A model generated the notes under the pieces. It saw only the letters and a list, made by a program, of their open reading frames with translations, was not told the DNA's origin and did no database searches. The translations under genes and the position numbers were made by a program. A DNA stretch of 64,000 bases, from positions 1-64,000 of the IMG/VR virus record IMGVR_UViG_3300046513_000348; one strand, written 5' to 3'. Below are positions 1 through 64,000 of this stretch, piece after piece. Within the stretch, counting starts at the first letter, position 1. Every line of letters begins with the position of its first letter.

Positions 1-11
1 CTACCAAATGA

Positions 12-593
12 TTAGGAACCGAACAGAACGCGCAGTGTGAACAGCATGTCGGAGATGCCGTCGCGTTGACCCAGCCAGGAGCGGATGAAGTCACGGATAA
101 GCACCGGTCGCCCGGCATGGCTGATCATGAACTGACGAACGTTCGGACCAATCGAAAAGGCATTGTGAGTACCAATGTCGAGCGTGTCGACATAAATCAT
201 CGGATGGTACTTACGGAACCCGGTGTACACGTAGCCGATCGTCTCTTCGACGAGTCGATTCTGCATACTGTCAAAATATGGGTTTTCTTTTTGTTTTTCG
301 ATCCACTCATTGATGGTCGAGGTACCGAATGCATGGAGCGCGGCCACGTAGAGACGCTCACGGAAAGCGAAACTACGCTTCATCACACTTTCGTGTTGCA
401 GCGCTTCATCGAAGAGCTCCTGGATCATCACGTTTGGACTGATAGCGTCGCTTTCATTTTCCAAAGTGATGCGGCCAGAAGCCGTACCTATAAGATCCAC
501 CTGAATGGGCTTCTGGACATGCACCGCACGGTACTCGAGCGGAGCGCCCAGGAAACCGTTAGGATGCAGCTTCAACCCGGCGAAGATCTTCAC
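12..593 (-). CDS. Conserved phiKZ-like virion-module protein (gp91-like by position)
   Basis: 193-aa ORF with a 4-nt overlap to the upstream gene; last gene of the head-protein operon in this window; identity from synteny only. Confidence 0.5.
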   Translation of the reverse strand: MKIFAGLKLHPNGFLGAPLEYRAVHVQKPIQVDLIGTASGRITLENESDAISPNVMIQELFDEALQHESVMKRSFAFRERLYVAALHAFGTSTINEWIEKQKENPYFDSMQNRLVEETIGYVYTGFRKYHPMIYVDTLDIGTHNAFSIGPNVRQFMISHAGRPVLIRDFIRSWLGQRDGISDMLFTLRVLFGS

Positions 594-1483
594 AGGTCCT
601 CCTCGGCTTTGTTGATTTTGTACGTGAGGGCTTCGGCCTTGTCACGAAGGATCTCGATCTCTTTCTCGATCTTCGGATTGGCTTTGCCCTGCTCGGCTTC
701 TTCCAGCAGCAGGATGCGCTTCTGGATACGCATCAGGTCTTCCTGGGCTTCCTTGTAGCGCCACGCCTGGAACTCAGCGATCCATTTGCCGATGTGGAAG
801 AACGGATTCAGCGACACCGGGATGAAACCCAGTTGGAACGGATCCATCTTGTTGCGGCCGAACATGTGCAGATCGGCGTCCGAATCGGTGTCGACCTTCA
901 CATTGGGGATGTCCTCGAAGCTCTTGGCGAACGAGTTCGTCGGCAACGAGAAGGTGTTGAACACGTTCAGGAACATCGGGAAACGGTTCTCGACCCACTT
1001 GATCTCGCCGGCGGACAGATTGCGCTTCTGATAGTCCTCGTAGATGCCGCGTTGCTGGGTCTCGTAGACGACGCACATCTCGACGAAGCGGCGGATGAAA
1101 CGCATCATGAACGAGGCGTTGTCCACCATCTGCATCATGACTGCCGTGCGGTAGTCGATGTTGGTCTGCGAGACGGTACCCGGCATTTCGCGATCGATAG
1201 CGTTGCTCAGGTAGTTCAGGTTCGAACCGACCTGTTTCAGGCGATCGTGGATGTCCACGAAGGCGTTCTGGTTCTTGCCGAGCTTGAACTCGTTACGGTA
1301 GCGTTCCTCGAAACCGATGACCTCGGGGGACTTCGGCTTGACGAAACGGAATGCCGCTTGTGCGGTATTCATGATGGGAAAGACTTTCGTGTTCATGTCC
1401 TGGATAACAGAATCCAGAGACGCGAGCACGTCGTCCCGGTCGATAACGCCTTTCAGCGTCTTGACGTAGGAATTGACGTTCAT
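590..1483 (-). CDS. Internal head protein (phiKZ gp90-like)
   Basis: 297 aa, helical with a C-terminal coiled coil; C/G-ending codon bias; position next to the gp89-like gene. Confidence 0.55.
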   Translation of the reverse strand: MNVNSYVKTLKGVIDRDDVLASLDSVIQDMNTKVFPIMNTAQAAFRFVKPKSPEVIGFEERYRNEFKLGKNQNAFVDIHDRLKQVGSNLNYLSNAIDREMPGTVSQTNIDYRTAVMMQMVDNASFMMRFIRRFVEMCVVYETQQRGIYEDYQKRNLSAGEIKWVENRFPMFLNVFNTFSLPTNSFAKSFEDIPNVKVDTDSDADLHMFGRNKMDPFQLGFIPVSLNPFFHIGKWIAEFQAWRYKEAQEDLMRIQKRILLLEEAEQGKANPKIEKEIEILRDKAEALTYKINKAEEDL

Positions 1484-1498
1484 GGCGGGCCCTTGTGA

Positions 1499-2758
1499 TT
1501 AGAAGCTTGGAGCGTTGCCGAGCTGGTACGCTTTCAACATATCGGTGATCGAAGCGCCTTCCTTCTGGTTGGCGGCACGGCATTCGCGGATCGACAGATC
1601 CGAAGCGGTCGGGATGTCGGTCGTGTAGAACTTCACGCGGTCGTATTCCGGATCGATGACGGCCACGATGAACAGGCCGGTTTCGTCGAACAGCTTCTGG
1701 CGAACACGGAAGTCGTCGAACTTGCCGCCGATTTCCAGTTCCACCTTCTTGATGGTTTCGACCGTCGTCACCACCAGGTTGGTCGAATTGGCCACCGAAG
1801 GATTCAGCGACAGCATGGCCGAGATCTTGTTGTTACGACGCTGGGAAGCCACCGCCGTGTAGATGCCGGTGTTGTCGCGCATCAGGTTCTTCTTGTGCTG
1901 CTTCACCAGATCGCGAGCCGTCAGCAGGTCGACCAGATTGATCTGACCCGAGCGATACTTGATCCAGCGATTGGCGACGCTGTTGTCGACGTTGCCGGTC
2001 GAGAGCAGTTCCTTCAGCAGGTTCGGGACCATGACCGATGCGTTCAGGCGAATCATGATCGGGATGGTGCGCGACTTGTTGTCGTTCGAGATTTGCACCT
2101 CGAGGATCTTGCCCACGGACAGGTTCGACGCTTCCTTGATGACTTCCAGGGAACGCGATGCGAGACCGCCCGGTTCCATCAGGTTCTTTTCGTTCTTGTC
2201 GGCAGTGATTGCGCGCTGGATGTCGTTCTTCATGCCCTTGGCAGCATCCTGCACTGCACCTTGAACGATCTTTCCGGTACGCTTCTCGGCTTCGTCCATG
2301 ACCGCGTCGAGAACGCCACGGGTAGGGATCTTATTGACGGCACGGCCATTGCTGATGGCGCCGTTCGATTCGAGCGAAGGCATGCCGCCGAACTTCGGCA
2401 GTTTGTGCGCATAACCTTCGTTGGACATCATCCAGATGGCGCCGGCGGAGTCGAGCGCACTGTCGCGAACCGAGCGGTTCGGGTTCAGTTTGTCGAGATG
2501 GCGCGCAACGGCGATGTTGTCGATCGACGCTTGCAGCATATTCCAGGCCAGCAGATAGTATGCCGAAAAAGCCGAATGCAGGGACTGTGTCACTACCGGC
2601 GTATGTTCGTAGAAGATTACGCTGGAGTCAACGATGAGCGTTGGCTCTACCCGGGTGGGGCGTGTGTAATCGACGTACGAGTTGGCGGCGCCAGATCGCA
2701 GACCATCGATTACCTTGCCGGCCGTAACCAGGCCGGCTTCTCCAATTTTGTCAAGCAT
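1499..2758 (-). CDS. Internal head/inner-body protein (phiKZ gp89-like)
   Basis: 419 aa; S-x-E sites (SNE, SLE) of the type cut by the phiKZ-family prohead protease; divergent from the baseplate pair as in phiKZ. Confidence 0.6.
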   Translation of the reverse strand: MLDKIGEAGLVTAGKVIDGLRSGAANSYVDYTRPTRVEPTLIVDSSVIFYEHTPVVTQSLHSAFSAYYLLAWNMLQASIDNIAVARHLDKLNPNRSVRDSALDSAGAIWMMSNEGYAHKLPKFGGMPSLESNGAISNGRAVNKIPTRGVLDAVMDEAEKRTGKIVQGAVQDAAKGMKNDIQRAITADKNEKNLMEPGGLASRSLEVIKEASNLSVGKILEVQISNDNKSRTIPIMIRLNASVMVPNLLKELLSTGNVDNSVANRWIKYRSGQINLVDLLTARDLVKQHKKNLMRDNTGIYTAVASQRRNNKISAMLSLNPSVANSTNLVVTTVETIKKVELEIGGKFDDFRVRQKLFDETGLFIVAVIDPEYDRVKFYTTDIPTASDLSIRECRAANQKEGASITDMLKAYQLGNAPSF

Positions 2759-2790
2759 GATTTTTACCTCGGGATAACAGGACTTTAAAA

Positions 2791-4086
2791 GTGGATAACA
2801 GATTAGATCTAACCATTGACCAGATCTATAAACTCGGCAAGAAGGGTTCTGAAGACCTTCAAGCGGGACTCGAACGTGTGTACAACTCCACGCCCTTGGG
2901 TCCCTTGCCGAGTAACATAGTAAATACCGTCTATGGTATCAACCATCGTCAAACTCAATTGGCTTTGCCGTTTAACCGTGATGGTTTCGGCTTGACCTTT
3001 TTTACGCGGCCTCGCATGAACTTGACCACGAACAATATTCGTTTTGTGCGTCAGATGTACCCATTACTGAATACTGAGCCGCGTTCGATCCAGCGTATCA
3101 TTCGTACTACTCTCGATCCGCTGATTGCCTATGGGTCCGACCCAAGAAACAAAGAAATCAAATCGCCCTATGTGGACGACTTGAACATGTTTATTCCACT
3201 GCTGACGAACCTCTGTCTGACCATCTCAGGATGGCCTGATTTCGTCGTCGATACTCGCACAACGCCCGAGGGTCATTACCGAGAAGCGCACAGCATGGTC
3301 GACAGCAGTGTTGAAATTAAGAACACATACGAATTGTCGGCGTCCTTCCGGAACATACCGAATAATCCGGTCACATTATTGTTTTATTTCTGGTTGTTCT
3401 ACATGTCGAAGGTTTTCGAAGGGGAACTCATCCCTTACGGCTCTTCGCTGTACGAATGCGAGATGGATTACAATACCCGGATCTACCGTCTGATCCTCGA
3501 TCCGTCGAAGCGATACGTTCAACACATCCTGTCCACTGGTGCAGCATTCCCGCTTAATGCCCCGGTGGGCGCCCTGGGTAACTTTGACAGCACCCAGCCC
3601 TTCAACGATGCAAACGACAACGTGAACATTCGTTTCCAATGCATCGGCATGGATTACAACGATCCAATTCAGATCACGGAATTCAACCAAGCAGTGGCTA
3701 TCATGAACCCTGCCATGGCCGACGACGTTCGTGATGATTATCTCATCCAAATTCCTTACCAGGTCCTGTCGTTCTTCAATATGCGTGGTTATCCACGTAT
3801 CGACCCTTCGTCGATGGAACTGCAGTGGTATATCTCGTACTCCGTGTTCAAGTCGTATGCCACTCAACTGGCGGAAGTCTCGAACCTGAACGGTATGCGT
3901 AACCTGGCGTTCCTCGACTATATTTCTCCAGGGCAGCAGCAGGATTATAGGAAGAGCCTGGCTGACATGGAAGGTGTTCCCATGAACTCGAAGGATGGTG
4001 GCTTGATCACTACGCCTTTGACGGGAGAATACAGCCAGGAACAAATTGAACAGGTAAGGGCTTACTTCACAGGTGGTGGAAAATAA
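2791..4086 (+). CDS. Virion baseplate/tail-tube-like structural protein (phiKZ gp88-like)
   Basis: 431 aa, GTG start; FFTRPRMNL motif; coupled (TAATG) to the next large structural gene. Confidence 0.55.
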   Translation: MDNRLDLTIDQIYKLGKKGSEDLQAGLERVYNSTPLGPLPSNIVNTVYGINHRQTQLALPFNRDGFGLTFFTRPRMNLTTNNIRFVRQMYPLLNTEPRSIQRIIRTTLDPLIAYGSDPRNKEIKSPYVDDLNMFIPLLTNLCLTISGWPDFVVDTRTTPEGHYREAHSMVDSSVEIKNTYELSASFRNIPNNPVTLLFYFWLFYMSKVFEGELIPYGSSLYECEMDYNTRIYRLILDPSKRYVQHILSTGAAFPLNAPVGALGNFDSTQPFNDANDNVNIRFQCIGMDYNDPIQITEFNQAVAIMNPAMADDVRDDYLIQIPYQVLSFFNMRGYPRIDPSSMELQWYISYSVFKSYATQLAEVSNLNGMRNLAFLDYISPGQQQDYRKSLADMEGVPMNSKDGGLITTPLTGEYSQEQIEQVRAYFTGGGK

Positions 4087-6989
4087 TGGCCGGAAACATT
4101 CGTGACCTCATGAACGATGCCCAAGCGGCTTCGTTCGACCCTAGCGCGACGTATCGAGCGTCGCTGCGTACTCTCTTGCAAGTGATGGGCGGGCAGTTGG
4201 ATAACCTCTCCCCGATCAATCCTGTCGTGTACGCCATCGAAAACCAAGCTGCCTTGATTGGCGGCTTTACTGAAACGATGCAATCGGAAACACGTCGTCT
4301 TCTGCAAGTGCAGGCACTGACGCCCGAGGATTTGTATCCGCATATGGCGGACATCCACTTCAGCAACATCTTCAACCTGCCATCGACAACCGTTTTCACT
4401 CTCGTTCTGAACAAGGCCGAGATCCTGAACAAGATGGTGCCCGTACCAGGTACGATGTCCCGCAAGGTAACCATTCCTCGCAACTCGTACTTCACGATCT
4501 CTGATTACGTCTTCGGTATCCACTATCCGATCGACATCATCGAGCAGGTTCACGGCGCCCTCCGTGTGGCTTACGATACCGACGTCACGACTCCTCTTCA
4601 GGATCTCCAGACGAACGTGCTGAAGTTCCGCACGGTGCAGCGTGATGACATCGAATACCTGGCCATCGACATCCCGGTGTTCCAGTTCGCCATCACGAGC
4701 AAAACGCCGACGGTTACCCAAGCGATGACGTTTAGCTACAACATCGCCCTGCCTGATCTGTACTACGCCACCCGCGTTTATCGCACGAAGAGCGACGGTA
4801 CGCAGGAAGAGATCAAGGTGACCTACAGCGAAGAGATCTATGACCCTCTGAAGGCCACTGCGGTGGTGCGTATTCTGGATGGTCAGGTGAACATCATGAT
4901 TCCGCAGATCTACATCAACAGCGGCTTGATCGCTGGAGAACTGCGTATCGATGTCTACTCAACCAAGGGACCAGTCTCCACGACTTTCGACAGCTACCCG
5001 ATTGGTTCGATCGGCTATCGCTTCCGTGACCTGAACAAACGCGCCGACGCGACGTTCTCGGCTCCAATGCAAAAGTTGGGTACCTGCACGATTCTGGGCG
5101 AGAAGCCTGTGACTGGTGGTGTCCTGGGCATGACCTTCGAAGAGCTGCGTGATGCGGTTATCTCCGATGGCATCGGAGATCCTAACCTGCCGATTACTCC
5201 GGCACAGGTGAAGAACTACCTGAACCGTCGTGGTTACGACATTATCAAGAACACCGACATCGTCACCGACCGCGTGTTCCTGGCCACTCGCAACATGCCT
5301 GAGCCAGCCGGTGCAGGTCTTCTGACGGCAGCCAACGCATCCATTGAAACGATGAATGCGGCCTTTACAGACCTCATCACCAACTCGGCGGTAATCGACA
5401 ACGGAACGAGCGTTACGATCACGCCACGGGCCGTATATCGCCTTGACGACGGTATCCTGAAGCTTATGTCGGACAGTGAGCTCGCTACCGTGCGCTCGAT
5501 GCGTTCGGATCTGCTGGCGGCCCACGTCACGACCAACAGTTATCTGTACTCGCCGTACTACAACGTTCTGGACAAAGCGAACAACCAGTTCCGCTTGGCG
5601 GCCTACTACCTGGATGATCCGGCAGTGGAAAGCCAAACGTTCGTTCAGGACAACGAAGGTACTTTGCTGTCGGTGAATACCAACGGCTACCTCTTGACCA
5701 AGACCGACTCGGGTTACAAGCTGACGCTGAAGACCAAGTCGAGCGACGAGTACAAGGAGCTGAACGATAGCATGGTGCAATGCCTGCTGGGTTTCATCTC
5801 GCCGACTGAAGACGATCCGTGCTGGGTGGTTGGTACCCAGATCGCCGTAGGTTCGGATAAGGAGCGTACGTTCGAGTTTATTCTCGACTCCCGCTTCTCG
5901 ATGAATGCCAGCGATCGTATCGACTTCCGCAACTTCAAGATGTACGACACGACGGACAAGACGATCTATTCGGATCTCGAGCAGGACTTCATGGTCGTGT
6001 ACACCACGACCGAGCAAATGGGTAACCTGTTCCAACCGGGTACGATCGACGCTAAGCTGCCGCGTTACCTGATCCCGATGAATTCCGTCGGCATCACGGA
6101 AGAAAAGCTGAGCCTGCGTTTCGGTTCTGCTCTGTCGAACCTCTGGGCACGCGCGCGTTCGATCGCCTCATCGATTCTGTACGAGACCCATGCGACCGAC
6201 GTGATACTGCGTTACACGAAAGATGTCTTCAAGACCAATCCGGAAACGGGCGGCGACATCTGGTTCGTGGACGGCAAACCGCAGCGCATCTTGCTGCATG
6301 CCAAAGACGATCCTTATCTGGACCCGGAGAACAACCCGATCGTTCAGTATCCGAAAGGCACCGTCGTACTCGATCCCGTGACCGGCGAACCCAAGGTCAA
6401 GGATGCCCGTTACCTGAAGCATCGTTTCGAACTGTTCCTGATTGAAGGCGTATACATCTTCAGTAATGACCAGATCGCAATCGACTATCGTAACTCGGTC
6501 GCCAAGACCGTGGCTGCATGGGTGACTGAAGAAGTCTCGGGTCTCGAGAAAGTCACGATGGACAAGAGCAAAGCTTACTTCTATCCGAAGACCGTGTTCG
6601 GTACGGTGGAAGTCATTGTCACCGATGGTATTGTCCAGCAGATTCCTGCCGGTCAGAGCTTCGATGTCAAACTGTACGTCCCTGCTGAAGTGATGCAGAA
6701 CGACGAACTGAAAGCCCAACTCAAGAAACAAACCATTGCGGTTATTTCGGAATACCTGAAGAACCGCACACTGGCCGTCAGCGACATCATCGAACTCCTG
6801 AAACAAGCCTACGGGAGCGACGTGATCGACGTACAGGTCAGTCAGTTTGGCCCTGCTGCTAACATCCCTGTGATGCAGTTGGTCAATGAGGTTCACCGCT
6901 GTGGTATCCGTAAGCGTCTGGTTTCCCGTGATGACGAGAAGCTGGTCGTGGAAGAAGCCATTACCGTGTCCTACCAGTCGATTCAGTAA
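4086..6989 (+). CDS. Large baseplate wedge-like structural protein (phiKZ gp87-like)
   Basis: 967 aa, beta-rich; size and synteny fit the large conserved virion protein of phiKZ-like phages. Confidence 0.6.
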   Translation: MAGNIRDLMNDAQAASFDPSATYRASLRTLLQVMGGQLDNLSPINPVVYAIENQAALIGGFTETMQSETRRLLQVQALTPEDLYPHMADIHFSNIFNLPSTTVFTLVLNKAEILNKMVPVPGTMSRKVTIPRNSYFTISDYVFGIHYPIDIIEQVHGALRVAYDTDVTTPLQDLQTNVLKFRTVQRDDIEYLAIDIPVFQFAITSKTPTVTQAMTFSYNIALPDLYYATRVYRTKSDGTQEEIKVTYSEEIYDPLKATAVVRILDGQVNIMIPQIYINSGLIAGELRIDVYSTKGPVSTTFDSYPIGSIGYRFRDLNKRADATFSAPMQKLGTCTILGEKPVTGGVLGMTFEELRDAVISDGIGDPNLPITPAQVKNYLNRRGYDIIKNTDIVTDRVFLATRNMPEPAGAGLLTAANASIETMNAAFTDLITNSAVIDNGTSVTITPRAVYRLDDGILKLMSDSELATVRSMRSDLLAAHVTTNSYLYSPYYNVLDKANNQFRLAAYYLDDPAVESQTFVQDNEGTLLSVNTNGYLLTKTDSGYKLTLKTKSSDEYKELNDSMVQCLLGFISPTEDDPCWVVGTQIAVGSDKERTFEFILDSRFSMNASDRIDFRNFKMYDTTDKTIYSDLEQDFMVVYTTTEQMGNLFQPGTIDAKLPRYLIPMNSVGITEEKLSLRFGSALSNLWARARSIASSILYETHATDVILRYTKDVFKTNPETGGDIWFVDGKPQRILLHAKDDPYLDPENNPIVQYPKGTVVLDPVTGEPKVKDARYLKHRFELFLIEGVYIFSNDQIAIDYRNSVAKTVAAWVTEEVSGLEKVTMDKSKAYFYPKTVFGTVEVIVTDGIVQQIPAGQSFDVKLYVPAEVMQNDELKAQLKKQTIAVISEYLKNRTLAVSDIIELLKQAYGSDVIDVQVSQFGPAANIPVMQLVNEVHRCGIRKRLVSRDDEKLVVEEAITVSYQSIQ

Positions 6990-7002
6990 TACGACAGACA
7001 TA

Positions 7003-7032
7003 CTCTCCCTACCCCGCGAGGGGTAGGGAGAG
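7003..7032. terminator. Bidirectional hairpin terminator
   Basis: 13-bp stem CTCTCCCTACCCC / GGGGTAGGGAGAG with GCGA loop, between convergent genes. Confidence 0.8.
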
Positions 7033-7048
7033 GAGTCTTTTTGTTTGC

Positions 7049-8794
7049 TTAGTCTTTGCGAGTCACCTGCTGCAGCGCCTGCTGTGCTGCATGGTAGTCG
7101 ACTTGGATTTCCTTATCGTCGATGACGATATGGGAAGTACCGATGTCGCGCACACTCACCGAAGGAGGAAGCATGCGTGCCTGCATCTCGTGCTCACGGT
7201 GGACCTTGAGTTGCTCTTCCAGGTCATCCACGAGCTTCTCGAGAGTAGGTGGCGCATGCTCCTTATGCTTGTTGTAGAATGCCACGATCTTCTTGGCATT
7301 CGAACGCAGCTTTTCGACGATCATGGTGCCGTGCATGGAAGCTTCTTCGTACACCTTGGCAATGATCCCGTAGACCATCATCAGGGCGTCGAAGTTCTTC
7401 GCAACTTGCGTCGCCACCCGGAACAGCACTTGTGCACGCTCGCCGCGGGCCTTGTCGTGCATTGTCATGCCATTGCGTTCACGGGCTTCTTCGGATTTGG
7501 CGATCCTGTCGAAACGGCGCAGGGTCGGCTCGGCCTTTTGCAAAGCGTCGATGAAGTCCAAGATGCCGCCGAAGTTGACGTTACGCAGACGGCGCATTGC
7601 ATCTTCGTGACTGACCAGCAGGTCTTCCAGATCCGTGAAGAACGGACGGTATTCCGACGGATCGTTCGTTGCGTTCTTGACTTCGACAGCCCAGTGAGGC
7701 AGCGACGGATAGCTCTTACCACCGACCTTGAAGTCGCCCGTGTTTAGCATGGCCATGTCCATGACGTCCAGGGCAGACGAAACGCGCGCGCCTGGAGCCA
7801 TTTTGCCCATGCTGTCGGTGCCAGATTCAAGGGTTTCGAGATCCTTGATCAGTTCTTCCATCACGCCGATGTTACCGAGCACGATAGAAGCGCCGGATTT
7901 AAACGCCTCAAATGCCGACGTAACCATTTCCAGGGCATAGCTCTTGTCCTGGTAAATGATCCGGGCCCACTTGTTCGGCTTACGCAGATAGTCGTAGACC
8001 GCAGCACCACCTTCGAGGTCGGCCAGGACGTCGGACAACTTGACCTTGATGTAGTGCTCTTTTTCGTCAAGGTTGGTACGAGGGCCAGTACCCAGCTGCT
8101 TCGTGGTACGGACGATTTCTTTCTTCAGCGGTTCAGGCAGATCCGATTCGGCAATCTTTTTCAGATCGTCGTGATCGGGAACCTTCACTTCGATGTAGTC
8201 GCCGTTGGTATGGCGAACCAACTTCATCGTTTCCGTGATAGCCTTATCCTGCTGAGCCAGATTCTTGTCGGCGTTCTTCACGCCTTCTTTCACCTGATTC
8301 AGATCACCAGTACCGCCGTTACCACCGCCGCCGAAACCGAGCCAGTCCATGAACTTGTAGATCAGGGCGGCAACGAAAGCGATAGCAGCTGCGATGATAC
8401 CCCACAGCTTGAGGTCAATTGCTTCCAGGCTCCAGTCGCAACCGATCATGCTCAGATCTTCGGTGAAGTGCCGGGTCGTGGTATGCGATTCGAGGGAAGG
8501 CATCAGCTCGAGCAGTTCCACAGCCATGCTGCGGTTCATGCCACGAGCTGCGATGACGCGATGGCGGAAGTCCACCAAGCGAGCCACGAAAGATTCGGTC
8601 GACACGATGAGATCGATGTCTTCTTTCATTTCCGGGAATTCGTTGGCGAGTTCGGGCTGCTTGAAGAAGTCCGCGCCTTCGATTTCGAAGCCACTGTTGG
8701 GACCGCCGCTGGCGGCGTTCATCATTGCTTTTTGTTTGATCGCATCCGTGTCGTGGAATTGATCGAAGTTGATGAGAGAACCAGACATCAGCAT
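7049..8794 (-). CDS. Processed head protein (phiKZ gp86-like)
   Basis: 581 aa; acidic N-terminal propeptide with STE/SLE sites, then a hydrophobic helix and Gly run. Confidence 0.5.
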   Translation of the reverse strand: MLMSGSLINFDQFHDTDAIKQKAMMNAASGGPNSGFEIEGADFFKQPELANEFPEMKEDIDLIVSTESFVARLVDFRHRVIAARGMNRSMAVELLELMPSLESHTTTRHFTEDLSMIGCDWSLEAIDLKLWGIIAAAIAFVAALIYKFMDWLGFGGGGNGGTGDLNQVKEGVKNADKNLAQQDKAITETMKLVRHTNGDYIEVKVPDHDDLKKIAESDLPEPLKKEIVRTTKQLGTGPRTNLDEKEHYIKVKLSDVLADLEGGAAVYDYLRKPNKWARIIYQDKSYALEMVTSAFEAFKSGASIVLGNIGVMEELIKDLETLESGTDSMGKMAPGARVSSALDVMDMAMLNTGDFKVGGKSYPSLPHWAVEVKNATNDPSEYRPFFTDLEDLLVSHEDAMRRLRNVNFGGILDFIDALQKAEPTLRRFDRIAKSEEARERNGMTMHDKARGERAQVLFRVATQVAKNFDALMMVYGIIAKVYEEASMHGTMIVEKLRSNAKKIVAFYNKHKEHAPPTLEKLVDDLEEQLKVHREHEMQARMLPPSVSVRDIGTSHIVIDDKEIQVDYHAAQQALQQVTRKD

Positions 8795-8803
8795 GACGGT
8801 TCC

Positions 8804-9277
8804 TTACAGCGTGATCGCCATTGCCTTCTTCAGATCGCCGATCATCAGGTTGGCCATGGTGTAAACCTTCGGAGCCGACAGGCCGGTTTCCTTGATCGCT
8901 TCGTAGATCTGCGCAGGCATGATCGAAGCCAGGCCCAGGGCCACGGCCATGAAATCGAATTCCGGATTGACGGCGTAGTCAGCCGGCGAACCGTTGAAGA
9001 TGCGGTGGCGGACCAGGTACATCGTCTTGGCAGCTTCGATGGCGCCCGGAACGTCGATCAGGATTTCTTCGTTCAGGAACGAAACGGCGCGCGACACATT
9101 GGCAACGTGCATGGTGTTGAACACCGTCAGCGGGATCAGTTCGTCACCCTTCTTGACTTCCAGGAAGTTACCGATGGCCATGCCGATCAGGGTCGGCAGG
9201 ATCATGCGGCGCTTCATGGTGTCGGGCAGCAGGAGGGCGGTCTTGTTTGCGAATTCGCGAATGGCGAGATGATTCAT
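8804..9277 (-). CDS. Virion protein (phiKZ gp85-like)
   Basis: 157-aa ORF in the structural operon; synteny. Confidence 0.5.
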   Translation of the reverse strand: MNHLAIREFANKTALLLPDTMKRRMILPTLIGMAIGNFLEVKKGDELIPLTVFNTMHVANVSRAVSFLNEEILIDVPGAIEAAKTMYLVRHRIFNGSPADYAVNPEFDFMAVALGLASIMPAQIYEAIKETGLSAPKVYTMANLMIGDLKKAMAITL

Positions 9278-9301
9278 GATGTCTTGATCCTAGGTGAGGA
9301 A

Positions 9302-10612
9302 TTAAGCGTGTTGCAGGCGGTTGGCGTAGTAGAACATCTTGTTCGAGGCCATCTCTTCGAGGGCTTGTTCGAATTCGATCTGCTTACGCTTCTGTACGCC
9401 GGAGGGAATCAGGTAATCGTACACGAGCCCGACCAGCTGCGTATGATCCTTGTATTTTTCGTTGACCTTGTCGATCATCTCGATGTCGGCACGGATACGA
9501 GCCGAGCTTTCTTTCGAGGTAGCGGGGTTCTTCAGCTCTTCGATCAGCTGCATGCGAACACGTTTGAAACGCTGGCCGCCTTTATCGTACCAGTCGTGAT
9601 GCGAGTCCGCGAAGACGAACGACATCACCAGGCCGAAGGTGGTCCAGGCACCGAAGATGTTGCCGATCGACACTTCGAACACGCCCAGCAGAACCAGGGC
9701 GACCTTCACGAATTCCATGAAGAAGTAACCGGCCCAGCCACGACGATAGATCGTGCCCTTCATCAGCTTGTCCAGTGCGGTCACGAGATCGCGGCCGGCG
9801 CCGTGACGAGTTGCGAACTGGTCCGACAGTGCTTCGAAGCTGTTGATGTCGTAGCCCGGCGTGCCCGACTGACTGCGATTGAAACGGGCGATGTTCGAGA
9901 CGAACACGGTGTAGACGGTCGTGTTGTTCTTGGTCGAGAGACCTTGAGCATCGACGAAGGACAGATCCAGCAGATCGCTGGTTTCCTTGATGATGATCTC
10001 GCGTTTGCCGTGGTCTTCGGTACCGTCCAGCTGGCGCACCATGGTGGTCAGGATCTGGTTGGTCGTACGGAAGCGAACCATGAAGTCGAAGAACGTGTAG
10101 ACGTGGCCGACTTCATGCAGGATGACCGCCGAGATTTCAGCGCTGGTGTATTGGCGGCCGTCGAACAGCTTGTACAGCAGGCCCTTGTTGCCGTAGATCA
10201 TCGGAGCATTCAGCAGCATCTGGATCGGCGACAGTTCTGCGAAGTAGCCATGGACATACGACGCATTCGGATCCAGGAGACCACGGACTTCTTTGTCGCG
10301 ACTCTTACGAATGTCCGACAGGCTTTGTTTGGAAAGGGTCGATTCTTTCCAGCCGTAGCCTTCCATCAGCGGGCTGTTTTTGTCGATGTTCGGCGGTTCG
10401 GTCGACATCGGATAATCACCGATAACGATGTTGAAGTTGATGTTCGTGTAGTCCTTGATGCAATCGGCGATTGCGATCTCGAACTCGGTTTGGGTTTGGG
10501 CAGACCAGCTGCCGCGGTATTGGTCGATGATAGCCGTCAACGACGTATGAAACGAGTTGTTCTGAAAGCTGATGCTTTCGGGGCTATAGATCGGATTGAT
10601 GGTTCTGAGCAT
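9302..10612 (-). CDS. Virion-module protein with M48-like zinc metallopeptidase motif (phiKZ gp84-like)
   Basis: AVILHEVGH (HExxH), downstream EALSDQFA..HGAGRDLVTALDKL and a hydrophobic hairpin. Confidence 0.65.
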   Translation of the reverse strand: MLRTINPIYSPESISFQNNSFHTSLTAIIDQYRGSWSAQTQTEFEIAIADCIKDYTNINFNIVIGDYPMSTEPPNIDKNSPLMEGYGWKESTLSKQSLSDIRKSRDKEVRGLLDPNASYVHGYFAELSPIQMLLNAPMIYGNKGLLYKLFDGRQYTSAEISAVILHEVGHVYTFFDFMVRFRTTNQILTTMVRQLDGTEDHGKREIIIKETSDLLDLSFVDAQGLSTKNNTTVYTVFVSNIARFNRSQSGTPGYDINSFEALSDQFATRHGAGRDLVTALDKLMKGTIYRRGWAGYFFMEFVKVALVLLGVFEVSIGNIFGAWTTFGLVMSFVFADSHHDWYDKGGQRFKRVRMQLIEELKNPATSKESSARIRADIEMIDKVNEKYKDHTQLVGLVYDYLIPSGVQKRKQIEFEQALEEMASNKMFYYANRLQHA

Positions 10613-10710
10613 GATTGCGTCCGGCCTTTTGTCTACGGTAAATTAAAATCAGAGGACACAATTCTGTGCCCGAAAAAGTCCTATGCCTCATAAAAAAGGT
10701 GAGAAACGTC

Positions 10711-12813
10711 ATGTATCATATTCGACTACTCAACAAACGGAACAAGTCGGCTGTTTATCCAGATGACCTCCTGATTTTTGACATCGATCGGAGTTGTCCT
10801 TTAATGGGGAATCCTATCCCTTTGGAGGACAAGGACGACGACGACATGCGTGAAGCTGTCCTCATCGAATACCGAGAACACTTCGAAAAAGAATACGCCG
10901 GTAACCCGGCATTTAAACAACGAATCCATTACTTTGCAGACCTAGTTAAGAGTGGTAAGAAACTAGGCTTTAGTTGCTGGTGTCACCCGAAGCAGTGTCA
11001 CGGCAACGTCATCATCGAAAAGATCATCCAGTTAGTAAAGAAACCCATGGCCAAGTCTATTGAAGCAAAAGCGGTTCCAGAATTCCTCGAAGAACGTTTC
11101 AAGCCGGAAGAGATTGACTACGTCGAATGCCGCTTCGTCATTCACATGCCACGCAAGACCGGCGATACGCCGTTTAACGATCATGATTGGCACATGGTCA
11201 AGGAAGTCATCCATTTGAAGGATGGTCGTACTGTCCCGAACGTTCGTTACGTCAAGGACTACAAGCGGAAGTATTGGGTGACGGCACCCCGCTTCCGCAA
11301 GAGTTACGAACAGAAGCGCGAATGGGAAACCCTGGATCGCCTGATCGAAGGAGAGTCGACCCAATCGGATCTGTACAAGAACGTAGCGATTTCGCTAGGT
11401 CGAATGGATCTGATCAAGCAGCCTCACATGTTGAAGGACTCGCCGCATATTTACGGCCTGGACATTCCTTCCTCGGTCTCTCTCAAGTACGACTATGTCG
11501 AACGCATGAACGGTAAGAAGGATACGCCGTTCAGCATTGCCTATTCGGATACTGAGACCAACATGCTGGGTCTCGAGAATGGCGCATCGAAACACATCAT
11601 CATGCAGTCGCTCTTCTTCGAGGGTAAACTGTACACGGTGATTCTGAAAGACTTCCTGGCCATCGTTCCAAGGCCAGAAGAAACACTGCGTGAGCTCTAC
11701 GAAGAACACATGCCTGAGCAAGGCAAGGAACTGGTCAAGGAATGGGAGTTCGAATTTGTCGATCAACCAATTGACATCGTCAAACGCATTCTGAAACGTT
11801 GCCATACTTGGCAGCCAGATTTCCTGTCCTTCTGGAACATGATCTTCGACTTGGACAAGATGATCGAGTGTGTCGAAGAAGCCGGTTATCGTCCTGAAGA
11901 CATCTTCTGCGATCCTCGCCTGCCTAAAGATCTGCGTACTGCTTTCCTCAAACGCGCCAACCCGAACAAGACAAGTGCTTCCGGCCGTACCATGACCAAG
12001 AAGCCGGCCGATCAATGGCACAGCTGGCTCTGCCCTGCATCGTTTTACATCATCGACCAGATGGCGTCCTATCGCTTCATTCGTAAATCGAAGCAGCTGG
12101 AACCGTCTTATGGCCTGGATGAGATCCTGGGTAAGGAACTGGAAGGTCTGGGTAAGCTTAAGCACAAGCCAGCCGAAGGTTTGAACAAAGCCGAATTCCA
12201 CATCTTCATGCAGCAGAAGTATCCGGGCGAGTATGTGATTTATCACCTCTGGGATGCCGTCTGTATGCACAAGCTGACGCTGAAGACCCAGGACTTGAGC
12301 TACTCGCTTCCTGGTACTACCGAGTACTCGGACTTCGTCAGCTTTGAATCGGAACCGAAGCGCTACATCCACAAGTTCCACCATTACATCCTGAAGAACC
12401 ACAATGCAGTGACTGGCGTGTCGGGCAAGACGCTGGTTCAGGAACACGACGAGCTGACCATCAGTACCAAAGGCCACATCGTTACCCTTGAACCTCATCT
12501 AACGGTCGATACCGGCATGAAGATCTTCAAGGACTATCCGGGCCTGCAGACGAACTTCTATGGTCACAATGCCGACTTGGACGTGAAGTCCAGTTATCCA
12601 TATGGCCAATGGGTGTTCAATATGTCACGACAGACGACCGTTCGTGAACTGGTGGACATCGAAGGCGTACGTGATCACCAACGACGCATTCAAGGCCTCA
12701 ACATCTCTGGCGGGCGCAGCAACGCGGTCGAGTTCTGTACTGAGATCTTCAAAGTACCGACCTTGGCCAATCTGGGCGACATCTTCGACAAAGCAAAAGC
12801 TGCACAAAACTAA
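10711..12813 (+). CDS. Split family-B DNA polymerase, exonuclease/motif-A subunit (phiKZ gp82-like), with N-terminal DUF4326 domain
   Basis: ExoI SDTET, ExoII WNMIFD, ExoIII YHLWD, PolB motif A DLDVKSSYP; N-terminal GNP...CWCHPKQCHG; start moved to ATG 10711 behind AGGTGAG. Confidence 0.85.
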   Translation: MYHIRLLNKRNKSAVYPDDLLIFDIDRSCPLMGNPIPLEDKDDDDMREAVLIEYREHFEKEYAGNPAFKQRIHYFADLVKSGKKLGFSCWCHPKQCHGNVIIEKIIQLVKKPMAKSIEAKAVPEFLEERFKPEEIDYVECRFVIHMPRKTGDTPFNDHDWHMVKEVIHLKDGRTVPNVRYVKDYKRKYWVTAPRFRKSYEQKREWETLDRLIEGESTQSDLYKNVAISLGRMDLIKQPHMLKDSPHIYGLDIPSSVSLKYDYVERMNGKKDTPFSIAYSDTETNMLGLENGASKHIIMQSLFFEGKLYTVILKDFLAIVPRPEETLRELYEEHMPEQGKELVKEWEFEFVDQPIDIVKRILKRCHTWQPDFLSFWNMIFDLDKMIECVEEAGYRPEDIFCDPRLPKDLRTAFLKRANPNKTSASGRTMTKKPADQWHSWLCPASFYIIDQMASYRFIRKSKQLEPSYGLDEILGKELEGLGKLKHKPAEGLNKAEFHIFMQQKYPGEYVIYHLWDAVCMHKLTLKTQDLSYSLPGTTEYSDFVSFESEPKRYIHKFHHYILKNHNAVTGVSGKTLVQEHDELTISTKGHIVTLEPHLTVDTGMKIFKDYPGLQTNFYGHNADLDVKSSYPYGQWVFNMSRQTTVRELVDIEGVRDHQRRIQGLNISGGRSNAVEFCTEIFKVPTLANLGDIFDKAKAAQN

Positions 12814-12828
12814 TCAAAAGGAGCAAAC

Positions 12829-13167
12829 ATGGCTTACCACTACTATCGTGACGACTACAAGCCCGAGCCAGTCTTCATCAAGGACGACGAACTGGGCGAA
12901 GAGCGCTTCAAAGCGCTCGAGGAGCAGCTGAAACACTTCAAGCTGAGTCCTGAGCACACCCGAGCTCGCGACCGCACTGTGGCCGTTTTCTACTACCGCC
13001 TGGAGCTGGCCAAGCAAGCCCTGTTCCCACGTCAGTTCCCCGGTGCCCGTGAACGTCTCGAGAAGTTCCGTAAGCCGAAGTTCTTCCTCGATGCCATGAC
13101 GGATCTGGTCGAACAAGTCAAGAAGGCAGTACCGGCGCCGAAGGCCAAACGTCGTTCTAGCTGGTAA
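12829..13167 (+). CDS. Hypothetical protein
   Basis: 112 aa, AAGGAG RBS, followed by a terminator. Confidence 0.75.
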   Translation: MAYHYYRDDYKPEPVFIKDDELGEERFKALEEQLKHFKLSPEHTRARDRTVAVFYYRLELAKQALFPRQFPGARERLEKFRKPKFFLDAMTDLVEQVKKAVPAPKAKRRSSW

Positions 13168-13183
13168 AAAAGAAAGCATAAAG

Positions 13184-13217
13184 ATTACTCCTCCTGCCGT
13201 AAGGCAGGAGGAGTAAT
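13184..13217. terminator. Bidirectional hairpin terminator
   Basis: 15-bp perfect stem, GTAA loop, between convergent genes. Confidence 0.8.
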
Positions 13218-13225
13218 ATGTTTGT

Positions 13226-13813
13226 TTACCAAGGACTGAAACTTGCTGGAAGATACAGAGGACTCGGATTGATGTCGGTGATGCCGTCTATCGGACTCGT
13301 TGTAGCCGGACTACCGACGAGGGGATAGAACGGACCTGCTACACTGTTTACGTAATCTGCAATGTTTTTCAGGCCACTCGGTGCGCCATTGAAGTAGAAC
13401 TGGAAGGTACCGGAATCGAAGTCCATACCCAAGCCGAGTATTCCGCCTTGAGAAAAAGCAGCACTGAAGGTTTGACGTAAATCGCTCTTGTAAATGAACA
13501 TACCGCCGGAGAAGCTATACCAAACGACCTGATTGGTATTGGCCGCCCAGCAGTTGGTGAGGACTGCTGAATTCCGATTACTGAAGCCGATCAGTGGAGC
13601 AACATCTCCTCGTTCGAACTGGGTGGCCTTTACTTCGAAGTAGCGTTTTCCCTTGTTATAACCAGTCGTTCCGAGAACGGCACCACCGAAGCCCGTAATG
13701 TCGGCTCTCTGATTGCTGTTAGTTAGCGTAACGCCAGAGCCTTTGAAAGTTGGGTCGAAGGTCCAGCCACTAGCGGCGGCTTTCTTCTTAGAACCCAATA
13801 CCATTTCATGCAT
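13226..13813 (-). CDS. SPRY/B30.2-domain protein, probably virion-exposed
   Basis: GKRYFEVK and ILGLGMDFDSGTFQFYFNG are SPRY-like; N-terminus MHEMVL. Confidence 0.7.
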   Translation of the reverse strand: MHEMVLGSKKKAAASGWTFDPTFKGSGVTLTNSNQRADITGFGGAVLGTTGYNKGKRYFEVKATQFERGDVAPLIGFSNRNSAVLTNCWAANTNQVVWYSFSGGMFIYKSDLRQTFSAAFSQGGILGLGMDFDSGTFQFYFNGAPSGLKNIADYVNSVAGPFYPLVGSPATTSPIDGITDINPSPLYLPASFSPW

Positions 13814-13853
13814 ATCTTCCTCATTGGTTGTTTGCTTCTCTCACAGCATATTC

Positions 13854-13885
13854 CCTCTACTACTGGCGAAAGCCAGTAGTAGAGG
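13854..13885 (-). terminator. Hairpin terminator after dTMP kinase
   Basis: 14-bp perfect stem, GAAA/TTTC loop. Confidence 0.7.
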
Positions 13886-13896
13886 TATGCGAGGTT

Positions 13897-14592
13897 TTAA
13901 GCAGACCGCAGGGACGGCGAGGTCAGATGGTGCAGGCGGGCACGCACGAGCTTCTTCACGTATTCCAGATCGTTGTTCGCATCGATGACCATCAGCGGGT
14001 TCGCTTCGTGGTCACGGACATGATAACGCTGGTTGAAGCCTGACTGCAAACGAATGAAGAAAGCATCGTCAGCTTTCTCGAACGCATCCTTGGCAGCAGG
14101 ACGGCTCGAGACACGGGCGCGTGAGGTTTCCAGGCTCACGTCCAGATGGACAGTGTTGTAGCCATAGATCTGCTTCCGCAGGAAGACACGTTCATCGAAG
14201 GATAGGTCTGTGAAGAACGTTTCCAGATCGAACATGTACTGGAAGACATGACGCATGACTTCATAGGGGATGCCCATGCCGTAATGCTGATAGACCCAGG
14301 TCGTATCATGCCAGCGATCAGTGATCACTACCTTACCCTCGAGGAGAGCAGGGATAATCGTTTCCTTCATAACACGGGCACGCAGTTCGAGGATCAGGGA
14401 CAGAACAGCAACGTTCGGAACCTTCTGCTGAATCCACAGATCGCGTTTGAACATCGCGTCTTCATCTCGCGGATATGCTTCGACAACGACGTTAGGAACG
14501 CCATTCTCAGTCAGGTATTCGCCCATGTACTTGGCAGTAGTGGACTTCCCACTACCATCCAAGCCTTCTACACTAAACAGCATACTTTCCAT
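13897..14592 (-). CDS. tmk: Thymidylate kinase
   Basis: P-loop VEGLDGSGKST, VITDRW and YQ motifs. Confidence 0.9.
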   Translation of the reverse strand: MESMLFSVEGLDGSGKSTTAKYMGEYLTENGVPNVVVEAYPRDEDAMFKRDLWIQQKVPNVAVLSLILELRARVMKETIIPALLEGKVVITDRWHDTTWVYQHYGMGIPYEVMRHVFQYMFDLETFFTDLSFDERVFLRKQIYGYNTVHLDVSLETSRARVSSRPAAKDAFEKADDAFFIRLQSGFNQRYHVRDHEANPLMVIDANNDLEYVKKLVRARLHHLTSPSLRSA

Positions 14593-14641
14593 CTTGCCCT
14601 CTCAGGTGGTTAACTAAATCATTAACCACCTCTGTTTTATT

Positions 14642-15643
14642 TTAGATCATTTCCAGGACCGGTCGCCAGTAACCAGCGGTGGTATAGCCCATGGTGGCGA
14701 TGAAACCAGGATGATAGCTGTAGTACGAATACGCAGAGCCGCGCGAAATGATTGTATTCGCGGCGGTCATTTCCATCATCATGGAATCTCGGTTGATGCC
14801 GTTGCGGCTGTTATTGTCCGACTGCCATGCGACCTCTCCGTCGAAGCGTTCCCAGTTTTCACCTTTCTGGCTTGGAGCGGTCCAGGTCATGACCTTCGCC
14901 ATCAGGGAATTCCACTCACTACCACTGAGGTCCATTGTCGAATCGTAGGAATCCTGAGTGATGCGATTGCCGGTATAGCTGTTCACGGCTGGCGTGTTGG
15001 AAGCAGCGCTATACGTTTTCGTGACGTCGTAAGGATCTGGCAAACCGTGCATCAGACGAACCTTGAAGGTCGAACCTTTGATGTCGATAAATTTCTGTTG
15101 GTTGACGCCGGCCAAGGTATTGAACTCACGAGGTCCGATGCCATCGACGCCGTATACGAGACCGAGATTATACAAATCGCGCCAGTTCGTTACTGCAATC
15201 GGCTGGCGTGGTACAAACAGGATCTTGCCCTTGAATGCGAACTTGAACCAGTCCTGTACGACGGTATTACTCCTGGTCGCGTTGACAAGACCGGACCAGC
15301 TGGTGACGGTGTCCCAATCAGTGAAGTCATTGGAGTTTACCAAGCCGTAATAACCACAGCTCAGATCGCCGCCCTTCAAGGACTGATTGCCAGGACCACT
15401 ATAGAAAGTCGCCGTTGCCGCGATGTTACCGCTGCGAACTTTCTCGGTTCCGTTGAAGACTTCGAAGATGTAGTTATACGAGCCATCTTTCTCGACGGTG
15501 GTGTCGGAAAAGGACGTCGAATTGCCGGGAATCGTCGCAAGCGGCGCCGGCAGGTTTGTAGGATCGAGGGGACCAACGCCTCGATAAACATTGATACCCT
15601 CGGCATTAATGTTGGGATTGGTGAAACTAATCTTGATTTCCAT
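14642..15643 (-). CDS. Virion structural protein, N-terminal FN3/Ig-like domain plus phiKZ-family C-terminal domain
   Basis: EGINVYR...SFSDTTV...YNY; WFKFAFKGKILFVP...LYNLGLVYG...FKVRLMHG; paralog of the next two genes. Confidence 0.65.
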   Translation of the reverse strand: MEIKISFTNPNINAEGINVYRGVGPLDPTNLPAPLATIPGNSTSFSDTTVEKDGSYNYIFEVFNGTEKVRSGNIAATATFYSGPGNQSLKGGDLSCGYYGLVNSNDFTDWDTVTSWSGLVNATRSNTVVQDWFKFAFKGKILFVPRQPIAVTNWRDLYNLGLVYGVDGIGPREFNTLAGVNQQKFIDIKGSTFKVRLMHGLPDPYDVTKTYSAASNTPAVNSYTGNRITQDSYDSTMDLSGSEWNSLMAKVMTWTAPSQKGENWERFDGEVAWQSDNNSRNGINRDSMMMEMTAANTIISRGSAYSYYSYHPGFIATMGYTTAGYWRPVLEMI

Positions 15644-15654
15644 TTTTTACCTTT

Positions 15655-16656
15655 TTACATTACCAGTTCGAGAATAGGACGCCATCCGCTGTATACCATC
15701 GAGCTCGTGAAAGTTCCCGACGTGGCGACGGTACCCGATGCATTGCCGACTGGAACCTGAGCGATGGTGGCCACGCGCGGTTCATCGCTGTAACGACGAC
15801 CACCTCGGGCGACGGCAAGACCGGCATTATTGTAGCTCGCCATTTGTTGGCAAAGGTCATGGATTCCAGCGCCGCTCTGAAGCTGACGACACACGGTTTC
15901 GTCGATGCGAGCGAATAGACCGTAAGTGGTATCCGCGTTGTGGCGCTTAGACATCATGAGTGCGCCCATGATGTCGTCGTATTCGTTGACCGCTGGAATG
16001 GTCGCATCCGGGTTCAATTTGCCCGTTGGGAGAGCTGCGCCGTCGGCAGTACCCTTCATCAGGCGAGGAATGAAGCTGAAGCCGGAGATGTCTTGCAGCT
16101 TGAATTGGTTAGTCGGCACTGCGCCGGTCGGTACCACTGGACCATTGTCGTTGGTACCGAAGACGGCTCCAGCCTGGTAGATCTGGTTGTACGAAACGGT
16201 GTCGCGAAGAACGCTACGTGGAACGAAGATCACCTTGCCTTTGTAGGCCATCTTCATCCAGCCGAAGTCCGTAGCAGCCGTACCGACTTCCAGGCCAAGG
16301 GCCGAGACCAGGCCGCCGTAGCTGATGAAGTTTGCAGAGGTACAGAAACCGAAGAGGCCGAGATCCCAATCTCCTGCCACGAGAATTTGAGGACCCGGAC
16401 CGGTATCGACAGGAGCCACTGCCAGAATCAGACGATTCTTCGTGAGAACCTCATCGCCGCCCAGGAAGACGCCGAAACGGTAGTAGTATTTGTTTCCACG
16501 GACAGCGGTGGCGTCGACGTACTGCGTAGCGCCCGGCGGAAGTGTCGCAAGCGGCTCGGGCAGGGCCGCGGAATCAATGGGAGTATCGCTACGATAGACG
16601 CGAACGCCTTCTTCGGAGCCACCATTGTAGTTATCGAATTTGATAGTAATATCCAT
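15655..16656 (-). CDS. Virion structural protein, FN3/Ig-like paralog
   Basis: EGVRVYR...QYVDATA...YYY; WMKMAYKGKVIFVP...IYQAGAVFG...PRLMKG. Confidence 0.65.
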   Translation of the reverse strand: MDITIKFDNYNGGSEEGVRVYRSDTPIDSAALPEPLATLPPGATQYVDATAVRGNKYYYRFGVFLGGDEVLTKNRLILAVAPVDTGPGPQILVAGDWDLGLFGFCTSANFISYGGLVSALGLEVGTAATDFGWMKMAYKGKVIFVPRSVLRDTVSYNQIYQAGAVFGTNDNGPVVPTGAVPTNQFKLQDISGFSFIPRLMKGTADGAALPTGKLNPDATIPAVNEYDDIMGALMMSKRHNADTTYGLFARIDETVCRQLQSGAGIHDLCQQMASYNNAGLAVARGGRRYSDEPRVATIAQVPVGNASGTVATSGTFTSSMVYSGWRPILELVM

Positions 16657-16671
16657 CTTTATTCTCAGTCG

Positions 16672-17781
16672 TTAAGTTGTAATGTTGACGTTCGATACAC
16701 GAACGATCGGCGTATGGATGATCTTGATCGACATCAGTCTTGCTGGATCACCGCCAGAAATAGAGCTAACGACACCAAGAGGAATCTTGAGTTCTCGAGA
16801 AGCCTTAAAATTCGTCAGGCGATTCGGATCACCGGTGGCTGCCACGTAGGTACCGCCGACTGGTTTCTTATAACCGCCATCACTGTCGAAATCGGCAAGT
16901 CGAACAATGGTAGTTTCCGTACCAGAGGCCGATGAGCCAAACACAAGTCCTGAAATCGCTCCACGAAGGAAACCGGCAACCGAGATGCGGTAGGTGCCAA
17001 GCTTGAACAGTTCGTTTTGCGCAATCAGTTCCAACACGGGACGCCAGTAATAAGCACTGGTCAGAGGTGTTCCGCCTTGAAGCGAGTAGCCCGTGATGTA
17101 AATCGGCGCGGCGCCATTAAATGATCCGCGAAGGAGCGGGGTGCCGTTGGGATAACTTGCATTGAGCAAAATTTCCCGGTTGATTTCGATGTTCGCGATA
17201 AGATCCTGCCAAGGATACTTTGCAAACTTCTTTTCCGGATAAAGAGGTATTACGTTATCGGAGACCCGGTAGAGCAATTCAGTGAACATCGATTTACGAC
17301 GAGGCGATGCGTCGGAGCCCGATGAGTTAACCACTTGAGTTGCCAGGCCGGTTTCATCGCCAGTGATGGTTCTTACCTTGAAACTGTAGGAACCCTTTTT
17401 GACGATTCGAAGCTGATCGGTCTGTCCGAACGGATAAACGCCAGGACCAATACCTTCCTCACCGTAGATGAGGCCAGCTCTATAAAGAGAAATCCAACTT
17501 GTCGAGAAGTTGGTGGATGAGAGTGTGAAAATAGCTTGTTTCTTGATGAACAGAAACTTGCCGTAGTAACGGAACTTCAGCCATGGAATGTTGTCATTCG
17601 TTACCGACGCTGCAAAGAACTCAGGAATCTGAGCCTTGAATTCGTCTGCGGTTAAAACCTCCGCATTGGATACTTCGCCGAAAAATGCAACATCGTCTGT
17701 CCCGACGGCGGAAATCGGACCAGGTCCGGAATTCGGGTAGACGAGTTTTGCTGCTCCGGCCGCTAGTAATGCTTCATGCAT
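16672..17781 (-). CDS. Virion structural protein of the same paralog family, without the FN3 domain
   Basis: WLKFRYYGKFLFI...LYRAGLIYG...FKVRTITG...WRPVLEL; N-terminus MHEALL. Confidence 0.6.
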   Translation of the reverse strand: MHEALLAAGAAKLVYPNSGPGPISAVGTDDVAFFGEVSNAEVLTADEFKAQIPEFFAASVTNDNIPWLKFRYYGKFLFIKKQAIFTLSSTNFSTSWISLYRAGLIYGEEGIGPGVYPFGQTDQLRIVKKGSYSFKVRTITGDETGLATQVVNSSGSDASPRRKSMFTELLYRVSDNVIPLYPEKKFAKYPWQDLIANIEINREILLNASYPNGTPLLRGSFNGAAPIYITGYSLQGGTPLTSAYYWRPVLELIAQNELFKLGTYRISVAGFLRGAISGLVFGSSASGTETTIVRLADFDSDGGYKKPVGGTYVAATGDPNRLTNFKASRELKIPLGVVSSISGGDPARLMSIKIIHTPIVRVSNVNITT

Positions 17782-17842
17782 CGCAGCTCCTTAATCAGGG
17801 TTACATAACCCAGACTATCTAAAAACATACAGATAAGCAAAA

Positions 17843-17871
17843 AAAATACCCAGGTTCTGCCTGGGTATTTT
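17843..17871 (-). terminator. Intrinsic terminator
   Basis: 12-bp stem with A/T tracts on both sides. Confidence 0.7.
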
Positions 17872-17883
17872 CGGATATTCCCT

Positions 17884-18651
17884 TTACACGGTTTTCATGT
17901 ATTGGGAAAGAGAGACATAGTGCGGACGGACGAAGCGATACATTGCTTCAGCCATTTGTTCCTGATGTCGCTGGTCGTCTGCCTTGAGAACCACGTCTGC
18001 AAGTTCGTGCATGTCTTTGGCCATGCCGAAATGCATGTTCTTACCGTTCTTGGAAGAGTAGTACCGAACGCGGAAGTGTTTGCCGTGATTCATGACATTC
18101 ACGCCGGGCGGAAGGATGAGTCCACTGAACTCACGCTCGTCTTTCCAGTTGTACTTGACAGGGAACCAGAGCGACTCGTTGATCGCCTCGGTGACCGTGC
18201 GGATATTGGCGAAGTAATGCTCAGATGCAGCCGCAACCATACTCTCGTAATTAGAGTAGTGAAAGTTCTTCGCGAATTCAGTTCCGCTGAATACTCGGAT
18301 CTGGATATCGCGAGGACCGCGCTTCACTACCTGCATCTTCGAGGGAAGGAAGAACACGCCGTGACCTGGAATGATCTTGACACCTTCTTCTTTACGATCG
18401 AAGAGCTTGCGCAGTTTCCCGCGCTCATTGAAAGCGATCGAATGATGCAGGGCCTTGTTGTAGGTCCTGAACGCTTCCGGCGATACCTCTCCATCCTGGA
18501 ACGGATTGAAGACATGCTGCTCTTCCTGGGAGCGAACATTCCAAGAACGCTGGAAGTCGCCGAAACGTACGATGGACAGATCGGTATCAATTGGGAATTC
18601 GCGGTCGAGAATTCGTGCTACATTTTTGCCGACAGAGATGGTCATTGCCAT
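17884..18651 (-). CDS. Hypothetical protein, possibly with AP2-like DNA-binding repeats
   Basis: 255 aa; LPPGV....HFRVRY....KNMHFG resembles AP2 domains; weak. Confidence 0.4.
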   Translation of the reverse strand: MAMTISVGKNVARILDREFPIDTDLSIVRFGDFQRSWNVRSQEEQHVFNPFQDGEVSPEAFRTYNKALHHSIAFNERGKLRKLFDRKEEGVKIIPGHGVFFLPSKMQVVKRGPRDIQIRVFSGTEFAKNFHYSNYESMVAAASEHYFANIRTVTEAINESLWFPVKYNWKDEREFSGLILPPGVNVMNHGKHFRVRYYSSKNGKNMHFGMAKDMHELADVVLKADDQRHQEQMAEAMYRFVRPHYVSLSQYMKTV

Positions 18652-18690
18652 GGTCGATTTTAATCCTTCTAAGTTTGAACAAACTGCCCG

Positions 18691-19353
18691 TTAAGCTGCA
18701 ACCATGTTACTGGTAGCGGCTTCCGGTTTGTCTTGCTGGGCGTTAACTTCTTCACCTGCTTGACGCGCTTTGATGATGCACTTTGCCATTTCCACGGCCA
18801 CCAGGAAGTGGGCATGGCTGACAAGGTACGGGTTCCGAGGAACACCAGTGTTGGCTGCCAGTCGACGTGGGTCGCCTGCCAGCTCGTACGACGTGAGGAC
18901 ACGTTCGTTCTGGAACGCATCGATCATCTCTTTAACTGCTGCGATGACCGTATCGACCCAGACATACTGCTTCTTCCAAGCAGCTTTGTAGTAGCGAGCA
19001 GCTTCCTCGCTTGTGTAGCCGGCCGCCTTCAGCACCGTCAGACGACCCTGCTCGAAGATTGCTCGGGTACGCACCGTAAGCGGCAGAGCCACAATGGTTC
19101 GGCCGACCACGACGTTGTCGACGCGACGAACATTGACCTTGAGATTCCAGTCGCCGATACGGCTGGGAATATCTCGCCATTTATCGAAGAACGCCGTGAT
19201 ATCGTTCTGGCGTCCCTCGCGTACCATCTTTTCGATCTCGAGTGCAGTTGGATCGACAATGGTCTGTTTGGGTTCAGAATAGCCGACGTTGATTGCACCG
19301 GCACGACGACGAGAAGCTTTACTGTTAAAGCCTGCGTGGTTCGGATTTGCCAT
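18691..19353 (-). CDS. Hypothetical protein
   Basis: 220 aa from ATG 19353 (MANPNH), preceded by GGAGGCGGG. Confidence 0.7.
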   Translation of the reverse strand: MANPNHAGFNSKASRRRAGAINVGYSEPKQTIVDPTALEIEKMVREGRQNDITAFFDKWRDIPSRIGDWNLKVNVRRVDNVVVGRTIVALPLTVRTRAIFEQGRLTVLKAAGYTSEEAARYYKAAWKKQYVWVDTVIAAVKEMIDAFQNERVLTSYELAGDPRRLAANTGVPRNPYLVSHAHFLVAVEMAKCIIKARQAGEEVNAQQDKPEAATSNMVAA

Positions 19354-19535
19354 GGTTTTATTCCCGCCTCCGAGTTGAGGCACACTTAAGAAAGTCATGA
19401 TGACTCCTATTCAATTGTTGCAGTCGTATAGACTGTTTTAATGTTACGATTGGACAAGACCTCCATTTATTTTTGGGGCTGTTCACGTTTGTTATATATT
19501 TCTGATTTATTCTGCAGTGAGACAAACATAAACCG

Positions 19536-19565
19536 ATACTACCAGCCCGTGAGGGCTGGTAGTAT
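19536..19565 (-). terminator. Hairpin terminator
   Basis: 13-bp perfect stem, GTGA/TCAC loop. Confidence 0.7.
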
Positions 19566-20113
19566 TAGCTTTTTGTTGATGCGTTTGGCTGTGACCTCAG
19601 GAGATCCTCAAGCTTCTTCAATTCCCTGCCAGCACCGCCTAGCGTTTTCGCGCTATGCTTCTTAGCAGATTGAATTACCTTAAGGAAGTCTCGTCGAGGA
19701 AACTGGATTAGCTGATCGAACGGAATGCCGAAGATTTCGAAGACTCGATTTTCAGCGAATTGATCGAGTCTGAAATCCAGCGGGTCCACTTCCGCAAGAG
19801 ACTCTTTGGGCGACAGGTAGAGAAGAGGCCAGGGCACATCTGGATTTTCCGGACCGTGATGGTCGTAGATCCCGAACGCTGTTTCGTAGTGCATCCTCAT
19901 GATGAGGTCTGCCTCCACGACATTCGGGAACTTCAACTTGGTCATCGCCTGCAACACAACGTTTGCAGGCGAATTGTTTCTGTCCTCTGCCCTGGCTAGC
20001 TCCGGCTCTAGTCCGACGTGTCCTCCAAGCTCCGCGACGTGATCCCATGCAACTTCTGCTCGACCAGCTGAAAAAAAACCGAAATCGAGTCGATGGGAAT
20101 CAGACGCGGCCAC
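19565..20113 (-). CDS. Tail/baseplate assembly chaperone C-terminal part (T4 gp51 / lambda T-like); start uncertain, possibly reached by -1 frameshift
   Basis: VFEIFGIPFDQLIQFPRRDF motif; frame open across the U8 site of the upstream gene; ATG 19945 lacks a clear RBS. Confidence 0.5.
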   Translation of the reverse strand: MAASDSHRLDFGFFSAGRAEVAWDHVAELGGHVGLEPELARAEDRNNSPANVVLQAMTKLKFPNVVEADLIMRMHYETAFGIYDHHGPENPDVPWPLLYLSPKESLAEVDPLDFRLDQFAENRVFEIFGIPFDQLIQFPRRDFLKVIQSAKKHSAKTLGGAGRELKKLEDLLRSQPNASTKS

Positions 20114-21525
20114 TTGTCACCCGACTTCGTGTCTTCGTATTCGTTGACCGAGGTCGTGGCGATGAGTGCCACTTGCGTCTTGTTGATGTAGTCCGAGACT
20201 GCCTTGAAGAACTTCTTGGAGATCTCGTCCGAGGTCGACAGGGAGGTCAGCACCTTGTCCACGTTTTCACGGGTGGTGTAGAGCTCGCCGTCTTCCTCGA
20301 TGGCCTTGATGTAGTGCGAGTACTGGCGCAGACGGGATGCCAGCGCCAGCTGGCTGATGTAGGCCAGACGTTTGCGTTCGTCTGCATCGGCGCCGAGAGC
20401 AGCGTGGACGGCTGCCTGGATCTCGTTAATCCACTTCTCGCCGGAGTCGAACCATTCGCGCAGGCTCGGCGTATGCAGGTGCAACTTAACGCCTTCGCCG
20501 ATATCGACCACGGTGTTCTGGTTGAACACGAAGCCATCGCGGTAGTCCTTGACGGTCTTCAGGGTCATCGGCTGTTCGATGCGCTTCACCATGTGCGACA
20601 GCTGAGCGTCGTTGAACATGTTCGCGTCCATGAACAGCGACTTGCGCACGTCGATCAGCTGTTTGACTTCGCCCTTCGGCAGCTTGGTATCTTCGGTGAA
20701 GACCGAGCGCTTCAGTGGGAAACCATTCGGATAGACGGCCGTTGCCACCGAGTGGGCGATCAGCGGCATGTCGTTGATGGTGATGTGGTCCGACAGGTTT
20801 TCGATCGGCAGATCCGACACGGTGGTCTCGACCAGCGAACCGACCCAGTGCTGATAGATCGCACGAGCCGTGAACACCTGGTTGTTCGAGAACAGCAGGC
20901 CGTGGGTCTTGCGACCGAGCTTGACGGTTTCAGCCAGCACTTCACGCCACATCGAGATGATCTCGTCTTCACCCAGTGGCTTGACCGTGGCGTAGAAGCC
21001 CGATGCCATCAGGGGAACCTGCACCGGCGAACCCAGGCCGAGCTTGGCACGGATCGACAGCTGCAGACGTTCGGAGCTCATCTTGGCGCCGCGGCCCTTG
21101 TTGGTGAACTTGGGGCGACCGATGTTGATGTTGCTGCCGGCGAACGACAGGGTGTTACGCCAGGATGCGTTTGGGTTGGCCAGTGCATCTTCGAAAATGC
21201 CGTGAGCCGGATGCGAAACGAAACCGCTCAGCAGGTTCTGATACCAGCTGACCGAATCTTCGCTGATGTCGACTTCACCGATCTTGGAGGATTCCAGATC
21301 GGCATTGACGGCATCGGCGGTGTCCGGCAGAACCGGGACCATGATGTCCTGGAACTTGTCGGCCTGCTCGTCGGTCATGTCGGTGACGACTGGCGCCTTG
21401 ATTTCGTAGTTCTTGTCTTGCTTGGGGACGACTGCGGACTGCGGGTCCACCGAAAGAGGGGTATCTTCCGGCAGACTCAGGTCCACGTCATCGCCGTTCG
21501 GATGATCTTCAGGAGCGACGGACAT
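20008..21525 (-). CDS. Conserved phiKZ-like protein, probable tail/baseplate assembly chaperone (T4 gp26 / lambda G-like)
   Basis: 505 aa, acidic N-terminus, AAGGA RBS; function inferred from pairing with the downstream ORF. Confidence 0.5.
   Translation of the reverse strand: MSVAPEDHPNGDDVDLSLPEDTPLSVDPQSAVVPKQDKNYEIKAPVVTDMTDEQADKFQDIMVPVLPDTADAVNADLESSKIGEVDISEDSVSWYQNLLSGFVSHPAHGIFEDALANPNASWRNTLSFAGSNINIGRPKFTNKGRGAKMSSERLQLSIRAKLGLGSPVQVPLMASGFYATVKPLGEDEIISMWREVLAETVKLGRKTHGLLFSNNQVFTARAIYQHWVGSLVETTVSDLPIENLSDHITINDMPLIAHSVATAVYPNGFPLKRSVFTEDTKLPKGEVKQLIDVRKSLFMDANMFNDAQLSHMVKRIEQPMTLKTVKDYRDGFVFNQNTVVDIGEGVKLHLHTPSLREWFDSGEKWINEIQAAVHAALGADADERKRLAYISQLALASRLRQYSHYIKAIEEDGELYTTRENVDKVLTSLSTSDEISKKFFKAVSDYINKTQVALIATTSVNEYEDTKSGDKWPRLIPIDSISVFFQLVEQKLHGITSRSLEDTSD
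20071..20078 (-). promoter_or_regulatory. Candidate -1 slippery site (U8)
   Basis: GTT TTT TTT CAG in the 0 frame; the -1 frame is open to 19565. Confidence 0.5.
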
Positions 21526-21534
21526 GTTGGTTCC

Positions 21535-22305
21535 TTACATGTTGGGACGGATCAGGCCGTGGCGCGTCGCCGGGTCAGCCTGGACTTCTTCGGTAGCGGC
21601 CGTATCGGCGACTTCCACGGCGGCGAGTTCATCGACCGGCGATGCGACGTTGGTCTGGCCACGAGCCGCGATGTTTTCGGCGACTTCAGCCGGAACGATC
21701 AGGTCGGCGATGGTCGCCGGCAGTTCTTCTTCTTTCTTGACTTCGGTGAACTCGACGTCGGACACGACTTTCACGTCGACCATTTTGGCCTGGGCATCGG
21801 CAATCGTGGTCTTGGCCAGTTCGTCCTTGGCGTCCAGCAGCTGCTTCAGTGCCTTGTTGAAAATGGCGTTGAGCTCTTCGATGATCGGCTGGTAGGTGGA
21901 GAAGAAGTCGGTGTCGAAGGCCTGGTACATGTCGAAGATGCGGTAGGCTTCTTCCAGTTCCTTGACGCTCAGGCACAGCTTGTTCTTGTCCTTGTGCAGG
22001 TTCCACAGCGACTCGAAGTCGGCGCCGGTGACCACTGCCTTTTCCTGCAACAGTTTTTGCAGTTCATTGAAGCGCGCCGTATCGCCGTTCTTCGAGATCT
22101 TCAGCAGCACGATCGGGTGTGCGTACTGGACCATGCGGTGGGCCAGCTGTTCGATGTACTGCTGGGTACGGCCGTGGACGATCTTCAGCTCGAACCAGGC
22201 ACGAGTGGTTTTCTCGCGAACGACGCGTGCGGACTGCTTCTTGCCGCCAGCGGCTTCGTGGGCTGCTGCGTCTTTTGCGCGGCGGGACATGGATTTACGG
22301 GTCAT
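21535..22305 (-). CDS. Hypothetical coiled-coil protein
   Basis: 256 aa, strong codon bias, AAGGA RBS. Confidence 0.75.
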   Translation of the reverse strand: MTRKSMSRRAKDAAAHEAAGGKKQSARVVREKTTRAWFELKIVHGRTQQYIEQLAHRMVQYAHPIVLLKISKNGDTARFNELQKLLQEKAVVTGADFESLWNLHKDKNKLCLSVKELEEAYRIFDMYQAFDTDFFSTYQPIIEELNAIFNKALKQLLDAKDELAKTTIADAQAKMVDVKVVSDVEFTEVKKEEELPATIADLIVPAEVAENIAARGQTNVASPVDELAAVEVADTAATEEVQADPATRHGLIRPNM

Positions 22306-22423
22306 GACTGGATAATCCTTTGTAATGGATTGAAGAGAATTCGTTCAGACGATAGGTTCATTCACATAAAAAAATACTTATTTATGTTCTTGAGAGATCT
22401 TCTGGACAAACAAGGAGAAACTT

Positions 22424-23314
22424 ATGCTCGACGAGAGCCTTGACAACTTTCTGGAAACTTCGCTGACGGCGGAGCGTTACAAACTATACGTCGATGTCAT
22501 TTCCTATCTGGAAAGCATAGAATACAGCACGATCCAGGATGAACTCCTGAATCTGGCATTCTCGTCTATCAGTGACGAAGATGACAACCACGACAAACCG
22601 GACTCCCTGATCTGCGACGAAATGCATGCGCATCTCATCCAGGTTCTGGTATCCCAGCTGCGCGTCAACGGCGTGACTATCTCGGAAGAGACCACGCTGA
22701 AAGATACCTACGATCTGGCAGTGGGCATTGCTCACATCGTTGGTCATGAAGACGTGGCGAGTATTCTGGCTACGGCTGGTAACGACGAAGGTCCGATCGA
22801 TCAGTTGGCAGAAATCCTGCATCTGGTCACGACCGTCGCTACCGAACACTGGCTGACGATGATCGATGAGGTTTCTCCTCAGCTGATCAAACGCATCGTG
22901 GAGCTGGCAAACCGTACCGTCGATGCCGAGTATCAAGAGATGGAAGCCACGGCTGAATATTTACAGAAGCTGCGTATCTATTCCGAGTTCGCCCACAACG
23001 CGGGCCGTGATCTGAAGTGCTTCGATCTGGTCGAGACCAACATCCTTGGCCGGGACTTCACTTTCTACATCAACGGAGGTACGATCAACGAACTGTTCGA
23101 AGGCAACGAGATGGAGCGCCTGGCCCTCGAGCTCTACGGTATGGCATTGATGTCGGCCGATGCAAAGGACGATCCACCGGCGGCAGTTCGTGCCATCATC
23201 GAGCAGTATCTTTCCGACACGACTCGTATCGTGAAACTCAATAACGAAATCACCAAGATCAATTCGACCTTCGTGAAATTTTTTCAAACCACCACCAAGG
23301 GATTGACCTCCTAA
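22424..23314 (+). CDS. Conserved acidic protein (phiKZ gp79-like by position)
   Basis: 296 aa, AAGGAG RBS, directly upstream of the virion RNAP subunit. Confidence 0.55.
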   Translation: MLDESLDNFLETSLTAERYKLYVDVISYLESIEYSTIQDELLNLAFSSISDEDDNHDKPDSLICDEMHAHLIQVLVSQLRVNGVTISEETTLKDTYDLAVGIAHIVGHEDVASILATAGNDEGPIDQLAEILHLVTTVATEHWLTMIDEVSPQLIKRIVELANRTVDAEYQEMEATAEYLQKLRIYSEFAHNAGRDLKCFDLVETNILGRDFTFYINGGTINELFEGNEMERLALELYGMALMSADAKDDPPAAVRAIIEQYLSDTTRIVKLNNEITKINSTFVKFFQTTTKGLTS

Positions 23315-23315
23315 A

Positions 23316-24614
23316 ATGGACAAGCGAGACTTTTTCATGCAATGCATGAAACAAGGCAAATATAAATACAAACCATGGGTTCTCCGCGCCTTCTCTCTGG
23401 TGCGGGAAACCAAGACGGTTGAGAATATTGAGTTCTTCGATATTCTCCAGACCCCAGCCGGTTTCTTCTACAAGGATCCGGAAACGAAAGGTCTTGAACC
23501 GATTACTGGCATGGGCATCGTGGCAGGTAAGCCGATGTTCAACGCCAAAGAAAAACTGACCATTCGTAAAGGCGAGTTGCCAGGAGTGGATAAGGACATC
23601 GAAACCGATTACGGCCGCGTCCTCTACTTCTTCGTGATCTTCGACTACTCATTCGGTACGAAGGTTCCATTCCAGAACAAAGCGCTGAACATGCGTGCGT
23701 TCGAAGATGAACTGGCTTCTCGTCTGGACGACGATGTGGCTCCTGGTCAACAGGAAAAGCTGGATCGCTTCTATCCGCGTGAACTGATCAAGTACTACGA
23801 GGCAATGGCGTATAGCCGTGGCCTTGCGATGCTATTCGTTCCTGCGGCTTCGCCTAAGTCAATGACTGTGTCGAAGGAAGTCCTCAAGCGGCGCGATGAA
23901 TTGTTCAATGATCCGAAGATCGATCTGAATAACCAGGCTGTTGCCGCTGCGGTTGAGAACGAACTCATGGCCCTGGACAAGAAGACCTTCGAGGGCGATC
24001 CGGCTTCCGGTTACCTGATCAGTAAGAAGAACTGGGCATCTCGTAAGAAGTGCTTCATCTCCTTCGGTTCGGGTGCCAGCCTGACGCCTGATTCCCAGAC
24101 CGCTTATGTCAAGATGAGTCTGGATGAAGGAACGGACATCAGTCAGTTCAAAGACTACAACGACGAGATGCGTACGGGCTCCTACAAGCGTGGTGTGGAA
24201 ACCATGTTCGGTGGTGAACTCGATAAGTGGCTCGTTCGAGAGTCGTCCAACATCCGTGTCGACTTCACGGACTGTGGTAGCACTGTCGGTATTCCTGACA
24301 CTGTTACCGACTTCAACAAGGTTTCGTTCATCGGAAAATACATCGTGGCTGGCAAACAACCACTGAAGTTGACCGAGGACAACATCGGAACTTATATGGG
24401 TAAGGTCGTTTTGCGGCGATCACCAGCTGCTTGCTGGACCGGCGCGCCTGACTACTGTCACGTATGTTTGGGCGACAGACTTTCCATGAACCCCGATGCA
24501 ATTTCCATCGCATTCTCCCAATACGGACACGACTTCATGGGCGAATCGATGAGCGCGATGCACGGCAAGGCTTTGGCTATTGCCCGCATGGATTTCCATT
24601 CCGAAGTTTCTTAA
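23316..24614 (+). CDS. rpoC: Virion RNA polymerase beta'-like subunit (phiKZ gp80-like)
   Basis: beta' motifs DCGS, RSPAAC...CHVCLG (Zn site) and trigger-loop-like MSAMH. Confidence 0.85.
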   Translation: MDKRDFFMQCMKQGKYKYKPWVLRAFSLVRETKTVENIEFFDILQTPAGFFYKDPETKGLEPITGMGIVAGKPMFNAKEKLTIRKGELPGVDKDIETDYGRVLYFFVIFDYSFGTKVPFQNKALNMRAFEDELASRLDDDVAPGQQEKLDRFYPRELIKYYEAMAYSRGLAMLFVPAASPKSMTVSKEVLKRRDELFNDPKIDLNNQAVAAAVENELMALDKKTFEGDPASGYLISKKNWASRKKCFISFGSGASLTPDSQTAYVKMSLDEGTDISQFKDYNDEMRTGSYKRGVETMFGGELDKWLVRESSNIRVDFTDCGSTVGIPDTVTDFNKVSFIGKYIVAGKQPLKLTEDNIGTYMGKVVLRRSPAACWTGAPDYCHVCLGDRLSMNPDAISIAFSQYGHDFMGESMSAMHGKALAIARMDFHSEVS

Positions 24615-24629
24615 CAGGAGTTTACACTC

Positions 24630-25436
24630 ATGAGCACTGCAAAAGACCAGTCGACCGAAATCAACAAGGCCGACACCACCACGACCACGACCGCTACCAC
24701 CGCCTCGGGCGACAGCAAGGGCGAGCAGCAGACCATCACCTCCAGCGATGTTGGCGATCTGAACGCAGTCCTGGGTGCCGCTGCTACCGAGCAGAAGGCT
24801 CCGGAACCGACCGGCGTGACCACCACCCAGCGCACCGTCGTGCAACAACCTGCTGCCAAGGTCCAGGGCGTTCAGACCGCCGCCGCCAAGCCTGCTACGC
24901 CGGCGCCTGCTCCGGTTGTCAAGACCGTCGCAACCGGCGTGACGGTGACCGACACTGCCCCTGTGGCCGACGAGCAACTGCCGGAAGTCGTGGAGGCACT
25001 GAAGGTCGGCAAGATGCAAACCAACGCCGCCATGCACGACATCCTGAACTACGTGCAGGACATGCATCCGGGCAAGCCGCAAAGCGCCGCTTCGATTGAA
25101 GCCAACCAGCTGAAACTGCTGAACGCGCTGTACACGATCGTGATCTCCGAAGACACGAACTTCGCGACCGTGTTCAAAGGCGTCATCGCCATCGTGCGTC
25201 GTCACCGCAACGACTGCTTCAAGGTCACCATGCGTAACCGCGGCCTGAACACCGTGAGCATGGCAACGATCGACAACAAGAACATGCGCTTCCTGACCCG
25301 TCTCGTCGACACCCTGTTCGTCGCCTCGGGCCTGAAAGACATGTCGACCGTGAAACAACACGTCGACATGAAGAAGCTGTTCGAAGCGATCGCCAACGTG
25401 CGTGCCAAGCAGAACCTGACCGCCTTCTTCTCCTAA
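24630..25436 (+). CDS. Hypothetical protein with Thr/Ala/Pro-rich N-terminal half
   Basis: 268 aa, CAGGAG RBS, strongly biased codons suggesting high expression. Confidence 0.75.
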   Translation: MSTAKDQSTEINKADTTTTTTATTASGDSKGEQQTITSSDVGDLNAVLGAAATEQKAPEPTGVTTTQRTVVQQPAAKVQGVQTAAAKPATPAPAPVVKTVATGVTVTDTAPVADEQLPEVVEALKVGKMQTNAAMHDILNYVQDMHPGKPQSAASIEANQLKLLNALYTIVISEDTNFATVFKGVIAIVRRHRNDCFKVTMRNRGLNTVSMATIDNKNMRFLTRLVDTLFVASGLKDMSTVKQHVDMKKLFEAIANVRAKQNLTAFFS

Positions 25437-25453
25437 TCGAGAACATAGCGTCA

Positions 25454-25491
25454 TAGATACTCCTACCGCCTCACGGCGGTAGGAGTATCTA
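25454..25491. terminator. Bidirectional hairpin terminator
   Basis: 17-bp perfect stem, TCAC/GTGA loop, between convergent genes. Confidence 0.8.
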
Positions 25492-25502
25492 CTTATGCTG
25501 TC

Positions 25503-26438
25503 TTAACGACGCTTCTTGCGGGTAACACGCTTCGCACGTTGCCGGCGATTCTTCTCGTGTTCCAGCTGGTCCTTGCGGGCCTGTGCTGCGAAGTTGGTAC
25601 GCTCGGTTTCCTGCATGATGTCCGAGTAGGTCACGTCGATGGCATTCTGATAGAAGTCACGACGGAACTTTTCATTCGGGATCAGCTCGTTCGTACCCAG
25701 CAGGTCGAACGGCAGCATCGATGCTTCCTTCGCGCCCTTCGACAGGAATTGCGTGAAGTAGCGAACGATTGCAATCGACATACCCTCGCAACGATCGTTG
25801 TAGTGGATATGACCCTTGTGACGGTACAGGACGCCGTTCAGGCCGTTCAACTTGTAGTACTTCTCGCAGATCTTGATCAGGTCGAGTGCGATCGCCTGGA
25901 GGCCTTTGCCGCCGGAGTACTCGGTGATTGCCTGGGCCACCACATTCATCAGCATCCATTGGTAAGTCGCCACGTAGGTTTCGACACGACCCTGGATCAT
26001 GGAACGACCATTGTATTCCACGAGAGCCTTCTCGAGTTCTTGCAGGACGTTCTTGCCGAAAGTGAACACCGACCAGCGATGGACTTTGCCAGCTTGCAGA
26101 AGACGGTCAACGACAGCCAGGAAGCGGTTGAATTCTTCTTCCTGCTTGATGCGACGCCGGTTGACGGTAGTGTTGGCGTCGACTTCAGCGAATTCGACAT
26201 TGCGACGCTCGGCGCGGTTGGCGGGACCGTTCTCGGTGAACCATTGTTCGTAGGTACCGGAGTAGCCTTTCTTTTTCGCAGCTTCGTAGGAAAGCCGGAA
26301 GGATTCGTCGAAGTTCGACTTGCGGTCGATAGGGCCAGTCTTGGGGCGCGTCTTGCGCTGATTCCAGATCAGGCCGAGGATTACCAGGATTACCAGCACT
26401 GCGACGAGGAGTGCTCGGAAGTCTTGAAAGATGGTCAT
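25503..26438 (-). CDS. Membrane-anchored hypothetical protein
   Basis: N-terminal TM helix ALLVAVLVILVILGLIW followed by basic residues; basic C-terminal tail. Confidence 0.7.
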   Translation of the reverse strand: MTIFQDFRALLVAVLVILVILGLIWNQRKTRPKTGPIDRKSNFDESFRLSYEAAKKKGYSGTYEQWFTENGPANRAERRNVEFAEVDANTTVNRRRIKQEEEFNRFLAVVDRLLQAGKVHRWSVFTFGKNVLQELEKALVEYNGRSMIQGRVETYVATYQWMLMNVVAQAITEYSGGKGLQAIALDLIKICEKYYKLNGLNGVLYRHKGHIHYNDRCEGMSIAIVRYFTQFLSKGAKEASMLPFDLLGTNELIPNEKFRRDFYQNAIDVTYSDIMQETERTNFAAQARKDQLEHEKNRRQRAKRVTRKKRR

Positions 26439-26451
26439 TTCATTTTCTCAC

Positions 26452-26853
26452 TTAGGAAGGAATATAAGTCATTACGACATGTCGGATGCCACCGTCACCA
26501 TTTGTTGAGGTTACAGGTACCAATTGAAGATCTTCCGCCTTGAAGATTACCAAAGCGGTAAGACCGGCCTTATCGTTTTCGAAGGACAAGTCCGTGTAAA
26601 AGCGACCATCCTTCTCAACGATTTCCCCGATGCTAATTAAGCCATCGAGTTCTTTCTTCTCCGGGTTTTTCTGCCGGATGTATTGCTGAATCATCTCAGC
26701 AACTTTCGTTTTGCGATCAGTGCGATTGAAGAACTGGATCAACTCTCGCCATTTGTCCAGTTCGATCTCATATTCCGGAGGGAAGAACAAAGGAACGTCC
26801 CTTACCGTTTTGTGAGTGTTCTTGGTTATGTTCAAAAGTTGATCCAAGCTCAT
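26452..26853 (-). CDS. Hypothetical protein
   Basis: 133 aa, 3 nt downstream of the ACP-like gene. Confidence 0.7.
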   Translation of the reverse strand: MSLDQLLNITKNTHKTVRDVPLFFPPEYEIELDKWRELIQFFNRTDRKTKVAEMIQQYIRQKNPEKKELDGLISIGEIVEKDGRFYTDLSFENDKAGLTALVIFKAEDLQLVPVTSTNGDGGIRHVVMTYIPS

Positions 26854-26856
26854 TTC

Positions 26857-27132
26857 TTATCCCTGATTCATGAGTGCAATAAGTTTTTCGAAGAACTGCT
26901 TCCAGGTGGGGAAGTGTTCATCGGGAATGGAGATTTCGAGTTGTTCCTCGAGCTCCGTCGTAATATCCATGTAGTCCAGCGAGTCCACGGAGTCCGTCAA
27001 ATTCTTTTCGAGGAATGCGCAGAACTCTTCGCTGTTATCTACAGCAGACTTGCGCACAACCTTCGGGTCATAAGACGAGACAACCAGGACCAGGACTCGT
27101 CGCGCGCGCTGCGCATTCGTTGCCGTTGGCAT
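26857..27132 (-). CDS. Acyl carrier protein-like protein
   Basis: 91 aa, acidic; DSLDYMDITTELEEQLEISIPDE matches the ACP signature DSLDxxELxxxLEExFxIxIPDE; GAGG RBS. Confidence 0.75.
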   Translation of the reverse strand: MPTATNAQRARRVLVLVVSSYDPKVVRKSAVDNSEEFCAFLEKNLTDSVDSLDYMDITTELEEQLEISIPDEHFPTWKQFFEKLIALMNQG

Positions 27133-27237
27133 TTTGGAACCTCGTACGTTGTAAAAAGTGGGTGGGTGTCTTCACATGAAAACCATAGTAAATGAAAAAA
27201 AATTTCCCCACGGTAACAAAATGGCAGCATAAGTCCA

Positions 27238-27265
27238 CTCCAGGATACCCTGAGGTATCCTGGAG
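27238..27265 (-). terminator. Hairpin terminator or processing stem
   Basis: 12-bp perfect stem CTCCAGGATACC / GGTATCCTGGAG. Confidence 0.65.
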
Positions 27266-27275
27266 CTTCCTCTTT

Positions 27276-27590
27276 ATCTGAACTCCCGTGTCGGCCCAAT
27301 TGGCCCCGCGGTCAGCCGCATCCAGCACAAAGGCAGGCGCGAGCAGCAGGCGGAGGCAAGGCAGTCACTGACTCTCCAGTAGTGGCTGGAGAGTCGCTAG
27401 GCGATTGGCGGCCTAATCGGAGAGGCGGCCCAACCTAGAGCAACACGGCGCGGTATAGGAATCATCATCGAGGACTATCCTACCCGCAAACGTACACGGG
27501 AGTTTCGTGGGCCTTTCACCCAACCGTAACAGAGACTACCCGCCGGGTAATCGCGCTACGTTTCCGGACTTGAACCGGTCATCAGCAGAT
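27276..27590 (-). ncRNA. Candidate structured ncRNA with a hammerhead-like core
   Basis: No credible ORF; nested helices, four with G-U wobbles on the minus strand; CUGAUGA, GAAAC, 10-bp stem III, GUU and 5-bp stem I in type I hammerhead order. Confidence 0.6.
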
Positions 27591-27592
27591 TT

Positions 27593-27967
27593 CTAGCTTA
27601 TCACTACGAGTGGCAGAATACCGTATCCCCAATTCGGCGCCACAACCGCAGCGATTGCAAATGCGACCTTGCAGATCACATGGAATAACTGGTCTTCCTT
27701 GAACGTAATGAAGTTCCGGCATTTCGCATCGTCGATGAGGAAGTGCAGGAACAGTTCTACGAGACCCAACCACAGGCTTCCCGTAATGAACCAGACGCCG
27801 CCTGCATGGATGACACTGTGCCAGAAGAGAACAATGTACCAGTCAATGCCAGGGAACGGCGTATTACGATTCTTGGCTTTCGCCAGGAAGTCGTTTTGGA
27901 GGGGATAGTCGGCGAGTGCGTGCCAGAACATCAGGGCAGCAAACACCACGAAGAACGGATACATCAC
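27593..27967 (-). CDS. DUF3307-family membrane protein
   Basis: HALADYPLQ...HSVIH...LHFLIDDAK His/Asp pattern in TM helices; GAGGTGA RBS. Confidence 0.8.
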   Translation of the reverse strand: MMYPFFVVFAALMFWHALADYPLQNDFLAKAKNRNTPFPGIDWYIVLFWHSVIHAGGVWFITGSLWLGLVELFLHFLIDDAKCRNFITFKEDQLFHVICKVAFAIAAVVAPNWGYGILPLVVIS

Positions 27968-28081
27968 TCACCTCTTGAATAGGTGCCCAAGGTCTTTATC
28001 GGGATTAGCGCTTTGCATGAGACGGACATGTGGGTCTGTGGTTGGGACATGCTCTCTTGCTCGACCTTTGAACGGGCATTG

Positions 28082-28155
28082 TGGAGCGGGAACCGAGAAT
28101 CGAACTCGAGTGGGAGGCTTGGAAGGACTCCGCTTTACCACTAAGCTATCCCCGC
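28082..28155 (-). tRNA. tRNA-Gly (anticodon TCC) with encoded CCA
   Basis: Cloverleaf: acceptor GCGGGGA/TTCCCGC, D arm GCTT/AAGC, anticodon loop CT-TCC-AA, T loop TTCGATT, discriminator U, CCA. Confidence 0.95.
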
Positions 28156-28194
28156 AAAAAAAATGGTGGGAATGTTTTCTAGGCATTCCCACCA
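28156..28194 (-). terminator. Terminator-like hairpin with U8 abutting the tRNA 5' end
   Basis: 11-bp stem TGGTGGGAATG / CATTCCCACCA followed by T8. Confidence 0.6.
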
Positions 28195-28281
28195 AAGCAC
28201 CCAGGCGCTTGCTACGAGGGGCCTTCTCAAGTCCTCGCGCTGGCAGTTCTGGGCAAATTATTAACAGGTTACATTAATTTT

Positions 28282-29085
28282 TTATTTACGCAGGTGTTCC
28301 GGAACTTCAGGCTTACCGTAGCCGTTGTCGTAGAACATCTTGATGAATGCTTTCAGCTGCGGTTCCTTACGCGCAAGATCCCTAAGGGAAGTCCACCCTT
28401 CGTTACGGAAAGTGCGAATAATGTTTACCATCGCTGGCATTACCTTGACGTTCTCGAACTTGTCTTCCTTGACCTGCACCGAGATGTCGTCCGGGACACC
28501 CCCGAGACTGAAGGTAACCCGCACGAGATTTTCCATGGGGTAGTAGTTCAGCGAACGTGGAGTCTTGTAAGACAGGTCTTCCGGATCATCGTGGAACCGG
28601 GTATAGACCGACATACGGTTGTACTGGTAGTTGGTTTCCACCAGTTGTTCATGCAGACTCGGCGTGTTCAGCAGGTCATGCAAGGACTCAAGCAGGCGAA
28701 GAATCGGATGCTGGAACACCTCCTTGGAATCGAAAGTCTTTTCGACCATGCCGGAGTCTATCGAGAAAGACGCTTGACGCGATGCATGCAGAGGACCATT
28801 GTAAAGATTGGCCAGGTACTGCAAGCGAATGGCTTTCGACGAATTACCCATCGGTCCAGTCCAGACCAAGAAGAGTTCATTCGGTACCACAATGGCGTCA
28901 CCTCGCTTACGGCAAGGGATCTCGATGTATGCCCCGGCATTCGGATTGGGAACGTCATTTGCGTTTGCCACGTAATACGCTTCCTTCTCGGACCGTACAT
29001 CCAAGAGGATAACGCCTTCACCACCACCCTTGATGTCGAAACGACGGATGACTTGGAAGAACATGGCTGGTTTAGGTTGATTCAT
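28282..29085 (-). CDS. Hypothetical protein
   Basis: 267 aa, GGAG RBS. Confidence 0.75.
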   Translation of the reverse strand: MNQPKPAMFFQVIRRFDIKGGGEGVILLDVRSEKEAYYVANANDVPNPNAGAYIEIPCRKRGDAIVVPNELFLVWTGPMGNSSKAIRLQYLANLYNGPLHASRQASFSIDSGMVEKTFDSKEVFQHPILRLLESLHDLLNTPSLHEQLVETNYQYNRMSVYTRFHDDPEDLSYKTPRSLNYYPMENLVRVTFSLGGVPDDISVQVKEDKFENVKVMPAMVNIIRTFRNEGWTSLRDLARKEPQLKAFIKMFYDNGYGKPEVPEHLRK

Positions 29086-29167
29086 TTTAAAAACTCCAAT
29101 TAAGATTGCGTCCTAGCGTAGGACAAGGGGACCGCCTCATAACCCAGAGGCTAACGGGTATTGCTCT

Positions 29168-29653
29168 TTACAGCTCAACGAAGTCGATCGTGGGTGGTCG
29201 ACGAACCGATGCAGCCCAGTCACTGGAACGATGAAGCTTCTGTCGAAGTTGCGATTCGATGATCGTCTTTCGTTCACGTTCGTTGTAGTACAGTTTCGGG
29301 ATATGGAATTTGCATTCCACTGTTACGTTGTCGACCGACACCAAGGCATGCACTGGCAGCATGTGATCGTAACGACCCATGATGCTGACGTCGTTCATGA
29401 CCTCGGCCCACTTGAGCATGTTATTGCGAGTGGTGACCAGGTACATGAAAGCCGGATCATGGGCCGGCGTAAATTGAAGAATGTCGTCGTTCTCTTCCGC
29501 CAGTCGCATTGCTTCGTCGTAGGTTAGTCCGCCGTAGTCCTTCTCCATGAGGGTCTTCGTCAGACGAGCTTTCAAGGACTGTTCTTGAATACCGACTCCG
29601 CGGTCTTCGATGAGGTCCTTGAGCTTTTGTTCTTGAACACTGAGAGCAGTCAT
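29168..29653 (-). CDS. Hypothetical protein
   Basis: 161 aa from ATG 29653 (MTALSV), coupled to the upstream stop (TGATATG). Confidence 0.7.
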   Translation of the reverse strand: MTALSVQEQKLKDLIEDRGVGIQEQSLKARLTKTLMEKDYGGLTYDEAMRLAEENDDILQFTPAHDPAFMYLVTTRNNMLKWAEVMNDVSIMGRYDHMLPVHALVSVDNVTVECKFHIPKLYYNERERKTIIESQLRQKLHRSSDWAASVRRPPTIDFVEL

Positions 29654-29654
29654 A

Positions 29655-30344
29655 TCACTTCTCGAAGAAAGAGTAGAGGCTCGCCGACAGATCTTCTTTT
29701 TCCATGTCGCCGATTTCGTACTCGTTGTAAAAGTTCGTTGCAGTACGAAGCATCTCTTGTTGAGGCGCATTCGAATTACGACGTTTGCCGTAGAAGGACA
29801 GTGCCGTTTGTTCCGGCGGGTCCATATTTTCAAAAGCCTGCAAGAGACGGCCATTTGCAGGATGTTCGTAGAAGCCGAGTGGCTTCATGTCTTCGATGCA
29901 ATCGATCGCCACTACCATACGCTGGCCTTGTCGGTTCGTTGCCAACTGCACGCAAACAGCAGTCAGGTTCAGATCCGCAAATGCTTCCAGGTTGTTGCTG
30001 GAACGCAGGAAGTCGAAGAGAGTACGCAACAGAATCGATGAGTCACCGCATGGTGCCACATACGCCACTCCTTCGAAGTCGTTCAGGTGATCGTCAACGA
30101 AGTTGTATTGCAATGGAATTTCGTAAAAGAAGGGTTTGAAGTTGCTCCTGTTTTCTTTGACGAAGTAGGAACCGAAAGGCCCTACTGCGAGGAATTGGTT
30201 TTTCAACATCTCGATGATTGTTTTCAATTCATCCGAGATGGGTTTCTTGCCAGAACGATAAAGCCACCATTCGATTTCTCGACGGTTAACTTCCGAGGTC
30301 ATTTCGTCATATCGTTCTTTGTGTTGCGACCCTAAGAGCGACAT
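29655..30344 (-). CDS. Hypothetical early protein
   Basis: 229 aa from ATG 30344 (MSLLGS), GGAG RBS, downstream of a TATATTAC promoter. Confidence 0.7.
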   Translation of the reverse strand: MSLLGSQHKERYDEMTSEVNRREIEWWLYRSGKKPISDELKTIIEMLKNQFLAVGPFGSYFVKENRSNFKPFFYEIPLQYNFVDDHLNDFEGVAYVAPCGDSSILLRTLFDFLRSSNNLEAFADLNLTAVCVQLATNRQGQRMVVAIDCIEDMKPLGFYEHPANGRLLQAFENMDPPEQTALSFYGKRRNSNAPQQEMLRTATNFYNEYEIGDMEKEDLSASLYSFFEK

Positions 30345-30386
30345 ACATTCTCCAAATTGGTGTACAACTAATAGTACTGCACGGTT

Positions 30387-30411
30387 GTAATATATTTGTT
30401 CAATTAATTTC
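30387..30411 (-). promoter_or_regulatory. Early (virion RNAP-type) promoter
   Basis: Exact TATATTAC (30394-30387), the phiKZ early consensus, with upstream GAAATT. Confidence 0.7.
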
Positions 30412-30465
30412 AAAAAAAAAGATCCCGTCGTACTGACCGGGATCAAACGGATAAACCGTAAGTGC

Positions 30466-31068
30466 TTACAGGCCCGACACTGCGAGGTCGCGGCCGAGCG
30501 AAGCGCCGCTTTCCAGGCGACCATGCGGGACGAGAATCTCGTCGTCGTTGCGATCGTAATCGAAGCCAATGAGGCTGCACATCATGACCTTGTCGTGATT
30601 GTTGCCGTCTTTCCATTCCGGCGACATGCGCAATGCACGGCGCATATTGTCATGTGCCAGCAAGCCGATCTTGGTAACCTTGGCGTTGTCCGGCGTCTGC
30701 TGATAGAACACGACGTTGTGGCCTGGCAGGCCGACCAGGATATAGACGTCGCGCTTGTTCACGCGATCGTTAATGCCCACGGTATAGCCCGGCCCGACGA
30801 TGCCGCCGTGCTGGTCGATGAAGGTCCCGTTGCGGAACTGCATGTAGATGTTTTCCAGATTCTCTTTCGAGTCCGGATTGGCGAGATCGAAATCCGTCAG
30901 CTCGAGATGGTAGTCAGCCATCATGGTGCCGAGACCGAGGGCATGTGCCAGCGAAGCGACGTTGTCGCCCATCTTCGAACGATATTCTTCCATGTAGACG
31001 ACGACGCGTTGCGAGTCCATCGGAGCGACGTTGAAGATGATCGGGTCTTGTTGGGTATTGATGTTCAT
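30466..31068 (-). CDS. Hypothetical early protein, paralog family A
   Basis: 200 aa; LGTMMADY; aligns by eye with 31141-31749. Confidence 0.75.
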   Translation of the reverse strand: MNINTQQDPIIFNVAPMDSQRVVVYMEEYRSKMGDNVASLAHALGLGTMMADYHLELTDFDLANPDSKENLENIYMQFRNGTFIDQHGGIVGPGYTVGINDRVNKRDVYILVGLPGHNVVFYQQTPDNAKVTKIGLLAHDNMRRALRMSPEWKDGNNHDKVMMCSLIGFDYDRNDDEILVPHGRLESGASLGRDLAVSGL

Positions 31069-31140
31069 GGTGTTTCCTTATAAAAAAGTTGTGGTAGGGG
31101 ACCGAAGTCCCCCGTTTTCAAAAGGTGCTACAGGTAAAGC

Positions 31141-31749
31141 TTATTCGACGACTTCGGCGGCATGCGGGATCAGTTGATCGCGATACGACTTGAACCAGTT
31201 GGCGACGCGTCTGGTCGGAACGATGATGCTGTTCGAATGGCGATCGAACTCGAATCCGAACAGGCGAGCCGCATGCAGAAGGTCATGGATGTTCGATTCT
31301 TCCCAGACGGGATTCATGCCGAGGATGCCCTGGACATTCACCTTCGAAGTTGCGATGATGGTCGCTCGCTGATGTCGATCGTTCTTCGAGATCTTGTCGT
31401 GCACGACGATGTTCAGCCCCGGCTCGAGAACCACGACAAAGATGCGACGGTCAGTTGCCGGATCCCACAACGCAATACCGCTGTTGACTGGCACCATGAT
31501 GCCGTTTGCGTCGACGAAGATTGCCGACTGGAGCGGGTTGAAATAACCGGTACCATTGGTACGATCTGCCTTCAGGAACTCGTCTTTAGTTACGACGTAG
31601 TCGGCGTGGAGGCGCGCCATGTTGAAGAAAAGATCCAGCGACGTAAGACGATCGCCAGCACCACAGATGCGAATGTTCATCGCTTTCTCGATCTCGACAT
31701 CGGAAGTGGTGGCGACGTAGATAACGTTTTGTGCGGTAAGTGCGTTCAT
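31141..31749 (-). CDS. Hypothetical early protein, paralog family A
   Basis: 202 aa from ATG 31749; MARLHADY; GFEFDRHSNSIIVP versus GFDYDRNDDEILVP in the neighbour. Confidence 0.75.
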   Translation of the reverse strand: MNALTAQNVIYVATTSDVEIEKAMNIRICGAGDRLTSLDLFFNMARLHADYVVTKDEFLKADRTNGTGYFNPLQSAIFVDANGIMVPVNSGIALWDPATDRRIFVVVLEPGLNIVVHDKISKNDRHQRATIIATSKVNVQGILGMNPVWEESNIHDLLHAARLFGFEFDRHSNSIIVPTRRVANWFKSYRDQLIPHAAEVVE

Positions 31750-31825
31750 AGAGAACTCCAAGGTTTAACTGCGGAACTACGATTTTAAAAGCTCCGAACT
31801 AACCAAAACTAAAGCTAGCTCATGA

Positions 31826-31854
31826 GTAGGATATATTGCTGAAATTTTCTATAG
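31826..31854 (-). promoter_or_regulatory. Early promoter variant
   Basis: CTATAGAAAATTTCAGCAATATATCCTAC, same architecture as the other early promoters. Confidence 0.55.
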
Positions 31855-31855
31855 C

Positions 31856-32425
31856 TCAGCTTTTATTGTTCTTAGGACGAAATCCCCAGATGTACTTTTC
31901 CGGCACTTGGTAGTGCTCGATCGTATTAGGAACATGACACAGGTTCATCTCGGTACCAAGCATGATGCGGTCATACTTGTCTTTATTGTTAAGTTCATTT
32001 GCCAAATCGTAAGAAGTATAACTGGCATTGGGACCAACGGCAAGGATAACGTTCTTCTTATCCTTCAGACCTTCCACGGTACTGTAAGTTACAAAGATTG
32101 TCCCACTGGCGGTCAGCGATACGAATGCCTGAATTCCTAATACCGGGTGATGAACGGCAATCGATTCGGCTCCCTCCAGAACGGTTTTCTGTTCGGTCAC
32201 ATAAGTGCCTAGGACAAGAGCGCTGAGGAACTTTTCTTTCGTGAGCGAATAGAGAATATGATTTTCGTCAACGACAATCTCATAGTCAGCATTTAACATG
32301 CCGAGAGAGAAAATGTCGTTAACACCCGTTACCTTATCGCCATGTTCTTTGCGGAAGGCTTCGAGATTTTTATCGGCTTTGTTCTGATCCAACGGCTTAA
32401 CGTAAAAATGCAAACGGACTGACAT
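31856..32425 (-). CDS. Hypothetical early protein, paralog family A (distant)
   Basis: 189 aa from ATG 32425 (AAGGAG RBS); DIFSLGMLNADYEIVV. Confidence 0.7.
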   Translation of the reverse strand: MSVRLHFYVKPLDQNKADKNLEAFRKEHGDKVTGVNDIFSLGMLNADYEIVVDENHILYSLTKEKFLSALVLGTYVTEQKTVLEGAESIAVHHPVLGIQAFVSLTASGTIFVTYSTVEGLKDKKNVILAVGPNASYTSYDLANELNNKDKYDRIMLGTEMNLCHVPNTIEHYQVPEKYIWGFRPKNNKS

Positions 32426-32494
32426 GTTGTTCTCCTTTAATAAAAACAATAGACGCATTGATAAGGGCCACGAGGACCCTTGCCAATTAACCCA

Positions 32495-33280
32495 TTAGGA
32501 CCAAAGGCCTTCTTCGCGCAGCTTCTCCATCGCTACGCCACCGGCATACTCGACATCGACATCGAGCACGTAGACGTTACGCTTGGTCGGATCGAAGTTC
32601 TCGCTGAGGAAAGCGTCCTTGAACTGCTCGAAAGGAATCCCGTGGTAGGTTGCAATACTCGGCGGATTCTCTTCGTCGCCCATCCACAGGGTCACGTAGA
32701 TCTGCTTCTCCTTGTCGCCCATGAAGCGATGCTTGGGATGATCAGGAATCTTCTTCCAGAGCATACCGAAGCGTTCGATGAAGCGACCGGTCTCGCCATG
32801 CGGTTCGACTCGCGGGAAGACGAACAACGAAGGTTCGCGAACCCTGAAGTTCTCTGCACGGAAAATCGGCTTCAGTTTCGACACTGGCGAAATGTCGACT
32901 TTGACTTCGGCCGGAGGCGGCGGCAGTTCAGCAGAGAACTGGGCCGCGAATTGATCACCCAGCCACTTCACCACAGGCGAATTCATGTCAAGCTTCCGTG
33001 GTGCCGGTACTTCCCCACTGGCTAGCATTTCCTTAGCAGCAGTCGAAGCGACATCGCTTGCAGCCATCAAGACATGTTGCTCGTAAATAGCGAGCTTCAG
33101 ATCGTCCGGGTACAGCGGACCCACGTACAGCTCTTGCAGGATCTTGATGCGCTCGATACCGATCTCGGAGATCGGAGTCATTGCGTTCAGGCCCAGTTTG
33201 TTACCTTCAACGCACCAGCCAAAGATCATATCTTTAGCCATGAAGACATCATTACCAATTGCGTAAACAGTTGCGTTCAT
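32495..33280 (-). CDS. Hypothetical early protein
   Basis: 261 aa from ATG 33280 (GGAG RBS). Confidence 0.7.
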   Translation of the reverse strand: MNATVYAIGNDVFMAKDMIFGWCVEGNKLGLNAMTPISEIGIERIKILQELYVGPLYPDDLKLAIYEQHVLMAASDVASTAAKEMLASGEVPAPRKLDMNSPVVKWLGDQFAAQFSAELPPPPAEVKVDISPVSKLKPIFRAENFRVREPSLFVFPRVEPHGETGRFIERFGMLWKKIPDHPKHRFMGDKEKQIYVTLWMGDEENPPSIATYHGIPFEQFKDAFLSENFDPTKRNVYVLDVDVEYAGGVAMEKLREEGLWS

Positions 33281-33339
33281 TCTTTTTCTCCAAACAAAAT
33301 TGTGAGCGGGGACCGAGGTCCCCATTTTTGATAAGACGT

Positions 33340-34083
33340 TTATTCGTCGGGCTGGACGAACGGGAATGCCTTGGCGGCGAGTTCCTGCATTTGCTTTCGA
33401 GCCTCGGACAATTCCACGGGTGCGGGATCGAGCGGTTTAGTTGCCAGCTGCATATCGTGCGGCCGATTCTGATTGCGATCAAAATCCTTGAGGATCTTCG
33501 CACCAATGACTTCGCGAACGGGCGTGTCCGGATGCTGGGCCGGAATCTCCAGCTGGTAGTCAGCACGCTCTTGCTTGCCCAGTTGCAGCGCGTCAATCAG
33601 CGTTCCAAGATCTTCCTGCTCGGTAGCTGACAGTCGGTACAGCTTCTCGTAAAAGCCGACTCGAACCATCGCGACATCGCGCGCTGGCCTGATTGCCTGA
33701 ATGACAAACTCCTCCTCTTCAGCATCACGATGATTCGTGTGATACAGAACAAAGACTTCACCATCCTTGCGAACATGCACAAAAATGTGCTTGCCGGTAT
33801 TCTGATGATGGATGCCGATGGTCGAATTCGGCTTTATCGGATCACCCGATTCTTCGAAGTAATCTGCCGTTGCCAGAAGCGTCAGCAGCTGCTCGAGGTC
33901 CAGCGGGCCCAGGGTGTCGTGTTTACCAATTCGTACTTCGTAGTTCGCCATCAGCAGGCCGATGCCATAGATGTCGCACATGCGAACGACGGTATTGCCG
34001 TATTCACGACGCAGCTCGGTCAGGCGGGCAGTTGCCAGATCCGGGTTGGTTTTGAAAGCAATAACGATGTTTGGCTGATTCAT
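33340..34083 (-). CDS. Hypothetical early protein, paralog family A (distant)
   Basis: 247 aa; DIYGIGLLMANYEVRI and IGIHHQNTGKHIFVHV match 31856-32425. Confidence 0.7.
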   Translation of the reverse strand: MNQPNIVIAFKTNPDLATARLTELRREYGNTVVRMCDIYGIGLLMANYEVRIGKHDTLGPLDLEQLLTLLATADYFEESGDPIKPNSTIGIHHQNTGKHIFVHVRKDGEVFVLYHTNHRDAEEEEFVIQAIRPARDVAMVRVGFYEKLYRLSATEQEDLGTLIDALQLGKQERADYQLEIPAQHPDTPVREVIGAKILKDFDRNQNRPHDMQLATKPLDPAPVELSEARKQMQELAAKAFPFVQPDE

Positions 34084-34142
34084 GTTTTTTCTCCTGAGTT
34101 AGATGCGGGGGCCGAAGCCCCCATTTTAAAAAGTTTTGCTAC

Positions 34143-34340
34143 TTAGAACGCTTTCGCGATCTTGAGCAGTTTGTTAATCCGCTCGATTCGGCGATTGATC
34201 TTTCTCAGTTCTCTCCGATATGCTACTTCAGTGAGAATGTAACCTTCGCCTAGCAGAGTGATCTTATCCAACTCTGCCCTATGCAGGTCTTTCAACCACT
34301 GCGCGATTCGCTCGTGCAGTCTTTTACTTCTGAAGAACAT
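34143..34340 (-). CDS. Small basic helical protein, paralog family B
   Basis: 65 aa, AGGAGG RBS; ILTEVAYRRELRKINRRIERINKLLKIAKAF. Confidence 0.7.
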   Translation of the reverse strand: MFFRSKRLHERIAQWLKDLHRAELDKITLLGEGYILTEVAYRRELRKINRRIERINKLLKIAKAF

Positions 34341-34838
34341 TCATCCTCCTTGTTTTTGGTCGGTATCGAAGACAGCCTTCGTTACATGCGACCTAAACAT
34401 GTTACCCAATTCCACGATCATTGACAAGTACTTTTCATCAATATCGCGAATTCTTTTGATGTCGTTGGGATTAGCAACGGCATCGAGAACGACGTCAAGA
34501 CACGCCCTGATTGCATTTGCAATCGGAGGATGCTTCGCCATTCGATCCCCGGCCATTAGGAGTTTGGCCCCGTACAGTACGGAAGCATAGAAACTCCAAT
34601 CAGCATTCGTCCTCATGAGACGCTGGTATTCCATCTCCAGGTTCTCCGCCCGCAGTTGCAGGTTGAAGATGTCAGACTCTGTGAGTTTGGATGTACTCGT
34701 GACGGCTTCAATTTTAGCCAACCGATTATCCAGATCGGCCTGAGCTCTTTCCCTGGTGACTTTCCGAAACCGAAGTTCATAACTAACGAACTCCTGAATC
34801 AGCTCGTCTAACCTTGCTACGCTAACTCGACCGATCAT
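34341..34838 (-). CDS. Hypothetical helical protein
   Basis: 165 aa, directly abuts the downstream gene. Confidence 0.7.
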   Translation of the reverse strand: MIGRVSVARLDELIQEFVSYELRFRKVTRERAQADLDNRLAKIEAVTSTSKLTESDIFNLQLRAENLEMEYQRLMRTNADWSFYASVLYGAKLLMAGDRMAKHPPIANAIRACLDVVLDAVANPNDIKRIRDIDEKYLSMIVELGNMFRSHVTKAVFDTDQKQGG

Positions 34839-34870
34839 TTCTTTTCCCCTAAGACAAACGTCTGCAGAGC

Positions 34871-35089
34871 TTAAATAGCTTCTGCCATTTCCAGCAGTTT
34901 GTTAACGCGGTTCAGGCGATGCTTGATTGCAGCCATTGCGCGGTAGTATGTACGGTCGGTCAAGATCTCTGCTTTCTCGACCAGACGGAATTTCTCTTCG
35001 ATCAGCTTAGCGCGAATGTCCATGTACTTCTTAACGATGCGGGCTTTCTTTTCGTCGCTGTAGTAGAACTTAATGAGTGCTTTGAACAT
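34871..35089 (-). CDS. Small basic helical protein, paralog family B
   Basis: 72 aa from ATG 35089 (AAGGAG RBS); ILTDRTYYRAMAAIKHRLNRVNKLLEMAEAI. Confidence 0.7.
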   Translation of the reverse strand: MFKALIKFYYSDEKKARIVKKYMDIRAKLIEEKFRLVEKAEILTDRTYYRAMAAIKHRLNRVNKLLEMAEAI

Positions 35090-35161
35090 GGTAATCTCCT
35101 TGGTTATTGTTGCCATTGATGGCTAATTAGAATGCTTTCTTTCGACTAATGCCGAATGTCA

Positions 35162-35196
35162 CGATAACTATATATACTTGAAATTCTTTATAGTTC
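35162..35196 (-). promoter_or_regulatory. Early promoter variant heading the accessory gene cluster
   Basis: GAACTATAAAGAATTTCAAGTATATATAGTTATCG, near-identical to 55683-55717. Confidence 0.6.
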
Positions 35197-35223
35197 GATA
35201 ATTTACAGCAAAAAAAATAGCAC

Positions 35224-35249
35224 ACTCCCAGGGCTTTCGCCCTGGGAGT
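35224..35249 (-). terminator. Hairpin terminator after the helicase
   Basis: 11-bp perfect stem, GAAA loop on minus, downstream T7. Confidence 0.75.
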
Positions 35250-35256
35250 ATATGCT

Positions 35257-36846
35257 TTATGCAGCGCCTAGAGAGACGTTGTGCTGTGCGTTCGATATGG
35301 ACACGACTTTGTCCTTCAGTAACTCCAGCTTAGACCGGTGATACCGCTTGTGCTTATCGAAGTTATCGCAGACGAACCAGACGAAGGTAGGAACACGATC
35401 GAGCCCATACAGCTTCTTGATGTCACGGAGACGACCAGCGCCTTGCAAAACGGCCTGGACAGAATCAATGGCAACCGTCATAATGACAGTGGTCAAGTAA
35501 GGGATGTCGATCGCAGTACCAGCTTTACCCAGTGTAGCGAAACACAGGTCGGATTCCGTGATGTTCTTTAACGGATCGCCCTGATTGTACTTGTTGATTT
35601 TCAAATGAGGTAAGAGCTGCTTGAAGAAAGCCATTGCATCCTCGCACATCTTCCTGGTAGCGAAGTAAACCAAGCAGCGCTCGGGATCCTTACGTTCCAC
35701 CATGTACGTACGACGCATGACCTCGTAGATCATCAGGAAGTATTCTTTCGTCAACTTGCCCGAACGCATGATCGACTTCTCGAACTCGACGTGGGCGTAT
35801 GAACTACGACCACGAGAAGTTGTCTTAATTCGTTCCGGATACATGAAGTCAAAGTGCCAGCTAAGACCGCGCATGTATTTGCGATACTCAGGCACCTTCA
35901 TCCAGGTAGCATCCGGATAAGCCAGCTTGTACATCTTTTTCAAGTACTCACTCTTGGTCACCAGAGTAGCCGAAAGCGAGAGTGATTGCTCGACGTGAGT
36001 AATCAGGTCGAAGCGGAAGTTTGCGAGGAAATCCTGGTGCACTTCGTCAATGGCTCGGAAGCCGAAGCCACACCACTGCATGAACTCCCATGGGAAACAC
36101 GGATAACCAGGAACGACTTCGCCAGGAGGCATCTTTTCCTGTTCAGCAATCCAGTTACGGAAGGTAGCGTTCGAGATCAGAACGATGTCGTAATCCCGCC
36201 AACCACCATGGAATCCGTGGAGCAAGTCTTTCAACTGCTCACTGCCCATGACTGTACCGATTCGGTCCAGTTCGATGTCCAACGTTTTGGCAATGTCGCC
36301 GACCCACTTGTCGATGTAGCCTGGCTTCATCAGGTATACCGAACGGTAGCCCCAATGGTGAGCTGCTACTAGAGATAGATAAGATTTACCTCCGCCAGTC
36401 TGAAGGGGCAAGAGCTTCGAGATTGGACCAGGTGCACAGATCTGTGGTATGATAGGTTCTTGTTCAGGGAACGGTTTAAAGTGAGGTTTGATTTTGAATT
36501 CAACCTTCACTGGTTCGTAAATAGGCTCGGTGGTATACTCGATGTCCTCTGTACGAACATGCTCCTTTTCCAGAAGCTGTTTAAAATGGGGTAACGAATT
36601 GATGTGGAAACGGTATTCGAGTTTTGGATCTTTCCAATCCACTTCCTCGACGTCTGCTTGTGGGTATGAGAAGCTTTGTTTGTACTGCCGCTCCCAACTA
36701 CCACCTGCTTCGACCATTTCATATTCGTCGAACCAACTGGCGAAACGCTCAATGACAGAGCGTAACGCCTTAGGTATCGCAGTAACACTGAAGTTATGCG
36801 AGTAGATCCTGACTTGCAATTTATCCACTTGTAAAACCTCATACAT
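35257..36846 (-). CDS. SF2 DExH helicase (phiKZ gp75-like)
   Basis: Walker A LQTGGGKS, DEVH, SAT, QGAGRLR. Confidence 0.9.
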   Translation of the reverse strand: MYEVLQVDKLQVRIYSHNFSVTAIPKALRSVIERFASWFDEYEMVEAGGSWERQYKQSFSYPQADVEEVDWKDPKLEYRFHINSLPHFKQLLEKEHVRTEDIEYTTEPIYEPVKVEFKIKPHFKPFPEQEPIIPQICAPGPISKLLPLQTGGGKSYLSLVAAHHWGYRSVYLMKPGYIDKWVGDIAKTLDIELDRIGTVMGSEQLKDLLHGFHGGWRDYDIVLISNATFRNWIAEQEKMPPGEVVPGYPCFPWEFMQWCGFGFRAIDEVHQDFLANFRFDLITHVEQSLSLSATLVTKSEYLKKMYKLAYPDATWMKVPEYRKYMRGLSWHFDFMYPERIKTTSRGRSSYAHVEFEKSIMRSGKLTKEYFLMIYEVMRRTYMVERKDPERCLVYFATRKMCEDAMAFFKQLLPHLKINKYNQGDPLKNITESDLCFATLGKAGTAIDIPYLTTVIMTVAIDSVQAVLQGAGRLRDIKKLYGLDRVPTFVWFVCDNFDKHKRYHRSKLELLKDKVVSISNAQHNVSLGAA

Positions 36847-36883
36847 AGGGCCATAGTCAAAGGATCAGGCCCTTGACTCGGTT

Positions 36884-37327
36884 TTAATCTTCTTTTGCTT
36901 GTGGTTTCTTTTCGTAAAGCCGGTCGCAATCCTCGAACATTAATTTGACTTTGGGAAGATCTTCGCCCAGGATTTCATCCAATTTGTAAGCATTCGGATC
37001 TTTCATTCCGAGATTAAGCATTCGATAAGCGGACATTGGATTGGTCGGATAGCGACCTTTAGCTGCGACGATCGTCAGTTCGCCACGACGGAAACCGCCA
37101 TCTGGAATTTGAGTGGCAGTCATCATTTCATCCAACGTCGGCAGCTTGTAAAGACATTCGGTAAGGGCTCGAATCGGAGAAATGTCCTCGACGTTCGGCA
37201 GCAAATCGATTTCCCTCTGCGTCACGCTTTCCGATGTTGGCGTGACGAATACAATCTTACTGTCCTTTGCAAACTGTCGCAAAGAATCCCACATAGTGTC
37301 ACCAGACACTTTCTTTTCGTTTTCCAT
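36884..37327 (-). CDS. Hypothetical protein with a DnaB/RecA-like GGFRRGEL segment but no Walker A
   Basis: 147 aa; IPDGGFRRGELTIVAAK is not followed by GKT/S. Confidence 0.55.
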   Translation of the reverse strand: MENEKKVSGDTMWDSLRQFAKDSKIVFVTPTSESVTQREIDLLPNVEDISPIRALTECLYKLPTLDEMMTATQIPDGGFRRGELTIVAAKGRYPTNPMSAYRMLNLGMKDPNAYKLDEILGEDLPKVKLMFEDCDRLYEKKPQAKED

Positions 37328-37385
37328 TTGTTCCTCGCAAACAAAAAAGAAAGAGGAGCCCGAAGGCCCCTCGATCTAACTGCTG

Positions 37386-39440
37386 TTATTTAAGATCACG
37401 TACTGCCGGATCATCACGATGATACAACTGACCAGTGCCAGCTGCATCGTGAATGACTTCACCAGCCATGAGGACTGCATCCATCGGATGGTCCGGACGA
37501 TTCTTCGTGATGAAGGACTCGACCGAGCTGAAGATGATGGTGTGTTTCTCGAACGCCATCGTAGCCGCAAGAGAACGCATTGCCATCGCACGAGACATGA
37601 CGCCGATGCCATACTTCGACCACGGCTTCGGCATTGCATACTGACCATAAGCAGCGGAACGGATCATGATGCCGTACACAGCCACTTCCACTTGAGCGTG
37701 GTTGATGGTCAGTTCCTTATTCAGGAGCTCGAACGTTTCTTCCAGGAAGGTGTCTGGGTCGATGAGGAGATCGCGCATTTCCTCACGCTTGACTTCCGAC
37801 TCGATATGAGACTTGAAGCCCAGCGAGAAGTCGATAAGACTATCGTTCTTCATCGGCACATAAGCGAACGGCTTGGTCGTATCCCAGCCGCTCATGTCGA
37901 TAACGAAGTTGTTCTTGTTATCGATTTCCCAGTACTTCTCCTTCACGTACTTCAGCATGTCATGACTGAACGACGCCATGCGTTTGCCCGTGCCCAGAAT
38001 CATGGCGAAGCGATCTTCATACATGCCATAATCCACGACCATCGACATCGAACCGATTTCCGTCAGCCGGCTAATCGAAACGCGATCGATATCGTTCAAG
38101 TACATCACGTCAGTCAGGGACTTACCTTCATCGTGACTAATGATGATCTTGAAGTTCTTATCCTTCATGTGTTCCGTGAAGTAATAAGAGACACCGTCTT
38201 TACCCACGCTGAGGTACTTGGCGTTGTCGCCTTCGACCCGCAGCTTTTGCACCACCGAGTTAGCCAGGTAGTGCTTCTTCGACAGCTGGCGCTGAATGAT
38301 GAATGCATACAGGTCAGTGGTCATCAGCTGACCCAGGTTAGTGCGACGTGGGATCGTCAAGCTCATCGCACCCAAGCAGGTTTCACACACACCGTTTGCA
38401 TCGATGTGGGCACAATGGTTAATCGTGCGCATGTGGATGATCTTCTCGTAGAGATGATCATCGTCCACCGTGATCTCGTGCAATTCCTGGTTCGGATCGT
38501 CAGGCATGAAGTAGTACTTACCTGCATGCAGCGCCAGATCACTATCCGTCAAGTTATTGTTGCGCTTGAGGCGAGTGGTCTTGAAGTTCTTCGTACCACA
38601 ATCTCCAGGATGCACCGTCATCAGGATTTCGTTGAGGATCTCCTGACGACGAGACTGGTACACCGCATCTTCCAGCTCGGCCTTGGTCGCTTCGATTGCC
38701 TGGGAGGCTTTACGAGACTCGACCATGTTGTCGTGCAGGGAACGATGACCGTCGGTGTAGTTCGACATCAGCGGATGCTTGAAAATCGAACCATCGATAT
38801 CCTCGATGTAACCGGTCGGCGCAATTGCCTGCACAAGCTGGTTGGTCTTGATAATACCGGCCCTAGCCATACGGACCACCCGGTTGTTCGCGATCTCGGG
38901 AATGTTCGATTTCGCAATGAGCTTCGTGATCTCGTTGGTCGTACCGATAACCGATTCCTCGGTAGGCCGCATCTTGTCGAGCAGCGCTTTGATCTCGGGA
39001 ACTTCGAACAACACGATGACGTCGCCGATCGAAACCGACGAGACGTACGGCTCCATCCAGATGGTCAGCAGGTTGTAGTTGACGTTACCGTACTGATAGA
39101 TCTCCTCCGTCAGTTCTTCAAGCAATTCATAGTCGCCGAAACGACCGTGGCGCTTGTAGGTATTGTAAATGTCCCAGTGAATCACGTTCAGCAGTTCCAT
39201 TGCGGAGTTCTTGTGGAACATCCGTTTCTGGATTGCATGGGACAGGTGATGCTTCATTCGGAGCTCGATGGGACGTTTGCGAATCCAATCCCACAGAGGC
39301 ATCGTGAGGATGGTCTCACGATCATTGGTAAACAGAATCCCGTCGGAGAACTCGAGATAGAATTCTCCGGTCAGGACTTCGCGAAGCTGGCTGTAGGAAT
39401 ACTGCAGCAGTTCCTTCGCTGGGAAGATAAGGTGAGACAT
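37386..39440 (-). CDS. rpoC: Non-virion RNA polymerase beta' C-terminal subunit (phiKZ gp74-like)
   Basis: SRKA...YQSRR...DCGT and RTINHC...VCETCLG beta' motifs. Confidence 0.88.
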   Translation of the reverse strand: MSHLIFPAKELLQYSYSQLREVLTGEFYLEFSDGILFTNDRETILTMPLWDWIRKRPIELRMKHHLSHAIQKRMFHKNSAMELLNVIHWDIYNTYKRHGRFGDYELLEELTEEIYQYGNVNYNLLTIWMEPYVSSVSIGDVIVLFEVPEIKALLDKMRPTEESVIGTTNEITKLIAKSNIPEIANNRVVRMARAGIIKTNQLVQAIAPTGYIEDIDGSIFKHPLMSNYTDGHRSLHDNMVESRKASQAIEATKAELEDAVYQSRRQEILNEILMTVHPGDCGTKNFKTTRLKRNNNLTDSDLALHAGKYYFMPDDPNQELHEITVDDDHLYEKIIHMRTINHCAHIDANGVCETCLGAMSLTIPRRTNLGQLMTTDLYAFIIQRQLSKKHYLANSVVQKLRVEGDNAKYLSVGKDGVSYYFTEHMKDKNFKIIISHDEGKSLTDVMYLNDIDRVSISRLTEIGSMSMVVDYGMYEDRFAMILGTGKRMASFSHDMLKYVKEKYWEIDNKNNFVIDMSGWDTTKPFAYVPMKNDSLIDFSLGFKSHIESEVKREEMRDLLIDPDTFLEETFELLNKELTINHAQVEVAVYGIMIRSAAYGQYAMPKPWSKYGIGVMSRAMAMRSLAATMAFEKHTIIFSSVESFITKNRPDHPMDAVLMAGEVIHDAAGTGQLYHRDDPAVRDLK

Positions 39441-39445
39441 CAGTC

Positions 39446-41743
39446 TTAGCCTTCCTTGTCAAAAAGTTTTCGAAGGGCCTTGATGGCCTTTTGTGCGGTG
39501 GACTTAACTGCCATCGCGACGCGTTTGTCGAACCGTGGCTTGACCTTGATGTGGACTTCACGATCCTTGTTGACGTAAGCATGGCGATGCTCGATGTCGG
39601 GATCCTTATACTTCTGCCACACAAAGCGATAGCCGTTGCAGGTGATGATGTGTTTGAAAAGTTGCAGGGCACGGTTGTTACCCAGCGGGACGTACTTGCG
39701 GTCGACACCTCGTTCGATGTTGGTAGGTTGCGGAGAATCCAGCAGCGAGTAGACGTATTCGCGGTGAGTAGCGAGGCTATTGTTGCGGTCCAGCAGGTCC
39801 GCGGCCACACGACCACCACAGTACGACAGGATGATTCGCAGTTCGGCTTCGGAGATCGCCTTGACTGCCTGCATCTTAGCCGGACTGGAATACTTATCCG
39901 AACTCGTGACTTGACCCAACACACCCATGTGTTGAACCTTTGCCGTTGGCGTAGCGATCCAGTCGTCCGAGATCTTTTCCAGGAGCATGAAGTACTTGTG
40001 TCCCAGTTCGACCTCTTCTTCACTCCAGACCATGTTACCCGAGAAGCCACGATATTGAACACGACTAACACGAGGTTTGAAGTGTTTCTCACATTGCCAC
40101 CAGGCCCAACGCCAAGGCGTCATCTGGTCAGTCGGACTCAGGATGTGAATGCACGGATACTTGAGTAGCCAGGACAAGTGCAGAGCACGCATCTTGGGAT
40201 CATCGAACGTTGCGCTCGAATAGTTCTCGTACATTGCTGGCGACAGGATCTGATACAGATGCGTCAGACGCTTCCATACGTGATCGTAGTCATCCTGATG
40301 CTTCGGCATGTCTTCGAGGATCTGCTTCTCGCTCGGCGCTTCATCTTTCGGGATGTCGAGCGTGGTACGGATCTCGCCCAGGAACTCACGAGTCACCTGG
40401 TTGAAGTACGGTTCGTACAAGCCGCCAAAGTTCTGACGGTTGAACGGCGATTCTGGCGACATGACGACTTCAGCACGAACGCCGAACTCATTCATCGGCA
40501 TGTCTTCATCGTCCATGACCATACAGACAACACCCTTGTCACCTGCACCGCCGGTTGCTTTGTTACCGATGTTCGGAGTGACGGTGTACTTGATCTTGAA
40601 CTCGACGCGCCAGTCATCGATCGGTGCTTTGTGATACAGCTTCTGCACCACGTCGCCGATGTCATAGTCGGTCATTGCACAAGCTTCGAGCACCAGGCGA
40701 TGGAACTCGTCGGTCACGACCATCTTGCCGCCGTGCTTACGATACAGCTCGTTGTACGTGTCCAGGATCTCGCGATAGAAGCGATCCGTCAACTCCTTGT
40801 AGTGTTCCACTTGACTGTTCATGCCGTTTGGCAGCGAACGATTGTCGTGGTACACCATGATGTCGATAACGGTTCCGTTACCGAGATTCATCATGCCATT
40901 GTTCATGGTAGTGAATTCACCAGGAGCACGAGTGTACAGCTTCTCGTCATACATCATGTCGAGCATCATCGTGTCATACAGACCCATGCTCGTCACGCCC
41001 AGTCGCTCATCGTACTCGCGAGTTGCCATCAGCAGACCGTCAGGACGAATGATCTCGCCGACATCACGGAACAGTTTGACCTTGTTCTCGTCGCCGAACA
41101 GATTCAGTGCGAAACGGCTTTGACCCCACGAACCAACTCGGGTCTCGATCATGTCGAACTTCATTTTCTGCAAGGCCGACTTCGAGATCAGAATACCGTC
41201 TTCAGATACCGCTGGATGCGATACATTGCCGAAGACGAGATTCAGCCCAAAGCCATAACCACCACCTTTCTTGACCGATGGCGAAACGAGGAATTCTGTA
41301 CCAGCCTCGAAAACTGCGCCCTTGGTGATTTTATGATACGCATCAGTCTTCCGGTAGGCGAAGCCGAAGTACTGGTGTTCCAGGCTGTGATCGCGGAGAT
41401 CCAGCACGCCGACACGACGAGTGTCGAGTTCGGTATAGATGACGATCGTTTGCGGATTCTTGATCGTCGTGTTGAGGACTCGAGATTTTGGAAAGCGTTC
41501 GATGACACGGTTGATCTCGATATCAGCCGGTGCCTTTACTCCGAACGTGTATTCTCCGAAACGGGCCTCCGTGCCCGTTTGCCAGTAGCGTTCTTCGGAT
41601 CCTGAAAGGACGAGTGCTTGCGGAAGGTGTCCGGCAAACATCACTTTACGAGGACCAGAGTTCACGTCTACCCACGGATCGTTTGCATTGTTCGATAGGA
41701 ACTGTGCGTGCAGTTCGCTGGGATGACGTTCAAGTAGACTCAT
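39446..41743 (-). CDS. rpoB: Non-virion RNA polymerase beta C-terminal subunit (phiKZ gp71-73-like), uninterrupted
   Basis: RKVMFAGHLPQA, GNKATGGAGDKGVV, VMSPESPFNRQNFG; start set at ATG 41743 (GGAACCAAC-ATG); GTG 41782 is the alternative. Confidence 0.9.
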   Translation of the reverse strand: MSLLERHPSELHAQFLSNNANDPWVDVNSGPRKVMFAGHLPQALVLSGSEERYWQTGTEARFGEYTFGVKAPADIEINRVIERFPKSRVLNTTIKNPQTIVIYTELDTRRVGVLDLRDHSLEHQYFGFAYRKTDAYHKITKGAVFEAGTEFLVSPSVKKGGGYGFGLNLVFGNVSHPAVSEDGILISKSALQKMKFDMIETRVGSWGQSRFALNLFGDENKVKLFRDVGEIIRPDGLLMATREYDERLGVTSMGLYDTMMLDMMYDEKLYTRAPGEFTTMNNGMMNLGNGTVIDIMVYHDNRSLPNGMNSQVEHYKELTDRFYREILDTYNELYRKHGGKMVVTDEFHRLVLEACAMTDYDIGDVVQKLYHKAPIDDWRVEFKIKYTVTPNIGNKATGGAGDKGVVCMVMDDEDMPMNEFGVRAEVVMSPESPFNRQNFGGLYEPYFNQVTREFLGEIRTTLDIPKDEAPSEKQILEDMPKHQDDYDHVWKRLTHLYQILSPAMYENYSSATFDDPKMRALHLSWLLKYPCIHILSPTDQMTPWRWAWWQCEKHFKPRVSRVQYRGFSGNMVWSEEEVELGHKYFMLLEKISDDWIATPTAKVQHMGVLGQVTSSDKYSSPAKMQAVKAISEAELRIILSYCGGRVAADLLDRNNSLATHREYVYSLLDSPQPTNIERGVDRKYVPLGNNRALQLFKHIITCNGYRFVWQKYKDPDIEHRHAYVNKDREVHIKVKPRFDKRVAMAVKSTAQKAIKALRKLFDKEG

Positions 41744-41802
41744 GTTGGTTCCAATCGGTTTTAAAAAGTATTGCTTAGCCACTACTAGGCAATATCCAAT
41801 AG

Positions 41803-41810
41803 ATAATATA
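41803..41810 (-). promoter_or_regulatory. Early-type promoter variant upstream of the beta subunit gene
   Basis: TATATTAT, one mismatch to TATATTAC. Confidence 0.45.
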
Positions 41811-41836
41811 TCTCTCTAATATTTTACAGGACTGTT

Positions 41837-42178
41837 ATGCCATCTCTGCTTTCCACGATCGACGGCTTCGGGCCGCAGATCTATTACAGTCAAAAATTCA
41901 GACAGATGATCGAGGATCACCTGTTAACGATTCGTGCCATGCCAACGAACATTGTGCGTGAGCTTGGCGAAGATGAAGGCGCCATTCTCAATCGTTACGT
42001 GGGCGATTTCTACGGTTTCCTGACAGCAATGAACTACGATCGTCGCTATCATTGGACGATCATGCGTATGAACGGTTATCGTTGCCGGTTTGATCTGGAT
42101 CTGACGCTTCAGCGTTTGATTCTGCCAGACTGGTCTTACATCGATAAGCTCGCTCAGCTGTGCAAAGAAAAAAGGTAG
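41837..42178 (+). CDS. Small conserved protein, possibly T4 gp53/LysM-like baseplate protein
   Basis: 113 aa; YVGDFYGFL...YHWTIMRMNG pattern; lone plus-strand gene in the block. Confidence 0.45.
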   Translation: MPSLLSTIDGFGPQIYYSQKFRQMIEDHLLTIRAMPTNIVRELGEDEGAILNRYVGDFYGFLTAMNYDRRYHWTIMRMNGYRCRFDLDLTLQRLILPDWSYIDKLAQLCKEKR

Positions 42179-42190
42179 CAAACAAAAGAA

Positions 42191-42224
42191 AATATACCCA
42201 GTGCCTCACGGCACTGGGTATATT
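42191..42224. terminator. Bidirectional hairpin terminator
   Basis: 15-bp perfect stem, TCAC/GTGA loop, between convergent genes. Confidence 0.8.
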
Positions 42225-42237
42225 CATCTATGCCGGT

Positions 42238-43881
42238 TTAGCGGCGACCACGACCGCGGTAACGGTCACGATCTTCGTAGCGGTCATCGTAACGATCGTC
42301 GTAACGATCGGATACGTAACGGTCACGGAGGTCACGAACACGACGACCATTGCCACGGTCATCGCGGGAATCACGACGACGGCCATGGCGGTCACGATCT
42401 TCTTCGTCACGCAGTGCTGCACGCAGAACTGGGTTATCGTCGAAGATGTCACCACTGCGACGACCTTCACGATCATCACGATCGTCGCGGTCATCACGAT
42501 CATCACGATCACGACGGCTGCGACCACGGTCGCGATCACGGTCATCGTAATCGTCATCGCGATCACGGCTGCGACCACGATCACGATCTCGGTCACGTTC
42601 GCGATAACGACGCTCTTCTTCATCGCGTTCACGACGACGACGATCGCGTTCTTCCTGCTCTTCACGTTCACGCTCGCGACGCTCACGTTCGGCAGCTTCA
42701 CGCTTACGGCGCTCTTCTTCACGCGACAACTCGCTATCGCGCATTACCGTACGACCGCTGCTGACTGCCCGATCAGAACTTGAAGCGGAGTGTGCCTGAT
42801 CGGGCTTGGTCTTTCCCAGGCTGTCCGCCGTCGACGATGAAGTCGCACCGAGAGTCATGCGGCCACGAGGACGAGGAGCTTCTTCCTGTTGAGACGGACG
42901 CTCTTCACGAACTTCTTCGCGACGCACGTCATCCCGACGTTCGCTGCGAGTAGACTCAGGCCGACGCTCTTCTTCGACTTCACCCTCGTCACCGCGGTTG
43001 AGGTTCGGAATCGCACCAGCCAATTTCTCGACCTCGCCTTTGTTGTCGAAGATCTCGATCCAGACGCCCATGTCCTTCGGGAATTCCAGGAGCGAAGGCA
43101 TGTCGACCAGGTTCATGTACGGCTGCGCCGATTCGACCAGCTGATCGACGACTTTGAAGGTTGCACGGATCAGTGCTTCCATGAACGGCGCCGAGTTCGA
43201 GTTGATGCCCGCGTTGTAGGCGTCCTTGTTGTCGATCTCAGGGAAGATGAAGCGATACAGCGCGATCAGCATTTCGCGATCTTTGCCGGAGATCTTCACG
43301 CCATTGATCTTCTCTTCACCAGACATCAACTGCTGATAGATCGGGAAGGTGACGATTGCAGCACGGCCGTAAGTCTGGCCGCCGACCATGCCGCCCTTCT
43401 TGATGAAGATGTTGATGAATTGGTCGAGATCGTTGCGAGCACGAGTCTTCTTTTGCAGATCGTCAAAGCTGCTGACGGTCTTGTCGGACACGAGCTTCAG
43501 GGCATCCAGGACGCGACCTTGTTCGGTGGTCAGGTTTTTCTGGTTAGCCTGATCGTGAGCGATTGCGATCAGTTCCTTCATGAGGTAAGCGATGGACGCG
43601 TTCAGGCGCATCACAAACTGGTCACGCAGGTTTGCCAGGATATCGGAGATACCCAGGTTGTAGGATTCACGCAGCGGGTGGAAGCCGATGCGATTGTCCT
43701 TGCTCTTGATCTTCATCTGCTCACGAGTCGGCAGGAACACGCGTTTCCCGTCGATCGTTGCAGGGCGTTCGTCGTCGCCGATCACCAGCGAGACATAGCC
43801 GTCCTCGTCCACTTTCAGCCAGCCAATGGCCAGCAGGATTTTGTAGTAGTCAAGGACCAAGTCGCGATAACTTTTACTCAT
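42238..43881 (-). CDS. phiKZ gp70 (Nlp1)-like protein with a long Arg/Asp/Glu low-complexity tail
   Basis: 547 aa; position between the PicA-like gene and the beta subunit; last ~200 aa disordered and charge-mixed. Confidence 0.6.
   Translation of the reverse strand: MSKSYRDLVLDYYKILLAIGWLKVDEDGYVSLVIGDDERPATIDGKRVFLPTREQMKIKSKDNRIGFHPLRESYNLGISDILANLRDQFVMRLNASIAYLMKELIAIAHDQANQKNLTTEQGRVLDALKLVSDKTVSSFDDLQKKTRARNDLDQFINIFIKKGGMVGGQTYGRAAIVTFPIYQQLMSGEEKINGVKISGKDREMLIALYRFIFPEIDNKDAYNAGINSNSAPFMEALIRATFKVVDQLVESAQPYMNLVDMPSLLEFPKDMGVWIEIFDNKGEVEKLAGAIPNLNRGDEGEVEEERRPESTRSERRDDVRREEVREERPSQQEEAPRPRGRMTLGATSSSTADSLGKTKPDQAHSASSSDRAVSSGRTVMRDSELSREEERRKREAAERERREREREEQEERDRRRRERDEEERRYRERDRDRDRGRSRDRDDDYDDRDRDRGRSRRDRDDRDDRDDRDDREGRRSGDIFDDNPVLRAALRDEEDRDRHGRRRDSRDDRGNGRRVRDLRDRYVSDRYDDRYDDRYEDRDRYRGRGRR
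42250..42725 (-). repeat. Coding low-complexity repeats (RE, RD, DDR, DRY units)
   Basis: Iterated CGTGAT/CGCGAT/GATCGT units encoding RERERE, RDRDRD, DDRDDRDDR and DRYDDRYDDRY. Confidence 0.8.
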
Positions 43882-43901
43882 TATAATTTTCTCTTCCTAT
43901 T

Positions 43902-45341
43902 TTAAAAACCGAACCCGCGACCGCCGCCACCACCAGCAATATCGCTAGGCAGGAACTCGTCGAAGAGATCGTTGAAGTCACGTCCCATCTTGCGAACGTC
44001 ATCGAGCGAGTCGGTAACGATCGGAGATGCAAGTGCATTGGTAAACACAGGGATAACGAACCGGCCTTGGTTCTTGCCATCCCAGAACATCGTGAAGTCC
44101 ACCTCGCCGAATGCACGGCAAGTTACGTTCAGGCCGACATCGAAGTCGTTACCCGCGGTGATCGGCATCAGGAGCTCATCGATGATGCGATCTTCGAACA
44201 TGTCCAGGAACGGACCCAGCTCCATATCCTTCACGAACGAACGAGCGTTGGACGGAGTGAACGCCCACTTGTGACCGAGTTCCTGGTTGTGCACCTGGAA
44301 GCTGATCTGGTGGATACCGCATTCCATCATCAGTGCCGGGACGGCGATACCGACGAGGGCTGCGATGCGGTCTTCTTCTTCCTGGCCGTCGAGACGGTTG
44401 TACTCGTCGTAACGCGTAATGGCCTTTGCGTCATTGTCCAGCAGCAGCGGATTGGTACGACGCTCTGCATCCGGATCGATCTTCAGCAGGTCGTCGAAGG
44501 TGAAGTTATCCACCGTCACGTTCTTGCCTCGGATGTTCGAGATCTGGCGCAGGAAGATGTCGTCCGATGCATACGACTCTTGCACATAGCCTTGTGCGGT
44601 TGCGTTGATGTCTGCAACTGCATTGCCGTAGTCCGAATTCTCCAAGGCCTTTTGACGGCTATTGAGAACGCTGGCCATGAAGCGCGAGCCCAGGCGGTTG
44701 GAAGTGCTGGACTTGATGGCGTTCTTCGACAGCGTAGTACGCAGATCGGTAACGTCATCGACGAGTTCCATGGTCTGCTCGGAGTCGAGCGACGAGAACA
44801 CGTCTTCAGGACGCATCGTGAACAGACGATCATGGCGACGACGCAGGCCTGCGTTTTCGCGATCCGACAGAACGTCAGCGGTGTGGCTCGGAACGTACAC
44901 ACGCTCGTAACGACCGCTGCGGGTCTTTACGGTTTTCTCGGTGAGCATGAAGGTCGAGTTGACGTAGAACTCCATGTCATGATCGACGTGACGAGTCGTG
45001 AAGCCCACCGAATTGGTGTAGCCCATGATGACTTGCTTCAGGCGATCGCCGGTGCCGACTTCGATCATCAGCGTCAGGATGAAGCGGCCGCGACGGGTAC
45101 CCCAGCCATGCGGGATGTCGATGATGCCACGGGTCTCGTAGTCAGGAACGATGAATTGGTTTGCGATGTTCGCCAGGATGGAAGGAGTGAAACGACGGGA
45201 TTTCGCAAAGCGTTCCTCAATGCGATCAATCACGCCGCCTTTGACTTCGGTAACGTAGGGACGAAGGAACTGATCGGAGTACGTGCCCGATTCGATGATG
45301 TTCAGTTCTTCAACCCAGATTTTCAAGTCTTGCCTTTTCAT
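43902..45341 (-). CDS. picA: Phage-nucleus protein importer PicA/Imp1-like (phiKZ gp69)
   Basis: 479 aa; synteny chmC - sigma-like - picA - gp70 - beta; no diagnostic motif checked. Confidence 0.65.
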   Translation of the reverse strand: MKRQDLKIWVEELNIIESGTYSDQFLRPYVTEVKGGVIDRIEERFAKSRRFTPSILANIANQFIVPDYETRGIIDIPHGWGTRRGRFILTLMIEVGTGDRLKQVIMGYTNSVGFTTRHVDHDMEFYVNSTFMLTEKTVKTRSGRYERVYVPSHTADVLSDRENAGLRRRHDRLFTMRPEDVFSSLDSEQTMELVDDVTDLRTTLSKNAIKSSTSNRLGSRFMASVLNSRQKALENSDYGNAVADINATAQGYVQESYASDDIFLRQISNIRGKNVTVDNFTFDDLLKIDPDAERRTNPLLLDNDAKAITRYDEYNRLDGQEEEDRIAALVGIAVPALMMECGIHQISFQVHNQELGHKWAFTPSNARSFVKDMELGPFLDMFEDRIIDELLMPITAGNDFDVGLNVTCRAFGEVDFTMFWDGKNQGRFVIPVFTNALASPIVTDSLDDVRKMGRDFNDLFDEFLPSDIAGGGGGRGFGF

Positions 45342-45357
45342 GCTTCTTCCTTAAGTT

Positions 45358-46923
45358 TTAAAAGTTGTACAAAGAGAGGAATTCTTTATTCCGCTGCTGT
45401 ACGTGGATGACGTATTCCGCCAATCTGATCCGAATGTCGTACCCCACTCGGTATGTTTTATTTGCAGAGCTTCCTCGGAACTCTGCGATCTGCTCATCGG
45501 AAAGGTTCAGGAACCAGGTGTGATCGGAGAGATCGTCACTCAGCTTCTTAATTTCCTCGATTGCTTCGTTGGTTGGGTTCGCCACCTTCTTGGTCGGATG
45601 TCGACGGTAGAAGGGGTAGAGCTCATTGAGTTTATCGACGAGCGCCTTCGGGATGTGAGCACGAGACTCATTACCGTAAGCACCATACCCTTCGGCATTC
45701 ATGCTGCGTGCAGTTGGAATGCCCGCCAGATCCTTGAAGCCCGTGTTCCAGAGCACGAATTGTGCAATACCGGCCAGGCGCAAGTTACTAGCTTTGTTGA
45801 TGTCCCACAACGCCCTTGCGGAGATGATGGGGCTGACGACCCAGCGGATCAGTTGGATTTGACATTCTTCCACGACATGGGGGCTCAGTTGGTCTGCGCT
45901 TTCCAATGCCCGGTCGAGATCGGCCATTTCCTGTTCCGTCAGTTCGTTCTTCAGCAACAGACGTGCCGCGATCTGGTAGACGTACTCGGTGTACTTCTCC
46001 ACGACCGTGAAGTCGCCAGGTGGAACCAGCGGCTTGTTCTTGTACTTCTCAGCACGAGAAGACGAGTCCTCGGACGAATCGTCCTCACCCGGATTGAGCT
46101 TTTCGAGGATCGCATTCTGATGGCTTTCATTCTGCGACAGCCGATTGCGAAGCGTCTTGTGCACAACCTGTACCAGGTGCGTATCCGTCGGCTCACGCGT
46201 CAGGCTTGCAACCACCAGGAACCGAACCAGGATGTTGGCGATCAGGTTCGTCAAGAACGTTTCCGAACCGATGCCGTTGATGGACGAACGAATGTCGATG
46301 TCGTTCTGCTTGACGTTCTTTGCCACATAGTGGTTCAGACGTTCCATCGCCGGACTCGAAATGAACTTCGTCTTCGAGATCAGGTAGTAAGCATTCAGGT
46401 CACGGAAGGTTGCTCCCGATTCCTTCTTGGTGGCTTCCACGAACTCGCCCCAGATTGGAGAGATGACGCGAAGCTTGATCACCATGAACACCAGTTCCCA
46501 ATAGTCCGAGACCAGATAGGTCTGCTCACGGCTACCAGGCTTTTCGTGCGAATACTTGTACTCGACATCGAGTTCTTCCGGGATCCAGATACCGCCGTGG
46601 AAACGCGTCCAGCGTTCGAAGTCTTCGGTGTCGTGCATATCCAACAGCTCTTCGACAACAGGACGAAGCTGAAGGATCAGGGAATTCACCTGGAAGGTAC
46701 CGTTGAAGATTTCCTTGGCTTCACGATACAACTCGAAGACGCGATCCTGCATCTCCGGATCTTGACGATTCCAGAATTTATTCAGCTGGGTGAAAGGTTC
46801 GTACGATCCTTTCTTAAAGGCCTGTTGGTAGGCTGACCCATTGAACTCGAGCGTTTCACCGCGGTGCTCGACGTGGATCATGCTCAGACCACCACCGCCT
46901 GCATGGAGAAACTTTACTTGCAT
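45358..46923 (-). CDS. Non-virion RNAP promoter-specificity (sigma-like) subunit (phiKZ gp68-like)
   Basis: 521 aa from ATG 46923 (AAGGAG RBS); size and synteny. Confidence 0.7.
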   Translation of the reverse strand: MQVKFLHAGGGGLSMIHVEHRGETLEFNGSAYQQAFKKGSYEPFTQLNKFWNRQDPEMQDRVFELYREAKEIFNGTFQVNSLILQLRPVVEELLDMHDTEDFERWTRFHGGIWIPEELDVEYKYSHEKPGSREQTYLVSDYWELVFMVIKLRVISPIWGEFVEATKKESGATFRDLNAYYLISKTKFISSPAMERLNHYVAKNVKQNDIDIRSSINGIGSETFLTNLIANILVRFLVVASLTREPTDTHLVQVVHKTLRNRLSQNESHQNAILEKLNPGEDDSSEDSSSRAEKYKNKPLVPPGDFTVVEKYTEYVYQIAARLLLKNELTEQEMADLDRALESADQLSPHVVEECQIQLIRWVVSPIISARALWDINKASNLRLAGIAQFVLWNTGFKDLAGIPTARSMNAEGYGAYGNESRAHIPKALVDKLNELYPFYRRHPTKKVANPTNEAIEEIKKLSDDLSDHTWFLNLSDEQIAEFRGSSANKTYRVGYDIRIRLAEYVIHVQQRNKEFLSLYNF

Positions 46924-46962
46924 AACGCTCCTTTTGAAAAATTGTCTAAGTACTTCAATGCA

Positions 46963-46995
46963 GTAATATATCGCTGTATTTTCTTTAAACGATAG
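46963..46995 (-). promoter_or_regulatory. Early promoter
   Basis: Exact TATATTAC (46970-46963), 40 nt before the gp68-like start. Confidence 0.75.
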
Positions 46996-47000
46996 TGTTT

Positions 47001-47026
47001 GCACAGCGGCCCGAAGGCCGCTGTGC
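47001..47026 (-). terminator. Hairpin after the chmC-like gene
   Basis: 11-bp perfect stem with a cUUCGg loop on minus. Confidence 0.6.
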
Positions 47027-47049
47027 TTTGATTAGGTTATGGGTATTGC

Positions 47050-47814
47050 TTAGAAGGGCATGTCGTCGTCGTCGCCGAAGCTGCTGCCGCCGCTATTGCC
47101 ACCACTGTAGCCACCCGACGAATCGTCGTTGCTGCTGTTGTTGTTTCCTTTCCAGCCACCGCCGCCACCGCCACGGTTGTTGTTGTAACCGCCGCCACCG
47201 CCGCCGTTACCCTTCCAGCCACCGCCACCGCCGCCTTGCTGCTTCGGTTCCGGATGCTTGTAGGTGACCAGGGAGACGCCGACCATGATCTTCGAGATCA
47301 GGTTGTACACGCCGCGTGCGACCAGGACCGAGATTTCCGCTTCCGTCACCGGCTGGCCGTTGACTTCGAAGTTGTGGAAACGGGTCGGTGCGAACGGGAA
47401 GTAGATCTTCGGACGGCTCTGGTTTTCCAGGTCTTCGACCATGATGTACACGACGCCGTCGGGACGCTTGCCGACTTCGACTTTCGCCACGTCGACCGGA
47501 CGCTTGTCTTGACCGCGAATCGACTTGCAGATGACGCTCGCTTTGATCGGGTCCTTGCTGCGGGTAACCATGTCCAGCTGTTCGAGGTGAACTTGCAGGT
47601 CCAGGATACCGAACTTGGCCTGGATACGGCCGAAGTTGTTTTCCTTGTCGCTCGGGTCGTTGGTGTAGACCGTGATGCCAGGGTTGTCGTTGTTCGCGTA
47701 GTACTGCAGCGTCGACCATGCCTTGATGCCCTTGACGGGGCAAGGAACGGACAACTGGATTTTCTTGGAATCGAGCAGGTTCTTGTCCCGCGCTTTGGGC
47801 TTGAAGTCAGCCAT
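47050..47814 (-). CDS. chmC: ChmC-like nucleic-acid-binding protein (phiKZ gp67/Imp6) with Gly/Asn-rich tail and acidic tip
   Basis: 254 aa; beta-rich core, G/N-rich disordered tail, ends DDDDMPF; directly upstream of the gp68-like gene. Confidence 0.7.
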   Translation of the reverse strand: MADFKPKARDKNLLDSKKIQLSVPCPVKGIKAWSTLQYYANNDNPGITVYTNDPSDKENNFGRIQAKFGILDLQVHLEQLDMVTRSKDPIKASVICKSIRGQDKRPVDVAKVEVGKRPDGVVYIMVEDLENQSRPKIYFPFAPTRFHNFEVNGQPVTEAEISVLVARGVYNLISKIMVGVSLVTYKHPEPKQQGGGGGGWKGNGGGGGGYNNNRGGGGGGWKGNNNSSNDDSSGGYSGGNSGGSSFGDDDDMPF

Positions 47815-47884
47815 GTTTGCCTCTGCAATGAAAAAGTTGTTGAGGGTTTCGGACCATCAAACCATGAGTAGTCCGGGTAAATCT

Positions 47885-48724
47885 TTACATCATGTCTTTC
47901 ACGACTTCACGGAAGTATGGGTTCTGGAGTTTGCCCAGACTCATTCTTACTCGTGCATCAGTCGTCAAAGGACCCCAGTTATCCGCAATCGCAACTTCAA
48001 CAATCGCTTTGCGGAGCGCCGAGTCTTTCGGTGAAAAGAATTCCTTGTCTCCGAAGATACGAAGGAAGTACTGCGTAAAAGGAATCATCGAGAGTTCTTT
48101 GCCGTTATTGTACTTGGTGTACCACAGCGACTTATTCTTGATGGCACCAGTATGCGATTCAAGCAGATCAAGTTCGTCGAAATAACGATCAGAGACTAGG
48201 TCGAATGCAATGTGGGTTTGGATCAGGTAGCGAGCATCTTTGCGATCAGGCTTGATATCGGTATCGAACCCTTTCACATAGCCTTCGCCAACATCGTGCA
48301 GAAACTGCGAGATGCTTTTCTCCATCCGCTTACGTTCATCCTTCTGCTTTTGGGTCTGGTCGGATTTAAAGACAGAATGCTTATTGTAGCGGTTGTAGAT
48401 TTGTCGGTAATTAGGAAGATACAGAACCGGCGTCAGTCGAGAGTTCTCGGTGACTACCTTCTTGATCATTTCCCACTCGTCATGCATCAGTTCAGCAATG
48501 ATACCGGGCATGAGGAGGATGTTGATGTCGGATGTGTACGAACCAACGATGTTTCGGTAAAGAGTACGGGCATTCATCCAGTACTCGTCGTAGTTTAAAT
48601 GAGGAGGCTTCGGCCACTGACGTTCGGGATGAATTCCCATCAGCGATTCGAGAGCCAGAGAAGTTGGAATGTTGATCGGATATTGACCACGCTCCATCTT
48701 CTCTGTGAATGAGAAGACATTCAT
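47885..48724 (-). CDS. Conserved nucleus-block protein, possible PIN/FEN-like nuclease fold
   Basis: 279 aa; WMNARTLYRN and LLESHTG motifs; fold assignment tentative. Confidence 0.45.
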   Translation of the reverse strand: MNVFSFTEKMERGQYPINIPTSLALESLMGIHPERQWPKPPHLNYDEYWMNARTLYRNIVGSYTSDINILLMPGIIAELMHDEWEMIKKVVTENSRLTPVLYLPNYRQIYNRYNKHSVFKSDQTQKQKDERKRMEKSISQFLHDVGEGYVKGFDTDIKPDRKDARYLIQTHIAFDLVSDRYFDELDLLESHTGAIKNKSLWYTKYNNGKELSMIPFTQYFLRIFGDKEFFSPKDSALRKAIVEVAIADNWGPLTTDARVRMSLGKLQNPYFREVVKDMM

Positions 48725-49044
48725 GATTTTAATAAATGGTGGATCCAGCGATGCATGAACTCATGCTGTTCGATTGGATAGACGTCGTGACTTTTGTGGC
48801 TCGTGACCAATTGGAAATAGAACCAGGGATCGAGCGTGGCGCGACGGACCACTTCTTTCTCATTTACAAAAGTAATGTTGGTTCTTTTCAAAGGATGCCA
48901 TGGAGGCATTGGCATCTGAGCTTCACCAAAGCGGAAGTCGGAATAAAAAGCAGGTTCCACAATCCGAACCGTGGTGGCGATAAATGTTTTTTCGTGAGGA
49001 CGTAAGTTCAGGTTCGTTCGAATCGGAATCAGTCCGCCTATCAT
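48721..49044 (-). CDS. Hypothetical protein
   Basis: 107 aa, ATGA overlaps at both ends. Confidence 0.7.
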   Translation of the reverse strand: MIGGLIPIRTNLNLRPHEKTFIATTVRIVEPAFYSDFRFGEAQMPMPPWHPLKRTNITFVNEKEVVRRATLDPWFYFQLVTSHKSHDVYPIEQHEFMHRWIHHLLKS

Positions 49045-49193
49045 TTCTTCACCTCAGTGGCCTTGCTAAGCAGAACAACTGTGATTGCTGCCAACAGCAT
49101 TGTATTTTTACGCGGAGTCCCGATACGACCCGTCTTAACTTCCGGTTTCTTAATCGGGAACGCACTTGGACCAGTTGGACCTTTATGGCTCAT
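49041..49193 (-). CDS. Small protein (50 aa)
   Basis: GGAGG RBS 7 nt before ATG 49193; ATGA overlap with the next gene. Confidence 0.55.
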   Translation of the reverse strand: MSHKGPTGPSAFPIKKPEVKTGRIGTPRKNTMLLAAITVVLLSKATEVKK

Positions 49194-49359
49194 TCTGAAC
49201 CTCCGCTCGTGGAAACGACAACCACAAGGCCAGGAAAATCTTGTAAAGGATTTCCCGGTTCTGTTGCTGAATTCTCGCCGAGCTACCATAGGGGCTTACG
49301 AGTGACACCCTGTAATCGGGTGTCTGTTTTACGTTTGGATCATAAGTCAAGAGAAGCAT
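49183..49359 (-). CDS. Small protein (58 aa), below the ORF-track cutoff
   Basis: AAGGA RBS; MLLLTYDP...ILYKIFLALWLSF...NEP; fills the gap after sbcD. Confidence 0.55.
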   Translation of the reverse strand: MLLLTYDPNVKQTPDYRVSLVSPYGSSARIQQQNREILYKIFLALWLSFPRAEVQNEP

Positions 49360-49370
49360 TGCATCTTCCT

Positions 49371-50561
49371 TTACATTACGGATGCCATGAGACTGTCAAA
49401 GTATTGTTTCTCTGACGGACGAAGAGTTTCGCTCATACGTTCTTCCACGATAGTTACGATGTTGGACTCATCAATGGTGAACGGAACGTAGTCTTTGTCT
49501 TCAGTTACTTCGACAATCTTCTCGGACGCATCCGCTTCTTCATCCAGAATTTTCTTGGAGAAGCGGATGAATGGGTATTGTGCTTGAAATGTATCGACCG
49601 CAGCGAGTAATGGGTGAGTTTTACGGGCAGCGATACGAATGTGAGAATGCAGATGATGGCGATCACAAAGATCACGAACTTGGGCAGTTGCCACGTCCAC
49701 GTCCTCATCCACTTCCACGGTCTTGAAAACCATTGCATGTTCGTTCACCTCGAACTTAGCGTGGAAGGTACCATCACGATGTACGATAGCACGAACGAAG
49801 CCTTTGTCTTCTTCCATGCCATGACGCTGACGATCAGGACTACCTTGTACGATTAGGTTACCACGTTGCTGGAACGTGTGGTCATGACCAATGAAACCGA
49901 GGTAGCGAATGATCGCGCGGTACGCTTCGGAATCGTGGAAACGGCGTACCTGACCAACGGGAACTTGGAAATCGAAGAATCCGTGCATGAGTGCAAAGTC
50001 AACTTTCTCCAAAGCACGAGTTTGCATCAGGTCACGGACCTGTCGGTAAGTTACTTCATCCGACGTATTCTTTTCATCAGGAATACAGAGAAGATGCAGG
50101 TCGTACTTCTCAATGTATTCGATCGACACTTCCTTGATGTAACGCAGGTCACACTTCTCGTGTTCTTCAGCGGCATCATTAATCGCAACAAACAGCTGCG
50201 ACTGTAAACGGTCGTGAGAAGGCGTACCTTCCAGAACGATAACAGTAATGCCAAGCTTCGCACAACGAGCAAGTAATCGGCGTATCCAAGAAGTGATGTG
50301 GGGAACGTCACGATGATTCAGCGGGAGACCTCGATCGAACACGTCGCCATTGATGAAGAGTAGGTCTAAACCCTTCAGGTACTTCGGCGTAAGTTTCTTC
50401 TCGAGGCCTCGGATTACGAATTCAGCAGGATTGGCTGCGTTTCCCAGATGGATATCTGAGATCGACAGAACATCAATCCGTGTCCAGTTCGTATTCGCCG
50501 ACACCGTCGTCGGGAACGCTTGCTCCAGCGAGTCCGACAGCTTTGTCTTTGTTGGGGTCAT
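49371..50561 (-). CDS. sbcD: SbcD/Mre11-like metallophosphoesterase nuclease
   Basis: SDIHLG, INGDVFD, EGTPSHD, MHG and GHDH motifs; the 5' end must overlap the upstream gene. Confidence 0.85.
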   Translation of the reverse strand: MTPTKTKLSDSLEQAFPTTVSANTNWTRIDVLSISDIHLGNAANPAEFVIRGLEKKLTPKYLKGLDLLFINGDVFDRGLPLNHRDVPHITSWIRRLLARCAKLGITVIVLEGTPSHDRLQSQLFVAINDAAEEHEKCDLRYIKEVSIEYIEKYDLHLLCIPDEKNTSDEVTYRQVRDLMQTRALEKVDFALMHGFFDFQVPVGQVRRFHDSEAYRAIIRYLGFIGHDHTFQQRGNLIVQGSPDRQRHGMEEDKGFVRAIVHRDGTFHAKFEVNEHAMVFKTVEVDEDVDVATAQVRDLCDRHHLHSHIRIAARKTHPLLAAVDTFQAQYPFIRFSKKILDEEADASEKIVEVTEDKDYVPFTIDESNIVTIVEERMSETLRPSEKQYFDSLMASVM

Positions 50562-51186
50562 TTTCCAGGTTCAGCAAGTTGATGATTTTGTCTTGCTTAC
50601 CGTAGCGAGTGAAGATCTCGTTCCAGGTACGCATGTTCGCGTACACTTCTTCGGTAGGCTTCTGTTTGATGTGCATGCTCTGCAGCGTCCGGGAGAGGAA
50701 GGTCTGCGAAGCACTGGCGTCGACTTCTTTCAGGCGTGAGTAGTGGCGCTCGACGCGGGTCATCGACATGCCGCCAGGACGGCCTTGTTCCAGGACCGAG
50801 GTATCGAACATGGCGGGCACGGTGAACAGCACTTTGCCTTCGCTATCGATGATCTCGACGGGAACAGTCTCGCCGCCGGCGACTTTGTCGATCCAGGTAC
50901 GAACGTTCAGTTCCGGCGTCGGCTTGATTTCGTCAGCAAACAGCGGCAGGAAGTGTTCGATGAACAGTTCTTCCGGGAACTGGGACTTGGGTACTGCAGC
51001 CTGCAGTTGGCTTGCGATATCGGCGATATTCACGCTGATGCCCATGTTGCGGTTGCGCTGTACCTTGGCGAAGATCGCCATTGCTTCAGCATGTTTCGGA
51101 TGCGGCTGTGCCACATCATGCGGTGGTGCAACCGGACGAGGCGAAGTGCCATCCAGTTTCTGATCGAGTTTGTCTTGCGGATTCAT
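50473..51186 (-). CDS. Conserved hypothetical protein of the nucleus block
   Basis: 237 aa, ATGA-coupled to the upstream gene. Confidence 0.7.
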   Translation of the reverse strand: MNPQDKLDQKLDGTSPRPVAPPHDVAQPHPKHAEAMAIFAKVQRNRNMGISVNIADIASQLQAAVPKSQFPEELFIEHFLPLFADEIKPTPELNVRTWIDKVAGGETVPVEIIDSEGKVLFTVPAMFDTSVLEQGRPGGMSMTRVERHYSRLKEVDASASQTFLSRTLQSMHIKQKPTEEVYANMRTWNEIFTRYGKQDKIINLLNLENDPNKDKAVGLAGASVPDDGVGEYELDTD

Positions 51187-51605
51187 GTCAGTTGTCCCGT
51201 TTCATCGAGTCGTTGGATACGTTTCACATTCGTACCCAGGAGTTCGATGGCATGCGAAAGTGAATAACGTTTGCCATCAGAGTCGAAGGTACATCCTATT
51301 GTTACTGTCTGTTCGGAATTATCCGGAATGCCGAATGCGTCATCGACGGATACCGAAAGCTGGACATTTTGGAACTGCGTTTTGAAGTAATCGAGCAGAA
51401 CCGTTTCCAGTTCCGATGCGATCAATGCTGGGGAATTGTTGTCCGCCAGGATCGTCTGGTAAGATTTCACCGCGCCTTTGTGGAAGTGCGATTGAGACTT
51501 TTGGGTCTCGAAGAAATACGCCAGCATGTAATCCACCACTTCGAGCGGATTCTTCACCCAGCCAGCTGGGGAAAAGGTAGGCAAAAGCGACATAAGGTTA
51601 TCCAA
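51183..51605 (-). CDS. Conserved hypothetical protein, possibly T4 gp25-like fold
   Basis: 140 aa, TTG start; fold guess from size and alpha/beta pattern only. Confidence 0.45.
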   Translation of the reverse strand: MDNLMSLLPTFSPAGWVKNPLEVVDYMLAYFFETQKSQSHFHKGAVKSYQTILADNNSPALIASELETVLLDYFKTQFQNVQLSVSVDDAFGIPDNSEQTVTIGCTFDSDGKRYSLSHAIELLGTNVKRIQRLDETGQLT

Positions 51606-51611
51606 TCAAGC

Positions 51612-51646
51612 AAAAAAAAATAGCGGGGTGCAACCCCCGCTATTTT
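51612..51646 (-). terminator. Intrinsic terminator
   Basis: 12-bp stem running into a T9 tract on minus. Confidence 0.8.
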
Positions 51647-51654
51647 CAGTCCGT

Positions 51655-52302
51655 TTACATGTTCTCGTTGAGGATGTTCGTCGGATCTTTCTTCTTGGCC
51701 TTGAGAGCCATCTCGAGGATGTCCCAAGTCGAGAGAATATCCGCCTGCTCCACAACATCGAGATCACGTTCGTCGCCATGATCGAACAGATCCTGGTGAG
51801 CGACCCATGCATTCTCCGGATCATCATTCACCACGACACCGAAACGATCGTCATCGAAGATCACGCCATCGATGACGCGCATGAAGTCAGGATCCTTGAA
51901 ACCACGACGACCGACATGCTCGTTACGATAGCTGTCCGAGTACGAATCGATCGATTGGTTCTCTTCTGCGATACGTGCCATGATGTTAGCCATGACGTAC
52001 CGCTGCATCGTGGGTTTCGCGTGCTGGATCTCTTTCACCGTACGGAGACGACGAACGACGTCACGCTGGAACACGTCACCAACTTTACGGACGCGCTGAC
52101 GAATACGACGAAGTGCTTTCTCGCCGTTGTAACGCTCGAAGGTTTCACGAGCGTCTTCGAAGAACCCGTCGAAGACTTCACGAGCTCGAGGTGCGTAACG
52201 TTCTACACGGTCACGCAGATAGTCGATGGTCCCACGGCTGGGCTCACCGAACAACTCGGCATCGATGTCATCGACTGATACATAGCCGCCTTTCATTCCC
52301 AT
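51655..52302 (-). CDS. Conserved nucleus-block protein (possibly phiKZ gp59/Imp3-like)
   Basis: 215 aa, TAATG-coupled to beta'-N; identity from synteny only. Confidence 0.45.
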   Translation of the reverse strand: MGMKGGYVSVDDIDAELFGEPSRGTIDYLRDRVERYAPRAREVFDGFFEDARETFERYNGEKALRRIRQRVRKVGDVFQRDVVRRLRTVKEIQHAKPTMQRYVMANIMARIAEENQSIDSYSDSYRNEHVGRRGFKDPDFMRVIDGVIFDDDRFGVVVNDDPENAWVAHQDLFDHGDERDLDVVEQADILSTWDILEMALKAKKKDPTNILNENM

Positions 52303-53948
52303 TAATGTAACCTCGTTGAAAACATGTTTTTCATGCGGTCCAGTTTGTCAGGATCTGGAAGCCGCGCCTCTGGAGGATAGTTGTACAGATAGTTCACCAC
52401 CGAGGAGACGATTGGTTTCGGCAACGGCATGTTGTCGCCAATCTTCCTTGGGCCGGACAGTTTCCATGCACCGAAGTGCGGGGCCAGATAACGGAGTTCG
52501 TCCGTAGTCCAGTTGTCCAGAGTCAGGAAACCAAACATCTGATCGCCGTCGAAGTCGGCGTTCGGACCAGCCACCGAGATGATCGGATAGCTGATCGAGA
52601 AGATCTTCGGATCCTTCTTGATCTTCGTGATGAACATGCGCTGAATCGAAGTACGGTACATCGACGGATTACGACCGAAGATGCACGGGATACCACGACG
52701 AGCTTGATACTTCTCTTCACGAATGTCATAGCTTCCATCTTCGAGTTGCTTCGGCGTAAGCTTGCCGTTGATGATGGATGCTTCGATGGTGGGCGACAGT
52801 TGGTACGGCGATTCCTCCAGCATTTCGTCAAACAGTTCGTCGAGCAACTCACTGAAGACGTGGGTGTGGAAGTTCAGGTAATACGCTGCGTCATTGTAGC
52901 CGTAGCCACGTTTCATCAGCTTACCCATGAGGTGAATACGGAAGGTCGTCACTGCCAGCGCCCATGGCAGATGGATCTCGTCGTGGTGGTGCGGTTCCGT
53001 GAGCGAGTTAATAACTGCACGGAAGCTGAACCAGCAACGAGTGGCATAGACGTGCTTGCGAACCAGGCCCGGTTTACCAGCGATGAAGTTCTTTTCGTAA
53101 TCACGGCCAAACAGCGACAGCGATTCCGAAAGCTTGGACGAACGGTTCTCTTTCTGCGAAACCGAGAAGTCCTTGATCTCCGAGTCGATGCCCGCGATAT
53201 TGCGAACAGCGTCGATGATCGTCTTCAACGTGGTATCCATGTAAGTACCGAACTTGGTGTTTTCAATCACCAGGATGGTCTTGTTGTGGATCGGGATATA
53301 GTCGGCGAAGATGCGGTCGCGATACATTGCGATGAAGATCTGCATCTCCTTCAGCTTTTCCTTCTTGTCCTTCGTCGACGTGAACTGTGGGATTGTCGAA
53401 ATGCGTCCGATGATTTCATCGAACTTCCAGTAAAAGTTGTTCAGTCCACGGTCGATCTTCAGATCGTCCAACATCGCATCGATCACTTCCATCCAGCGGC
53501 CATGCTGATTGCGGTTCGGCCGATAGTCGGTATTGGTCAGATACTTGATGATGTTGAACTTCTGGTTGCTGTTGTTCGACAGGCTGTAGAAGTCCGAGAG
53601 CAGTCGCCATGCTTCCGGATTGATCAGCGCATCGACGCCCTTGGGTTTTTCAACCCAGATGATGGGCTCCAGCGGTTTGTCCAGCATCGGCTGAACCATC
53701 TGTTTGCACTTCTTGCAGATGGTGCCTTTCCCCTTACGGTCAACGTGGTGTTGTCCTTGTGTATAGCCGCACGGACACTTGGGGATCGTGTCGAGCAGGT
53801 CTGTGTCAGTGTAAGTGACGAAGAAGTTTTCGTCAAATGCATTCTTCTCGGTCTCGAGAGTGTCGAGGACTCGGTTCACGATGATTGGATCACCGGTAAC
53901 GGAACGGAAAAGTTCGTTATAGTTTTCCAGTTCCAAATGTACGCCCAT
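52302..53948 (-). CDS. rpoC: Non-virion RNA polymerase beta' N-terminal (catalytic) subunit (phiKZ gp55-like), uninterrupted
   Basis: Catalytic NADFDGD, N-terminal Zn ribbon CPCG...CKKC, GLVRKHV, GRNPSM. Confidence 0.93.
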   Translation of the reverse strand: MGVHLELENYNELFRSVTGDPIIVNRVLDTLETEKNAFDENFFVTYTDTDLLDTIPKCPCGYTQGQHHVDRKGKGTICKKCKQMVQPMLDKPLEPIIWVEKPKGVDALINPEAWRLLSDFYSLSNNSNQKFNIIKYLTNTDYRPNRNQHGRWMEVIDAMLDDLKIDRGLNNFYWKFDEIIGRISTIPQFTSTKDKKEKLKEMQIFIAMYRDRIFADYIPIHNKTILVIENTKFGTYMDTTLKTIIDAVRNIAGIDSEIKDFSVSQKENRSSKLSESLSLFGRDYEKNFIAGKPGLVRKHVYATRCWFSFRAVINSLTEPHHHDEIHLPWALAVTTFRIHLMGKLMKRGYGYNDAAYYLNFHTHVFSELLDELFDEMLEESPYQLSPTIEASIINGKLTPKQLEDGSYDIREEKYQARRGIPCIFGRNPSMYRTSIQRMFITKIKKDPKIFSISYPIISVAGPNADFDGDQMFGFLTLDNWTTDELRYLAPHFGAWKLSGPRKIGDNMPLPKPIVSSVVNYLYNYPPEARLPDPDKLDRMKNMFSTRLH

Positions 53949-54135
53949 TACGCCTCCTAGTACAATTGTAAAAGCCTCTTAACTGCAGGTCATACCAATG
54001 ATATATGTCTATTCGTTTTTATATATGAATATATCAGGTAATTATTTATACAAAAAAATAAGGCAAGAAAAAAACCCTTACTGGCGTTCTTTCTTTATCC
54101 CTCATCAAGACTTCTGATAGGGATTCTCGCGGGGC

Positions 54136-54369
54136 TCATGAAGCCACCTCTGGTGACTGTACTGCTTTTTGCATATTGGCATACCAGCCGTCAATCAACA
54201 GGAACAGCATGCCGACCTCCAGAGTCATCAAGTGCTCGTAGTCATCCAACACTTCGTTCTTGATTTCCTTCAGAGTCAGCGTAGTTGGTTCCTTACCGAA
54301 GTACTTCAGTTGGATATCTGCTGCTGCCAAGATGGCTGGGTTTACTTTCTTTTCTTGAGTCTCATTCAT
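54136..54369 (-). CDS. Small hypothetical protein
   Basis: 77 aa, GGAG RBS. Confidence 0.7.
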   Translation of the reverse strand: MNETQEKKVNPAILAAADIQLKYFGKEPTTLTLKEIKNEVLDDYEHLMTLEVGMLFLLIDGWYANMQKAVQSPEVAS

Positions 54370-54450
54370 TTCTTCTTCTCCAAGAATTAAGGGGAAACAA
54401 TAACGCTTCCCCTTTTTAATACTACCTAAGATCTAGTTTGGCTCTAAGCT

Positions 54451-54933
54451 TTAACCGAACCGTTTCCTTTCAATCCGCTTTTCACCAGTCTGCATCTCGG
54501 GTTGGGCGAATCGAACAACCGCCTGCATGAATTCCTTCCACTCTTCATGAGTCAGCTCCACGGGATCCAGCGCATGCTTCCCTTTGATGTACATGTCCAC
54601 GTCTTGGATCACGTACTTGTGGTCTTCATCCCAGCCGAAGTTATCGTTGCCGCCCCATGCCACGCGGCCTTCGAAGAACTTCGTATTCCTCAGGATCGTA
54701 AACCAGAAGCGATAGTTCTCTTCCCTGATCAACGGGCCCACGCATTCGACATTGAGAGCTGCGATGATGTTGATTGCGTAGTACGACATCGCTTCGAGAA
54801 TGTCGTAATTGTTATTTACGGCAAAGCCGAAAAGAGCATTGCCCAGGAAGTCAATGCGGGAGGTCGACGAAACTGCGCCGCGGTTGTATTCGGCGTAGGC
54901 TTTGTTCAGGTCTTCAATATAGCTCATTTCCAT
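54451..54933 (-). CDS. Hypothetical protein, paralog family C
   Basis: 160 aa; SRIDFLGNALFGF...FMQAVVRFAQPEM. Confidence 0.75.
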   Translation of the reverse strand: MEMSYIEDLNKAYAEYNRGAVSSTSRIDFLGNALFGFAVNNNYDILEAMSYYAINIIAALNVECVGPLIREENYRFWFTILRNTKFFEGRVAWGGNDNFGWDEDHKYVIQDVDMYIKGKHALDPVELTHEEWKEFMQAVVRFAQPEMQTGEKRIERKRFG

Positions 54934-54984
54934 TCCTTTGTAAAAGTTACCAGGTGTCGAACGACACCTGGTGATTATAGGTTA

Positions 54985-55626
54985 TTAACGACGAGTGGGG
55001 AACGGCCAAGCGGCAACACCCGTAATCAACTTCGGTGCCTCAGGCTGAGCTGCCGGCTTCACGTCGTCGTAGTGCTGTGCCGGATCATTGTCCTGGTCGT
55101 GGTCATGATCGTGACTGGGCGAATTGTCGTAGTGGGTCGGATCTACGCATTTCGGATCATGGCAGTCCAGGTTATGGCATACACCGCAATCTTGGTCTTC
55201 GGGCTGATCATTGTCATCGTTATGCTGATCGTCGCCGAACTCTTCGTCGTAAGCACGACGATCTGCTTCAACACGAGCCAGATGCGTCGGCAACTTCTTG
55301 CAGCAGTTGCAGATGAATGGCGCTACGTCGCCTTGAGCTTCGTAGAAGTCGTACCACTTCCAGAGAATGCCGTCCTTCAGAGGTTTCTCCTGCTTGCAGT
55401 CTTTGCAGGTATGGAGCTCATTGCCCTCTTCCTCTTCGTACTGCTTCTTACAGCAGTCGCAAGCGACATTGGAACCAACGATGCCGAAGGAATCTCTCTC
55501 GCAGAGATACCATGCCGCGACGCTGATGTTAGCCTGGGCATGATCGCATCCACCATCCTGATCGAACAGAGCCTGCTTTTCGGCGTCAGATTTCTTGGCG
55601 ATATAGGTGCTAGTAAACCAGTTCAT
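54985..55626 (-). CDS. Cys/His-rich putative metal-binding protein
   Basis: 213 aa; CDCC, CKDC, CNCC, CGVCH..DCH..KC and an Asp/His-rich tail. Confidence 0.7.
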   Translation of the reverse strand: MNWFTSTYIAKKSDAEKQALFDQDGGCDHAQANISVAAWYLCERDSFGIVGSNVACDCCKKQYEEEEGNELHTCKDCKQEKPLKDGILWKWYDFYEAQGDVAPFICNCCKKLPTHLARVEADRRAYDEEFGDDQHNDDNDQPEDQDCGVCHNLDCHDPKCVDPTHYDNSPSHDHDHDQDNDPAQHYDDVKPAAQPEAPKLITGVAAWPFPTRR

Positions 55627-55682
55627 AATGAACTCCTTGTATTAAATTGTGGCCCTCTAATGAGGATTTTGGTAGAACTTCA

Positions 55683-55717
55683 CGATAACTATATATACTT
55701 GAGTTTTTCTATAGTTC
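55683..55717 (-). promoter_or_regulatory. Early promoter variant
   Basis: GAACTATAGAAAAACTCAAGTATATATAGTTATCG, near-identical to 35162-35196. Confidence 0.6.
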
Positions 55718-55773
55718 AGGTTTTCATGAAAAGAAAAAAGACCCGGAAATCGTAAGATTTCCAGGCCCGGGCC

Positions 55774-56253
55774 TTATGCCTGGTTCATTTCAGGTTTGGC
55801 GAATTCGACGAGTGCTTGTGCGAATTGTTCGAACTCGGAAAGTTGGTCAGACTGCATGTAGTTTTTATCGGCGAACTTCAATTCCCGAAGTTGTTCGTCC
55901 TCGACATACAGTCCGCAGCTATCAATCGACGGCTGCTTACCATCCCACCAGGCACCGCGAATGGAGCTGCCCCAATTGAGACGGTCCTGGAAGAAAGGCA
56001 TGTTGACCATGATCAGGTACCACTGGTAGTTTTCTGCACCCACCTCCTGATAAGCAAAAGTCGCCTTGTTCGAAATGGCCGCAATTACCTCAACTGCCTT
56101 AGTGGCAAACAGAACACTCATTGAACTGTCATAAGTCGTGAAATCGAAGACGGCATTTGCCAAGAATTCGAGGCGCGATGGATGTCGTTCGGTCGGATGA
56201 AGATTGCTGTTGTCCTGCAAGAAACTGTTTTCGAGAAGTTCGAGGTAATTCAT
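55774..56253 (-). CDS. Hypothetical protein, paralog family C
   Basis: 159 aa; SRLEFLANAVFDF...FAQALVEFAKPEM. Confidence 0.75.
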   Translation of the reverse strand: MNYLELLENSFLQDNSNLHPTERHPSRLEFLANAVFDFTTYDSSMSVLFATKAVEVIAAISNKATFAYQEVGAENYQWYLIMVNMPFFQDRLNWGSSIRGAWWDGKQPSIDSCGLYVEDEQLRELKFADKNYMQSDQLSEFEQFAQALVEFAKPEMNQA

Positions 56254-56292
56254 TAAGTCTCCAACATTGTAAAATATAAAGCATAAGGAACA

Positions 56293-56326
56293 TAAATCCC
56301 AGGAGCCCGAAGGCTCCTGGGATTTA
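56293..56326 (-). terminator. Hairpin terminator after chimallin
   Basis: 15-bp perfect stem with a cUUCGg loop on minus. Confidence 0.75.
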
Positions 56327-56359
56327 CTTAAGCACTATTGCAGTACCGATGCTGCTGGA

Positions 56360-58327
56360 TTACCAGCGGCCGCCGAAACGCTCGTCCGAGCGGTCCGAGT
56401 AGCGATCGTCGTAACGGTCGCGACCTTGACGCTGGTTGCGGTACAGGCCGCCCGAACCAGGACGGTTCAGGATCTGGTCGATGTTGCCGTAGGTGGTACG
56501 GAAACGATCGTTGCCATCGCGGCTCGACGAGGTCGGGTTGAGCGACAGCTTGCAGCGGGTGATGGCTTCCAGCAGGGCCTCGTTGAAGCCGAGGGTGAAG
56601 TTGAAGCGCTGGTGGTAGCCGGTGATCACCGAGGTCGGCACGAAGTCCTTGATGATTTCGTAGCGTTCCGATTGGGTCAGGACGTTGTCTTCGTTCGAAG
56701 TCGCAGCCATGCCCCAACGCTGGATGATCTCCAGGTCTTCTTCCTTTTCCGGGCGCAGGAAGTTCAGCAGCGCCAGGTAGTCGAAGTCACGCAGGTCCAG
56801 ACGCTGGCCGCCCGATGCCTCGGTGTAGTAGCCGGCGTGGATACGCTCGATGTGCGGATCGATGATGGCTTCCGAACGATCGTACAGGTCTTCAAAGTGG
56901 CCATTGGTCAGCACGCAGGCCGCATCGTAGATACGACGCATTGCGCTTTCATTGCCCTGCGCAGCTGCCAGCAGGTCGATGTGCTGCCAGGTGCTGGCGC
57001 CGCATTCCGGAACGTCGATCGAGAAGATGATGCCCGGACGGACGGTTGCACGCAGCAGTGCTTGACGCTTGGCCGTGGTGAACGACGAGGTTTTGGTTTC
57101 CCAGCGTTCGCCGAAGCCACGTTCCATGTCCTGCAGGTTCGGCTCGATTGCCAACGCACCGATGTTGCGCGGATCGTCTTCACCCAGGGACTGGTTCGGC
57201 TCGAAGGCACGCATCACTTCCTGCGACTCGCCCATGGCGTTCATGGTCGCCATCGCCAGCAGCATGGTCGTCGGCGAGAAGTCGACGGTGTCCACGAAGG
57301 TGGTGATGAAGCGCAGCGCGTACAGCTGATACTCTTCGCCCGAGATGCGGCGATCGCGGCGGCTGTACAGGTCGTTGCGGTTGTTGGCGCCTTCGGCCGG
57401 CGCGTAGACGAAGTCGAAGTAGCCACCCAGGCGCGAGATGCGGGTGCCGGTCACCAGCTGGTCGATCGAGTCGCGGCTGTTGCGGCCCTTGGCTTCGCGG
57501 GACTGCAGATCCACGATCACGTCGGCACGGGTCGGCATGTGGCCGCGGTCGAAGATGTGGTTCTGGCGATGCTGGACGTGCACGCTGTTGTAGGTGTCGA
57601 CGTTGTCGTCGGCGCTCAGCACCAGTGCGATCGCGTCCGGATCGTTGCGGTCGATGAAGGTCTTGATCGCGGCGAATGCGTTCTTGACGCAGTCGGCGAT
57701 TGCCTGCGGGTCTTCCTTGGCGGTCGGGAAACCTTCCGAGATGACTTCAGCGTCGGCCGAGAACAGGTTCTTGTTGCCGTAGTGGCGTTCCAGAACGTCC
57801 TTGATGACCTGACGGGTCTTGTTGTTGTAACCATCGCCCGGGACCTGGACGATGAACACGCGCTGGCCGCGATAGCTTTCTTCACGCGGACGCAGGGTCT
57901 CGGCCGAACCGGCGAGCAGGAAGGTGTGGTAGCCCACGCCCAGGTGCTCTTTGCCGCGGCGGGTGCCGGCGACGACCAGCAGCGAGAACGGGATACCGGC
58001 CGACGAGGCGTCGATCGGGAACACGCTCACGTTCAGCATGTTGTTGTCGTCTTTTGCCGGCATTGCTTCGACGAAGTCGCGGCGGAACGATTCCAGCGCT
58101 TCGGCGGTGTTGCTCATCGCCAGCGGCGTCGGGTTGGCACGGCCGATGCTCGACAGGGATGCGAAGCGGGACGGTGCATTGGTTTCGCTGCGACGCGATT
58201 CTTCACGGCGGCTGCCGCGATCTTCTTGTTGACCGCCACGATCGGTGTTGCCACCGGATTGACGCTCTTGCGCTTCTTTCATTGCCGAGCGAACTTGGGA
58301 TTGACGGTCTTGACCTTCGATTGCCAT
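56360..58327 (-). CDS. chmA: Chimallin, major phage nuclear shell protein (phiKZ gp54-like)
   Basis: 655 aa with disordered termini; very strong codon bias; early promoter; position between the gp52-like gene and beta'-N. Confidence 0.85.
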   Translation of the reverse strand: MAIEGQDRQSQVRSAMKEAQERQSGGNTDRGGQQEDRGSRREESRRSETNAPSRFASLSSIGRANPTPLAMSNTAEALESFRRDFVEAMPAKDDNNMLNVSVFPIDASSAGIPFSLLVVAGTRRGKEHLGVGYHTFLLAGSAETLRPREESYRGQRVFIVQVPGDGYNNKTRQVIKDVLERHYGNKNLFSADAEVISEGFPTAKEDPQAIADCVKNAFAAIKTFIDRNDPDAIALVLSADDNVDTYNSVHVQHRQNHIFDRGHMPTRADVIVDLQSREAKGRNSRDSIDQLVTGTRISRLGGYFDFVYAPAEGANNRNDLYSRRDRRISGEEYQLYALRFITTFVDTVDFSPTTMLLAMATMNAMGESQEVMRAFEPNQSLGEDDPRNIGALAIEPNLQDMERGFGERWETKTSSFTTAKRQALLRATVRPGIIFSIDVPECGASTWQHIDLLAAAQGNESAMRRIYDAACVLTNGHFEDLYDRSEAIIDPHIERIHAGYYTEASGGQRLDLRDFDYLALLNFLRPEKEEDLEIIQRWGMAATSNEDNVLTQSERYEIIKDFVPTSVITGYHQRFNFTLGFNEALLEAITRCKLSLNPTSSSRDGNDRFRTTYGNIDQILNRPGSGGLYRNQRQGRDRYDDRYSDRSDERFGGRW

Positions 58328-58431
58328 TTTGAAATCCTTCAGGTAGTATAAATGAAAAGTAACACACGTACAGGGATTGTCGTGTGGGTAAAAAGCTGAT
58401 CTTTGTTAGATTCCTAACATTGATCAACTTT

Positions 58432-58460
58432 GTAATATATCAGTGAAATTAGTTTAAAAC
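58432..58460 (-). promoter_or_regulatory. Early promoter of chmA
   Basis: Exact TATATTAC (58439-58432) with upstream AATTTCA. Confidence 0.75.
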
Positions 58461-58637
58461 CCAATCTCAAGGATACATCGAAGAATAGGGAACATAGGTG
58501 CCAACACGACGCAGACGTTTCATCTGCACATTATAGGAGAAATCCAATAACTTTTTACATGCTGGTGGTTTAGCCTATATCCAAGTTCATGGTATGACTA
58601 CTGATAATAGAAAAATATTTTCCATGGCCGATTAACT

Positions 58638-59714
58638 ATGCTCAGTCTCTTTAACAATCTGTCGACCCGCATCAAAGGTACGGTCCGATTGCCCGAATGG
58701 AATTATGTCCGTGACGGCTTGATGATGAACCTGGATCATGCGAATAAGTACTATCGGAGTGGTGCTTATGCGGTTGGCTCGGATCATGAACTGATCAAAC
58801 TCCTGTTCGGATTGGCCACGTCTGTCGATCTGGACCTCAATCGTTACTACAAGACTGTTGACGCGAAAGCATTGACGGTTGCCCAGCAATTGGGCTTCAC
58901 GACCACTATGAGTAAAGGACATGTCTTCAACAATGTCTTCTTCTCGGGCAAGAGTCGTGAGGTAATCATTATTACCGATGAAACTTTCGATCCAGCAGAA
59001 GTAACTGCTAACTGGCGAGATGCAAGACCCATCAAGGTTCTGCGTCATGGCTTTGATAAGATCGACTGCTTCCCACTGACAGGAAAGATCGAGAGTAATG
59101 GCATTAGTGTCTTTGCGATCAATCTCCCGATGCTGGCTGTCCAGTATCGTGCCTATCGTGAATGGCAGAATACGTACGTAACTGAAGCGACTGGTCGTAA
59201 CTCGATCTATCATTTCTGCTACGCGTATCCAATCAATAACATGATGTACGAAGCAATGGATCACGCGGTGTTCAATCGCATGGTTCGCATTCATCAGGGT
59301 CTTCCGACTTCGGACAATGAGTTCCAGCATCCGTTCCATGTGACGAACTATACGGATCGCTGCGATCGCTTGTTGTCAATGCTCAATGAAGATCTGAACG
59401 ACATGCATCGTGACATCGGAAACATTGCGATGACCATCCCTCTCGTGGATAAGAGCGATGCTTTCCAACTCCTGAAGCTACCAGACATCTCCGAGTCGCG
59501 TCAAGTGAACTGGGCGATTTATCTGGCGCGTATCGACATGCTGCTGTTCTTCCTGGACTTCAAGGGCGTGAAGAATCAAAATGCGAACGAGGTCAACCGA
59601 ATCAAGTATGAGCTCAAACTCTACTTGAAAGACGGCACGATTCAAAGTGCTGTCCCGGCAGAACTCTTCCAGAAACAAAGAGCGGTGATTGAAAGACTCG
59701 TTGCGACGCTATAA
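58638..59714 (+). CDS. Conserved virion protein (phiKZ gp52-like)
   Basis: 358 aa, divergent from chmA; synteny. Confidence 0.55.
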   Translation: MLSLFNNLSTRIKGTVRLPEWNYVRDGLMMNLDHANKYYRSGAYAVGSDHELIKLLFGLATSVDLDLNRYYKTVDAKALTVAQQLGFTTTMSKGHVFNNVFFSGKSREVIIITDETFDPAEVTANWRDARPIKVLRHGFDKIDCFPLTGKIESNGISVFAINLPMLAVQYRAYREWQNTYVTEATGRNSIYHFCYAYPINNMMYEAMDHAVFNRMVRIHQGLPTSDNEFQHPFHVTNYTDRCDRLLSMLNEDLNDMHRDIGNIAMTIPLVDKSDAFQLLKLPDISESRQVNWAIYLARIDMLLFFLDFKGVKNQNANEVNRIKYELKLYLKDGTIQSAVPAELFQKQRAVIERLVATL

Positions 59715-59716
59715 CG

Positions 59717-59752
59717 CATATACTCCCTGGCCTCGCGGCCAGGGAGTATATG
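59717..59752. terminator. Bidirectional hairpin terminator
   Basis: 16-bp perfect stem, TCGC/GCGA loop, between convergent genes. Confidence 0.8.
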
Positions 59753-59762
59753 TTGTTTGCCT

Positions 59763-60422
59763 TTAAAACAAGAACGGGGCTGCCGGTGGGGTGAAGTCGG
59801 CCTTGTAGTACGCCACATTACTGTCGACCCGGAACTCGTCTGCGTATCCACAAAGCGAATACGAAGTAATTCCTGTCCAAGTAAAGATGGCGTCCATGGT
59901 GACCGATTCCACAGGCGCAATGCGTTCGAGTACTTTCTTTCCATCCACAAAAAGGCGATGGATTTCGCCTTCTCGAGTCGATGCAAAATGTTGCCATGCG
60001 TTGTAGTACAGCGGTACTGAGACAACTACGATGCCTGTGGTATTGAGCCACATGGCTACCGTATTCGGATCTGGACCCAATGCCATCGGAATTTGACGGG
60101 CTGTTCCGATGCGGTTCGAGATAAGAGGCATCATATAACCGCTTGGATTTGCACCCGTACGGTAAATGTAGCATTCGACCGTGTAGTCTCCCGCCAGAAC
60201 AATCTGGTCGTTCGTTTCGAAGAGCAGGTTTTCGTAGTTGAAGAAGGCCGAACTTCCGCCGAACTTCGACTGAGTTGTGGAAATGTACGGACTGCCATTG
60301 CGGACAAACGTGCGACCGTATTCGTCTTTAAAGTTTGTCGAGTTGTTTGCGCCATCGAAATGCAAAAGAATGTTATTTCCTTTGTACTTCTTCTTGGCAT
60401 TGAGTAGGTTTGCTTCATGCAT
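59763..60422 (-). CDS. LamG/concanavalin A-like lectin domain protein
   Basis: LLHFDG...SKFGGSSAFF...DYTVECYIY...WQHFASTR...GYADEFRV. Confidence 0.8.
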   Translation of the reverse strand: MHEANLLNAKKKYKGNNILLHFDGANNSTNFKDEYGRTFVRNGSPYISTTQSKFGGSSAFFNYENLLFETNDQIVLAGDYTVECYIYRTGANPSGYMMPLISNRIGTARQIPMALGPDPNTVAMWLNTTGIVVVSVPLYYNAWQHFASTREGEIHRLFVDGKKVLERIAPVESVTMDAIFTWTGITSYSLCGYADEFRVDSNVAYYKADFTPPAAPFLF

Positions 60423-60434
60423 ACTTGACTACTC

Positions 60435-61157
60435 CTAAATACCGCGATCCGAGAAAGCTCGCGATGGAATCGTGAAGTCGCTGATGTAACGTGCAACTCC
60501 CTTAGTGATTCGAATGTCGTCGGCGTTACCATCAACCGATTGCGCATATGCCGAGCTGGCACCAATACGAATCGGATAACCAGACTGGGCATTAAGAATC
60601 TTGTTGTCGGTTCCGGTACCCAGTAGAACTCCATTCAGGAAAATTCGAATGGTGCCATTTTGTCGAGTAACGGCGATGTGATTCCAGAACCTTAAGGGGA
60701 TGCCTCCTGAAACATTGCCATCGATATAAGCTTGGTTTGGTGTGGCTCCATTATAGGCGCCGTCGTAGGAAATCCATTCGATCGTTCCGTTACCGTTAAT
60801 ACAACGGAGAATGAAGTTGCCGTTACCTGCAACCGCATACTGGGAGTGACCAATCAGGCCAGTATTGCCGCTCAGTGCATTGAACCAATACCAGCCTTCG
60901 ATCGTGAAATCGCCAGGAAGTTCAAGATCCGTGCCAGTGAATTCCACATAGCCTTTAGCAATTGCCAATGACCGAGGTCCGAACTTAGGCGTTCCATTCG
61001 GGAAGATATATGCGCCGTTATAGGCTCTGATTACGTGATTTTTTTGATCGATGAAACTGATACCATCTGCGCCACCATCAAAATGTGACAGAAAGATGAC
61101 TTTATCCCAATAAGGATCCGGTGGATTCAGTTTCGCCAGGAGTAAAGGTTCGTGCAT
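60435..61157 (-). CDS. LamG/concanavalin A-like lectin domain protein
   Basis: LSHFDG...PKFGPRSL...DFTIEGWYW...WNHIAVTR...DGNADDIRITKGVARY. Confidence 0.85.
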   Translation of the reverse strand: MHEPLLLAKLNPPDPYWDKVIFLSHFDGGADGISFIDQKNHVIRAYNGAYIFPNGTPKFGPRSLAIAKGYVEFTGTDLELPGDFTIEGWYWFNALSGNTGLIGHSQYAVAGNGNFILRCINGNGTIEWISYDGAYNGATPNQAYIDGNVSGGIPLRFWNHIAVTRQNGTIRIFLNGVLLGTGTDNKILNAQSGYPIRIGASSAYAQSVDGNADDIRITKGVARYISDFTIPSRAFSDRGI

Positions 61158-61161
61158 ATTC

Positions 61162-61200
61162 GATCCTGTAAAAAATTATTTGTTCTATCACAGTATCGAC
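61162..61200 (-). repeat. 39-nt leader repeat, copy 1
   Basis: 36/39 identical to 61836-61874; lies directly upstream of a lectin gene. Confidence 0.85.
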
Positions 61201-61228
61201 TACTCCTGGCTGAGGCCAGGAGTAGTCG
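61197..61228 (-). terminator. Hairpin between lectin cassettes
   Basis: 14-bp perfect stem, TGAG/CTCA loop. Confidence 0.65.
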
Positions 61229-61234
61229 TGCCTA

Positions 61235-61831
61235 TTAGATTCGTTTAGCCGAGAAGCCAAGCAAAGTCCATTTGGCCGGGAATGAGAAGGAACTCGTAAT
61301 GACTCCATTGGAGCCGTTTAGATAACTTCCGAATACCCAATCCCACGTATTTGCGTAAATGCCAGGGTAATTCAAAGTCAGGATAAGATTGTCATTCAGG
61401 TAAACATAGTAAAAGTCACCCTGCCGCCTGAGAACGATTTTCTGTTCGATGCCAAATTGGATTTTGTACGGACCCGTCATGGTCGCCCATCGGTTATTAT
61501 AGACATAGTTAACCGACCCGTCTGCTTCGATGCAAATCATCCATGATGGAGGATCACTTCCCTGTCGATAACGGCTGAACAGATCTAGCCTTGTTGACGG
61601 AATCGTTTCGACAACAAAACGACAAACGATCTCGGTATTTTCTCCTACCAATGATGGGGTTCCAGAATAAGGAATGCGCATCCAGTTAACTTGCTCAGCC
61701 GTAAAGCTATAGCTATCTCCAACTTTAGTTACGCCAGAAGACTGTGTTGGGGTTCCATTAAAGCCATCAATGTTGATTCCGGTAGCTGAGCCGAACTTCG
61801 GTTTCTTCTTAGTAAGTAGAGCTTCTAGCAT
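61235..61831 (-). CDS. Lectin-like (LamG-type) beta-sandwich protein
   Basis: 198 aa, aromatic beta-rich; WMICI...IVLRR.GD..YVYLND; N-terminus MLEALL. Confidence 0.6.
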   Translation of the reverse strand: MLEALLTKKKPKFGSATGINIDGFNGTPTQSSGVTKVGDSYSFTAEQVNWMRIPYSGTPSLVGENTEIVCRFVVETIPSTRLDLFSRYRQGSDPPSWMICIEADGSVNYVYNNRWATMTGPYKIQFGIEQKIVLRRQGDFYYVYLNDNLILTLNYPGIYANTWDWVFGSYLNGSNGVITSSFSFPAKWTLLGFSAKRI

Positions 61832-61835
61832 CTCA

Positions 61836-61874
61836 GATCCTGTAAAAAATTATTTATTCACTCACAGTATCGAC
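61836..61874 (-). repeat. 39-nt leader repeat, copy 2
   Basis: 36/39 identical to 61162-61200. Confidence 0.85.
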
Positions 61875-61876
61875 GC

Positions 61877-61902
61877 CTCCCCTAGCCTTTCGGCTAGGGG
61901 AG
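61877..61902 (-). terminator. Hairpin terminator after DNA polymerase
   Basis: 11-bp perfect stem, GAAA loop on minus. Confidence 0.7.
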
Positions 61903-61912
61903 ATGCGCTCGA

Positions 61913-64000
61913 TTAATACAAGTCGTAAATCATTCGTGTATTTTTCTTATTGGCCATACCAACGCCCATTGCTTCTAGGATGTGGTAATAGGCACCGCAG
62001 GATTCGCGAACGATCTTGCGTGCATTCGAACCAGCCAGTATCTCGTCAGGGATACCGGAGATTTGAACGATGCTCACTGGAACGTAAAGAGTCGTAAGGA
62101 TCTTGCGACCAATCCTTTCCATTTCGGTTTTGATGTCTTCAACAAGACGTTGGTCCTTGATCTGTTCGAGCCAAGTCGCAAACTCAGTCACGTTGTTAAC
62201 TTCAAGCGAAACCTTCAGCATGGTGTAAGGAGGCTCATCAACCATTCCGTAGACTTTGCCGAATGTACGATTCCAGAACAGATGGTTCCAGTACGGGGTA
62301 CGATCCTCGTCCTGAACCTTGTAGGCCTTTGCAGGCTTCAAGTGAGCCATCTTGAAGTACTCGGTCTTGCCGGATTTCACATCGCTGTAGATTCCGTTTT
62401 CCTTCTCGGCGATGGTGTCGATCAGATCGTTCAGGTAGATATCCTTCCCGGCCACTATGTCTTTCATCTGGTCGAGCAGGAACTTCTTCACATTCTTCAC
62501 GATATCACCAGGCGTAGCTGAGGAGATCATGTTCGCACCCTTCAGTTCCAGTTCCGGCTTCTTAAAGACGTTACCTTCCTGAGCAGATTTCATTGCCCAG
62601 TAGTGCTTTGCCATCAAGGTTGGGACGAAGATGTCGAACTTGTACTCGTTCTTCATCTGCACGTCGAACAGACGATCGCGATGGACGCCATAGTTCGCGC
62701 TCATCTTGGCATGCAGGTGCGAGGAGGTCTGTGCTGCGAGATAAACTACAACGTCAGACGTCGAGTTCATTTCGTCAGTGAAACCAATCGTACCGTAAAT
62801 GCGCTGAACCCATTCCTGTACGGTGAACAGAGTCGAGTCAGTATCGCCACCCAGCACGGAACGACGGACCGAGGTCGGGAAGTTACCGGTGGATGCTGGC
62901 ATGTTGTCGCTGAGCCAGAATGCATTGATGATCGGCTGTACGCCAACGAGGACGTCGTTGATGTTCTTGGCCACATGCGCCAGAATGCCGTAGTTGCGTT
63001 CGTCGGTCTTGCGAATCTCTTTCGGCTTCATGCCTTTCGAGAAAGAACGGCACAGCTGACGAGCCAGATTGAGCGTATCTTCCGAAACAGCTTTCAGAAC
63101 GAAGTCGGCTTCTTCAACTGGTAGGGATTCACTCGGAATCCAAATCAGACGACCAAGCAGATCCGAAACGAATTGCTTGTTGTGCTTGTACAGATGGTAG
63201 AAATCACCAACGTACACAAATGCCGCACGTTCCAGCGGAGACATCTTCGAGATGAACTCGTACACCGGACCCATCATCTTGTTCGACTGGAAGTACAGCT
63301 GCCTGGACCGCTCGATACATTCCAATACTTCGTCGGATGTCGGATAAGCCAGGCCGTAGATCCGCATTGCGGTTTCGACCTTTTCCATGTCGGTGATTTG
63401 CGAGATCGACACCAGGTTGTTCAGGATGGTATCGACGTCCATGTAATGGCGATTGCCTTCGATGAACTTCTCGTTGTTGGCGTTACCGTACGCCGTGGTA
63501 TTGCGGCAGTTCGTCGTGAGGGACGAGTGCGAGGTCGGATTGAACAGGCAGGTCGACGGAGTCAGCGATGCGCCCGACAGCGAGTTGTTGGTGGTCTTCT
63601 TGTTATTCTGTTCGAGGTTCTTAAAGATGTACAGAACATCGTCACCAGCATTCTTCGCATCGAACATCTGACCCTTACTAATGTCTCGGCCCACGATGTT
63701 GTCCATGGTGTACAGGGACAGAAGCGATTGTCGCACATCTGGCGAGCAGTAAGAGGTGAAGGTCGGTGACATGGATTCGTCGTTAGCGATCACGTCCGAC
63801 AGGTATTTCGACATCGTAGTTTCTTCGAGACGGCGGTCTTCGAAGTTGCTGCGATGCAGGAAGCGAACCTTCGGGTCATGGAATTCAAACAGACCACCCG
63901 GGCGTAGGTTTTGGATAACGAACTCGCGAGCTTCTTCCAGCGAGATGTTCTTGGTTTTGTGGAGATAGAAAGATGCCTGGTCAACGTAACCATTGAGCAT
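61913..64000 (-). CDS. Split family-B DNA polymerase, palm (motif B/C) subunit (phiKZ gp50-like); may extend beyond the window
   Basis: Motif B KKTTNNSLSG, motif C GGDTDS, and KHY...ELKG. Confidence 0.88.
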   Translation of the reverse strand: MLNGYVDQASFYLHKTKNISLEEAREFVIQNLRPGGLFEFHDPKVRFLHRSNFEDRRLEETTMSKYLSDVIANDESMSPTFTSYCSPDVRQSLLSLYTMDNIVGRDISKGQMFDAKNAGDDVLYIFKNLEQNNKKTTNNSLSGASLTPSTCLFNPTSHSSLTTNCRNTTAYGNANNEKFIEGNRHYMDVDTILNNLVSISQITDMEKVETAMRIYGLAYPTSDEVLECIERSRQLYFQSNKMMGPVYEFISKMSPLERAAFVYVGDFYHLYKHNKQFVSDLLGRLIWIPSESLPVEEADFVLKAVSEDTLNLARQLCRSFSKGMKPKEIRKTDERNYGILAHVAKNINDVLVGVQPIINAFWLSDNMPASTGNFPTSVRRSVLGGDTDSTLFTVQEWVQRIYGTIGFTDEMNSTSDVVVYLAAQTSSHLHAKMSANYGVHRDRLFDVQMKNEYKFDIFVPTLMAKHYWAMKSAQEGNVFKKPELELKGANMISSATPGDIVKNVKKFLLDQMKDIVAGKDIYLNDLIDTIAEKENGIYSDVKSGKTEYFKMAHLKPAKAYKVQDEDRTPYWNHLFWNRTFGKVYGMVDEPPYTMLKVSLEVNNVTEFATWLEQIKDQRLVEDIKTEMERIGRKILTTLYVPVSIVQISGIPDEILAGSNARKIVRESCGAYYHILEAMGVGMANKKNTRMIYDLY

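What the first reader, a model, noticed from the sequence alone, without database searches (positions are those of the whole stretch)
47050..47240. ChmC-like protein ends in a bacterial SSB-type acidic tip (DDDDMPF)
Seen: a Gly/Asn-rich linker then FGDDDDMPF, nearly the E. coli SSB tip DFDDDIPF. Known: the SSB tip recruits ExoI, RecQ, RecO, PriA, Pol III chi, RNase HI, Ung and Topo III; ChmC/gp67 is nucleus-associated and implicated in import. Inference: the tip could be an adaptor that brings host SSB-interacting enzymes to or through the phage nucleus, or the protein doubles as the phage SSB.
Basis: partly seen in the sequence, partly recalled or inferred. Interest (0 to 1): 0.6.

Follow-up and report, generated by a model that had tools for sequence, protein, structure and literature searches.

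The report
SSB-style tail tip on phage ChmC
A jumbo-phage "nucleus" protein (ChmC/Imp6) that binds RNA through a non-SSB fold carries the flexible linker and acidic end-peptide typical of bacterial single-stranded-DNA-binding protein. That end-peptide is conserved across the family, so it is probably a docking or self-regulating handle nobody has yet tested.

Summary
Window 47050-47814 (minus strand) encodes a 254-aa protein ending in FGDDDDMPF after a roughly 55-residue Gly/Asn-rich disordered linker.

The protein is the ChmC/Imp6 (phiKZ gp67) orthologue of an RSL2-like chimallivirus. This rests on sequence homology, a Whirly fold (Z about 10) and conserved gene order (gp65, gp66, ChmC, nvRNAP gp68, PicA/Imp1).

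The tip is not chance. Among 77 homologues, position -4 is D in 72, -3 is I/V/M/L in 70, -2 is P in 50 and -1 is F/W/Y in 69, while the linker is free-varying low complexity. One homologue ends in DFDDDIPF, the same last eight residues as E. coli SSB. No other ORF in this 218.7-kb genome has such an end.

The published ChmC work calls this region an "electronegative cluster". No paper in the library links ChmC with SSB.

Tips differ between phages of one host, whereas the host SSB tip was identical in 74 of 80 gammaproteobacterial loci. This argues for a phage-side or self partner rather than wholesale capture of host SSB partners.

No canonical SSB is detectable in this phage or in five relatives, so "ChmC doubles as the SSB" remains open. 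Nothing here tests the tip's function directly.

The parts
47050..47814 (-). ChmC/Imp6 orthologue CDS (254 aa plus stop)
   Evidence: ORF and translation. phrog_3284 E 1e-59. tblastn to PHIKZ067 at 28.5% identity, E 2e-7. 77 homologues found.
47245..47814 (-). Whirly-fold nucleic-acid-binding domain, residues 1-190 (basic, pI 9.1)
   Evidence: AF2 model: pLDDT above 90 over residues ~10-185. VIA-align: WHY2 Z 10.1, StWhy2 9.8, PBF-2 9.3, MRP1/2 8.9, PurA 7.6, then a drop to 4.9. Charge and pI.
47080..47244 (-). Disordered Gly/Asn-rich linker, residues 191-245, with W/Y and K/R 'stickers' (two GGGGGGWKGN units, one NRGGGGGG)
   Evidence: pLDDT about 40. Family composition is 47% G and 14% N. 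The part from the first Gly run to the tip is 52 aa here, family median 46, against 54 aa for the E. coli SSB linker.
47053..47079 (-). SSB-Ct-type C-terminal tip FGDDDDMPF, residues 246-254
   Evidence: for the comparison. Position-specific conservation in 77 homologues. Unique in the genome.
47001..47026 (-). 11-bp GC hairpin with UUCG loop, 24 nt after the ChmC stop; likely transcript end or stabiliser that sets ChmC apart from the downstream gene
   Evidence: dG -25.9 kcal/mol, z -5.7, 0 of 200 shuffles as stable. An equivalent strong hairpin sits right after the ChmC stop in 9 related phages.
43902..45341 (-). PicA/Imp1 orthologue (context). It is the only experimentally shown direct binder of ChmC/Imp6 in phiKZ.
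   Evidence: tblastn with phiKZ gp69, E 2e-17. phrog_3141 E 2e-109. Imp1-Imp6 co-purification and SEC complex reported in bioRxiv 10.1101/2024.03.27.586873.
45358..46923 (-). nvRNAP subunit gp68 orthologue (context). The start is taken at ATG 46923, with an AAAGGAG ribosome-binding site 5 nt upstream.
   Evidence: tblastn with phiKZ gp68 residues 1-521 maps to 46923-45385. phrog_3209 E 2e-139, beginning at residue 28 of the longer GTG ORF. Sequence read.

Best explanation
The gene is the ChmC/Imp6 orthologue of an RSL2-like nucleus-forming jumbo phage.

Its last 7-9 residues are a family-wide conserved C-terminal short linear motif of the bacterial SSB-Ct type: acidic run, hydrophobic residue, Pro, terminal aromatic with a free carboxylate. 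A ~55-residue Gly/Asn-rich disordered linker hangs this motif on a basic Whirly domain. The homologous domain is a homotetramer in PhiPA3.

I propose it works as SSB, T4 gp32, T7 gp2.5 and plant WHIRLY tails do.
(a) Without nucleic acid, the acidic/aromatic tip sits on the basic nucleic-acid surface of its own or a neighbouring tetramer. This tunes RNA/ssDNA binding and, together with the sticky linker, drives the reported condensates.
(b) When RNA or ssDNA displaces it, the tip is free to plug into a pocket on a partner. The partner is most probably phage-encoded and co-evolving. Imp1/PicA at the nuclear shell is the only proven direct binder of ChmC. Rhc, DNA polymerase, nvRNAP and ChmB co-purify with it. 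Docking would anchor ChmC at the shell and at the replication and transcription machinery.

Shown here: gene identity, fold, disorder, motif and its conservation.
Shown in the literature: tetramer, RNA and ssDNA binding, and tail-dependent condensates and shell localisation.
Inferred: that the tip rather than the linker carries the docking and autoinhibitory function, and which partner it binds.
For: Identity.

Fold and disorder.

Tip conservation against a free-varying linker: -5 D/E in 65 of 77, -4 D in 72, -3 I/V/M/L in 70, -2 P in 50, -1 F/W/Y in 69. A purely electrostatic 'acidic cluster' would not need a fixed hydrophobic-Pro-aromatic end at the exact C-terminus.

Spread of the tip: variants occur across cultured chimalliviruses of Pseudomonas, Ralstonia, Burkholderia, Erwinia and Bacillus. 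They are clade-structured on the Whirly-domain tree.

Architecture parallel with E. coli SSB: linker length, tip and multimerisation.

Literature:
- Deleting PhiPA3 ChmC residues 204-251 abolishes both condensates and nuclear-shell localisation but not tetramers or RNA binding (PMC11077065).
- In E. coli SSB the linker is required for phase separation, tip-OB contacts enhance it and ssDNA competes (10.1101/797431).
- In plant WHIRLY, C-terminal Glu271-Trp272 contacts Lys188, and mutating W272 raises ssDNA binding (PMC9070903).
- phiKZ Imp1 binds gp67 directly.
- A Goslar GFP-Rhc pulldown recovers ChmC together with DNAP and nvRNAP.

Phage-side rather than host partner: tips differ between phages of one host while the host SSB tip is invariant.
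Against: - No experiment or computation here isolates the tip. The published deletion removes linker and tip together.
- The Vibrio phage Yong homologue has no acidic tip (ends SGSSTGW). Goslar, 201phi2-1 and Noxifer tips are degenerate, so the motif is dispensable or replaceable in some lineages.
- phiKZ-clade tips have an extra residue between Pro and the terminal Phe, which would not fit a canonical SSB-Ct pocket.
- The published AF2 screen of phiKZ Rhc against all phiKZ proteins did not return gp67.
- The AF2 monomer model does not dock the tail on the domain; the tail has pLDDT about 40.
- The Imp1-gp67 pull-downs used a FLAG tag written both as gp67-FLAG and as FLAG-Imp6. If the tag was C-terminal, a free carboxylate is not needed for Imp1 binding.
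Confidence: 0.55

Rival explanations
1. ChmC is the 'missing' replicative single-stranded-DNA-binding protein of chimalliviruses. It would be a Whirly-fold analogue of SSB whose tip organises the phage replisome (split DNA polymerase, Rhc RNase H-clamp, DnaB-like helicase, UvsX), as SSB-Ct, the gp32 C-domain and the gp2.5 tail do. This is not exclusive of the mRNA role.
For: - No PF00436 SSB and no gp32 family match in this 97%-complete genome, nor PF00436 in phiKZ, Goslar, PhiPA3, RSL2 or Ea35-70.
- Kazlauskas et al. 2016 explicitly failed to find an SSB in phiKZ-like phages and called that surprising (PMC4889955).
- PhiPA3 ChmC binds ssDNA with Kd 184 nM, only about 3-fold weaker than ssRNA. 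It is abundant, expressed early, and was found by proximity labelling with UvsX.
- A Rhc pulldown recovers ChmC with both DNAP subunits.
- ChmC knockdown shrinks the nucleus.
- UniRef names the SURPRISE13 homologue 'Single-stranded DNA-binding protein'.
Against: - Published eCLIP, mRNA-localisation and protein-level data support an mRNA role (PMC11077065).
- The preference is for RNA over ssDNA.
- The phiKZ and Goslar polymerase was reconstituted without it.
- PhiPA3 ChmC sits at the shell rather than throughout the nucleus.
- Absence of a Pfam match does not prove absence of a divergent OB-fold SSB.
Confidence: 0.3
2. Host mimicry. The tip copies host SSB-Ct so that ChmC/Imp6, bound to the importer Imp1, captures host SSB-interacting enzymes and brings them to or into the phage nucleus, or titrates them away from host SSB.
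For: - In this phage and many relatives the tip is canonical (DDDDMPF, DDDIPF). One homologue matches the last eight residues of E. coli SSB.
- ChmC binds the importer Imp1, and at least one host protein (TopA) is imported via Imp1/Imp3.
Against: - Tips are not matched to hosts. Goslar (E. coli) has FDGLAF and phiKZ (P. aeruginosa) has DEDMPSF.
- RSF1 (DDISF) and RP12 (DDIPW) share the host Ralstonia solanacearum yet differ.
- The host tip was DFDDDIPF in 74 of 80 gammaproteobacterial SSB loci spanning 59-97% identity. One of the six seed patterns lay near the C-terminus, so this is a mild ascertainment bias.
- Loss of Pro at -2 in the RSL2 clade resembles a known loss-of-binding change in E. 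coli SSB (own knowledge).
Confidence: 0.15
3. The published view is sufficient. The end of the tail is just a Ser/Asp/Glu 'electronegative cluster' that keeps the protein soluble and damps non-specific RNA binding by charge alone, with no specific docking.
For: PMC11077065 proposes this. The tip has net charge -4 against a basic domain of pI 9.1. Some lineages keep acidity but a degenerate end.
Against: Charge alone does not explain the near-fixed hydrophobic residue at -3, Pro at -2 and aromatic at the very last position, when the 45-50 residues before them drift freely. It also does not explain the exact terminal placement.
Confidence: 0.15
4. Chance or low-complexity artefact, or not a real gene end.
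For: The region is GC-rich and repetitive, and mirror ORFs exist on the other strand.
Against: The frame is continuous with a confidently folded, conserved domain. The end is conserved in 77 homologues and 16 cultured phages. A conserved hairpin follows the stop.
Confidence: 0.01

Closest known systems
ChmC / Imp6 of chimalliviruses (PhiPA3 gp61, phiKZ gp67, Goslar gp176)
   Same: - Homologous sequence.
- Whirly fold.
- N/G-rich disordered tail with an acidic end.
- Same gene neighbourhood: gp65 SbcD-like, gp66, ChmC, nvRNAP gp68, PicA/Imp1.
- Hairpin after the stop.
   Different: Only 28.5% identical to phiKZ gp67. The tip here is the canonical SSB form (DDDDMPF), whereas phiKZ and PhiPA3 have a residue inserted between Pro and Phe (MPSF, IPNF) and Goslar is degenerate (GLAF). 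The literature describes the tail as an electronegative cluster, not as an SSB-type motif.
Bacterial SSB C-terminal tail (disordered linker plus SSB-Ct tip, E. coli MDFDDDIPF)
   Same: - A multimeric single-strand-binding core.
- A ~50-residue Gly-rich disordered linker.
- An acidic tip ending in hydrophobic-Pro-Phe.
- Tail-dependent phase separation.
- Five of the last seven residues are identical.
   Different: The core is a Whirly fold, not an OB fold. The linker is G/N-rich with W/Y and K/R stickers rather than G/Q/P-rich. The measured preference of the homologue is RNA over ssDNA. The tip varies between lineages, while the bacterial tip is nearly invariant. No partner of the tip is known.
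Plant WHIRLY proteins (PBF-2/StWHY1, WHY2) and their putative C-terminal autoregulatory motif
   Same: Same fold (Z 9-10). Tetrameric single-strand binders. A conserved acidic plus aromatic C-terminal element that contacts the domain and lowers ssDNA binding (PMC9070903).
   Different: No sequence-level match to Pfam Whirly. The plant motif is a short Glu-Trp element close to the domain, not a tip on a ~55-residue Gly-rich tether. The plant proteins have no Pro-aromatic free C-terminus.
Phage SSBs with acidic C-terminal tails (T7 gp2.5 with its essential terminal Phe; T4 gp32 C-domain); own knowledge, not tested here
   Same: An acidic tail that both occupies the protein's own DNA-binding surface and recruits the phage polymerase, helicase and other phage proteins. 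A phage-specific, co-evolving partner set.
   Different: Those proteins have OB folds and shorter tails, and they lack the Pro-Phe SSB-Ct signature.

Membership tests
ChmC / Imp6 (phiKZ gp67 family, phrog_3284) | Sequence homology to phiKZ gp67, PhiPA3 gp61 and Goslar gp176 | tested here: met
   phrog_3284 E 1e-59 over residues 2-253. tblastn to PHIKZ067 E 2e-7. Goslar gp176 retrieves the same phiKZ locus.
ChmC / Imp6 (phiKZ gp67 family, phrog_3284) | Whirly-domain fold | tested here: met
   AF2 model, pLDDT above 90 over the domain. WHY2 Z 10.1, StWhy2 9.8, PBF-2 9.3, MRP1/2 8.9, with the next unrelated fold at 4.9.
ChmC / Imp6 (phiKZ gp67 family, phrog_3284) | Disordered N/G-rich C-terminal tail with an acidic end | tested here: met
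ChmC / Imp6 (phiKZ gp67 family, phrog_3284) | Conserved gene block with nvRNAP gp68 and PicA/Imp1 downstream, and gp66 and gp65 upstream | tested here: met
   tblastn of phiKZ gp65, gp66, gp68 and gp69 maps in order to 50468-44622. PHROG matches.
ChmC / Imp6 (phiKZ gp67 family, phrog_3284) | Homotetramer, RNA binding, nuclear-shell localisation, Imp1 binding | not testable with these tools
   Known only for the PhiPA3, phiKZ and Goslar proteins. Of the six basic residues mutated in PhiPA3, two align to basic residues here.
Bacterial SSB (Pfam PF00436) | OB-fold ssDNA-binding core | tested here: not met
   No Pfam match. The fold is Whirly. Therefore it is not a member of the SSB family.
Bacterial SSB (Pfam PF00436) | Gly-rich intrinsically disordered linker of about 50 residues | tested here: met
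   From the first Gly run to the tip: 52 aa here, family median 46, against 54 aa in E. coli SSB. pLDDT about 40.
Bacterial SSB (Pfam PF00436) | C-terminal tip: acidic run, I/L/V/M, Pro, Phe, free C-terminus | tested here: met
   DDDDMPF against E. coli FDDDIPF. Conserved in the family. Homologue P0041 ends in DFDDDIPF.
Bacterial SSB (Pfam PF00436) | The tip binds SSB-interacting proteins | not testable with these tools
   Needs peptide binding assays.
Plant-type Whirly (Pfam PF08536) | Match to the Whirly sequence model | tested here: not met
   No Pfam family at E up to 1. The relationship is structural only. The Atlas search shows a viral cluster with 13% PF08536 members at score 0.81.
Plant-type Whirly (Pfam PF08536) | C-terminal acidic/aromatic autoregulatory element contacting the domain | tested here: inconclusive
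   An acidic/aromatic end is present, but the AF2 monomer model leaves it undocked. The plant precedent comes from PMC9070903.

The most novel reading that the evidence does not exclude
ChmC/Imp6 is the long-sought SSB of nucleus-forming jumbo phages. It would be a Whirly-fold protein that has converged on the full bacterial SSB design: tetramer, Gly-rich linker, DDD-hydrophobic-Pro-Phe tip. Its tip would be the hub that ties single-stranded nucleic acid (ssDNA at forks, nascent RNA and R-loops) to the phage replisome (DNAP-Rhc) and to the Imp1 import and export site. In phages with a canonical tip, such as this one, it could also carry host SSB-interacting enzymes into the nucleus.
Probability: 0.2. 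Interest if true: 0.85.

Novelty: new variant of a known kind. Interest (0 to 1): 0.6.

Why it matters
ChmC/Imp6 is an essential core protein of nucleus-forming phages. No transposon insertions are tolerated and it is a strong antisense-knockdown hit. Its mechanism is unsettled between mRNA export and protein import.

Recognising that its extreme C-terminus is a conserved SSB-Ct-type peptide gives a precise, small handle of seven residues. That handle can separate the roles of linker and tip, and can be used to fish for the partner that holds ChmC at the shell.

It also allows a test of whether chimalliviruses fill their unexplained lack of an SSB with a Whirly-fold analogue. If so, this would be a clean case of convergent evolution of the whole SSB tail design on an unrelated fold.

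Tried and rejected
- Complex prediction of the own-genome Rhc (526 aa, alignment A2) with ChmC residues 205-254 (alignment A1). Verdict 'no answer', ipSAE 0.00 in two runs, controls not run. This is evidence neither for nor against binding.
- Pfam scan of ChmC: no family.
- phmmer of ChmC against PDB sequences: only low-complexity hits such as the TDP-43 Gly-rich region. The tail alone gave nothing.
- Foldseek alone gave only weak E-values (best 7.5e-3). VIA-align was needed to confirm the fold.
- Pfam DnaB_C and DNA_pol_B searches of the genome: no match, although a DNAP-C homologue is plainly present by tblastn. Negative Pfam searches in this genome are therefore weak evidence of absence, and this caveat also applies to the SSB result.
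- tblastn with phiKZ ChmA and PhiPA3 ChmB found nothing in this genome at E up to 0.01, so ChmB could not be located as a candidate partner.
- Supplementary data on delta-C binding constants are not held.
- A literature search for the TATATTAC motif was uninformative.
- The large representative protein search was not used. The protein was already identified and the claim does not rest on absence of relatives.

Full report
**Observation**

The minus-strand ORF 47050-47814 encodes 254 residues. After a folded N-terminal part comes a Gly/Asn-rich stretch, residues 191-245, which includes two GGGGGGWKGN units. The protein ends in FGDDDDMPF.

E. coli K-12 SSB, read from its RefSeq record, ends in PPMDFDDDIPF. 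The last seven residues share five identities and one conservative change. Within the 218,660-bp genome that holds the window (97% complete by CheckV), this is the only one of 1424 stop-to-stop ORFs of 60 aa or more with an acidic tail ending hydrophobic-Pro-aromatic.

**Identity**

- The window belongs to a jumbo phage about 72% identical in DNA to the Ralstonia/Burkholderia phages RSL2, FLC4-5C, FLC6 and RsoM3USA.
- The protein has no Pfam family. It matches phrog_3284 end to end (E 1e-59). By tblastn it matches PHIKZ067 (28.5% identity, E 2e-7).
- phiKZ gp67, PhiPA3 gp61 and Goslar gp176 are ChmC (PMC11077065), also named Imp6 (10.1101/2024.03.27.586873).
- Gene order is the phiKZ order: gp65 SbcD-like nuclease (49371-50561), gp66 (47885-48724), ChmC, nvRNAP gp68 (45358-46923) and PicA/Imp1 (43902-45341).
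- An AlphaFold2 model built on 62 homologues has pLDDT above 90 for residues ~10-185 and about 40 for residues 197-254.
- The domain aligns with plant WHY2 (Z 10.1), StWhy2 (9.8), PBF-2 (9.3), trypanosome MRP1/2 (8.9) and PurA (7.6). The next unrelated fold scores 4.9. Foldseek alone gave the same families at weak E-values.

**Is the tip conserved?**

A word-index search gave 77 proteins, including the query, most from metagenomes, down to about 22-30% identity. Their tails show a drifting linker (47% G, 14% N) and then a fixed end:

| Position | Residue | Count (of 77) |
|---|---|---|
| -5 | D/E | 65 |
| -4 | D | 72 |
| -3 | I/V/M/L | 70 |
| -2 | P | 50 (otherwise S/T/A/Q) |
| -1 | F/W/Y | 69 |

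P0041 ends in DFDDDIPF, identical to the E. coli tip over eight residues.

I also read the annotated genes of 16 cultured phages:

| Phage | Tail end |
|---|---|
| RSL2 / RSF1 | DFDDISF |
| RP12 | DDIPW |
| FLC9 | EDLPF |
| Ea35-70 | DFADDLPF |
| DT01 | FDDDVPL |
| Bacillus phage AgentSmith | FDTDVPM |
| phiKZ | FDEDMPSF |
| PhiPA3 | FDDEIPNF |
| PA1C | FDDSIPDF |
| Phabio | SVPDFG |
| 201phi2-1 | ELASFDW |
| Viktualia | ELPSFDW |
| Noxifer | DFDDFVM |
| Goslar | FDGLAF |
| Vibrio phage Yong MS32 | SGSSTGW (no acidic tip) |

On a quick maximum-likelihood tree of the Whirly domains (93 rows) the tip classes are clade-structured:
- The canonical form fills the Ralstonia/Burkholderia-type half.
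- One RSL2 subclade has lost the proline.
- The Pseudomonas phiKZ clade has one residue inserted between Pro and the terminal aromatic.

The motif is therefore old in the family, under selection, and evolving by lineage.

**What the literature says about this tail**

PMC11077065 describes a ~40-residue N/G-rich region followed by a ~15-residue S/D/E-rich "electronegative cluster". It reports:
- PhiPA3 ChmC is a homotetramer that binds ssRNA (Kd 58 nM) and ssDNA (184 nM).
- Deleting residues 204-251 abolishes condensates and nuclear-shell localisation while leaving tetramers and RNA binding.

That deletion removes linker and tip together. The paper never mentions SSB. No paper in the searched library contains both ChmC and SSB in a relevant sense. 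Two recent reviews do not mention SSB either. One UniRef entry names the SURPRISE13 homologue "Single-stranded DNA-binding protein", so an annotator or pipeline has made the link for that one homologue.

**Comparison with SSB**

The design matches bacterial SSB part by part:
- A multimeric single-strand-binding core.
- A Gly-rich disordered linker (52 aa here, family median 46, E. coli 54).
- An acidic tip with hydrophobic-Pro-Phe at the free end.
- Tail-dependent phase separation.

In E. coli SSB the linker is required for condensates, tip-OB contacts enhance them and ssDNA competes with the tip (10.1101/797431). The tip recruits at least 17 partner proteins (PMC10018359 abstract).

Membership in the SSB family fails on the defining OB fold. 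This is analogy, not homology. There are further differences:
- The ChmC linker carries aromatic and basic "stickers" and an RGG-like element.
- The measured preference of the homologue is RNA.

Within the Whirly family itself there is a precedent for an acidic/aromatic C-terminal element that contacts the domain and lowers ssDNA binding (plant WHIRLY Glu271-Trp272 to Lys188; PMC9070903).

**Host partners or phage partners?**

A scan of bacterial genomes with E. coli SSB returned 80 loci of 59-97% identity (Enterobacterales, Vibrio, Aeromonas, including Erwinia amylovora and Salmonella). Of these, 74 end in exactly DFDDDIPF. One of the six seed peptides lay near the C-terminus, which is a mild bias.

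Against that invariance, ChmC tips differ between phages of the same host and depart from the host tip in Goslar (E. coli), phiKZ (P. aeruginosa) and Ea35-70 (Erwinia). The proline lost in the RSL2 clade is the residue whose change to serine cripples E. coli SSB partner binding (ssb-113; my own knowledge).

A motif constrained by a large host interactome should not drift like this. A motif that co-evolves with one or a few phage proteins, or with the protein's own surface, should. In this particular phage the tip is canonical, so host binding is not excluded.

**Candidate partners**

- The only direct binder shown experimentally is Imp1/PicA. It gave co-expression pull-downs both ways and a SEC-stable complex of about 120 kDa. 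It is encoded two genes downstream here.
- PhiPA3 GFP-ChmC pulls down ChmB, one subunit of each phage RNA polymerase and ribosomal proteins.
- Goslar GFP-Rhc pulls down ChmC with nvRNAP and both DNAP subunits. E. coli RNase HI is a known SSB-Ct client (own knowledge).
- I located Rhc in this genome (genome contig C1 117.6-120.9 kb, locus L002; 526 aa) and asked for a co-fold with the ChmC tail. The tool returned "no answer". That is reported only as a failed attempt.

**The missing SSB**

Neither PF00436 nor the gp32 family is detectable in this genome. PF00436 is also undetectable in phiKZ, Goslar, PhiPA3, RSL2 or Ea35-70. Kazlauskas et al. noted the same gap for phiKZ-like phages and called it surprising (PMC4889955). 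Recent reconstitutions of the chimallivirus polymerase do not mention an SSB.

Caveat: Pfam models also missed this phage's DNA polymerase and helicase, so a divergent OB-fold SSB could hide.

ChmC is abundant, early, UvsX-proximal and binds ssDNA at 184 nM. The SSB reading is therefore live, but it is unsupported by any replication assay.

**Verdict**

The tip is a conserved SSB-Ct-type short linear motif on a Whirly-fold protein, a feature the field has described only as an acidic cluster.

My best reading has two parts:
- A dual SSB-style role: self-contact with the basic domain, and docking to a mainly phage-encoded partner at the shell or replisome.
- Host-partner capture as the less likely option, and "phage SSB" as an open, non-exclusive one.

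I rate it a new variant of a known kind, with interest 0.6.

Noticed in passing
window 47001-47026 (minus strand); L001, L006, L007, L010, L011, L014-L017 intergenic regions: A very stable hairpin (11 GC-rich pairs, UUCG loop, -25.9 kcal/mol, z -5.7) lies 24 nt after the ChmC stop, with no U-run on the coding strand. Every related phage examined has an equally strong hairpin right after its ChmC stop, within a spacer of ~77-206 nt before the next gene. It is probably a transcript end or stabiliser that lets ChmC be expressed at a different level from the neighbouring nvRNAP subunit.
   Followed up: partly
window 46963-46970 (minus); also 30387-30394 and 58432-58439 (minus): TATATTAC sits ~40 nt upstream of the gp68-homologue start. 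The same or a near motif (TATATTAC or TATATCAT) sits at the same place in phiKZ, PhiPA3, 201phi2-1, RP12, FLC9, Noxifer, RSL2 and RSF1. There are three copies in the window against 0.39 expected. From memory it resembles the AT-rich early promoter consensus of phiKZ-like phages; I did not verify this in the literature.
   Followed up: partly
window 46923 vs 47004 (minus): The mechanical ORF for the gp68 (nvRNAP subunit) homologue starts at GTG 47004, inside the hairpin. Homology to phiKZ gp68 and the PHROG profile begin at ATG 46923, which has AAAGGAG 5 nt upstream, so the real start is most likely 46923.
   Followed up: yes
window 43902-45341 (minus); L023 886-2343: The PicA/Imp1 homologue ends in a short Gly-rich/aromatic tail (GGGGGRGFGF). 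RSL2 ORF212 ends similarly (GAGGSGRGYSY), but phiKZ gp69 does not. It could co-partition with the Gly/aromatic linker of its binding partner ChmC.
   Followed up: partly
window 61916-64000 (minus), running on to 64063 of the genome: The homologue of phiKZ gp50 (DNA polymerase C-terminal subunit; 33% identity, E 9e-131) runs off the end of the window. Pfam DNA_pol_B does not detect it.
   Followed up: partly
window 48721-49044 (minus): A 107-aa ORF between the gp66 and gp65 homologues, overlapping the gp66-homologue start by 4 nt, has no Pfam or PHROG match.
   Followed up: no
proteins P0096, P0099, P0100, P0108 (relatives of the genome's Rhc; genome contig C1 117.6-120.9 kb, locus L002): Four Rhc (RNase H-clamp) homologues are 675-764 aa instead of ~525 aa and carry extra Pfam domains (PF20987, and PF01541 GIY-YIG in one). 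This suggests an inserted mobile element or endonuclease domain in this essential replication gene.
   Followed up: no
L094 (Pseudomonas lundensis contig): An SSB relative in which the DIPF motif is internal and followed by ~16 further residues (ending ...YGIS). Five other loci have similar non-canonical ends. They may be plasmid-type or otherwise variant SSBs, or frame problems.
   Followed up: no
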